This document shows, piece by piece, positions 1 through 9,545 of a DNA stretch of 9,545 nt. The position numbers were made by a program, and so were the translations under genes. Every line of letters starts with the position of its first letter. Within the stretch, counting starts at the first letter, position 1. The DNA is from a virus. Lineage: Duplodnaviria > Heunggongvirae > Uroviricota > Caudoviricetes. The DNA lies in IMG/VR virus record IMGVR_UViG_2778261641_000014, positions 1 through 9,545 of that record; one strand, written 5' to 3'. Under the pieces are notes generated by a model. That model saw nothing but the letters and a program-made list of their open reading frames with translations. It searched no databases and was not told where the DNA came from.

Positions 1-44
1 AGTCTGCAAAGAAACATCAAAGAAATAAACGATAATCCCATCAA

Positions 45-70
45 CCCGGCCACCGAGCCGGGTTTTCTTT
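45..70 (+). terminator. Rho-independent terminator, probably ending an upstream immunity-region transcript
   Basis: Hairpin CCCGGC (45-50) / loop CACCGA / GCCGGG (57-62) followed by TTTTCTTT (63-70). Confidence 0.5.
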
Positions 71-239
71 GCCTCTCGCCCAAAAAAAACACATAACCAA
101 TTGTATTTATTGATGTAACTCGCTAAACCATACAGTTCTGATCCCTGCCGCATAACCTTCATCAGCCACATTTTCAAAAATAAATTTCCTTATATATCAG
201 AATCATACTTCGTAGAGTTAATAAATCACCAAAATTCGT

Positions 240-272
240 ACCAATAGTTCTTGATAATGTCGAACTATTGGT
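240..272. promoter_or_regulatory. Perfect 11-bp-arm inverted repeat; candidate operator (OL-like) or RNA hairpin
   Basis: ACCAATAGTTC (240-250) and its exact reverse complement GAACTATTGGT (262-272), separated by 11 bp. It lies about 80 bp upstream of boxB and overlaps a sigma70-like hexamer pair. Confidence 0.3.
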
Positions 273-279
273 TCATTAT
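251..279 (+). promoter_or_regulatory. Candidate pL-like sigma70 promoter (-35 TTGATA, 17-bp spacer, -10 CATTAT)
   Basis: TTGATA at 251-256 and CATTAT at 274-279 with a 17-bp spacer, embedded in the palindrome and upstream of boxB and the N-like gene. The hexamers are weak and the call rests on position alone. Confidence 0.25.
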
Positions 280-348
280 TATCGTCATCAGCAGGACGCA
301 TTACTCACCATGGCGGTGAATATACAACGATTCAAACATGAATCTACG

Positions 349-363
349 GCGCTGACAAAGCGC
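349..363 (+). promoter_or_regulatory. nutL boxB RNA hairpin (P22-type, GACAA pentaloop)
   Basis: GCGCTGACAAAGCGC is a 5-bp stem with a GACAA loop and matches the phage P22 boxB sequence as I recall it. It sits about 130 nt upstream of an N-like ORF that carries an arginine-rich N-terminus. No clear boxA (CGCTCTTA-like) was found upstream. Confidence 0.7.
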
Positions 364-491
364 AATAACCAAAGTGAACTTTGGGGTGAATGCAGAAGCT
401 AATCTTCTCGGCGGAGGCGCTTTGCAATGATTACGCGACCGGAGTTAGTCGCACGGCTGTATTCACCGCCAAAGTTCATCAGGAGGTCTAT

Positions 492-875
492 ATGACACGC
501 AGAACTCAGTTCAAAGGCAATTCACGTTCTCGTCGTCGTGAGCGTTTAAAGGCAAAGGCATTAGCTAACGGCGTACTGGCCCGCGAAGAAGCAATAAGTT
601 CAGAAGTATTACACCGCCCTACTCTAAGCAGAGCGCAGATTCAGGCTAAAGGTACTCACGAAACGCCTGAGCGCATAGAAGACGCTAAGCCAATTAAGTT
701 CATGGCACAGGACGTGATCTGGCAACAGAAAGAATACAGACGTAATCTGGAGAGAGCGGCCATTGTGTACGCGAATGAGTTTGGACATAAGCAACCAGAA
801 ACTGGTGTATGTCTTCCAAATGTAGCTCTTTACGCAGCAGGCTACCGGAAATCAAAACAACTGACGGCGAGGTAA
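492..875 (+). CDS. N-like transcription antitermination protein (P22 gp24 family)
   Basis: Strong RBS AGGAGG (481-486) 5 nt before ATG 492. Arginine-rich motif NSRSRRRERLKAKA near the N-terminus; C-terminus LPNVALYAAGYRKSKQLTAR closely resembles the P22 gp24 C-terminus as I recall it. The track ORF starting at 390 is a 5' over-extension that would include boxB. Confidence 0.75.
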   Translation: MTRRTQFKGNSRSRRRERLKAKALANGVLAREEAISSEVLHRPTLSRAQIQAKGTHETPERIEDAKPIKFMAQDVIWQQKEYRRNLERAAIVYANEFGHKQPETGVCLPNVALYAAGYRKSKQLTAR

Positions 876-1103
876 GTGGTGAATCAGACATACATTCCAT
901 CATGCTTGAGAAATCTGCCAAAGCAGAAAGCAAAGCCCCGCAAGCAAGCCATAAAGGACGCTAAGTCAGAGGTTATTGATCAAGCAATACAATTGCTCAG
1001 GAAGGAGTTAAGAAGTGGCAAGCTCGAAGGAATGATGATGCCCTATCAGCGCGGATATCTATCGGCGATTAGTAAGTTGGAAGTATTGAAGAGTGAATTA
1101 TGA
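876..1103 (+). CDS. Hypothetical small basic protein (75 aa), immediate-early position
   Basis: ORF beginning at GTG 876 directly after the N-like stop, with GAGGT 866-870 as a possible RBS. Lysine-rich N-terminus. No family recognised. Confidence 0.45.
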   Translation: MVNQTYIPSCLRNLPKQKAKPRKQAIKDAKSEVIDQAIQLLRKELRSGKLEGMMMPYQRGYLSAISKLEVLKSEL

Positions 1104-1167
1104 ACTATCTGGAATTTCCGGATGGTTCATTGTTTTGGCAGCAAACCAATTATTTGAGAGCTGATAC

Positions 1168-1410
1168 ATGAGAGTAAAAACTATGGGCGCAAGCCCATTA
1201 AGCGGTCGTATTTTTCAAGGAACATTAAACACTGAAAAAGGAATGTGGGTAGGAAAGAAAGAAGATGTCACCGATCAAGCAGTTAAGGCAGTAGCCGAAC
1301 ACCTGATGATAAAAGACCAGAAATATGCATACGAAACGAAGGATGGCAAATGGCTGATAATAAGTCATCAACTGGTTGATAAATTACCAGAAGAGTTTGT
1401 TGATGGTTAA
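1168..1410 (+). CDS. Hypothetical protein (80 aa; alternative start at ATG 1183)
   Basis: ORF with a GAGAG motif upstream, lying between the N-like gene and the first intrinsic terminator. No family recognised. Confidence 0.45.
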   Translation: MRVKTMGASPLSGRIFQGTLNTEKGMWVGKKEDVTDQAVKAVAEHLMIKDQKYAYETKDGKWLIISHQLVDKLPEEFVDG

Positions 1411-1448
1411 ATTTGCTTTGGAATAAGCAACAGAATAAACACTGCACT

Positions 1449-1476
1449 GTGTATTCATTCCAACGAGTGAATACAC
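1449..1476. repeat. Perfect 9-bp-arm inverted repeat with 10-nt spacer (function unknown)
   Basis: GTGTATTCA (1449-1457) and TGAATACAC (1468-1476) are exact reverse complements. Located in the intergenic region about 60 bp upstream of the tL1-like terminator. Confidence 0.6.
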
Positions 1477-1538
1477 GGAGCAATGTCGCTCGTAACTAAA
1501 CAGGAGCCGACTTGTTCTGATTGTTGGAAATCTTCTTT

Positions 1539-1565
1539 GCCCTCCAATGTGAGGGCGATTTTTTA
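1539..1565 (+). terminator. Rho-independent terminator (tL1-like, inside the pL operon)
   Basis: GCCCTC (1539-1544) / loop CAATGT / GAGGGC (1551-1556), then GATTTTTTA. In lambdoid phages a terminator at this position is bypassed by N antitermination. Confidence 0.65.
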
Positions 1566-1584
1566 TCTATGAGGATATGAATAG

Positions 1585-1953
1585 ATGTCAAACATCAAAA
1601 AATACATCATTGATTACGACTGGAAAGCATCAATAGAAATTGAAATCGACCATGACGTAATGACAGAGGGAAAACTTCACCAGATTAATAATTTCTGGTC
1701 AGACTCTGAATACCGACTCAATAAACATGGCTCTGTATTAAATGCTGTATTAATCATGCTGGCGCAACATGCTCTGCTTATAGCAATTTCGAAAGACTTA
1801 AATGCATATGGTGTTGTTTGTGAGTTCGACTGGGATGATGGAAATGGTCAGGAAGGATGGCCTCCAATGGATGGTAGTGAAGGAATAAGAATTGCCGATA
1901 TCGATACATCAGGAATATTTGATTCAGATGATATGACTATCAAAGCCGCCTGA
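1585..1953 (+). CDS. Hypothetical strongly acidic protein (122 aa), low-GC gene; candidate anti-restriction / anti-defence (DNA-mimic-like)
   Basis: RBS GAGGA 1571-1575 before ATG 1585. The translation has about 22 Asp/Glu against 9 Lys/Arg, with an Asp-rich C-terminal third. The gene is visibly AT-rich compared with its neighbours and occupies the ral / gene-17 slot between N and cIII. Confidence 0.6.
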   Translation: MSNIKKYIIDYDWKASIEIEIDHDVMTEGKLHQINNFWSDSEYRLNKHGSVLNAVLIMLAQHALLIAISKDLNAYGVVCEFDWDDGNGQEGWPPMDGSEGIRIADIDTSGIFDSDDMTIKAA

Positions 1954-2028
1954 GCGCGGCTTTACCGCATACCAATAATGCTTCACGAGAGGCATTTTCG
2001 TTATGCAATCAAATATAAGGAGTTACCC

Positions 2029-2163
2029 ATGATGCACTTTCAGCTCGCGGGTAGCGGCGTCATGTCCGCTTTCTACCCGCACGAATCTGAATTATCACGC
2101 CGAGTTAAACAATTAATCAGAGCAGCAAAGAAACAACTGGAGGCGTTATGCGCAATGAAATAG
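2029..2163 (+). CDS. cIII-like protein (FtsH inhibitor family), 44 aa
   Basis: RBS AAGGAG 2017-2022 before ATG 2029. The translation MMHFQLAGSGVMSAFYPHESELSRRVKQLIRAAKKQLEAL follows the lambda CIII pattern (M-x-Y/F-x-I/L-AG ... P-x-ES-x-L-x-R) as I recall it. The upstream ATG at 1978 lacks an RBS. Confidence 0.5.
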   Translation: MMHFQLAGSGVMSAFYPHESELSRRVKQLIRAAKKQLEALCAMK

Positions 2164-2300
2164 CCATCAATCACCAGATGCTTCGTGCAGCACAGAACAA
2201 AGCAGTAATAGCCAGATTTATTGGTGATTCAAAAATGTGGCTTGAAGCAAATAAAGCGATGAAATCAGCTATCAACCTTCCGTGGTATCGCAGGAAATGA
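2148..2300 (+). CDS. Small protein (50 aa), tentatively Kil-like cell-division inhibitor
   Basis: ORF not in the supplied track because it is under 60 aa. ATG 2148 is preceded by GGAGG 2139-2143 and overlaps the end of the cIII-like ORF. The translation MRNEIAINHQMLRAAQNKAVIARFIGDSKMWLEANKAMKSAINLPWYRRK contains a FIGD.KM..EA motif that I recall from lambda Kil; this is a memory-based, tentative match. Confidence 0.4.
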   Translation: MRNEIAINHQMLRAAQNKAVIARFIGDSKMWLEANKAMKSAINLPWYRRK

Positions 2301-2467
2301 GCTTTACAGATAACTGGTCAGACGAAGAATTCATTCGTCAGATGAAAGAATTAATCGGTAACGAAGGAGATATTCATGTCACTTGCAACCACAGTGAAGG
2401 AGAGCAAGTTACAGAGACGCATGTACACGCAGCAGGCGTTAATGTATCGCCAGAAGGGAGATCGTGA
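2297..2467 (+). CDS. Hypothetical small acidic protein (56 aa)
   Basis: ATG 2297 overlaps the stop of the preceding ORF (ATGA) and is in the same frame as track ORF 2282-2467. It sits just upstream of erf, where P22 carries arf, but I cannot confirm similarity. Confidence 0.35.
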   Translation: MSFTDNWSDEEFIRQMKELIGNEGDIHVTCNHSEGEQVTETHVHAAGVNVSPEGRS

Positions 2468-2556
2468 AGGTGTTCGCGTATTTTTAAATGCGGCAAAGAC
2501 TGAAGTATTAAATCAGCGTTATTTACTTGGGCCGTGTCCATTCTGAGAACAATCAT

Positions 2557-3162
2557 ATGAGCAAAGAATTTTACGCAAGACTGGCAGCTATTCAGGAGAA
2601 TCTGAACGCGCCAAAGAATCAGTACAACTCATTCGGCAAATATAAATACAGAAGCTGCGAAGACATTCTTGAAGGCGTTAAGCCGTTACTGAATGGCCTG
2701 TTTTTATCAATCAGCGATGAAGTTGTGTTGATTGGTGATCGGTATTACGTGAAAGCCACGGCAACTATTACCGATGGCGAAAACAGTCATACAGCAACCG
2801 CTCTTGCACGAGAGGAAGAAAGCAAGAAAGGAATGGATTCTGCACAAGTTACTGGAGCTACAAGCTCTTATGCACGCAAGTATTGCCTCAATGGTTTGTT
2901 CGGCATTGATGATGCGAAAGATGCAGATACAGACGAGCATAAACATCAGCAGAGCGCAGCAGCAAAGCAATCAAAACCATCACATACACCTGAACAGGTT
3001 CTAAAAGCATTCACTGACGCAGCATTGCAGAAAAACACCGTGGAAGAGCTTAAACAGGCGTTCGCCAAAGCGTGGAAGATGCTCGAAGGCACACCGGAGC
3101 AGCAAAAAGCGCAGGACGTTTACAACATCAGACGAGACGAATTAGAAGGAGCGGCTGCTTAA
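2557..3162 (+). CDS. erf: Erf-family single-strand annealing protein
   Basis: The translation from ATG 2557 (MSKEFYARLAAIQENLNAPKNQYNSFGKYKYRSCEDILEGVKPLL ... YARKYCLNGLFGIDDAKDADTDE) closely matches P22 Erf as I recall it. The track's TTG start at 2527 is probably an over-extension. Confidence 0.85.
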   Translation: MSKEFYARLAAIQENLNAPKNQYNSFGKYKYRSCEDILEGVKPLLNGLFLSISDEVVLIGDRYYVKATATITDGENSHTATALAREEESKKGMDSAQVTGATSSYARKYCLNGLFGIDDAKDADTDEHKHQQSAAAKQSKPSHTPEQVLKAFTDAALQKNTVEELKQAFAKAWKMLEGTPEQQKAQDVYNIRRDELEGAAA

Positions 3163-3545
3163 TGGCACATTCGATTACTGTAAGACTAAACAAGCCCGCA
3201 AGAGAGTTTCAGGCCGGGGAAAATATCGGATTCAACATCCGTGCTGGCGTTCAGTATTACGATCGCCAGACAAAAAAGAAAGAATGGACAAACTACAGCG
3301 CCGTTGTATTTGCCAAGCCGGGAGCGCAAGCGGATTACTACCGTAGTGTTCTTGTTGAAGGAGGCATTGTAGAAATTACCGGAGAAAACATCAGGGTTGA
3401 TGTTTATCAGGGGCAAAATGGTCAATCAATCACTCTTGAATTACTGAATGCAAAGATTGGATTTGCAACTTCAGGAAACAGCCAACAGCAGCAAAGTAGC
3501 AATCATCAAAATCATCCTGAATACGACGATTCAATTCCCTTCTAG
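3162..3545 (+). CDS. ssb: Phage single-stranded DNA-binding protein (SSB-like, OB fold, acidic C-terminal tip)
   Basis: ATG 3162 overlaps the erf stop (TAATG). The translation ends in the canonical SSB tail ...EYDDSIPF (compare E. coli SSB ...DDDIPF) after a Q/N/S-rich linker. The track start at 3072 is an in-frame over-extension. Confidence 0.8.
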   Translation: MAHSITVRLNKPAREFQAGENIGFNIRAGVQYYDRQTKKKEWTNYSAVVFAKPGAQADYYRSVLVEGGIVEITGENIRVDVYQGQNGQSITLELLNAKIGFATSGNSQQQQSSNHQNHPEYDDSIPF

Positions 3546-3568
3546 ATTAGCAAAATAAGGATTCCATT

Positions 3569-3865
3569 ATGCCAGCGCCTCTGTATGGTGCGGATGACCC
3601 GCGCCGCTGTTCCGGCAATTCCGTATCGGAGGTGCTGGATAAATTCAGAAAAAACTACGACCTGATAATGTCGCTACCGCAGGAAACGAAAGAGGAAAAG
3701 GAATTTCGCCACTGTATATGGCTTGCAGAGAAAGAAGAACGCGAGCGAATTTACCAGACATCAATCCGACCATTCCGCAAAGCCACATATACCCACTTCC
3801 CTGAATATATCGACCCGCGCCTGCGTAATTACCGCTCACGCTATGGCGCTATCAGTAATGACTGA
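3569..3865 (+). CDS. Hypothetical protein (98 aa)
   Basis: RBS AAGGA 3557-3561 before ATG 3569. It is the first ORF after ssb. No family recognised. Confidence 0.55.
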
Positions 3866-3875
3866 GGAATTTACC

Positions 3876-4040
3876 ATGAGAGGACTTGCATACAATCCCG
3901 GCATTCTTCCGGCAGAAATGATTATTCGCCAACGCGTAAAGCCAATGCCATCGAGAGAGGAATTGCTTAAGAGAAATAGTTTCGGTTCTGTTAATGACAA
4001 CAGATATCTGAATGCGATGTGGCGGAGTGGGAAAAAATGA
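3876..4040 (+). CDS. Hypothetical small protein (54 aa)
   Basis: RBS GAGGA 3864-3868 before ATG 3876, in frame with track ORF 3723-4040 (which overlaps the previous gene and is probably over-extended). Its stop overlaps the next start (ATGA). Confidence 0.4.
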
Positions 4041-4519
4041 AACAAATGTCACTAATTGAGATGGATGGATTTCTGAAAGGTAAATGCATCCCAAGTGATT
4101 TAAAGGTTAACGAAACAAATGCTGAATATCTGGTGCGTAAGTTCGGTGAACTTGAATCAAAACTAGAAACGGCGTTGCGTGAGTGTCGTTCTGCTGGAAT
4201 CACGATTGATAACCTTGAGGCTAAATGCGCGAAGATGGCTGCTGAAAATACCTCGCTTAAGCAATCTGAGAAGGAATTTAATGACTTTTGTCGTGAGGAG
4301 TTTAGCGAATGGGAAGATGATGTTACTGAAACCCCAGCCACCGATGCTTTCCTGGCTGAAGTACGGGCGCAGGGGGTAGAGATGTACGCAGATAATCTCG
4401 AAAACGGAGCAGATGACGCAGAACGAGGTGGTTTTGATTATGCCGTTAAGTTTCTACGCAGTGAAGCGTCTGGTGTACGTTTGTTCGCCGACCAGCTTCG
4501 CAAAGGAGGCAACCAGTGA
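4037..4519 (+). CDS. Hypothetical coiled-coil protein with acidic C-terminal half (160 aa)
   Basis: ATG 4037 overlaps the upstream stop. The central region ([12 protein letters not shown] ... [23 protein letters not shown]) looks heptad-like. Track ORF 4019-4519 is the same frame with an earlier start. Confidence 0.55.
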
Positions 4520-4815
4520 CTGTATGTCTTATTGATAAACGTCGACGTGGGCAACAAATACCATCTGTTGAAATGCCGAATCACACATGGTTTTGCGTAC
4601 TTGATATCGATGGTATGGATACGTTGATCGACACTCGTCATTACTGCGATACCGCAACAGCTACTCCTGCAAAAGCAAAGAAAATGGCTGCTCTGATAGA
4701 AAACTGGACTCCACCTGATGGTTGGTGCAATGGGAATGATCGAGATTGGCACGAAAAAATGAAGGGCTATATCTGCGATTTCTTACGTAAATGCAACGGA
4801 TTCAGGGTGATGTGA
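4516..4815 (+). CDS. Hypothetical Cys/His/Trp-rich protein (99 aa)
   Basis: GTG 4516 is preceded by AGGAGG 4505-4510 at 5-nt spacing and overlaps the upstream stop (GTGA). No family recognised. Confidence 0.5.
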   Translation: MTVCLIDKRRRGQQIPSVEMPNHTWFCVLDIDGMDTLIDTRHYCDTATATPAKAKKMAALIENWTPPDGWCNGNDRDWHEKMKGYICDFLRKCNGFRVM

Positions 4816-4816
4816 C

Positions 4817-5290
4817 ATGAACAAGATTGACTATCAGGCACTGCGTGAAGCGGCAGAGAAAGCCGGTGAAGATAAGTGGCAGGCTAAAAAAATAAATGGT
4901 GATTTTTTCGTTATTCGTCACGGTAGTTATACAAGACAGCATGGCTACACATCGTATCAACCCATTGCGGAGATTGATTGTAAGCCAGTCCGGGATTTTG
5001 TTGCCAAGGCTAATCCGGCTACCGTGCTGGAATTACTGGATGAACGGGAAAGGAACCAGCAATACATCAAACTCCGCGATCAGGAGAACGAGGAAATTGC
5101 GCTAACGGTAGGGAAACTGCGTGTTGAGCTGGAAGCCGCAGAGAAGCGCATTGCTGAGCTGCAGTTGCGGGAGGTTGTGCTTCCGCAATGCTATAGCATG
5201 TTGCATCGCGTCGATTTTGACGAGCCTTACCACACTGAAATGGTTTACAGCAGCATCAGGTTCTTGAGGCACTGCACAACGCTGGAATAA
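4817..5290 (+). CDS. Ead/Ea22-like family protein (157 aa)
   Basis: N-terminal ...QALREAAEKA... and central coiled-coil ...AAEKRIAELQ... resemble motifs (QALRE, KRIAEL) that I recall from Ead/Ea22-like prophage proteins. It sits in the ea region between the recombination genes and xis. Confidence 0.6.
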   Translation: MNKIDYQALREAAEKAGEDKWQAKKINGDFFVIRHGSYTRQHGYTSYQPIAEIDCKPVRDFVAKANPATVLELLDERERNQQYIKLRDQENEEIALTVGKLRVELEAAEKRIAELQLREVVLPQCYSMLHRVDFDEPYHTEMVYSSIRFLRHCTTLE

Positions 5291-5321
5291 ACGTCACCGA
5301 AGCAGGTAAAGGAGAGGCATC

Positions 5322-5891
5322 ATGAGCACTATTCCCAAAGAACGTCTGGAACAATTAGCATCTGGAAACGCATGGTATTGCGTTCAAGATGACGAAGCGG
5401 CTGAGCTGGCGCGTATCGCGCTGGCATCGCTCGAAGCGGAGCCATATGGATATGTGCATAAAGCGGCATATGAGAAAACAGGCAGTTGCGGGTTGTCGAA
5501 TGACCGTGAAGCCTATCGATACAGTTCAACTCACGTGGCCGTTTACACCGCACCGCCAGCGCCGGTATCTGTGCCTGCTGCGATGGAAATGGATGATGAC
5601 TTTGACAGCGCGTTTGAACACGGAAAAGCTGTCGGATGGAACGCCTGTCGTGCCGCTATGCTTCAGAGTCAAGGTAATTGCATTAAGGATGGTTGGATAA
5701 GCTGTAGTGATCGAATGCCGGAAGACACCAAAATGTTACTGGCATTTAGTCAAGGTGAAATCGTGGCCGCATATTGGAACTGGGTTGTAAATCCAATTGA
5801 TTACAAAAAATATAGAGCTTTCACGTATTTATCAGGAAATATCTTGGATGACGTAACTCACTGGATGCCGCTACCAGAGCCTCCACTTTGA
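5322..5891 (+). CDS. DUF551-like prophage protein (189 aa)
   Basis: RBS AAGGAGAGG 5307-5315 before ATG 5322. The C-terminal region WISCSDRMPEDTK ... VTHWMPLPEPP matches the DUF551 signature as I recall it. Confidence 0.65.
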   Translation: MSTIPKERLEQLASGNAWYCVQDDEAAELARIALASLEAEPYGYVHKAAYEKTGSCGLSNDREAYRYSSTHVAVYTAPPAPVSVPAAMEMDDDFDSAFEHGKAVGWNACRAAMLQSQGNCIKDGWISCSDRMPEDTKMLLAFSQGEIVAAYWNWVVNPIDYKKYRAFTYLSGNILDDVTHWMPLPEPPL

Positions 5892-5987
5892 AAGCGAAGC
5901 TTATACATATCTTTTACATCAGCAATCTATTGTTAATCTCCAATCAATGTTACGTTGTCATCTCACTCATGCTTTGGAGGTAGTGAT

Positions 5988-6167
5988 ATGTCTTGTCCAA
6001 AATGCGGTTCTGGAAATATTGCAAAAGAAAAAACAATGCGTGGATGGTCTGGTGATTATGTGTGCTGCGATTGCGGATACAACGACTCTAAAGACGCATT
6101 TGGAGAGCGTGGTAAAAACGAGTTTGTCAAAATTAATAAAGATCGCGAAGGCAACGGAAAAAGCTAA
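5988..6167 (+). CDS. Zinc-ribbon miniprotein (60 aa; two CxxC pairs)
   Basis: RBS GGAGG 5976-5980 before ATG 5988. The translation is MSCPKCGSG ... CCDCGY, with a lysine-rich tail. Track ORF 5955-6167 is the same frame with an upstream start. Confidence 0.5.
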   Translation: MSCPKCGSGNIAKEKTMRGWSGDYVCCDCGYNDSKDAFGERGKNEFVKINKDREGNGKS

Positions 6168-6230
6168 TTTATTTATTCATATATGAAAACAATGTAACCA
6201 ATATTCGATTTGAAGAACTGAAAGAACACC

Positions 6231-6254
6231 AAGCCGCCTGATGGCGGTTTTTTT
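6231..6254 (+). terminator. Rho-independent terminator
   Basis: AAGCCGCC / loop TGAT / GGCGGTT followed by a run of 7 T residues (6248-6254). Confidence 0.7.
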
Positions 6255-6268
6255 ATTGGAGACAAGAA

Positions 6269-6613
6269 ATGTCAGATTTGGCTATGAAGGTTTTGAAATG
6301 GCAATCGACTGGCGATGTTGGCATCAGTAGCGCAACTCTTGCCTCAATCGCATGTGGACTGAAAAAGAATATCTATGGTCATAGCTTCGGTGCTCCACAT
6401 GACGCAGCAGATTTCCGACGATGCGTTGCGCTTGTCGAGCAGATTCCAGAAATCAGGGATTCATTCGACAAGGTTGCAAAGCGCGTTCCGGCATTCAAAG
6501 GCATCCTCAACGAATGGGATTCTCTCGTTGCTCTGTTGAAGTCTGAAATGAAGATACACGGAAACAAAGCACCAGAGACTTACAGAAGAATTAGCGAGTT
6601 ACGCAAGGACTAA
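6269..6613 (+). CDS. Hypothetical protein (114 aa) immediately upstream of xis
   Basis: RBS GGAGA 6257-6261 before ATG 6269. It lies between a strong terminator and the excisionase gene. No family recognised. Confidence 0.55.
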   Translation: MSDLAMKVLKWQSTGDVGISSATLASIACGLKKNIYGHSFGAPHDAADFRRCVALVEQIPEIRDSFDKVAKRVPAFKGILNEWDSLVALLKSEMKIHGNKAPETYRRISELRKD

Positions 6614-6702
6614 CCACAGCCTCACACTCGATGAGGCCTGTTCATTTCTCAAGATATCCAGACCTACCGCAATAATACCAACTCAATAAATGGAGATTCC
6701 AA

Positions 6703-7050
6703 GTGGAAGAAGAAATCTTCACTCGTGAAGAGGCAGCATCGTATCTGAAGGTAGACAAAGGCACTATCACGCAGTGGATACGAAGTGGACGACTTCAGGC
6801 CGCAAAGATAAATCCAGATAAACCTAAAAGTCCATATCGCATTTGCAAGTCAGACTGCATTGCGGCGCTTAAGTCTGTGAGACACAATAGCGCGGTGAAT
6901 GCGGTTGATGTGCAGGAGGTTAAAGCATGTCAATCAAACTACGCGGTGGCACGTGGCACTGTGATTTCGTCGCGCCAGATGGATCAAGAGTTAGACGCTC
7001 TCTTGAAACATCGGACAAAAGGCAAGCGCAAGAACTTCACGATCGTCTGA
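6703..7050 (+). CDS. xis: Excisionase (HTH-type Xis / AlpA-like DNA-binding domain), overlapping int
   Basis: GTG 6703 with TGGAGA upstream. The N-terminal FTREEAASYLKVDKGTITQWIRSGRLQAAKI is a typical excisionase helix-turn-helix. The ORF runs 124 nt into int in another frame, as is usual for lambdoid xis-int pairs; the true 3' end is uncertain. Confidence 0.6.
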   Translation: MEEEIFTREEAASYLKVDKGTITQWIRSGRLQAAKINPDKPKSPYRICKSDCIAALKSVRHNSAVNAVDVQEVKACQSNYAVARGTVISSRQMDQELDALLKHRTKGKRKNFTIV

Positions 7051-8087
7051 AAGCAGAAGCGTGGAGAGTAAAAAATCTCGGGGAATCACCGAAAAAGCTA
7101 TTCAAGGAAGCCTGCATACGGTGGCTGCGTGAGAAATCGGATAAGAAGTCCATTGATGATGACAAGAGCATTATATCGTTCTGGATGTTGCACTTCAGAG
7201 AAACCATTCTCTCTGACATAACAACAGAAAAAATAATGGAGGCGGTAGACGGGATGGAAAACCGCCGCCATCGCCTGAACTGGGAGATGAGCCGGGACAG
7301 GTGTTTGCGGCTTGGCAAGCCAGTGCCGGAGTATAAACCAAAGCTTGCAAGCAAAGGAACGAAGACGAGGCATCTGGCAATACTTCGCGCCATTCTCAAT
7401 ATGGCTGTTGAATGGGGATGGCTTGACAGGGCACCCAAAATATCAACACCACGCGTTAAGAATGGACGCATCAGATGGCTTACAGAGGAGGAATCGAAGC
7501 GCCTGTTTGCAGAAATTGCTCCTCATTTCTTCCCTGTGGTCATGTTTGCAATCACGACAGGCCTTCGCCGTTCCAACGTTACAGACCTTGAGTGGTCACA
7601 GGTCGATCTGGATAAGAAAATGGCATGGATGCACCCTGATGAAACAAAAGCTGGCAATGCGATCGGAGTTCCTCTTAACGAAACCGCATGCCAGATATTA
7701 AGAAAACAGCAGGGGCTCCATAAGAGATGGGTATTTGTCCACACCAAACCTGCCTACCGAAGCGACGGAACAAAAACAGCAGCGGTAAGGAAGATGAGAA
7801 CCGACAGCAACAAGGCATGGAAGGGAGCGTTAAAGCGGGCAGGCATTAGCAACTTCCGCTTCCATGACCTGAGGCATACCTGGGCAAGCTGGCTGGTTCA
7901 GTCCGGTGTCTCTCTTCTTGCACTTAAAGAGATGGGAGGATGGGAAACTCTCGAAATGGTTCAAAGATACGCCCACCTTTCAGCCGGGCATCTCACCGAG
8001 CACGCGAGCAAAATCGATGCGATTATAAGTCGCAATGGCACAAATACGGCACAAGAGGAGAACGTAGTTTACTTAAATGTGAGGTAA
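6927..8087 (+). CDS. int: Tyrosine site-specific integrase (P22 Int / DLP12 IntD family), 386 aa
   Basis: Strong RBS AGGAGG 6914-6919 before ATG 6927. Catalytic-domain motifs TGLRRSN ... HDLRHTWASWLVQSGV ... LKEMGGWETLEMVQRYAHL fit the R...HxxR...Y pattern. The gene ends 14 bp before the tRNA 3' end. Confidence 0.9.
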   Translation: MSIKLRGGTWHCDFVAPDGSRVRRSLETSDKRQAQELHDRLKAEAWRVKNLGESPKKLFKEACIRWLREKSDKKSIDDDKSIISFWMLHFRETILSDITTEKIMEAVDGMENRRHRLNWEMSRDRCLRLGKPVPEYKPKLASKGTKTRHLAILRAILNMAVEWGWLDRAPKISTPRVKNGRIRWLTEEESKRLFAEIAPHFFPVVMFAITTGLRRSNVTDLEWSQVDLDKKMAWMHPDETKAGNAIGVPLNETACQILRKQQGLHKRWVFVHTKPAYRSDGTKTAAVRKMRTDSNKAWKGALKRAGISNFRFHDLRHTWASWLVQSGVSLLALKEMGGWETLEMVQRYAHLSAGHLTEHASKIDAIISRNGTNTAQEENVVYLNVR

Positions 8088-8101
8088 CTTATTGATTTAA
8101 A

Positions 8102-8177
8102 TGGTGCCGATAATAGGAGTCGAACCTACGACCTTCGCATTACGAATGCGCTGCTCTACCAACTGAGCTATATCGGC
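8102..8177 (-). tRNA. thrW: tRNA-Thr (anticodon CGU), thrW-type; prophage attachment site
   Basis: The reverse complement of 8102-8177 folds as a cloverleaf: acceptor GCCGATA, D-arm GCTC/GAGC, anticodon loop TTCGTAA (anticodon CGT), T-arm GGTTCGACTCC, 3' ACCA. 76 nt, matching E. coli thrW as I recall it. Confidence 0.9.
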
Positions 8178-8230
8178 CCTGAAAGGACATGTTCACGAAC
8201 GTGAATCACGGTGGACAAGGTTAAAACTAA

Positions 8231-8291
8231 CCGGGCGATGCGTCAATGGCCTTGTGAATCAAATGGCTACTTTTGCATCACCCGGTTTTAT
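8231..8291 (-). terminator. Possible proA terminator: long-range imperfect inverted repeat with flanking T-rich runs
   Basis: CCGGGCGATGC (8231-8241) pairs with GCATCACCCGG (8275-8285) with one mismatch and about 33 nt between the arms; T-rich sequence follows on both strands. The structure is atypical, so confidence is low. Confidence 0.35.
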
Positions 8292-9545
8292 TTACGCACG
8301 AATGGTGTAATCACCAATGCCGATCCACTTGTAAGTGGTCAGTGCTTCCAGCCCCATTGGGCCACGCGCGTGGAGTTTTTGTGTGCTTACCGCCACTTCC
8401 GCACCCAGACCAAACTGGCCGCCGTCGGTAAAACGCGTAGAGGCGTTAACGTAAACAGCGGACGAATCCACTTCGTTAACAAAACGCTGGGCGTTGCGCA
8501 TATCGCGGGTCAGGATCGCATCGGAGTGTTGTGTGCCGTGTTCACGAATATGGGCGATGGCATCGTCAAGATCGCTGACGATTTTGACGTTCAAATCTAA
8601 TGACAGAAACTCATCGTCATACTCTTCGGCTTTAACAGCAACCACCTTCGCAGGGCCTGCCTGCAACTGCGCCAGTGCAGCTGCATCTGCGTGTAATGTC
8701 ACGCCGCTTTCCGCCATTTGTTTGCTTAATGCGGGCAGGAAGCTATCGGCGATGTTTTTATTCACCAGCAACGTTTCAACCGTATTACATGTGCTCGGAC
8801 GCTGAGTTTTCGCGTTGACGATCACTTTTAATGCTTCAGCGATCTCTACACTTTCATCAACGTAAATATGGCATACGCCTATACCACCTGTGATCACCGG
8901 GATTGTCGACTGTTCACGGCACAGTTTATGCAAACCAGCGCCACCACGCGGGATCAGCATGTCGATGTATTTATCCATACGCAGCATTTCACTGACCAGC
9001 GCACGGTCAGGATTATCAATCGCCTGCACGGCACCCGCCGGTAAGCCGCAGGATTTCAGGGCGTCCTGAATCACCGCCACCGTTGCAGCGTTAGTGCGAC
9101 ACGTTTCTTTGCCACCGCGCAGGATCACCGCATTACCGGTTTTCAGGCACAGCGAAGCGACATCAACCGTCACGTTCGGGCGCGCTTCATAAATCACGCC
9201 AATAACCCCCAGCGGTACGCGACGACGCTCAAGACGCAGGCCGCTGTCCAGTACGCTGCCATCGATTACCTGCCCCACCGGATCGGCGAGGTTACACACC
9301 TGGCGCACATCATCGGCAATGCCTTTCAGCCGTGCGGGCGTCAGTGCCAGACGGTCAAGCATCGCTTCGCCAAGGCCATTGGCACGCGCGTCAGCAACAT
9401 CCTGGGCGTTAGCGTTGAGGATGATTTCGCTTTGTGCTTCCAGTTCATCGGCGATTTTTTCCAGCACGCGATTTTTTTCGCGGCTGGAGAGTTGCGCTAA
9501 TTTATACGAGGCTTGCTTCGCGGCAATGCCCATTTGTTCCAGCAT
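8292..9545 (-). CDS. proA: Gamma-glutamyl phosphate reductase (glutamate-5-semialdehyde dehydrogenase), complete, 417 aa
   Basis: Full-length minus-strand ORF whose translation ([38 protein letters not shown] ... [12 protein letters not shown]) is recognisable as E. coli ProA. The start codon is the last three bases of the window. Confidence 0.95.

What the first reader, a model, noticed from the sequence alone, without database searches (positions are those of the whole stretch)
240..279. Large perfect palindrome overlapping a candidate pL promoter upstream of nutL
An 11-bp perfect inverted repeat (ACCAATAGTTC / GAACTATTGGT) with an 11-bp spacer lies about 80 bp upstream of boxB and overlaps a TTGATA-17-CATTAT hexamer pair. 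This is the geometry expected for an operator controlling pL, but arm length and spacing differ from the lambda, P22 and 434 operators I recall, so the repressor specificity may be unusual. A similar half-site (ACCAATTGT) recurs at 86-94. It could alternatively be a leader RNA hairpin.
Basis: seen in the sequence. Interest (0 to 1): 0.4.

Follow-up and report, generated by a model that had tools for sequence, protein, structure and literature searches.

The report
Phage 933W left operators OL2 and OL1
The "large palindrome" is two adjacent, already characterised repressor-binding sites (OL2 and OL1) of Shiga-toxin phage 933W immunity, which flank the -35 box of the early leftward promoter pL, so it is an ordinary, known prophage on/off switch.

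Summary
The inverted repeat is real: ACCAATAGTTC at 240-250 and GAACTATTGGT at 262-272, with an 11-nt gap. It overlaps TTGATA-17-CATTAT. It is not one unusual long operator. Window 189-286 is base-for-base identical to phage 933W. There the two arms lie inside the annotated repressor sites OL2 (core 237-251) and OL1 (core 261-275). Both are 15-bp sites with the published 933W half-site pattern nG(A/T)AC. OL1 is the reverse complement of OL2 at 12 of 15 positions, and that produces the 11-nt arms.

Among 80 viral contigs with a >=99% identical N gene, 25 carry the element. Of these, 24 have a full-length 933W-type cI upstream; the other has too short a flank. None of the 55 heteroimmune contigs has it. 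That includes 14 whose repressor shares only the C-terminal domain.

Homology between immunity types resumes at base 286, the lambda pL start sequence CATCAGCAGG. This puts +1 at about A287, downstream of the palindrome, so the leader-hairpin alternative fails.

Verdict: already known, low interest.

The parts
43..70 (+). Intrinsic terminator ending the upstream cI (immunity) transcript; equivalent to tM of 933W.
   Evidence: The terminator scan gives an 8-bp stem (6 G-C pairs) followed by a T-run. It aligns with the feature annotated 'tM; putative terminator for pM transcript' in AF125520.
114..285 (.). 933W-immunity-specific OL/pL cassette. Bases 1-113 and 286 onward are shared with heteroimmune phages.
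   Evidence: BLAST of window 1-900 against 80 N-matched loci shows that heteroimmune loci match about 43-113 and then resume at exactly 286. Seven loci with an exact match to window 1-51 match only 1-111/113 and then 286 onward. The cassette occurs in 92 phage records and in 207 of 5426 complete E. coli genomes.
237..251 (.). OL2, a 15-bp 933W repressor binding site: CGTACCA-A-TAGTTCT. It holds the left arm of the palindrome and abuts the -35 hexamer.
   Evidence: The GenBank GQ499361 feature 'OL2 repressor binding site' maps to window 238-253. It is the second-best hit in the whole window to a matrix built from the 933W OR sites only. Its half-sites fit the nG(A/T)AC pattern described in PMC3317979.
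251..256 (+). pL -35 hexamer, TTGATA.
   Evidence: Found by the promoter scan. All six immunity classes carry a TTGNNN hexamer, a 17-nt spacer and a -10 hexamer at essentially the same distance (33-35 nt) from the shared CATCAGCAGG start region.
261..275 (.). OL1, a 15-bp 933W repressor binding site: CGAACTA-T-TGGTTCA. It holds the right arm of the palindrome, fills the -35/-10 spacer and overlaps the first 2 bp of the -10.
   Evidence: The GenBank GQ499361 feature 'OL1 repressor binding site' maps to window 260-275. It is the top hit in the window to the OR-only matrix.
274..279 (+). pL -10 hexamer, CATTAT.
287..287 (+). Inferred pL transcription start: the A of CATCAGCAGG. This is inferred, not mapped.
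   Evidence: The window's CATCAGCAGGACGC is homologous to the start of the lambda pL transcript; the lambda +1 position is from my own knowledge. Homology among all immunity classes begins at 286. 933W has G at this position.
297..363 (+). nutL, with the boxB hairpin GCGCU-GACAA-AGCGC at 349-363.
   Evidence: The nutL features of GQ499361 and AF125520 were transferred through alignment A1. The boxB stem-loop is predicted in the leader fold.
492..875 (+). N antitermination protein gene (127 aa), the first gene of the pL operon.
   Evidence: phrog_271 'anti-termination protein N-like', E = 9.5e-39. Aligned records annotate this gene as N, and 21 IMG/VR loci carry a 100% identical N.

Best explanation
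Bases 237-275 are the left operator region (OL) of a prophage with phage 933W immunity. There are two 15-bp binding sites for the 933W CI repressor. OL2 (237-251) abuts the -35 hexamer of pL. OL1 (261-275) lies in the spacer and overlaps the start of the -10.

In a lysogen, CI dimers on these sites block RNA polymerase at pL (TTGATA-17-CATTAT, +1 at about A287). When RecA-stimulated self-cleavage removes CI, pL fires. It transcribes nutL (297-363) and N (492-875), which opens the leftward early operon.

The 11-nt perfect inverted repeat arises because OL1 is the mirror image of OL2, including the weakly specified central bases.

Shown here: sequence identity to 933W, the match to the operator pattern, strict co-occurrence with the 933W-type DNA-binding domain, and the promoter geometry. 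Taken from the literature for the identical sequence: repressor binding, only two OL sites, and no cooperativity. Inferred: the exact +1, and that this particular prophage carries the cognate cI upstream of the window.
For: - Window 189-286 is identical to 933W (AF125520) and to 32deltatox (GQ499361). GQ499361 annotates 'OL2' and 'OL1 repressor binding site' at the positions that map to window 238-253 and 260-275.
- Both sites fit the published description of the five natural 933W operators (PMC3317979). These are 15 bp long and rotationally symmetric about a central base pair. A-C at positions 4-5 is invariant. [quoted passage not shown] The ten half-sites tabulated behave exactly so.
- A weight matrix built only from OR1-3 ranks 261-275 and 237-251 first and second among all 9531 positions in the window.
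- Among 80 IMG/VR loci with a >=99% identical N, 25 carry the 39-mer with at most 1 mismatch. Of these, 24 have a 235-aa cI that is >=99.6% identical to 933W cI; the other has only 1.7 kb of upstream flank.
- The 55 loci without the 39-mer include 14 whose repressor matches 933W cI only over residues 82-235, the C-terminal domain (92-95% identical), with a different N-terminal domain.
- L094, the closest relative found (99.3% identical over window 42-3879), has a 100% identical 933W cI. So do PhiR12_1 and two E. coli chromosomes with different cargo genes between cI and OL.
- In Stx2_EH1965 the flanks carry substitutions and nutL/N is replaced, yet both operators and both hexamers are unchanged.
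- Of the four variant loci (three distinct variants), three are changed at 259 or 260, between the -35 hexamer and OL1. The fourth is changed at 246, the weakly specified position 7' of OL2.
- All six immunity classes place a TTGNNN hexamer, a 17-nt spacer and a -10 hexamer at essentially the same distance from the shared CATCAGCAGG.
- A review states that 933W has three OR sites and two OL sites (PMC8065619).
Against: - No binding or transcript-mapping experiment was done on this sequence. The primary papers (PMC524892, PMC524894, PMC3133280) are not held, so the operator sequences were reconstructed from GenBank features and the text of PMC3317979, not read from the original figures.
- The GenBank features are 16 bp long and offset by 1-2 bp from the symmetric 15-bp cores I give.
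- The window starts 236 bp upstream of OL2, so its own repressor gene is unseen.
- Window bases 1-51 match exactly only heteroimmune contigs in IMG/VR. However, E. coli strain 90-3040 combines a window-like 1-44 segment with 933W cI and OL.
- As single sites, the matrix scores (13.7 and 12.8) lie within the range of the best chance hit in a shuffled window (median 10.8, 95th percentile 14.9).
Confidence: 0.93

Rival explanations
1. The palindrome is one long operator, with 11-bp arms and an 11-bp spacer, for a regulator of unusual specificity. That could be a tetramer or a non-CI protein.
For: The arms are perfect and longer than the repressor contacts require. Their centre of symmetry (base 256) falls on the last base of the -35 hexamer. 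The O1-O2 pair at OR shows the same mirror arrangement.
Against: Each arm lies inside its own pseudo-symmetric 15-bp site, which matches the three OR sites individually. GenBank and PMC3317979 treat them as two independent sites bound non-cooperatively. One natural variant (L059, A246G) breaks the perfect repeat and makes OL2's right half read TGGTTC, as in OL1 and OR3.
Confidence: 0.03
2. The palindrome acts as an RNA hairpin, either a leader structure or a terminator, in a transcript crossing 240-272.
For: As RNA, bases 230-295 fold at -13.9 kcal/mol, z = -3.1 against shuffles, with an 11-bp stem extended by 3 further pairs in the loop. Read-through from the upstream cI transcript would cross it.
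Against: - It lies upstream of the inferred +1 (about 287), so it is absent from the pL transcript.
- It has no T-run and a stem with only 4 G-C pairs in 11. The terminator scan does not call it.
- A strong terminator at 43-70 precedes it.
- Any DNA palindrome folds as RNA, so the fold is not independent evidence.
- No Rfam family matches.
Confidence: 0.02
3. It is an orphan operator. Recombination in the conserved 45-113 segment joined a 933W OL cassette to a prophage whose repressor has another specificity, so pL here is not controlled by the resident repressor.
For: Window 1-51 has exact matches only in heteroimmune IMG/VR contigs. Two of these carry the chimeric repressor. Joints at 113/114 and 285/286 show that the cassette is exchanged as a unit.
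Against: Every locus that has the cassette and enough flank also has 933W-type cI: 30 loci. A prophage with an unrepressed pL would not be stably maintained. Strain 90-3040 shows a window-like 1-44 segment coexisting with 933W cI.
Confidence: 0.04

Closest known systems
OL1/OL2 operators and pL of Shiga-toxin phage 933W (AF125520; GQ499361; Koudelka et al. 2004, Tyler et al. 2004, Bullwinkle & Koudelka 2011 and 2012)
   Same: The sequence is identical across 189-286. Both have two 15-bp sites, the same promoter hexamers, the same nutL and no OL3.
   Different: - Base 287 is A here and G in 933W.
- The N-leader segment 390-460 is of the PhiR12 type, not the 933W type.
- The gene upstream of the terminator differs (933W has stk and L0081).
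- The prophage sits next to thrW and proA, with an Erf/SSB left arm instead of 933W's Bet/Exo/Gam.
Phage lambda OL/pL
   Same: - Repressor sites overlap -35 and -10.
- OL1-OL2 spacing is 24 bp centre to centre.
- The transcript begins with the homologous sequence AUCAGCAGGACGC and is followed by nutL and N.
- A terminator ending the cI transcript lies upstream (lambda facts are from established knowledge).
   Different: - Lambda has three 17-bp sites, and OL1 and OL2 are direct copies (13/17 direct against 11/17 mirrored). Binding there is cooperative.
- Here there are two 15-bp sites in mirror orientation. Binding of 933W repressor is reported as non-cooperative (PMC3317979).
- The recognition sequences are unrelated.
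Heteroimmune OL cassettes on the same N/nutL backbone (lambda type, the chimeric-cI type with AATTTATCATT repeats, and three others)
   Same: They occupy the same slot between the conserved 45-113 segment and CATCAGCAGG, and have the same -35/17/-10 geometry.
   Different: The repeat motifs are entirely different. None contains the 933W 39-mer; the best ungapped matches differ at 19-22 of 39 positions.

Membership tests
933W-immunity left operator (OL1 + OL2 / pL) | Sequence correspondence to the annotated OL1 and OL2 of 933W-immunity phages | tested here: met
   Window 189-286 is identical to AF125520 and GQ499361. The annotated sites map to 238-253 and 260-275.
933W-immunity left operator (OL1 + OL2 / pL) | 15-bp rotationally symmetric sites with G at position 2, A/T at 3, and invariant A-C at 4-5 in each half-site | tested here: met
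   The half-sites are CGTACCA / AGAACTA (OL2) and CGAACTA / TGAACCA (OL1). They rank first and second in the window with the OR-only matrix. The pattern is as described in PMC3317979.
933W-immunity left operator (OL1 + OL2 / pL) | Exactly two sites, with no OL3 | tested here: met
   No other position in 1-500 scores above 2.3 with the ten-half-site matrix (4.0 with the OR-only matrix). The candidate at 93-107 scores -0.2. The literature states 'absence of an OL3 site' and 'only two operator sites'.
933W-immunity left operator (OL1 + OL2 / pL) | Sites overlap a sigma-70 promoter that reads into nutL and N | tested here: met
   TTGATA-17-CATTAT at 251-279. Its position is conserved across six immunity classes. 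nutL and N lie downstream. The +1 is inferred, not mapped.
933W-immunity left operator (OL1 + OL2 / pL) | Cognate 933W-type cI (with its N-terminal DNA-binding domain) encoded upstream in the same element | not testable with these tools
   The window begins 236 bp upstream of OL2, and the source contig was not found. In relatives, all 30 loci with the cassette and enough flank have the cI. Loci with only the C-terminal domain lack the cassette.
933W-immunity left operator (OL1 + OL2 / pL) | Specific binding by 933W repressor and repression of pL | not testable with these tools
   This needs EMSA, footprinting or a reporter assay. It is reported in the literature for the identical sequence (PMC3317979 and its references 11 and 12; GenBank GQ499361).
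Lambda-type tripartite, cooperative operator | Three 17-bp sites with the lambda consensus | tested here: not met
   Only two 15-bp sites of unrelated sequence are present. Lambda-immunity loci carry TATCACCGC-type sites in the same slot instead.
Intrinsic terminator or leader RNA hairpin | A G+C-rich stem followed by a T-run, located within a transcript | tested here: not met
   The terminator scan does not call it. The stem has 4 G-C pairs in 11 and no T-run, and it lies upstream of the inferred +1.

The most novel reading that the evidence does not exclude
The mirror-image arrangement may be a functional feature of the 933W switch and not a by-product. At both OL and OR, the central five bases (weakly specified for repressor binding) of operator 1 are the exact reverse complement of those of operator 2: TATTG at OL and TTTCA at OR, 5/5 in each case. 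Every other pairing of the five operators gives at most 3/5 in either orientation. Each O1-O2 pair is therefore a two-fold symmetric unit of about 39 bp. At OL its centre falls on the -35 hexamer. This could reflect a symmetric higher-order complex (repressor or Cro), or a DNA-shape requirement, in a repressor reported to lack pairwise cooperativity. I found no mention of it in the one primary paper I could read. A simple origin by inverted duplication, with no function, is at least as likely.
Probability: 0.12. Interest if true: 0.35.

Novelty: already known. Interest (0 to 1): 0.1.

Why it matters
These two sites decide whether a 933W-immunity prophage stays silent or starts its early leftward operon. 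In Shiga-toxin phages, that decision ultimately governs toxin release. Recognising the cassette tells you the immunity type of this prophage. It should be repressed by 933W-type lysogens, and it should confer immunity against superinfecting phages of that type. The cassette is also common outside classic Stx phages: it occurs in 207 of 5426 complete E. coli genomes and in the PhiR12 phages. Nothing here changes current understanding.

Tried and rejected
The true position is 96-104. The best 15-mer there (93-107, ATAACCAATTGTATT) scores -0.2, against 17-18 for OL1 and OL2, and lacks G at position 2 in both halves. It lies in the 45-113 segment that heteroimmune phages also carry. Rejected.
- **RNA hairpin or terminator.** It folds at -13.9 kcal/mol, but lies upstream of +1, has no T-run and was not called by the scan. 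Rejected.
- **Finding the source contig, to see its cI.**
  - An exact 62-mer of window 1-62 gave 0 hits in genome contigs.
  - An exact 51-mer gave 7 viral contigs, all heteroimmune.
  - A megablast of the whole window found no E. coli complete genome covering more than 67% of it.
  - A look-up of the 80-aa protein at 1168-1410 gave L094, which is 99.3% identical over 42-3879 and has 933W cI, but it is not the source.
- **Primary 933W operator papers.** PMC524894, PMC524892 and PMC3133280 are not held. I relied on PMC3317979, a review and the GenBank features.
- **Rfam.** Only tRNA-Thr was found in the window.
- **Promoter consensus as evidence.** The scan found 1 site against 1.0 expected. 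The support for pL comes from comparative geometry instead.

Full report
**1. The observation**

- Bases 240-250 (ACCAATAGTTC) and 262-272 (GAACTATTGGT) are perfectly complementary, with an 11-nt gap, TTGATAATGTC. The repeat does not extend outward.
- It is the only perfect inverted repeat in the window with arms >=11 nt and a gap <=20 nt. In dinucleotide-preserving shuffles of the 9545-bp window, 42 of 1000 contained one. On its own it is only mildly improbable.
- TTGATA (251-256), a 17-nt spacer and CATTAT (274-279) are present. The scan expects 1.0 such site by chance in 600 bp, so the consensus match is not evidence by itself.
ACCAATTGT is at 96-104, not 86-94.

**2. What it is**

- A megablast of window 1-500 hits 166 phage records, mostly Stx-converting phages.
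- In a four-way alignment, window 86-390 is almost identical to phage 933W (AF125520), to the 933W-immunity clone 32deltatox (GQ499361) and to phage PhiR12_1. Window 189-286 is identical in all four.
- GQ499361 carries the features 'OL2 repressor binding site' and 'OL1 repressor binding site'. Through the alignment these map to window 238-253 and 260-275. Each arm of the palindrome lies inside one of them.
- PMC3317979 (Bullwinkle et al. 2012) describes the five natural 933W repressor sites, OR1-3 and OL1-2:
  - They are 15 bp long and symmetric about a central base pair.
  - Positions 4-5 are invariantly A-C.
  - Positions 6, 7 and the centre are weakly specified.
- I took OR1-3 from the AF125520 annotation and the symmetric cores OL2 = CGTACCA-A-TAGTTCT (237-251) and OL1 = CGAACTA-T-TGGTTCA (261-275). 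The ten half-sites fit that description exactly, including the single exception in OR2.
- A weight matrix built from the OR sites alone ranks 261-275 and 237-251 first and second in the whole window.
- OL1 equals the reverse complement of OL2 at 12 of 15 positions, 11 of them contiguous.
- The element is therefore two operators 24 bp apart centre to centre, not one long one. The 24-bp spacing is the same as 933W OR1-OR2 and lambda OL1-OL2.

**3. Link to the repressor**

- The N protein retrieved 80 IMG/VR loci with >=99% identical N and up to 6 kb of upstream flank.
- The 39-mer 237-275 is present with at most 1 mismatch in 25 of them. Of these, 24 have a full-length cI (235 aa, >=99.6% identical to 933W cI) upstream. 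The remaining one (L016) has only 1.7 kb of flank.
- The other 55 loci have nothing resembling the 39-mer; the best ungapped matches differ at 19-22 of 39 positions.
- Fourteen of those 55 carry a repressor that matches 933W cI only over residues 82-235, at 92-95% identity. It has the same C-terminal cleavage and oligomerisation domain but a different N-terminal DNA-binding domain. Their pL region carries AATTTATCATT repeats instead. This works as a natural domain swap: the operators follow the DNA-binding domain.
- Additional loci with the cassette all carry the same cI, although the cargo genes between cI and the terminator differ:
  - PhiR12_1
  - two E. coli chromosomes
  - Stx2_EH1965
  - L094, the closest relative found, 99.3% identical over window 42-3879
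- In Stx2_EH1965 the flanks have several substitutions, and nutL and N are replaced by unrelated sequence. Both operators and both promoter hexamers are still unchanged.
- Four loci carry a variant 39-mer (three distinct variants). Three are changed at 259 or 260, between the -35 hexamer and OL1. The fourth is changed at 246, position 7' of OL2.

**4. Promoter and start site**

- In heteroimmune loci, high-identity homology to the window resumes at exactly base 286. The sequence there is CATCAGCAGGACGC.
- The lambda-immunity class found among these loci carries the familiar lambda OL3-OL2-OL1/pL sequence, ending at the same CATCAGCAGG. From established knowledge, the lambda pL transcript begins at the A of this sequence.
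- All six immunity classes place a TTGNNN hexamer, a 17-nt spacer and a -10 hexamer at essentially the same distance (33-35 nt) from this point.
- I therefore infer +1 at about A287 (G in 933W). OL1 occupies the spacer and the edge of the -10, and OL2 abuts the -35.
- nutL (297-363, boxB at 349-363) and N (492-875) follow.
- The terminator at 43-70 corresponds to tM of 933W, which ends the cI transcript.

**5. Mechanism**

- CI dimers on OL1 and OL2 exclude RNA polymerase from pL in the lysogen.
- RecA-stimulated CI self-cleavage frees pL. The pL transcript then carries nutL and N. N modifies polymerase to read through the leftward early genes: Erf, SSB, ea22-like genes and int.
- For 933W, the literature reports two OL sites, no OL3 and no pairwise cooperativity.
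- Binding and repression are taken from that literature for the identical sequence and were not tested here.

**6. Alternatives**

- *Leader hairpin.* The fold is -13.9 kcal/mol, z = -3.1. However, the element lies upstream of +1, has no T-run and was not called as a terminator.
- *Third site at 96-104.* Its matrix score is -0.2, and it sits in the 45-113 segment shared with heteroimmune phages.
- *Orphan operator.* Window 1-51 matches exactly only heteroimmune contigs, so a recombinant with a mismatched repressor cannot be excluded from the window alone. No such combination appears among 30 loci with enough flank. Strain 90-3040 combines a window-like 1-44 segment with 933W cI.

**7. Novelty**

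- This is already known. The cassette (114-285) occurs in 92 phage records and in 207 of 5426 complete E. coli genomes.
- One point I did not find stated in the paper I could read: both O1-O2 pairs of 933W are mirror images down to the weakly specified central five bases (5/5 at OL and at OR). Every other pairing gives at most 3/5. Whether this is functional or a duplication relic is open.

**8. Context**

- The window is the left arm of a lambdoid prophage integrated at tRNA-Thr (thrW, 8102-8177, minus strand), next to proA (8292-9545, minus strand).

Noticed in passing
window 237-275; L003 (933W) 92-130: The adjacent operator pairs of 933W are mirror images. The central five bases of OL1 are the reverse complement of those of OL2 (TATTG). 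The same holds for OR1 and OR2 (TTTCA). Every other pairing of the five operators gives at most 3/5 in either orientation. In lambda, OL1 and OL2 are direct copies instead. The one primary paper I could read does not mention this.
   Followed up: partly
window 374-480 (N leader): The pL leader folds at -73.5 kcal/mol, z = -5.2, with a long, nearly continuous stem pairing about 374-395 with about 457-478. The stem ends just 5' of the N Shine-Dalgarno (AGGAGG, 481-486). This resembles the RNase III-sensitive N-leader stem of lambda (from my own knowledge). The inner segment 390-460 differs from 933W and is shared with the PhiR12 phages.
   Followed up: partly
window 113/114 and 285/286: There are sharp mosaic joints here. 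Bases 45-113 (the terminator plus about 45 nt) and 286 onward are shared with phages of at least five other immunity types. Bases 114-285 are specific to 933W immunity.
   Followed up: yes
L014, L020, L025, L088, L092 and nine other loci, upstream of N: A repressor class is 92-95% identical to 933W cI over residues 82-235 but has an unrelated N-terminal domain. It is paired with different pL operators (AATTTATCATT repeats). It looks like a natural domain-swap hybrid.
   Followed up: partly
window 8102-8177 (-) and 8292-9545 (-): tRNA-Thr (CGT anticodon) lies immediately after the integrase gene (6927-8087), followed by host proA. The window therefore spans the prophage-host junction at thrW.
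   Followed up: partly
window 268-402 (+): A 44-aa TTG-start ORF overlaps OL1, pL and nutL. Its counterpart is annotated 'hypothetical protein' in PhiR12_1. It covers known regulatory DNA and is probably a spurious gene call.
   Followed up: no
L056, L057, L018, L063, pL region: Another immunity class has an operator-like palindrome, AGTACACATCGTACT, between -35 and -10. Its nGTAC half-sites resemble those of 933W OR1. No repressor similar to 933W cI was detected in these loci by tblastn.
   Followed up: no

Follow-up and report, generated by a model that had tools for sequence, protein, structure and literature searches.

The two open reading frames that lie between the antiterminator gene N and the first strong terminator of the early-left operon, hereafter ORF1 (PHROG 5305) and ORF2 (DUF7446/PHROG 1578), are conserved protein-coding genes and independent, horizontally mobile cassettes. 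Our preferred explanation is that both occupy a variable pL slot of a thrW-proA prophage and encode putative early binders. To this statement as a whole we give a probability of about 0.6, whereas the part of it that concerns the identity of the genes and the architecture of the locus is very probable. The slot extends from N to the small RNA PreS and its terminator tL2a, within the early-left (pL) operon. The locus is an instance of ordinary lambdoid mosaicism in a known accessory region, with two uncharacterised genes.

The window, i.e., the whole stretch of 9,545 nucleotides that was analysed, forms the left arm of a P22/lambda-type lambdoid prophage, the features of which are collected in Table 1. 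Positions 286-319 align with the start of the lambda pL transcript. The boxB-like stem-loop is presumably of the P22 type, and the nut type of P22 would then be the same as that of the window. On the 3' side of the ea10-like gene the order is cIII, kil, an Arf-like gene, erf, ssb, small early genes, xis and int. A tRNA-Thr(CGU) gene (8102-8177) directly follows the integrase gene, and proA (8292-9545) lies beyond it on the minus strand. We take this end to be the thrW attachment site, which P22 also uses. Hence, the window covers the prophage-chromosome junction.

Table 1. Features of the window that bound or make up the accessory slot (positions are those of the window).
Feature	Position	Strand	Remark
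Terminator	43-64	+	
pL-like sigma-70 promoter, TTGATA-17-CATTAT, inside an inverted-repeat operator	251-279	+	
nutL boxB-like stem-loop, GCGCTGACAAAGCGC	349-363	+	
Antiterminator N gene, 127 aa	492-875	+	PF25694, E 1e-15
ORF1, 74 aa (75 from GTG 876)	879-1103	+	phrog_5305
Hairpin / near-palindrome, 14 bp, overlapping the ORF1 stop	1100-1130	+	
23-codon ORF	1100-1171	+	
Cassette linker	1131-1167	+	includes the ORF2 Shine-Dalgarno
ORF2, 80 aa, ATG start	1168-1410	+	Pfam DUF7446 / phrog_1578
Perfect 14-bp hairpin just 5' of the PreS homologue	1447-1478	+	same sequence in lambda
PreS/LPR1 sRNA homologue, ending in a tL2a-type terminator	1477-1564	+	boundaries approximate
ea10-like gene (DUF2528), downstream border of the slot	1585-1953	+	

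The frame of ORF1 is present in the ORF list at 876-1103 on the plus strand (75 aa from GTG), as given in the preliminary description, and its product is indeed basic, with a pI of 9.9 and 15 lysine and arginine residues against 7 aspartate and glutamate residues. The conserved start is position 879, one codon after 876, which gives a protein of 74 aa; this codon is ATG in about 90% of the related loci and GTG in the window, and a GAGG Shine-Dalgarno lies 7 nt upstream of it. The distance from the N stop to the ORF1 start is 3 nt, the two genes being in the same frame with TAA and one GTG codon between them (873-881). An N-ORF1 readthrough fusion, for which the common frame and the single TAA would allow, was rejected on account of a second in-frame stop in the Citrobacter homologue. 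The phrog_5305 profile was matched with an E value of 1e-36, ORF1 residues 3-75 corresponding to profile positions 2-71 of 71, and no Pfam model was found for the family. Homologues form 40 clusters in a large protein collection. PHROG 5305 is nevertheless a very small family, which comprises 23 representative clusters (50% identity) in a set of 1.8 billion proteins, and a profile search with the ORF1 alignment against the 1.8 billion representatives returned 23 small relatives only, with no informative domain fusion. A profile search of genome contigs for ORF1 yielded 2 loci, and divergent DNA was taken from the contigs encoding homologues. The AlphaFold2 (AF2) model (pLDDT 85) predicts a Lys/Arg/Pro-rich N-terminal tail followed by an antiparallel helical hairpin, with helices at residues 22-46 and 55-74 and a conserved MPYQRGY turn.

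The homologue of ORF1 lies directly 3' of N in mEpX2, mEp213, mEp506, JEP4, ECP1, phi296/phi367 and an Stx2c phage. Distant homologues, with 37-56% identity, were found in HK225, Erwinia phage Midgardsormr38, Sasha-like siphoviruses and Pseudomonas phage PS-1. In HK225 no other gene stands between the annotated pL promoter and the homologue, and no N is annotated upstream of it; in the Sasha-like siphoviruses it stands between terminase genes, and in PS-1 beside genes for DHFR and a methylase. Other genes intervene between N and the homologue in Enterobacter, Citrobacter and Leclercia prophages, and a terminator-like GC hairpin with a T-run precedes the homologue in three of the related loci (L173, L175, L179).

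ORF2 is likewise present at 1168-1410 on the plus strand in the ORF list (80 aa from ATG). It is a full-length member of Pfam DUF7446 (PF24233), matched with 100.8 bits against a cut-off of 24.1 over ORF2 residues 4-72 and profile positions 2-70 of 70, and phrog_1578 matches it with an E value of 5e-40. The residues that are invariant in a 29-sequence alignment of DUF7446, namely K4, S9, G13, G18-T19, W27, D33-V34-T35, V42 and E44-H45, are all found in ORF2, which thus shares the family motif D-V-T...A-V-A-E-H. Its pI is 6.7, and its AF2 model (pLDDT 90) predicts a three-stranded sheet, a helix carrying the invariant AVAEH and then a beta-hairpin. Homologues form 61 clusters in the large protein collection. 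P22-like Salmonella phages carry the gene beside ral, and it is also shared by about 270 virulent Vi01-like Ackermannviridae, Serratia phage Eta and others. No mention of DUF7446 was found in the literature searched.

The preliminary description had regarded both ORFs as unannotated and as matching no family. The first point holds for ORF1, which is a "hypothetical protein" in phage records and often featureless in RefSeq E. coli genomes, but not for ORF2, which RefSeq annotates as "DUF7446 family protein"; the second has to be given up, since both belong to catalogued families whose function is uncharacterised. The same description had named a lack of coding conservation as an argument against the genes, and the comparison of codons pointed the other way. 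Indeed, both ORFs are under purifying selection (dN/dS about 0.05-0.25), with values of 0.14 for ORF1 in comparison with L175 and of 0.05-0.25 for ORF2 in comparison with L109, L132 and L140. In more distant pairs dN is 0.2-0.5 where the synonymous sites have already reached saturation, and protein similarity persists. The reading frame is intact in all 45 distinct nucleotide alleles of ORF1 and in all 67 of ORF2. When set against its nearest alleles (L004, L012, L015, L057, L080 and others), the window copy of ORF1 shows 1-5 nonsynonymous and 0-1 synonymous differences, which are too few to call selection; it carries S31 and K43 where other alleles have A and E.

Homologue clusters of the two ORFs come from Escherichia, Shigella, Salmonella, Enterobacter and Citrobacter and also from Klebsiella, Leclercia, Yersinia, Serratia and Aeromonas. 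Across 5,426 complete E. coli genomes, 149 carry ORF1, 45 carry ORF2 and 18 have the two side by side, so that both were found together in 18 of the 176 genomes with either. No adjacent ORF1 and ORF2 were found among the records of the phage collection. Since co-occurrence is this rare, ORF1 and ORF2 are separate modules, and a toxin-antitoxin or other obligate two-gene system was ruled out on the same ground.

The mobility of ORF1 is also seen at the nucleotide level, the last ~65 nt of N, ORF1 and the first ~55 nt after it being 97-100% identical beside unrelated N alleles and unrelated downstream genes. ORF1 is co-inherited with the N 3' end, the downstream hairpin and the linker. As had been suggested at the outset, the content of the interval was tabulated across related phages, and it proved to be a hypervariable accessory slot, occupied elsewhere by Ral, Nmad5, SieB and Gad1. 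In the 84 loci with both an N end and a downstream terminator, the N-to-terminator interval occurs in 69 versions of 429-2250 bp. Its cargo comprises Ral, Nmad5, SieB (on the opposite strand), DUF7446, an IS1 insertion and more than 12 families without a Pfam match, with frequencies that are biased because the loci surveyed were chosen for carrying ORF1 or ORF2. In the N-kil interval, Gad1, of the anti-Gabija family, was observed in the Enterobacter prophage L173 (3307-4281), and the nucleotide-modification-associated protein Nmad5 in L175 (1841-2464) and L006 (2275-2898). In the IMG/VR locus L033 the Nmad5 gene is apparently broken by an IS1-like insertion, the IS1 being recognised by eye.

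In P22 the order in this region is 24, sieB/esc, ral, orf78, orf87, 17 and c3, and the P22 record annotates gene 17 as "allows growth on Fels2 lysogen", i.e., counter-exclusion. The accessory genes ral-orf78-orf87-17 have the same operon position as the window ORFs and their phage the same att site, but orf78 and orf87, which were compared as candidate homologues, are unrelated to ORF2 or ORF1. The sieB gene is found in the interval in lambda, in P22 and in some related loci, on the opposite strand and with its own promoter. As for lambda ral, ORF2 shares its position in the pL operon and its downstream junction to the PreS region, and all are small proteins (66-80 aa) in a hypervariable, horizontally exchanged slot. 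However, PF11058 was unmatched by ORF1 and ORF2 at E values up to 1, Ral clusters apart from ORF2 in the cargo survey, and the role of Ral in alleviating type I restriction is not transferable to ORF1 or ORF2. Thus, the objection that the ORFs might be Ral-like regulators did not apply, neither of them matching the Ral profile.

The downstream end of the slot had been described as a tL1-like terminator at 1539-1565. A hairpin with a T-run does lie 3' of both ORFs, with the stem at 1537-1558 (-12.9 kcal/mol, z -4.6) and six T at 1559-1564, but the element corresponds to the lambda ral-ea10 intergenic region with 96% identity and is therefore tL2a, the 3' end of PreS/LPR1. Indeed, window positions 1417-2005 align with lambda 34072-33483 at 96% identity, which covers the ral-ea10 intergenic region and ea10. 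The remainder of lambda 32500-35800 gave no alignment to the window apart from the pL transcript start, and a homologue of the tL1 region is absent. In lambda, the ral-ea10 region encodes an Hfq-dependent sRNA, LPR1/PreS, of ~88 nt that is processed to ~68 nt; its GC hairpin and poly-U are the early-left terminator tL2a, it raises dnaN translation and aids phage replication, and 2,537 genomes conserve it with an identity of at least 92% (bioRxiv 10.1101/2024.10.31.621285). The window sequence at ~1477-1564, which also has the GC hairpin and U-run, shows 2 mismatches in the last 88 nt and so belongs to PreS by the threshold of at least 92% identity used in that work. About 2,300 E. coli genomes were found to match the region. 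Lambda homology starts ~7-20 nt past the ORF2 stop, much as it does ~15 nt past the end of ral in lambda itself; ORF2 is therefore a cassette that takes the place of ral and replaces it at the same PreS-region junction. The two phages differ upstream, the window phage being without the lambda tL1 region, which in lambda is situated between N and ral and acts as a Rho-dependent terminator. In lambda, ral expression needs N. PreS of the window phage may be made without N, as no lambda tL1 region precedes it. The perfect hairpin at 1447-1478 possibly indicates where PreS is processed at its 5' end. In the metagenomic locus L179, a near-identical copy of this hairpin (one loop difference) was observed directly 3' of the ORF1 homologue.

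As regards transcription, pL is the sole promoter-like site upstream on the plus strand and neither ORF has its own, from which we infer that it drives the transcription of both. The hairpin at 1100-1130, which stands between them, is conserved and stable (-19.9 kcal/mol, z -5.3; core TCTGGAATTTCCGGA). It was named by a lenient terminator scan but fails a discriminant of the type of d'Aubenton-Carafa et al. (1990), with a score of -13.8 and a T-tract value of 2.57, its stem base being A/U-rich and its T-tract broken; these scores are rough, because the formula was combined with modern energies. On the same rough scale the hairpin at 1537-1564, with a score of +22.4, is the first after pL to pass. 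Searches with 78-nt windows across 286-1565 revealed no rut-like (C-rich, G-poor) stretch. Since the 1100-1130 hairpin is below the threshold, no rut-like stretch occurs and the first strong terminator is that at 1537-1564, it is plausible that N, ORF1, ORF2 and PreS are carried on a single transcript of ~1.28 kb made before antitermination. ORF1 would be translated by coupling to N and carried on this immediate-early transcript, on which ORF2 and PreS would probably lie as well, the intervening hairpin being a poor terminator. Early expression is firmer for ORF1 than for ORF2 because there is no gap between N and ORF1. Hence, judged from sequence features, an immediate-early expression is rather probable for ORF1, whereas for ORF2 the odds fall slightly short of even; Rho-dependent termination ahead of ORF2 may be compatible with the sequence. 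An immediate-early status does not extend to the whole ORF1 family, since homologues elsewhere are separated from N or stand behind a terminator-like hairpin.

Searches for function placed the proteins in families without reaching a characterised member. The profile searches that had been proposed assigned ORF1 to PHROG 5305 and ORF2 to DUF7446/PHROG 1578, but led to no characterised protein; against PDB sequences nothing was found below an E value of 0.04 for either ORF, and fold searches against the PDB and BFVD gave no significant match. PADLOC and NCBIfam returned only sub-threshold noise for the two ORFs, and neither shows sequence or fold similarity to anti-defence families (Ocr, ArdA, Gad1, Ral and others in Pfam; solved PDB structures). 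Nor does either protein resemble a classical acidic DNA mimic, as their pI values indicate. The ral region of lambdoid phages was treated as an accessory region by Silas et al., who screened 200 accessory proteins. The motifs of ORF1 and ORF2 are absent from the 200 tested protein sequences of the supplement, in which Ral is present. The orf184 of the ral region in that study was considered as a counterpart of ORF1 or ORF2 and rejected, as it starts with "ME" and is a different protein.

Each product is proposed, with low confidence, to be a small non-enzymatic binder of a component of the host or of a rival phage, and the predicted basic helical hairpin of ORF1 would most likely, again with low confidence, bind nucleic acid or an acidic protein surface. 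The neighbours (Ral, Gad1, Nmad5, gene 17, Gam/Abc, cIII and Kil), the small size and the patchy horizontal spread suggest by analogy, although only tentatively, that both are stoichiometric binders for host takeover or counter-defence, like known occupants of the slot. A stricter version, in which one or both ORFs would block one particular immune system of the host at the very start of infection, is rather doubtful. It draws on the presence of Ral, Gad1, Nmad5 and P22 gene 17 in a slot that lies upstream of the anti-RecBCD genes Gam/Abc, on the standing of the ral region as a recognised accessory region, and on the patchy, accessory-gene-like distribution of DUF7446 across temperate P22-like phages and ~270 virulent Vi01-like phages. 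However, similarity to any known anti-defence family is lacking, neither family is among the 200 genes of the published screen (Silas et al.), and the reasoning is one of guilt by association in a slot that also holds the defence gene sieB and has as neighbours cIII and kil, which modulate host physiology. Just as doubtful is the extended form in which at least one of the families would be a new early inhibitor of a host immune system and, in phages arranged like this one, N, ORF1, the cassette and PreS would make up one immediate-early transcript, so that counter-defence and the hijacking of host replication would begin ahead of antitermination.

Instead, ORF1 could be a partner of N in early transcription, i.e., a basic protein associated with RNA or with RNA polymerase/Nus, or a stabiliser of N, acting perhaps via the palindrome. 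The location of ORF1 3 nt past the N stop in the same frame, its constant coupling to N in E. coli phages, the recombination unit that it shares with the C-terminal end of N in over 100 loci, its basic character with the predicted Lys/Arg/Pro-rich tail and helical hairpin, the palindrome core CCGGAATTTCCGG kept in Citrobacter and Leclercia homologues and the first position after pL in HK225 all speak for such a role. It is nonetheless improbable, given that homologues occur without a nearby N gene (Sasha-like siphoviruses, Pseudomonas phage PS-1), that other genes stand between N and the homologue in other genera, that HK225 has no annotated N upstream of its homologue and that the hairpin is without clean compensatory changes. 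A benefit to the lysogen, with the ORFs expressed from the prophage for superinfection exclusion or defence, would agree with the frequency of defence genes in prophage accessory slots and with the presence of SieB in this very interval in lambda, P22 and some related loci. But sieB differs in being on the opposite strand with its own promoter, whereas both ORFs lie on the pL strand, neither has a promoter-like site to itself, and in a lysogen both would be repressed; PADLOC has no match for either, DUF7446 is common in strictly virulent phages, and this explanation is accordingly very improbable. Finally, chance ORFs or decaying remnants without function might be expected in a 9.5 kb window with 101 ORFs of at least 30 aa, in which the ORF1 allele starts with GTG rather than ATG and differs from others at 1-5 nonsynonymous and 0-1 synonymous sites. 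This is hardly credible in view of the full-length HMM matches of both ORFs, the dN/dS of 0.05-0.25 at larger divergence, the intact frames in 45 (ORF1) and 67 (ORF2) distinct alleles and the confident AF2 folds (pLDDT 85 and 90).

Should either of the two cassettes turn out to encode a factor for counter-defence or host takeover, the catalogue of the phage-host arms race would gain a new family and a target. Wider interest would then attach to DUF7446, because Vi01-like phages are in therapeutic use. The corrected map, in which the "first terminator" is PreS/tL2a, two separate cassettes occupy the ral slot and ORF1, not ORF2, is tied to N, guides the choice of constructs and controls for experiments on the slot.

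The sequence between the two cassettes has features of its own. The Citrobacter and Leclercia homologues (L172, L176-L178) have retained the palindrome core of the hairpin at 1100-1130, and in these loci a GC hairpin and a T-run lie 3' of it; in the printed Citrobacter comparison (L177), the synonymous sites of ORF1 are saturated. Clean compensatory changes were looked for in this hairpin among relatives and none was seen. It might serve in protein binding, in RNA processing or as a weak attenuator. The linker that follows reads TGTTTTGGCAGCAAACCAATTATTTGAGAG...ATG, and the same motif is found 5' of different cassettes in other phages, the sequences splitting into many continuations past the motif TGTTTTGGCAGCAA. 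A similar linker, with a T-run, GGCAGCAAGC, TTATTTGAGG and ATG, precedes other cassettes and also ORF1 itself in Enterobacter and metagenomic relatives. From its sequence, this element looks like a shared junction that would permit cassettes to be swapped by homologous recombination. The recurrent form of the inter-cassette linker was a T-run, GGCAGCAA(G/A)C, TTATTTGAGG, 5-7 nt and ATG, and it was also observed 5' of the ORF1 homologue in L173, L175 and L179. The 23-codon ORF (MNYLEFPDGSLFWQQTNYLRADT) has two ATGA overlaps, one with the ORF1 stop and one with the ORF2 start. It may serve translational coupling and is probably not a gene, a status that was rejected because divergent loci are without an ATG there. 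In some phages, gene callers lengthen this ORF into longer "proteins".

Follow-up and report, generated by a model that had tools for sequence, protein, structure and literature searches.

The window analysed here, a stretch of phage DNA of 9,545 nucleotides, carries a short open reading frame (ORF) on the + strand (1585..1953), and the question raised by this locus is what the small acidic product of that reading frame does. From the sequence alone, the original prediction had placed the gene between an N-like gene and cIII, in the slot of ral and gene 17, and had taken its product for a candidate anti-defence protein mimicking DNA in the manner of Ocr or ArdA, of a family that it did not recognise. 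We find that the ORF is almost certainly the ea10 gene of phage lambda (DUF2528 family), carried in a lambdoid Escherichia coli prophage, as judged from sequence comparison. As a sequence feature it is ordinary, an already known and very common gene.

The role of Ea10 is given in the literature as 'not fully understood'. It is an abundant early protein that was formerly mistaken for the kil product (PMC3961180), and its gene, listed as encoding a 'DUF2528 family protein', is non-essential by genome-wide CRISPRi (PMC10695390) and tolerates an IS10 insertion (PMC2327257). In the lambda two-hybrid map Ea10 takes part in a single interaction (PMC3224144). In our searches of the full-text literature, neither Ea10 nor DUF2528 was the subject of any functional study, and we found no report tying Ea10 to any defence system and no primary evidence of ssDNA binding by the protein. 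The ea10 gene is also absent from the titles and abstracts listed for the effect on the host cell cycle described by Sergueev et al., which concern mainly the exo-xis region.

Results

Gene content of the prophage

Most of the window is taken up by a lambdoid prophage, whose early-left arm runs along the + strand and which has arf-erf-abc2 genes of the P22/HK97 type and encodes a tyrosine integrase. The N-like gene (390/492-875; Pfam N_peptide) is followed by orf75 (876-1103; basic product, phrog_5305), a gene for an 80-aa DUF7446 protein (1168-1410; phrog_1578), the ORF under study, cIII (2008-2163), kil (2148-2300), an arf-like gene (2282-2467) and erf (2527-3162). Directly after erf lies an SSB-like ORF of 127 aa (3162-3545), the product of which has no Pfam match and ends in PEYDDSIPF; it is succeeded by abc2 (3569-3865), several ea-type genes (about 4000-6600), an excisionase-like HTH_17 ORF (6703-7050) and the tyrosine integrase gene (6927-8087), the last two overlapping by 124 nt. 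All of these genes are on the + strand. The prophage ends at a tRNA-Thr(CGT) gene (8102-8177, - strand) beside proA (8292-9545, - strand), an E. coli insertion site, and we take this junction to be thrW, the attachment site of integrases of the P22 type.

The orf75 and DUF7446 reading frames, between the N-like gene and the terminator tL2a described below, occupy the place of sieB-orf28-ral in lambda. The ral slot is thus already filled (876..1103 and 1168..1410), and contrary to the original prediction ea10 stands not in it but in its own lambda position; the placement between the N-like gene (390/492..875) and cIII (2008..2163) was correct. A DUF7446 gene also adjoins that of a DUF2528 protein in a prophage of Rosenbergiella (L006), and on these gene orders the adjacency may represent a recurrent linkage. 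The SSB-like ORF (3162-3545) is, from its sequence and place, probably the real SSB of this prophage; HK97 (gp40) and HK446, compared by position alone, have an ORF in the matching place after erf. Further downstream, a 70-aa ORF with a CxxC...CxxC zinc-finger pattern (5955-6167) matched the Pfam family of the Lar restriction alleviation protein below threshold (22.5 bits; cut-off 28.6); it is, besides ea10, another anti-restriction candidate of this window.

Identity of the ORF at 1585..1953

The ORF starts with ATG, stops with TGA and encodes 122 aa (Pfam DUF2528; phrog_646). Its product is identical to lambda Ea10 (NP_040621; lambda 33536-33904, NC_001416) at 118 of 122 positions over an equal length, the substitutions being, window residue first, G29E, K70S, D84N and A104T, so that the supposedly unrecognised family is in fact a known one. 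The match to Pfam DUF2528 (PF10800) covers profile positions 1-104 of 104 (155.1 bits, E 9e-46; gathering threshold 22 bits), and that to phrog_646 runs end to end (positions 1-122 of 122, E 3.9e-69). The family motifs EIDH(D), INNFW and EGWPPMDGSEGI, conserved in family alignments, are all present in the window protein. Because the product is 97% identical to a detected lambda protein, and because the family is kept down to 25% identity, the ORF is by sequence conservation a real gene and no chance reading frame.

At the DNA level, ea10 is found at 95-99% identity in 202 phage records, including lambda, 434, 21, mEpX2 and many Stx phages, in which the matching feature is labelled Ea10, 'ssb' or hypothetical protein; lambda ea10 itself also goes under the names 'ssb' and lambdap45. 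Separately, a record named 'Campylobacter phage CJLB-4' (MW057783.1, 48,361 bp) contains lambda ea10 (96.7% protein identity) at lambda-like coordinates, and is suggestive of a lambda genome, or of contaminating lambda DNA, deposited under the name of a Campylobacter phage.

The composition of the protein is exactly as had been counted in the original prediction, with 22 acidic residues (15 D and 7 E) against nine basic ones (7 K and 2 R), and the acidic C-terminal third is likewise borne out (11 D/E against 2 K/R in residues 82-122). The computed pI is 4.35 and the net charge -13. A pI below 4.7 is, however, shared by four of the 18 prophage proteins of the window, that is, by three besides Ea10, and the acidity of Ea10 is therefore locally unexceptional. 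Among ORFs without a Pfam match, the one at 4019-4519 (166 aa, pI 4.56, net charge -13) is about as acidic as Ea10, so that acidity alone does not discriminate here; it may correspond to the 'coiled-coil domain-containing protein' or 'cell envelope biogenesis protein TolA' listed under the aligned region in related E. coli genomes. The gene had also been described as visibly AT-rich. Its GC content (38.2%) is indeed below that of the prophage part of the window (1-8100; 45.0%) and of the whole window (46.3%), but the entire stretch 1050-1950 has 37-40% GC, and low GC is therefore not peculiar to the ea10 ORF.

The upstream terminator and the mosaic module

A Shine-Dalgarno sequence, GAGGA (1571..1575, + strand), lies 9 nt 5' of the ea10 ATG and is the same in lambda. 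Upstream of it, a terminator scan located an intrinsic terminator (1537..1564, + strand) with a GC-rich stem of 8 bp, a loop of 6 nt and a T6 run. The terminator called tL1-like in the original prediction is thus present at 1537-1564, but it is tL2a, the 3' end of LPR1, and not tL1. The identification follows from the lambda DNA match, which in lambda extends from right behind ral up to the beginning of cIII: window positions 1417..2031 (+ strand), comprising LPR1/tL2a, ea10 and the ea10-cIII spacer, match lambda 33461-34072 over 615 bp at 94.8% identity (blastn against lambda 31000-36500). Within it, the tract 1431-1584 is nearly identical to the lambda ral-ea10 interval, and the copy of tL2a differs from that of lambda by one substitution in the loop. 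The flanks of 1417..2031 have no match to the same lambda region, except for 71 nt at window 43-113.

In lambda, the Hfq-bound sRNA LPR1, placed 'between ea10 and ral', terminates at tL2a, and species of approximately 88 and 68 nt have been reported for it (bioRxiv 10.1101/2024.10.31.621285). The homologue in the window would extend over approximately 1477..1564 (+ strand), about 88 nt up to the T-run of tL2a, its 5' end being placed from the published length only; no curated Rfam family covers this stretch. Since ea10 lies 3' of tL2a in the pL operon, its expression is expected only after N antitermination. The module of LPR1 and ea10 is present in 2250 of 5426 complete E. coli genomes (41%), at up to six places per genome.

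Breadth and conservation of the DUF2528 family

A search limited to relatives with shared exact words returned 116 clusters, mostly from Enterobacterales. An exhaustive profile search returned 589 clusters (at 50% identity) with E<=1e-3, and the distribution of DUF2528 is far wider than the exact-word search had implied, including Mu-like phages of Burkholderia, Salmonella and Oceanobacter. The best 150 of the 589 clusters consist without exception of small proteins in which one DUF2528 stretch accounts for the match, and almost every full-length member has about 115-135 aa; in the longer members (152-217 aa) no second Pfam domain was found. In two chimeric proteins, P0027 and P0115, the N-terminal portion of Ea10 is followed by Gam (PF06064) or Kil (PF06301). 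We considered these as functional fusions and rejected that reading, as they are probably products of in-frame deletions in decaying prophages.

Conservation was assessed over 119 members with 25-52% identity to the window protein. Their net charge has a median of -13 and ranges from -21 to -4, 98% have a pI below 5, and in 11 alignment columns 60% or more of the residues are acidic. Conservation is strongest in a loop, E90-G91-W92-x-x-M-D96-G97-S98-x-G100-I (EGWxxMDGSxGI; W-P-P-M at 92-95 in the window protein), of which E90, G91, D96, G97 and G100 are near-invariant. Residues conserved in at least 70% of these members are Y7, D22, N35, F37, W38, R44, F81, E90, W92, D96 and S98. The family-wide acidity, taken together with the conserved loop and residues, suggests that both a negative surface and a specific polar/aromatic site have been kept.

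Predicted fold

The AlphaFold2 model of Ea10, built on an alignment of 61 sequences, has a pLDDT of 94.6 and a pTM of 0.86, with no segment below 50. It describes a compact alpha/beta protein of order b-b-a-a-a-a-b, with three strands (4-11, 15-22 and 101-107), four helices (28-37, 41-48, 51-70 and 74-79) and no disordered tail, so that the acidic C-terminal third belongs to the folded domain. The fold is thus predicted with confidence, is compact and, on the searches below, appears to be without a known relative.

The check for DNA-mimic folds named in the original prediction, a Foldseek search with the AlphaFold model, matched none of them; the best E value against the PDB was 2.3. Against BFVD, Foldseek returned one unnamed viral protein of 121 aa (E 1e-5, TM 0.69). 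Searches for PDB relatives by phmmer with the single sequence and by hmmsearch with a 120-sequence profile gave noise only, hmmscan against Pfam at E<=10 gave DUF2528 and one noise-level match, and PADLOC and NCBIfam gave no match. In these searches Ea10 matched neither the known DNA mimics (Ocr, ArdA, Gam and others) nor an OB-fold SSB nor a nucleotide sponge, and the proposed mimicry of the Ocr/ArdA kind thus finds no support in Pfam at E<=10, PADLOC, NCBIfam or the fold search.

Two readings of individual segments were considered and rejected. The very hydrophobic helix 51-70 (VLNAVLIMLAQHALLIAISK) might be taken for a transmembrane segment, but it is amphipathic in the wider family and is modelled as a buried core helix with pLDDT 96-98. 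The acidic segment FDSDDM might be taken for a mimic of an SSB tail, but it is not C-terminal and forms part of the predicted fold.

Genomic contexts

All ten DUF2528 places inspected (10/10) lie in phage early regions. In the Rosenbergiella lambdoid prophage the gene comes right after N, and in a Serratia prophage it stands in the early-left operon, ahead of genes for a PDDEXK nuclease, an Enc34 ssDNA-binding protein, a Band_7 protein and PolA. On a virulent-type contig it directly follows the DNA polymerase A gene, with overlapping stop and start. In Mu-like elements (from Salmonella, Oceanobacter, metagenomes and Burkholderia phage BcepMu, where it is gp03) it is found between MuB and GemA/Mor; at the Salmonella loci it is also near Mu Gam, and in BcepMu it lies between MuB and GemA, beside an HU-like gene.

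The slot just 5' of cIII is mosaic among phages sharing the cIII-kil allele of the window. It holds ea10 in the window and in mEpX2, gp45 (phrog_1636) in HK97, and in HK446 and Kapi1 a gene for an 82-aa 'anti-restriction protein' (phrog_14587), a label that is annotation only. The cIII alleles of lambda and P22 differ from that of the window. In P22, where the c3-kil allele also differs, the slot is that of gene 17, the gene order being 17 - c3 - kil - arf - erf as against ea10 - cIII - kil - arf - erf in the window; gene 17 is immediately 5' of c3, and the original prediction was positionally right in invoking it.

Discussion

A counter-defence role is plausible on circumstantial grounds: the DUF2528 family has kept its acidity, and ea10 occupies a mosaic slot that in P22 belongs to gene 17. 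Our working hypothesis, which we put forward tentatively and as a possibility short of a probable explanation, is that Ea10 is a stoichiometric counter-defence decoy that binds a nucleic-acid-handling factor of the host or of a prophage. Made from the pL early-left operon only after N antitermination, Ea10 would act stoichiometrically as a soluble, compact, acidic protein, binding and blocking a nucleic-acid-handling protein of the host. The target would most likely be a defence or exclusion factor of the host or of a resident prophage, against which Ea10 would serve as a decoy. The decoy surface would be formed by the conserved negative charge and the loop E90-G-W-P-P-M-D96-G-S-x-G100, not by a DNA-shaped fold of the Ocr/ArdA type, and any mimicry may be achieved by a new fold. 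Within this hypothesis we infer the binding to a host protein, the choice of a defence factor as target and any mimicry.

Several findings weigh against a decoy. Ea10 has no similarity in sequence or fold to known anti-defence proteins or DNA mimics, and its acidity is only moderate (net charge -13, pI 4.35), with three other proteins of the window below pI 4.7. The argument from the slot is one of guilt by association, and the label in HK446 and Kapi1 is annotation only. It is possible, if somewhat doubtful, that DUF2528/Ea10 constitutes an unrecognised counter-defence family of lambdoid and Mu-like phages, with a new fold and marked by its acidic surface and EGWxxMDGSxGI loop.

A part in DNA metabolism would agree with the genomic contexts no less well, since in some phages DUF2528 genes occur within replication and recombination modules. 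Ea10 might be an accessory for phage replication or recombination, or for takeover of the host, binding a host replication, repair or nucleoid protein and perhaps acting with LPR1, and we regard this as a rather doubtful but substantial alternative. It would account for the travelling of LPR1 and ea10 together as one 615-bp mosaic module, for the overlap of a DUF2528 gene with that of DNA polymerase A on the virulent-type contig, for the neighbours elsewhere (PDDEXK nuclease, Enc34 ssDNA-binding protein and PolA, or the MuB-GemA interval by the HU-like gene of BcepMu) and for the operon that lambda ea10 shares with gam-bet-exo. Moreover, LPR1 is reported to raise dnaN translation, with conservation reaching the adjacent genes (bioRxiv 10.1101/2024.10.31.621285). 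Yet ea10 is dispensable for plaque formation (PMC10695390; PMC2327257), no replication protein is reported to interact with Ea10, for which the two-hybrid map of lambda lists a single interaction, and the protein has no clamp-binding or SSB-tail motif, its C terminus TIKAA not being conserved. The seven conserved polar residues and the conserved aromatics could equally mark a pocket for a small molecule. The protein might then bind or destroy such a molecule, as a sponge for an immune-signal nucleotide or as a small metal-dependent enzyme with a polar/aromatic pocket. This seems unlikely to us, although the conservation (11 residues at 70% or more) is unusually specific for a purely electrostatic mimic, high abundance would suit a stoichiometric sponge, and the protein is small, early and single-domain; as noted above, the fold and profile searches matched no nucleotide sponge.

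The name under which Ea10 is often recorded points elsewhere again. It is labelled 'single-stranded DNA binding protein' in the records of phages 21, 434, 933W and SfI, in that of BcepMu gp03 and in others, as well as in the lambda gene table (PMC3224144). That Ea10 is a true SSB is nevertheless very unlikely. A protein of pI 4.35 and net charge -13 with a predicted alpha/beta fold of three strands, not an OB fold, is at odds with such a function. No solved SSB was matched by sequence, profile or fold, and no SSB family was matched in Pfam at E<=10. The protein ends in ...FDSDDMTIKAA, an end that is not conserved, in place of a (D)DD-IPF tail, and the label is further undercut by the SSB-like protein that the same prophage already encodes (3162..3545), with its canonical tail DDSIPF. 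The annotation is thus not supported. Least probable of all is that Ea10 is a modulator of lysogeny, an SPFH-like soluble domain acting on FtsH/HflKC together with the neighbouring cIII. HflC as top match and the adjacency of cIII prompted this idea, but the match in fold is marginal, an export signal is missing from Ea10 whereas those domains are periplasmic, and most homologues are in phages with no cIII called alongside; for these reasons we rejected it as the main reading.

Beyond the published work, the present analysis adds to what is known of Ea10 a confident compact fold, the family-wide acidity and conserved loop, the wider distribution, and the mosaic slot common to P22 gene 17. If Ea10 is indeed a counter-defence protein, it would represent a widespread new family and provide a function for an abundant early protein of lambda; the 'ssDNA-binding protein' label, copied through many phage annotations, would then need correction too.

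Ea10 can also be set against better-known systems. SPFH (Band 7) domains such as those of HflC and stomatin have no sequence signal in Ea10, and the Foldseek match was no more than marginal; Ea10 has no membrane anchor, oligomerizing coiled coil or N-terminal hydrophobic segment, its globular fold taking up the 122 aa. Ocr (T7 gp0.3) and ArdA are, like Ea10, small, acidic, early and abundant. The net charge of Ocr is about twice the -13 of Ea10, and these proteins are elongated, helical and DNA-shaped, whereas Ea10 is predicted to be compact and alpha/beta with a buried hydrophobic helix, and matched them neither in Pfam at E<=10 nor in structure. Within the family, BcepMu gp03 is a DUF2528 member of similar size from an early region (32-34% identity over 98% of the length by tblastn), although the Mu-like loci differ in having no cIII, kil or N genes called beside the DUF2528 gene. 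Lambda shares with the window the tL2a/LPR1 element 5' of ea10, the Shine-Dalgarno sequence and the place directly before cIII in the pL operon; in contrast, the prophage in the window has another N allele, orf75 and the DUF7446 gene in place of sieB-orf28-ral, and an arf-erf-SSB-like-abc2 recombination module where lambda has gam-bet-exo. P22 gp17 (PF17420, phrog_1510) has no detectable homology to Ea10 (BLASTP E 3; hhalign probability 0.2%), but it is likewise small (103 aa) and is encoded in the same slot, promoter-proximal to c3/cIII, and according to its record gene 17 allows growth on a Fels-2 lysogen, which amounts to a counter to exclusion by the host or a resident prophage.

Follow-up and report, generated by a model that had tools for sequence, protein, structure and literature searches.

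The abc2 gene has been the subject of genetic and biochemical work since the 1980s and is routinely annotated. In P22, a phage of Salmonella, it follows erf, with abc1 in between, and directly precedes the DUF2737 gene orf56. For P22 Abc2 in complex with E. coli RecBCD, a cryo-EM model that reaches approximately residue 66 describes an extended alpha-helical protein bound to RecC's inactivated-helicase domains that recognise Chi, beside the latch helix and the channel through which the post-Chi ssDNA loop is proposed to exit, and a RecC helical bundle (residues 252-294) is displaced by it (PMC9836394). The helicase and unwinding activity of RecBCD is essentially unchanged, and the protein co-purifies with the host protein PpiB, which is recruited via Pro68 (PMC9836394). 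The same paper summarises earlier work in which RecBCD-dependent recombination was lost upon expression of Abc2 while the exonuclease stayed active, and in which the normal recombination output, dependent on Chi and on RecA, was abolished by Abc2; the modified enzyme has lost its Chi response and is somewhat like a constitutively Chi-activated complex (PMC9836394). Lambda Gam and T7 gp5.9 have a broadly similar role, being small early phage proteins that target RecBCD and protect or promote the recombination of phage DNA (PMC12315714, PMC9836394). They differ from Abc2, however, in having no sequence relationship to it and the opposite charge, in their site of action (the RecB arm and the DNA entry site, as opposed to RecC's Chi-recognition domains), and in their outcome, which is full inhibition where Abc2 reprograms the enzyme and leaves its helicase in place (PMC9836394).

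When we analysed a window of 9,545 nucleotides, meaning the whole stretch of DNA, we found that the open reading frame 3569..3865 (+ strand; ATG start, 98 codons and a stop) encodes a full-length member of the Abc2 family. Residues 1-98 of the product align with positions 1-97 of the 97-position Pfam profile PF11043 (Bacteriophage P22 anti-RecBCD protein 2) with a score of 210 bits and an E value of 4.4e-63, the cutoff of that family being 25 bits. The product is also matched by PHROG 656, "abc2 anti-RecBCD" (E 1.2e-56), and its sole match in the PDB is chain A of 8B1T/8B1U, "Anti-RecBCD protein 2", which aligns end to end (E 1.8e-57). The first-pass annotation had described this frame as an orphan of no recognisable family, a description that these matches overturn. 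It had also reasoned from the synteny with P22 that a functionally analogous modulator of recombination or of RecBCD might be encoded here; this reasoning was sound and the functional call stands, but the relationship is one of homology rather than of analogy, since the gene is abc2 itself and its product is 94-95% identical to P22 Abc2. Indeed, the family returned by the profile search that it had proposed was the suspected one and not an unrelated one. We put at about 95% the probability that the frame is abc2 itself, carried by a lambdoid prophage as part of an HK97/P22-type recombination module in its leftward early (PL) operon, and that its product would act as P22 Abc2 does.

Relatives of the protein were found by tblastn in 226 phage records, in 225 of which at least 80% of the protein is covered. 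The Escherichia phage mEp506 encodes an identical protein (100%), and the identity is 96-99% in the E. coli lambdoid phages HK542, Sf101, HK633, mEpX2, HK629, HK544, HK75 and others. A more distant group, comprising ST104, SE1Spa and Stx-converting phages, shows 62-67% identity by tblastn and 63-68% in a multiple alignment. Among 5426 complete E. coli genomes, 1101 carry abc2, under the PGAP name "phage anti-RecBCD protein". The ratio of nonsynonymous to synonymous substitution (dN/dS) between this copy and others ranged from 0.11 to 0.43 over five comparisons, with values of 0.11 against P22, 0.14 against HK75, 0.26 against ST104 (dS 0.88) and 0.43 against an Stx2-phage copy, and the gene is under purifying selection. 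Because dN/dS is low and full-length homologues occur in those 225 phage records, we consider the frame a real gene and not a chance one. At the level of the gene there is no novelty: the family is known, the identical protein is already in a public phage genome, and the difference from the Abc2 proteins of HK97 (gp39) and HK75, both 97% identical to the one encoded here, is essentially nil.

The immediate surroundings of the gene fit an independently translated member of a longer transcript. The nearest in-frame stop upstream of the ATG is at 3548, so that a longer form of abc2 is ruled out, and the translation initiation region read from the sequence (3553..3568, + strand) holds a Shine-Dalgarno-like AAGGA 7 nt 5' of the ATG: taAGGAttccattATG. 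The stop codon of the preceding ssb-like gene is at 3545, leaving a gap of 23 nt. The ribosome-binding site and the lack of overlap with ssb had both been pointed out in the first-pass annotation and hold, as does the presence in the protein of the peptide that it quoted. Its description of the product as basic and rich in charged residues is right as to charge (12 R, 6 K, 10 E and 6 D); the protein is basic, though only mildly so, with a pI of 8.58 and a net charge of about +1.7 at pH 7. A scan for promoters and + strand terminators revealed nothing convincing in the interval between ssb and abc2, which is consistent with co-transcription of the two genes; the number of such sites around abc2 was no higher than in shuffled sequence. 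Most simply, then, abc2 belongs to the PL transcript and has a ribosome-binding site of its own. Two other frames overlap it, one on the opposite strand (3645..3839) and one in another frame (3723..4040, extending upstream of the ATG at 3876); these were set aside, as the abc2 frame is the conserved one and the one under purifying selection.

The comparison with P22 Abc2, residue by residue, places all of the differences in one part of the protein. Overall identity is 93.9% by tblastn and 95% in the multiple alignment, the P22 protein having 97 amino acids and the present one 98. Residues 1-64 are identical in the two proteins, whereas residues 65-98 contain the changes A65S, K76H, I78P, an inserted Y80, D87N and N98D. 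Since the structural model ends at approximately residue 66, the part of the protein seen to contact RecC, in the N-terminal helical region, is conserved but for A65S, the sole change within residues 1-66. The C-terminal third (residues 65-98) of P22 Abc2 was not resolved on RecBCD. The structure places Pro68 of the P22 protein in the PpiB active site, the substitution P68A resulting in the loss of PpiB co-purification (PMC9836394). This proline is present in the protein studied here and is the same in each of the six members aligned, where it forms part of a conserved R-P-x-R-K-A-T motif. One N-terminal and one C-terminal stretch are likewise invariant even in the relatives that are only 63-68% identical. 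The additional tyrosine at position 80 (PEYIDPRL) is found in the alignment in the Stx-phage type and is absent from HK97 and HK75.

Around abc2, the order kil, small ORF, erf, variable gene, abc2 and DUF2737 gene is common to our window, P22, HK97, HK75 and ST104, and abc2 occupies here the same position as in P22. The erf gene (2557..3162, + strand) encodes a single-strand annealing protein of family PF04404 (ERF; E 5e-44) that shares 197 of 201 residues with HK97 Erf and 151 of 200 with P22 Erf. Downstream of abc2, the DUF2737 gene (3876..4040, + strand; PF10930, E 2e-29), of the P22 orf56/HK97 gp38 type, has a product identical to HK97 gp38 at 52 of 54 residues and to P22 orf56 at 38 of 53, and it is followed by a gene for an HK97 gp37-like protein recognised by PHROG (4037..4519, + strand). 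What differs is the gene that separates erf from abc2: P22 and ST104 have abc1 there, HK75 has a classical SSB gene, and HK97 and our window have a gp40-type SSB gene. At the DNA level, HK633, mEp506, HK544 and HK97 are 95-98% identical to the stretch from position 2400 to about 4520, which runs from erf through the gp40-type SSB, abc2 and DUF2737 genes to the gp37-like gene.

The variable gene (3162..3545, + strand) matches PHROG 44 (single-strand DNA binding; E 2e-28), and 120 of its 126 aligned residues are those of HK97 gp40. The latter has been named "SSB-1b" and is structurally SSB-like, according to its predicted structure only (PMC12315714). The product had no Pfam match and its match to TIGR00621 was below threshold. 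It is no classical SSB, and its acidic tail (...PEYDDSIPF) resembles the tips of bacterial SSB proteins. We considered a diverged abc1 as the identity of this gene and ruled it out, given that the best local alignment with P22 Abc1 comprises 7 identities in 14 residues while the identity with HK97 gp40 is 95%. The P22-type four-gene system (arf, erf, abc1 and abc2) is thus incomplete here in lacking abc1, and the replacement of abc1 by a gp40-type gene makes the module one of the HK97 type and not of the P22 type, which has no bearing on the membership of the protein in the Abc2 family.

Upstream of erf, a small gene of the Rec module (2297..2467, + strand; PHROG 2123) encodes a protein identical to Gp33 of HK75 at 56 of 56 residues. 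HK75 Gp33 has been reported to be sufficient to trigger the toxicity of the P2 defence protein OLD and has been proposed as a new RecBCD manipulator (bioRxiv 10.64898/2026.07.10.737580). The gene overlaps a 56 amino acid ORF in another frame (2376..2546, + strand); in HK97 both parts form a single ORF of 83 amino acids, from which our window and HK75 differ by two 1-bp deletions. Where its DNA has diverged, the downstream part (2376..2546) is nevertheless conserved as protein, with 26 of 48 residues kept, and the pair may encode two proteins or, by a frameshift, a single product. The resemblance of the small ORF upstream of erf to P22 Arf is faint, amounting to 8 of 17 residues with a common "SDEEFI" at the N-terminus.

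As residues 1-64 are identical to those of P22 Abc2 and Pro68 is kept, the protein would be expected to act on RecBCD in the same way as its P22 counterpart. In P22 itself, full activity requires Abc1 and Arf as partners. What counts against an equivalent action here is that Abc1 is absent and has a divergent SSB in its place, and that the Arf resemblance of the upstream ORF is so slight. Judging by the prototype, Abc2 would reprogram RecBCD and not block it, in which case the mutants of T4 gene 2 whose plating the first-pass annotation had suggested as a test may stay restricted even when the protein is fully functional. According to the Murphy model, Abc2 would hijack RecBCD as a resection engine for phage recombination, and the loading of recombinase would be diverted from RecA to Erf, which in our window is encoded two genes upstream. 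By the authors' account this model is a hypothesis, for P22 as well (PMC9836394). When the Pfam and PHROG matches of the module ORFs were inspected, no exonuclease family was detected, and a modified RecBCD that feeds ssDNA to Erf would explain a module without an exonuclease of its own. The model also fits a survey in which every RecBCD-inhibitor gene (gam or abc2) was accompanied by a recombinase gene in the same phage (PMC3784561).

A more particular possibility is that Abc2 of the HK97 type works without Abc1 and together with SSB-1b and the Gp33-like protein, its C-terminal third (residues 65-98, including H76, P78 and Y80) serving as an adaptor that would hand the ssDNA made by RecBCD to those partners. 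We consider this unlikely, and the C-terminal differences from P22 may simply be neutral; if true, it would represent a partner-specific variant of the Abc2 mechanism. The questions of Erf loading, of the role of PpiB and of the C-terminal third are general to the Abc2 family and none is specific to this locus, for which we assign a low probability to any novelty. The finding carries little weight as a discovery, considering the existing Pfam family, the cryo-EM structure on RecBCD and the identical protein in a deposited phage genome. Its useful outcome is a corrected annotation, that of an HK97-type module (erf, SSB-1b and abc2) in a lambdoid prophage integrated at thrW.

Two other explanations of the gene were weighed. 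The historical name "anti-RecBCD", like the suggested T4 gene 2 plating, would suit a full inhibitor in the manner of Gam or gp5.9, that is, a DNA mimic that blocks the DNA-end site of RecBCD and turns off both nuclease and helicase, and abc2 occupies the slot of the Rec module that gam holds in lambda. The parallel loci are described in bioRxiv 10.64898/2026.07.10.737580. The charge of the protein, however, is contrary to such a mimic, as the net positive Abc2 (pI 8.6) stands against the very acidic gp5.9 with its pI of 4.0 (PMC9836394). Furthermore, it has no similarity to Gam (PF06064) or to gp5.9, PF11043 being the sole Pfam match at E values up to 0.1, and the P22 protein, which is near-identical, has its binding site on RecC away from where DNA enters and does not inhibit unwinding (PMC9836394). 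We therefore regard a mimic of the Gam/gp5.9 type as excluded by charge, by sequence and by the binding site of the prototype, leaving it a very small probability.

A true orphan, or a frame that is open by chance and has no conserved function, is still more improbable, to the point of being negligible. All that speaks for it is the lack of an NCBIfam model for the product, together with GenBank records in which some homologues are called "hypothetical protein" or bear other names. The former is a gap in that library and no sign of an orphan gene, and against both stand full-length matches to curated Pfam and PHROG families, the solved structure of a relative, the 225 phage records with a well-covered homologue and the evidence for purifying selection; family matches, conservation and selection together exclude it.

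The window holds, on its + strand, the leftward early arm of a prophage of the lambdoid type, which is integrated at thrW and adjoins proA. The tRNA-Thr (CGT) gene thrW lies at 8102..8177 on the - strand, 15 nt after the putative integrase gene, and is the classical P22-type attachment site; proA (8292..9545, - strand) runs off the end of the window. The host is E. coli-like, as shown by the matches of this flank with proA and thrW to E. coli genomes, whereas that of P22 is Salmonella. The best coverage of the window by any of the 5426 complete E. coli genomes is about two thirds (~67%), and the mosaic combination that it carries is not represented among them, as expected of a mosaic prophage. 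Phages encoding Abc2 have been reported to avoid Chi. The window contains 0 Chi sites (GCTGGTGG) where 0.24 would be expected by chance, a number too small to be informative.

The early arm begins with a gene for an N-like antiterminator (390..875, + strand). Because the match of its product to the N peptide family starts only at residue 33, the true start is probably the internal methionine at residue 35 (MTRRTQFKGNSRSRRRERLKAK..., with an arginine-rich motif) and not the ATG at 390. It is followed, all on the + strand, by a phrog_5305 gene to which no function is assigned (876..1103), genes of families DUF7446 (1168..1410) and DUF2528 (1585..1953), cIII (1978..2163), kil (2148..2300) and, immediately upstream of erf, two small overlapping ORFs (2282..2546). 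Beyond the gp37-like gene, again on the + strand, Pfam families identify genes for DUF7739 (4516..4815), Ead/Ea22 (4817..5290) and DUF551 (5322..5891). A small zinc-ribbon protein of 70 amino acids with two CxxC pairs (CPKCGS...CCDCG) is encoded at 5955..6167; its score for the Lar restriction-alleviation family is below threshold (22.5 bits for a cutoff of 28.6) and it belongs to PHROG 2945, of unknown function. A phrog_1229 gene, also without an assigned function, lies at 6269..6613. The last two genes before thrW, both on the + strand, are a putative excisionase gene (xis, 6703..7050, 115 amino acids) and a putative integrase gene (int, 6927..8087, 386 amino acids), the former overlapping the start of the latter by 124 nt. 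Both were read from their position and arrangement and from PGAP annotation, the matching E. coli stretch carrying the PGAP name "site-specific integrase" for int. Their overlapping arrangement is the same as that of the helix-turn-helix gene and the site-specific integrase gene of HK75.

Follow-up and report, generated by a model that had tools for sequence, protein, structure and literature searches.

The locus described here raises the question of whether four genes that are packed with overlapping or abutting start and stop codons form one functional unit. They lie in a stretch of 9,545 nucleotides (hereafter the window) of the virus record IMGVR_UViG_2778261641_000014, and a preliminary description of this DNA had proposed that coupling this tight implies co-function or a fixed stoichiometry of the four products. 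We find that the block is an ordinary mosaic hotspot that carries a new allele of the Oad2 family. The reading that we regard as probable is that the four ORFs, named here O1 to O4, are consecutive and independently assorting ea genes in the pL operon of a P22-like prophage at thrW, joined by generic linkers, with O2 a putative inhibitor of the EaE/Oad2 type.

The four genes and their setting

The window is the early-left operon (pL) arm of a P22-like prophage at thrW/proA, in which int/xis are flanked by tRNA-Thr(CGU) and proA. The features that matter here are the following:

2297–2467, + strand, Gp33 homologue (100% identity to HK75 gp33)
2557–3162, + strand, Erf (Pfam ERF match)
3162–3545, + strand, gp31 (99% identity to HK446 gp31)
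3569–3865, + strand, Abc2 (Pfam Anti-RecBCD_p2 match)
3876–4040, + strand, O1, 54 aa, ATG start, basic, DUF2737 (PF10930; phrog_1117)
4037–4519, + strand, O2, 160 aa, acidic, EaE/Oad2 family (phrog_614, 4e-61)
4328–4378, + strand, 17-residue intragenic hinge of O2 between its cassettes A and B (invariant alignment columns)
4502–4519, + strand, generic junction linker AAAGGAGGCAACCAGTGA (one copy in the window)
4516–4815, + strand, O3, 99 aa, GTG start, near-neutral alpha/beta protein, DUF7739 (PF24881)
4817–5290, + strand, O4, 157 aa, Ead/Ea22-like (PF13935)
5249–5251, + strand, private 1-nt deletion leaving a single G at 5250 (GG in 11 of 11 related loci)
5322–5891, + strand, DUF551, EaA-like, next accessory gene after O4 (Pfam PF04448)

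The four ORFs and their junctions are all present as first described. The ATG of O2 (4037–4039) overlaps the stop of O1 (4038–4040) in an ATGA; the GTG of O3 (4516–4518) overlaps the stop of O2 (4517–4519) in a GTGA and is preceded by a strong ribosome-binding site, AGGAGG at 4504–4509, 6 nt 5' of the GTG; O4 begins at 4817 after a gap of 1 nt, O3 ending at 4815. It had been stated that a recognisable family exists for the last gene only, which proved wrong, as O2 belongs to phrog_614 (EaE/Oad2) and two of the others match Pfam models: O1 scores 101.6 bits over its full length against PF10930 (cutoff 25) and O3 76.1 bits over amino acids (aa) 1–93 against PF24881 (cutoff 27). O4 was rightly called Ead/Ea22-like, with 95.7 bits against PF13935 (cutoff 27; aa 3–113 aligned to positions 2–114 of a model of 139). 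The composition of O3 (6 C, 3 H, 4 W) bears out its description as Cys/His/Trp-rich, but just one Cys is invariant across homologues, hence there is no conserved metal site.

O1 has counterparts in P22 (ORF56, 72% identity), HK620 (hkaI), HK97 (gp38) and HK446 (gp28, 98% identity); those of O2 are HK620 hkaH (95.6%), HK97 gp37, HK446 gp27, HK75 gp28 (89%) and P22 EaE (44% over aa 60–157), and those of O4 are P22 EaD and HK620 hkaG. The block aligns to abc2-ORF56-eaE-(eaF slot)-eaD of P22, and the gene order of the window parallels the P22 series abc2-ORF56-eaE-eaF-eaD-eaI-eaA-eaG. As had been recognised, the block belongs to the nonessential ea part of the early-left operon of a lambdoid phage, here a P22-like one, and this part is a reservoir of accessory genes. 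An HK75/HK446-type recombination locus, Gp33-Erf-gp31-Abc2, lies 5' of O1 (2297–3865, + strand), and the four ORFs would occupy a hypervariable stretch just 3' of it. On the + strand from 2700 to 6230 no promoter- or terminator-like site interrupts the block, and the minus-strand ORFs inside it have no family match; the four ORFs would be co-transcribed early.

Other searches were negative. NCBIfam gave no match for O1, O2, O3 or O4, the PADLOC defence-system models gave none for the seven proteins tested, and a sequence search of PDB chains with all four proteins returned nothing usable, the sole match being a sigma factor (E = 0.3). In the literature we found no functional work on DUF2737, DUF7739 or hkaG/H/I; the neighbourhood appears in the tables of the accessory-gene screens of Silas et al., the four genes lying outside the tested set.

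The family assignments bear on the idea that a frameshift has broken one larger gene into these ORFs. O4 does carry a frameshift at its 3' end (see below), and DUF2737 and DUF7739 are fused in a few rare database proteins (P0003, P0004, P0007), but these fusions are singletons that read through an O1–O3 linker, and every ORF has its own start and ribosome-binding site and represents a separate family that is full-length and widely conserved. O1 to O3 are not fragments, and in O4 just the last 16 codons are affected by the frameshift, so that a single broken gene is extremely improbable.

Gene assortment and the junction linker

Such tight packing is found elsewhere in the operon too: kil and gp33 overlap by 4 nt and erf and gp31 by 1 nt, abc2 and O1 are 10 nt apart, and N and the next gene are separated by 0 nt. 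In relatives O4 and the DUF551 gene also share an ATGA overlap, with junctions of -4 or +1 nt, which extends tight packing past the four ORFs.

Gene-neighbourhood analysis, which had been proposed as a check on whether the four genes travel as a unit, gave independent assortment. For each anchor the 80 best hits were taken; most of these loci come from E. coli isolates, and they are not independent of one another. Among roughly 400 related loci, gene order is fixed and every subset of the four genes is seen. The full set is present in 5 of 69 loci for O1, 12 of 50 for O2, 15 of 57 for O3 and 5 of 54 for O4 (best 80 hits per anchor in each case). With abc2 as the anchor, again limited to the best 80 hits, 4 of 63 non-identical loci carry it and 11 different subsets occur, among them a class with O1 and O4 and one with O1 only. 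At least 80% of the block was found in one place in none of 263 phage records and in 3 of 2,062 E. coli genomes. The occurrence of all subsets, with the full set a small minority, means that the genes assort independently; the co-occurrence or joint gain and loss that would mark a cassette was not found. Independent occurrence of the homologues in shuffled order had been named as one outcome that would speak against a unit: the homologues do occur independently, but their order is conserved and O1 and O2 travel together.

The O3 slot is optional, O3 being found in 20 phage records versus 296 for O2. In unrelated prophages, distant homologues of O3 are placed between the genes for the tail tube and the tail-assembly chaperone, with O1, O2 and O4 absent nearby, and O3 would be an optional, self-sufficient, moron-like gene.

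The O2–O3 junction consists of an 18-nt linker made up of the upstream ...KGGNQ* tail codons, a Shine-Dalgarno sequence, the downstream GTG start and the overlapping stop. In the related loci this linker occurs 239 times, corresponding to 149 unique flank pairs, and brings together at least 21 upstream and at least 15 downstream classes of sequence, in 68 different pairings. Identical copies of AAAGGAGGCAAcCAGTGA are found at four junction types (O2–O3, O2–O4, O1–O3 and O1–O4), the O3–O4 and O3–DUF551 junctions have ...ttcagggtgatgtgayATG in common, and the breakpoints of megablast matches are at query positions 644, 973–988, 356 and 453–487. These junctions are mosaic joints, in that different phages carry non-homologous modules on either side of a short conserved boundary sequence. 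Reuse of the linker among many unrelated partners makes the coupling independent of the partner: one linker serves 21 upstream and 15 downstream classes, and the junctions are not partner-specific. From these sequences we infer translational reinitiation and linker-mediated recombination. The start/stop overlaps would stem from short conserved linkers, each of which would place the ribosome-binding site and start codon of the downstream gene within the last codons of the upstream gene; this arrangement would give compact, probably coupled translation regardless of the neighbour, and would provide a homology patch for module exchange between phages. Overlapping start and stop codons in lambdoid early operons are no sign of co-function, and the overlaps here would double as module-exchange joints.

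One co-functional, stoichiometrically coupled four-gene cassette, encoding a multi-subunit complex or a pathway, is therefore very improbable, and is largely refuted by the neighbourhood data. The start/stop overlaps and the co-transcription on which it is founded are real, and the four-gene arrangement recurs in some prophages, for example in E. coli JNQH497 and in a group of 12 near-identical IMG/VR loci. In the abc2-anchored sample O2 is also weakly and positively associated with O3 (odds ratio 5.8, p = 0.03) and with O4 (odds ratio 4.3, p = 0.013), both values being uncorrected for phylogeny and for the six tests made. Against this, all subsets of the genes are found and only a small minority of loci hold the full set, the junction is generic, O3 is found alone in unrelated phage modules, the O2 relative Oad2 acts alone in a phage (HK446) that has neither O3 nor O4, and O4 is frameshifted in the window itself. 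The first four of these observations likewise leave unsupported the initial proposal that tight coupling implies co-function or fixed stoichiometry.

O1, O2 and the EaE/Oad2 family

The linkage of O1 to O2 is near-absolute and is the only stable pairing in the block. O1 adjoins an O2-type N-terminus in 58 of 58 distinct proteins and in 129 of 132 unique junctions, with an ATGA overlap every time; the pair is kept in P22 (ORF56-eaE), HK97, HK620, HK140 and HK446 despite differing surrounding genes, and the two proteins have opposite charges (pI 11 for O1 and 4.6 for O2). This conserved adjacency might reflect co-function, and O1 and O2 only could form a functional pair, for instance as chaperone, regulator or co-inhibitor, with O3 and O4 as unrelated passengers. 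We consider such a pair unlikely: the Oad2 protein (gp27) is reported to suffice on its own for inhibiting OLD and binding it directly (bioRxiv 10.64898/2026.07.10.737580), O1 is often found directly before O3 or Ead genes without O2 (27 unique junctions), and the linkage may come about simply because no recombination linker lies between O1 and O2. On our preferred reading of independently assorting genes, O1 and O3 would be small proteins, O1 being genetically linked to O2.

O2 is homologous to gp27 of HK446 (52.9% identity, residues 1–160 versus 1–175, E = 1e-56 by BLASTP). Oad2 (OLD anti-defence 2) is reported to block the P2 OLD abortive-infection nuclease alone and to bind OLD directly, Gp33 is reported to trigger OLD, and HK75 gp28 is reported to be insufficient to inhibit P2 OLD (bioRxiv 10.64898/2026.07.10.737580). 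That preprint gives no accession, and we equate Oad2 with RefSeq F846_gp27 on the basis of the gene numbering, of the EaE/HNH/Ead relationships and of the identity between HK75 gp28 and HK446 gp27, which the preprint states to be 54% and which we find to be 53.9%. O2 lies in the hotspot at the recombination locus, with Gp33, Erf, gp31 and Abc2 immediately 5', and the layout in HK446 is identical. O2 is thus most simply placed as a member of the Oad2 family and a new allele, for which an anti-defence role may be proposed from this homology. HK75 gp28, which is 89% identical to O2, being insufficient against P2 OLD, it is doubtful, by analogy, that this particular allele inhibits or binds the P2 OLD tetramer. 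O2 would be a putative stand-alone inhibitor, most likely binding a host or prophage OLD-type immune effector.

The layout of O2 comprises a constant N-terminus (aa 1–68), cassette A (69–97), the hinge, cassette B (115–150) and a constant tail. The N-terminus shows about 97% identity in protein versus 84% in DNA, which indicates purifying selection on the protein. The cassettes are shuffled: 146 distinct O2-type ORFs fall into 15 classes by cassette A and 21 by cassette B, which are combined in 43 ways, and the A class of the window occurs with 14 different B classes. The hinge DNA has a mean pairwise identity of 89% among 84 O2-type ORFs with differing flanking cassettes, and in E. coli genomes isolated megablast matches cover query positions 453–487 only; the hinge thus appears to be a recombination anchor within the gene. 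An AF2 model of O2 is helical and of low confidence (pLDDT 53), so that an all-helical fold is predicted with low confidence, and no sequence similarity of O2 to solved structures was detected. The constant N-terminal helical region would be a scaffold, and the two shuffled variable cassettes would fix target specificity.

A bolder and rather unlikely extension is that the EaE/Oad2 family, including the allele of the window, is a combinatorial specificity system with DUF2737 as its obligate partner. The N-terminal scaffold could present two independently shuffled cassettes, of at least 15 and at least 21 classes, and each combination could neutralise a different effector, of ABC-ATPase/TOPRIM type (OLD, Gabija, PARIS-like) or other. 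If this were true, selection would have kept the hinge and the KGGNQ linker as anchors for recombination, by which phages re-assort anti-defence specificities. The build of the family, two shuffled cassettes between conserved anchors, in any case lends itself to a testable map of cassette versus immune target, and the abc2-to-xis stretch of P22-like prophages is a candidate place for further defence inhibitors.

O4 and comparison with known systems

O4 would be a coiled-coil protein of the Ead/Ea22 type that is damaged here by a frameshift. It is a short natural variant, with about 60 central residues missing compared with hkaG and HK140 gp35, and the junction of this central deletion is common to related loci (L313–L315 and L320). 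Its DNA is 99% identical to that of HK140 with one gap, and the single-G version of the window is found in none of the 11 related loci. The deletion at 5250 puts the end of O4 out of frame as far as its 3' end at 5290; the ancestral stop is the TGA at 5323–5325, which overlaps the DUF551 start at 5322. Owing to the frameshift and to the absence of the central residues, O4 has no intact C-terminal domain after the coiled coil.

Since O4 is in the Ead/Ea22 Pfam family, and since Ea22 of lambda and of Stx phages, the only ones for which a pro-lysogenic effect is known (PMC7093339), favours lysogeny (PMC7093339, PMC10834534), the genes could be modulators of the lysis–lysogeny decision like lambda Ea22, rather than anti-defence factors; above-threshold matches to the Ead_Ea22 model are also given by some O2 variants (P0141, 30.7 bits). 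This role seems distinctly unlikely here. O2 and O4 of the window show no detectable similarity to each other or, by sequence, to solved structures, defence inhibition is the one function directly shown for a member of the O2 family (bioRxiv 10.64898/2026.07.10.737580), and the extreme diversity of the cassettes suits an arms race better than it would a regulatory role that is conserved. Both roles could nevertheless apply, as they do not exclude each other. A paralogous origin of O2 and O4 was also considered and is ruled out by this absence of similarity.

Several known systems resemble parts of the block. Conserved boundary sequences at lambdoid mosaic joints were described by Susskind & Botstein (1978) and Clark et al. 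(2001), as cited in PMC3233612; like them, the linker is a short conserved sequence placed exactly at gene boundaries, with unrelated flanking modules. Unlike them, as far as that source describes them, it is a defined 18-nt unit of tail codons, Shine-Dalgarno sequence, GTG and stop, and an equivalent anchor is also found inside a gene, at the O2 hinge. O3 is 92–93% identical to Sf6 gene 22 and HK75 gp27 (DUF7739) and occupies the same slot as both, after DUF2737 or EaE. O4 resembles the Ead/Ea22 proteins (P22 EaD, hkaG, lambda Ea22) in its PF13935 match, its coiled-coil centre and its position in the exo/abc2-to-xis accessory region; it differs from hkaG and HK140 gp35 by the missing central residues and the frameshifted C-terminus, and has no sequence match to the solved C-terminal domain of lambda Ea22. 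O2, finally, is almost identical to Oad2 (HK446 gp27) in its N-terminal 64 residues, its hinge and its KGGNQ tail, and like it sits after DUF2737 and 3' of the Gp33-Erf-gp31-Abc2 locus, but both of its variable cassettes differ, the allele being of the HK75/HK620/HK97 type (89–96% identity).

The prophage setting and the four genes

The window corresponds to the left arm of a lambdoid prophage of the P22 type. Its block at 3876-5290 belongs to the accessory region, known to be hypervariable, that lies downstream of the phage's recombination locus. In P22-like phages the early operons have been described as highly mosaic (PMC2629481). The genes are, in order:

390-875, +, N-like gene at the operon start, followed on the + strand by three unknown genes, cIII and kil
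2297-2467, +, 56-aa gene (gp33)
2557-3162, +, erf, in the early-left operon
3162-3545, +, 127-aa gene (gp31 equivalent)
3569-3865, +, abc2
3876-4040, +, O1, 54 aa, DUF2737 (PF10930, 101.6 bits)
4037-4519, +, O2, 160 aa, phrog_614
4516-4815, +, O3, 99 aa, DUF7739 (PF24881, 76.1 bits)
4817-5290, +, O4, 157 aa, Ead/Ea22 (PF13935, 95.7 bits), followed on the + strand by a DUF551 gene
5955-6167, +, EaG-like zinc-ribbon gene, followed on the + strand by a 114-aa gene and xis
6927-8087, +, int
8102-8177, tRNA-Thr(CGU)
8292-9545, minus strand, proA

The preliminary description is exact for the four ORFs and their junctions, with ATGA at 4037-4040, GTGA at 4516-4519 preceded 6 nt upstream by AGGAGG, and a single base separating the stop of O3 from the start of O4. 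All four have a recognisable family, and not only the last, as had been thought. The early-left operon runs uninterrupted on the + strand of the window; no promoter- or terminator-like site interrupts that strand across the block, and the first convincing hairpin plus T-run on it lies at 6231-6250, downstream of the accessory block. This terminator-like hairpin is strong (8 bp, 5 GC pairs) and is just 3' of the EaG-like gene. Minus-strand ORFs inside the block gave no match in a family search. The N-like ORF is 161 aa as mechanically listed, and the N family profile covers residues 33-160 only; translation probably begins at an internal ATG near 492.

About 60 residues from the centre of HK140 gp35 and HK620 hkaG are absent from O4, a natural variant form found also in four other loci. 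O4 also carries a private 1-nt deletion (site 5249-5251): 11 of 11 relatives read GG, and the window has one G only, at 5250. The deletion may be genuine or an error of sequencing. The frameshift exchanges the last 26 ancestral residues for 16 out-of-frame residues; a repaired O4 would stop at TGA 5323-5325 and overlap the start of DUF551.

Assortment of the genes and their junctions

The block was initially read as a co-functional, translationally coupled cassette. This reading is not supported, given the independent assortment of the genes and the generic linkers at their junctions. In a DNA-level search, 263 phage records matched some part of the 1,415-bp block, and at least 80% of it was found in one place in none of these and, of 2,062 E. 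coli genomes with a match, in 3. IMG/VR loci were then fetched with each of the four genes as anchor (best 80 matches per gene, mainly from E. coli isolates) and searched with all window proteins. The complete set was present in 5 of 69 (O1 anchor), 12 of 50 (O2), 15 of 57 (O3) and 5 of 54 (O4) loci; all subsets were seen, O1-O2-O4 being the most frequent. With abc2 as a neutral neighbour for anchor, 63 non-identical loci comprised 11 different subsets, the complete set accounting for four. Weak positive associations of O2 with O3 (p = 0.03) and with O4 (p = 0.013) in these 63 loci are uncorrected for phylogeny or multiple testing. Of complete phage genomes, 296 records hold a member of the O2 family and 20 hold O3. 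The genes thus do not travel as a unit; they occur independently, but not in shuffled order, as the order is colinear in all loci: abc2, O1, [O2], [O3], [O4], [DUF551] (brackets, optional genes).

Away from the early operon, distant DUF7739 homologues (38-43% identity, species representatives) are placed between tail-sheath/tail-tube and tail-assembly chaperone/tape-measure genes of myovirus-type prophages (L325-L331, around 3470-4700 in each locus) of Mixta, Erwinia (Erwinia dacicola), Buttiauxella, Pseudocitrobacter, Intestinirhabdus and Symbiopectobacterium. The placement resembles that of a moron and has nothing to do with the early operon; no relative of O1, O2 or O4 was found nearby in the loci examined. 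In Pantoea and Edwardsiella the DUF7739 neighbours are different again. A 6-kb contig labelled Micromonospora (L321, NZ_JBFAML010000060.1) carries enterobacterial lambdoid genes, DUF7739 (76% identity), xis and int, probably through assembly contamination.

Junction geometry is constant yet not specific to partner genes.

Spacing at unique junctions
Junction; spacing; junctions with this spacing
O1>O2; -4 nt; 129/132
O2>O3; -4 nt; 33/48
O3>O4; +1 nt; 47/47
O2>O4; -4 nt; 49/69
O1>O3; -4 nt; 17/20
O1>O4; -4 nt; 5/7

One sequence, cgcAAAGGAGGCAAcCAGTGA (the linker, 18 nt at 4502-4519 in the window), is common to the O2>O3, O2>O4, O1>O3 and O1>O4 junctions. It encodes the upstream tail ...(A)QLRKGGNQ* and supplies a Shine-Dalgarno site together with the next gene's GTG start, which the stop of that tail overlaps. 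In all fetched loci it occurs 239 times, with 149 unique flank pairs; sorted by sequence, the flanks make up 21 classes upstream and 15 downstream, joined in 68 combinations. The O1 C-terminus changes from ...MWRSGKK* to ...MWRKGGKQ* where O1 adjoins O3 or O4 directly, which places the joint within the linker. Likewise, O3>O4 and O3>DUF551 have the common sequence ...ttcagggtgatgtgayATG. Tight packing in the window is not confined to the four ORFs: kil and gp33 overlap by 4 nt (ATGA at 2297-2300, the gp33 ATG over the kil stop), erf and gp31 by 1 nt, abc2 and O1 are 10 nt apart, and O4>DUF551 was ancestrally an ATGA overlap. The block is made of genes that assort independently and are connected through generic linkers. 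This is lambdoid mosaicism as in the 'short conserved boundary sequence' model, which PMC3233612 attributes to Susskind & Botstein and Clark et al.

Three singleton database proteins of 153-154 aa (P0003, P0004 and P0007) have DUF2737 fused to DUF7739, apparently by read-through of the O1>O3 linker; they are likely to be frameshifts or assembly errors and not true fusions.

O2 architecture and its pairing with O1

Alignments divide the O2 family into five segments: a near-invariant N-terminus (1-68), a variable cassette A, an invariant hinge (4328-4378 in the window), a variable cassette B and the invariant tail ...QLRKGGNQ. Of 146 distinct O2-type ORFs in the fetched loci, 90 had a recognisable hinge; classifying their cassettes gave 15 classes of A and 21 of B, combined in 43 ways. 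The A class seen in the window occurs beside 14 different classes of B, and the window's B class beside 6 of A. The segment boundaries coincide with megablast breakpoints in E. coli genomes, which lie at query positions 356, 453-487 and 612-644. The two cassettes may set specificity. Across relatives, the N-terminal 64 codons (4037-4228) show about 97% protein identity but a mean DNA identity of 84% (minimum 62%), so that this part is conserved through selection acting on the protein rather than just through recent exchange, which points to strong purifying selection on a constant domain. The AF2 model is all-helical, with a pLDDT of 53 that makes it too uncertain for use.

O1, with the ATGA overlap, precedes 58 of 58 distinct proteins bearing an O2-type N-terminus. 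This is the sole stable pairing within the block, and O1 and O2 are possibly a functional pair; O1 is frequently present without O2.

Relation to P22, HK620, Sf6 and the Oad2/EaE family

In the P22 genome the counterpart of the block is abc2-ORF56-eaE-(eaF slot)-eaD-eaI-eaA-eaG, where ORF56 is 72% identical to O1, EaE is 44% identical to O2 over residues 60-157 and EaD matches O4. The HK620 equivalents are hkaI, hkaH (95.6% identical to O2) and hkaG, O3 being missing; in Sf6, gene 23 (DUF2737) directly precedes gene 22, the O3 equivalent.

According to a July 2026 preprint (bioRxiv 10.64898/2026.07.10.737580), Gp33 of HK75 and HK446 sets off the P2 OLD abortive-infection tRNase, and Oad2 (HK446 gp27) blocks OLD on its own and binds directly to it; a 54% identical HK75 homologue does not inhibit OLD; Oad2 is kin to P22 EaE and is fused in some phages to HNH or Ead/Ea22 modules. 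The EaE kinship, HNH-named relatives and Ead fusions were all recovered in our own searches. In the HK446 RefSeq record, gp33, gp32 (Erf), gp31 and gp30 (Abc2) agree with the preprint's numbering, and gp27 is a 175-aa protein, 'similar to HK97 gp37', with DUF2737 (gp28) before it and xis and int directly after; neither O3 nor O4 was found in this record. HK75 gp28 and HK446 gp27 are 53.9% identical, which reproduces the published value. HK446 gp31 is 99% identical to the window's gp31, and HK75 Gp33 is 100% identical to its 56-aa ORF (2297-2467), so the window combines the reported OLD trigger with a gene of the Oad2 family. The identity of O2 is 52.9% to Oad2 and 89% to HK75 gp28, its closest tested relative; as HK75 gp28 is reported not to inhibit P2 OLD, activity of O2 on P2 OLD is doubtful. 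O2, the most informative gene of the block, is a new allele in the Oad2/EaE family of anti-defence proteins.

Follow-up and report, generated by a model that had tools for sequence, protein, structure and literature searches.

We propose, with a probability of about three in four, that the eaG-ORF114-xis region described here belongs to the early-left (PL-type) operon of a lambdoid/P22-like prophage and forms its promoter-distal 'ea'/exo-xis portion, in which accessory genes are carried as exchangeable cassettes. The region lies in a stretch of DNA of 9,545 nucleotides (hereafter the window) that is a lambdoid/P22-like prophage inserted at thrW beside proA. As far as sequence and annotation are concerned, the locus is already known. 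A preliminary description had considered neither of the two proteins encoded between the upstream early genes and xis to be recognisable, but the miniprotein corresponds to EaG of phage P22 (PHROG 2945) and the open reading frame following it, ORF114, belongs to PHROG 1229. Judged from sequence similarity, the three features of the region are therefore named EaG, t'I (the terminator between the two genes) and PHROG 1229, and the odd gaps between the genes are explained by mosaic junctions, including one formed by a dead fragment of xis. The features needed for the argument are as follows.

4817-5290, + strand: gene for an Ead/Ea22-like protein
5322-5891, + strand: gene for a DUF551 protein, the upstream neighbour of eaG
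5853-6275, + strand: eaG-t'I mosaic module, a single blastn segment of 423 bp that is 96.2% identical to P22 (L001 1495-1916)
5892-5987, + strand: spacer 5' of eaG, 96 bp, kept in the P22 module
5988-6167, + strand: eaG, predicted zinc-ribbon miniprotein (PHROG 2945, E = 2.4e-30, residues 1-58)
6194-6253, no strand assigned: conserved 60-bp block, 59/60 positions (98.3%) identical to lambda 29106-29165, non-coding here
6231-6254, + strand: t'I intrinsic terminator, found by a terminator scan; stem AAGCCGCC/GGCGGTTT, loop TGAT, then seven T
6269-6613, + strand: ORF114, predicted all-helical protein of 114 aa (PHROG 1229, E = 1.9e-51; HK022 p30-like)
6584-6692, + strand: remnant of the 5' end of a P22-type xis, start codon lost, stop at 6690-6692, filling the gap between ORF114 and xis
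6703-7050, + strand: xis, 115 aa, mEp213-type (HTH_17, E = 1.4e-8; PHROG 2907 excisionase, E = 1.2e-52)
6927-8087, + strand: int, tyrosine integrase (Phage_integrase, E = 9e-35)
8102-8177, - strand: tRNA-Thr (CGU), i.e., thrW (ARAGORN, Rfam)
8292-9545, - strand: proA (RefSeq annotation of a near-identical E. coli locus)

Prophage setting and mosaic junctions

On its 5' side, eaG is preceded by genes encoding Erf, an SSB-like protein, an Abc2-type anti-RecBCD protein, the Ead/Ea22-like protein and the DUF551 protein, all on the + strand, and eaG and ORF114 are co-linear with these early-left genes and share their strand. Over window positions 5687-9545, which run from the end of the gene preceding eaG to proA, a RefSeq E. 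coli chromosome is 98.7% identical to the window, and the annotated genes further upstream at that locus are of the same types as those in the window. The types of genes found around eaG and ORF114, together with this RefSeq locus, place the region in the early-left operon of a prophage at thrW. The tRNA is the sole RNA element detected by Rfam in the window.

The junctions between the cassettes can be located from alignments with other phages. The eaG-t'I module shared with P22 starts in the DUF551 gene, of which it includes the last ~40 nt, continues through the 96-bp spacer, eaG and the terminator block, and ends 7 nt into the next gene; it is also found in phages Huey and HZ41 and in 109 E. 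coli genomes. The 96-bp gap previously noted before the miniprotein is this spacer (5892-5987). In P22, the slot of ORF114 is taken by eaC, which also starts with an ATG placed 14 nt after the T-run of t'I, begins with the same 7 nt (ATGTCAG) and ends at the start of the P22-type xis. Beyond these junctions, eaC has no similarity to ORF114, and EaC is a protein of 211 aa.

The far side of the ORF114 cassette is marked by a fragment of xis. The window sequence at 6584-6670 is 85% identical to P22 (L001 2527-2612), which corresponds to the end of eaC plus the first 65 nt of xis, and the translation of 6612-6689 (beginning with NHSLTLDEACSFLKISRPTA) matches residues 3-22 of P22 Xis, although it has no start codon and ends early at a stop codon. 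The same remnant is present in phages 434 and Huey. The xis gene proper starts with GTG at 6703 and overlaps int by 124 nt; its product is of a different type, being 42% identical to P22 Xis. ORF114 had been described as abutting xis, but the GTG lies 89 bp beyond the ORF114 stop codon. We propose that ORF114 would occupy the site at which the xis of lambda directly follows t'I and would have brought with it the dead 5' piece of a P22-type xis.

The t'I terminator and its conserved block

The strong hairpin followed by seven T that had been noted at 6231-6254 was recovered by the terminator scan, which places eight base pairs, five of them G-C, at 6231-6250 and the T-run at 6248-6254. On the + strand, its RNA folds with -13.0 kcal/mol (z = -3.7), and one of 200 shuffled sequences was as stable. 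The P22 record L06296 labels this hairpin t'I and describes its sequence as 'identical to 29106..29165 in bacteriophage lambda'; the same hairpin has also been predicted as t5_lambda (PMC4195576). With at least 95% identity over 60-69 bp, the block containing the hairpin occurs in 152 phage records, including those of lambda, 434, 933W, VT2-Sakai, P22, L, CUS-3 and Sf101. It is found at the int/xis end, or adjacent to it, in all records inspected: just upstream of the annotated xis in lambda, VT2-Sakai, 434, P22, mEp213 and Huey, and beside int in Sf101.

Phages 434 and Huey carry a second and diverged t'I hairpin (GCCGCATCAATGCGGC followed by TTTTCTT) 3' of the xis remnant, after which come a CII box, pI and a lambda-type xis. 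The stem of this second hairpin has changed on both sides, from C-G to A-T, and so remains paired, a pattern that speaks for selection acting on the structure. The t'I hairpin is more than a chance feature, as its block recurs in 152 records and the copy in 434 and Huey keeps its pairing.

Alternatively, the 60-bp block may have been kept only as a recombination scar or 'linker', an orf55-like 3' end left by recent exchange, in which case the hairpin would have no selected role here. In lambda, mEp213 and 434 the block encodes the C-terminus and 3' end of orf55, whose stop codon, TGA, is part of the hairpin loop, whereas in the window, as in P22, it is non-coding and the same frame belongs to no gene. 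The alignment also shows that on either side the flanking DNA changes over to unrelated sequence precisely at the block edges, and a second scar, the dead 5' end of xis, is found 350 bp further on. Against this explanation, the block holds its place at the int/xis end, or adjacent to it, in every inspected record across many lineages, the diverged copy retains its stem through a double change, and the record of 434 gives a literature reference for a terminator in the corresponding position before pI ('terminator, PMID:6305007'). We regard a scar without function as unlikely, and descent from a scar is itself compatible with terminator function.

The element in the window and that of lambda and 434 share 59 of 60 nt, including the whole stem-loop and the T-run, as well as the orientation relative to PL and xis. 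They differ in what follows. In lambda, the block directly abuts the CII site (TTGCGTGTAATTGC), pI and the ATG of xis, whereas in the window ORF114 and the dead xis fragment lie between the block and xis, and no CII box follows the block. Based on the analogy with lambda and P22, we propose that t'I would stop unmodified RNA polymerase arriving from upstream, so that ORF114, xis and int would be reached by antiterminated transcription only, and that the block would in this way keep the excision functions silent in the lysogen.

It has also to be considered that the hairpin may act mainly leftward, ending an antisense RNA initiated near xis and extending back across ORF114, and thereby tuning ORF114, xis and int in the lysis-lysogeny decision. 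The curated P22 record BK000583 annotates this same hairpin as the terminator of aI RNA, and BK000583 as well as L06296 places the C1-activated promoter paI, with C1 sites, inside eaC. The record of phage L has two terminator features annotated at the block, and the minus strand of the window has a weak candidate for an extended -10 element (TGGTATTAT, 6680-6672), which points into ORF114. In the window, however, the paI-bearing eaC is replaced by the unrelated ORF114, in which no equivalent of paI and no C1/CII box was found. The promoter candidate on the minus strand, whose spacer is 19 nt long, does not exceed what chance would give, and on the minus strand the hairpin has a shorter stem of 5 bp (-9.4 kcal/mol, z = -1.7) that is followed by the U-poor tail CUUGGUGUUCUUU instead of a U-run. 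We therefore consider a mainly leftward role to be improbable. Because the P22 record assigns the hairpin to the opposite strand, the t'I element may work in both directions. This strand assignment, and the weak minus-strand candidate that could give an antisense RNA across ORF114, are also observations that speak against the read-through model.

Expression signals around eaG and ORF114

Both genes are preceded by ribosome-binding sites: GGAGG at 5977-5981, 6 nt before the ATG of eaG, and GGAG at 6258-6261, 7 nt upstream of the ATG of ORF114, in agreement with the earlier description of a 114-aa open reading frame at 6269-6613 with its own ribosome-binding site. Promoter-like sequences are lacking. 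A consensus scan of 5200-7200 on both strands found no sigma-70-like promoter (3.1 expected), and a relaxed scan (at least 8 of 12 matches) found none in 5892-5987 or 6255-6268, the two gaps from which transcripts might start; its best + strand candidate, with a 19-nt spacer, is located after ORF114 at 6646-6676. No CII/C1 box (TTGCN6TTGC, with up to one mismatch) is present in 5892-6703, and over the whole window this pattern occurs 10 times, compared with 16.6 expected by chance. The GC contents of ORF114 (46.4%) and eaG (40.6%) are unremarkable beside that of the prophage part of the window (45.0%).

The absence of a promoter or a CII box, the unremarkable GC content and the embedding of the cassettes in the operon lead us to read eaG and ORF114 as accessory genes driven from PL. 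According to this model, eaG and ORF114 would be non-essential 'ea' genes without promoters of their own, and their products would be made after infection or induction, when an RNA polymerase modified by an antiterminator of the N/gp24 type reads through from PL. The read-through from PL, the antitermination and the insulating role of t'I are all inferred by analogy with lambda and P22, since the window does not include PL, nut or the antiterminator.

Lambdoid morons are promoter-gene-terminator units inserted between conserved neighbours. The preliminary description had suggested such a moron-like locus here, that is, that eaG and/or ORF114 form an autonomous unit with its own promoter, expressed in the repressed prophage and conferring a phenotype such as phage resistance or stress tolerance on the lysogen. 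A part of this suggestion holds, as the genes are dispensable and exchangeable cassettes located by int/xis with a strong terminator between them. Their presence or absence varies between otherwise related phages, and ORF114 is an extra gene between two elements, t'I and xis, that are adjacent in lambda. Terminator hairpins are near, with t'I 3' of eaG and, in 434 and Huey, the second hairpin 3' of ORF114, which in these phages is flanked by hairpins on both sides. The gaps in the eaG-ORF114-xis stretch (96, 101, and 89 bp) are wide compared with those of the upstream + strand genes, which are packed tightly with mostly overlapping stop and start codons. In Phytobacter (L021), moreover, the genes ahead of ORF114-xis-int are oriented divergently, and the block must therefore have a local promoter of its own, an observation that also runs counter to the read-through model.

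The part of the suggestion that concerns a unit expressed from the prophage is not supported. Apart from the lack of promoter-like sites in the strict scan on either strand and in both candidate gaps in the relaxed scan, only 14 nt separate the T-run of t'I from the ATG of ORF114. The terminator is upstream rather than downstream of ORF114, whose 3' side in the window has only the weak hairpin at 6619-6637, which is inside the dead xis fragment and has no T-run. Unlike morons, the two genes show no compositional anomaly relative to the prophage, they keep the strand and direction of the operon, and t'I is shared with lambda instead of being specific to the cassette. Neither protein matches a PADLOC defence family: ORF114 gave no match to the defence profiles, and the only match of EaG was to a fragment of a Cas12f zinc ribbon (E = 0.088). 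The preliminary description had also named homology to Ea proteins as an observation that would tell against its own suggestion, and the miniprotein proved to be one of the 'Ea' set of P22. We accordingly judge an autonomous, prophage-expressed unit to be very unlikely. A terminator alone is an insufficient basis for calling a moron, because t'I is an operon-internal element common to lambda that most likely shields xis and int from unmodified polymerase.

EaG and the ORF114 family

EaG was originally described as a 60-aa protein with two CxxC pairs at 5988-6167. The coordinates and the cysteine pairs (C3/C6 and C26/C29) are correct, but the gene has 59 codons plus the stop codon, so that EaG is a protein of 59 aa; it ends in a Lys-rich tail. 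It is identical to P22 EaG at 54 of 59 residues (92%), and the two genes share their genomic position, the 180-nt coding sequence, the ribosome-binding site, the 96-bp upstream spacer, the downstream terminator block and the place in the early-left operon. Four of the five substitutions are inside the Lys-rich tail. The counterpart of eaG in the RefSeq E. coli locus (97.5% identity) is named 'Eag protein', and the P22 record L06296 marks the gene product as 'EaG(?)'. Database searches returned near-identical relatives only, and many of the EaG entries in databases are frameshift chimeras with an overlapping frame (the open reading frame at 5947-6186) or with the tail of orf55. The AlphaFold model of EaG from its single sequence is poor (pLDDT 58).

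Like EaG, the restriction alleviation protein Lar of the Rac prophage is a small phage protein of the CxxC...CxxC type encoded in a recombination/early-left region. The best Pfam hit of EaG is Lar_restr_allev (PF14354; E = 8.1e-5), whose match spans both cysteine pairs, and several representatives of EaG clusters carry a precomputed PF14354 hit. Membership in the Lar family was nevertheless rejected, as EaG scores 23.2 bits against a cut-off of 28.6 for PF14354 and 15.0 bits against a cut-off of 39.6 for TIGR03655. Generic zinc ribbons (HVO_2753 and TFIIB) score on EaG about as well as Lar_restr_allev does, so the match reflects the zinc ribbon and not the family. From its sequence, a Lar-like role for EaG is only a lead, and we regard EaG as a predicted small zinc-ribbon binder.

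ORF114 is matched by PHROG 1229 over its entire length (residues 1-114 on profile positions 1-113 of 116). The gene has 98.7% DNA identity to gene 026 of mEp213, which is annotated as 'similar to HK022p30', and the protein is 100% identical to that of phage Gally. Together, the counterparts HK022 p30, CPT_434_33, mEp213_026 and that of Gally are 96-100% identical to ORF114 in protein sequence, are encoded by genes of 345 nt and are found between the t'I block and xis; in HK022, 434, mEp213 and Gally they are annotated as hypothetical proteins only. The loci of 434 and Huey differ from that of the window in having a lambda-type xis/int with the second hairpin and pI, whereas the window has the mEp213 type. 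With the P22-like type in Phytobacter, ORF114 is found in combination with three types of xis/int and with two different upstream genes, either eaG or an orf55-like gene.

The family extends well beyond these phages. A profile built on ten enterobacterial members retrieved 2,813 cluster representatives (at 50% identity) with E values up to 1e-3, 629 of them with E values up to 1e-10. Among cultured phages, matches are found in Vibrio (152 records), Salmonella, Escherichia, Mannheimia and Arthrobacter phages, to which BFVD adds a member from a Clavibacter phage. Eight residues (W11, S20, P43, D45, D48, R51, C52, and W83) are invariant in 50 diverse members, the motif P.D..D..RC is present in 219 of 221 family members, and the signature W...G.SS...P.D..D..RC...W is near-invariant. 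None of the 50 members matches a Pfam family. The AlphaFold (AF2) model of ORF114 has seven helices with high confidence (pLDDT 93.5, pTM 0.86), and a search of the PDB with this predicted fold found no relative. As several of the invariant residues are at the starts of helices in the model, S20/S21 and D45/D48 may be capping rather than catalytic residues.

A literature search turned up no study of what EaG or ORF114 does. Our best guess is that both proteins bind host targets early in lytic growth. A more specific proposal, that ORF114 represents a never-described large phage family with a new fold that acts early on a specific host target in host takeover or counter-defence, is tentative and in our view rather doubtful. 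The residual interest of the locus is in the function of this family: because its members are widespread and conserved and have no structural assignment, one phenotype or one binding partner would be enough to annotate thousands of phage genes.

Some members of the family carry additional sequence. In P0202, an ORF114 domain follows a CCA-adding enzyme at the C-terminus, but this apparent fusion was discounted: an internal Met precedes the ORF114 domain, which suggests that two neighbouring genes have been read as a single one. The N-terminal CxxC...CxxC domain of three members is not detectably related to EaG, and the remaining extensions match no Pfam family. Around six distant members, no gene family recurs beyond general early-region genes, such as those for Erf, RecT/YqaJ, methyltransferases and RtcB. 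A search for related loci with a narrow alignment gave only four genome loci. A relative with 59% identity is encoded directly before xis-int, and one with 36% identity is the last gene before an 88-aa open reading frame and an integrase, downstream of erf. The recurrent position of ORF114 as the last gene before xis-int might point to a role in the control of excision.

The xis remnant behind ORF114

A remnant of a second excisionase gene lies directly behind ORF114, the 114-aa open reading frame that occupies the eaC position of P22, and a chance-level promoter candidate on the minus strand overlaps the distal end of the remnant.

Window 6584-6692: start-less remnant of the 5' end of a P22-type xis, situated after ORF114 and before the working mEp213-type xis
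Window 6672-6702, minus strand: extended -10 candidate TGGTATTAT; TTGGAA lies 19 nt upstream of it

The remnant reads NHSLTLDEACSFLKISRPTA... and is followed by a stop codon. This remnant is also found 3' of ORF114 in phages 434 and Huey, which indicates that the ORF114 cassette was formerly joined to a P22-type xis. The start position of lambda xis is also where ORF114 and eaC begin, and the ribosome-binding context of lambda xis, TTGCGGAGAC...ATG (L004, minus strand, 1380-1410), resembles the context that follows the T-run in the window, TTGGAGAC...ATG (6254-6271). The minus-strand -10 candidate, which is at chance level in a relaxed scan, is directed to the left, into the remnant of xis and on into ORF114, the same direction as that of the aI RNA transcribed from paI in P22.

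The ORF114 family in other genomes

A relative of ORF114 stands next to a P22-like xis in a Phytobacter genome.

L021 (Phytobacter massiliensis) 2962-4834: ORF114 (59% identical), then P22-like xis and int

The genes upstream of ORF114 there are on the opposite strand, and ORF114-xis-int looks like a separate unit with its own putative promoter. Some Stx phages (Stx2 phage 86 and Stx2a_F723, matches H99 and H100) have ORF114 cut down to its first 56 codons, a short form that corresponds to PHROG 8038; this shortening suggests that the gene is dispensable and decays.

Several longer metagenomic members of the family share a similar C-terminal tail (...RRAA, ...KRAA, ...RQAA or ...RKVA).

P0114, P0115, P0116, P0112, P0128: ORF114-family proteins with this tail

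P0202 (558 aa) reads as a CCA-adding enzyme (PolyA_pol and HD) whose C-terminal part is a domain of the ORF114 family, and in L009 (149-1591) a gene for the RNA ligase RtcB lies 3.4 kb from another member. These two observations may hint at a link of the family to tRNA repair, or may be coincidence.

Paired hairpins and EaG variants

ORF114 in 434 and Huey is bracketed by two hairpins resembling the terminator t'I.

Phage 434 (L013) 1538-1560 and 1981-2003: t'I-like hairpins
Huey (L006) about 3370-3400: t'I-like hairpin region

The second hairpin of both phages, GCCGCATCAATGCGGC, carries a compensatory pair change relative to the first copy, which in 434 has a stem mismatch (GGAGG instead of GGCGG).

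Many "variants" of the miniprotein EaG in public protein databases are frameshift chimeras, some joining EaG to an overlapping 79-aa frame (the +1 frame across eaG, window 5947-6186) and others to the C-terminal frame of orf55, VTNIRIEELKEHQAA (window 6194-6241), which extends into the hairpin.
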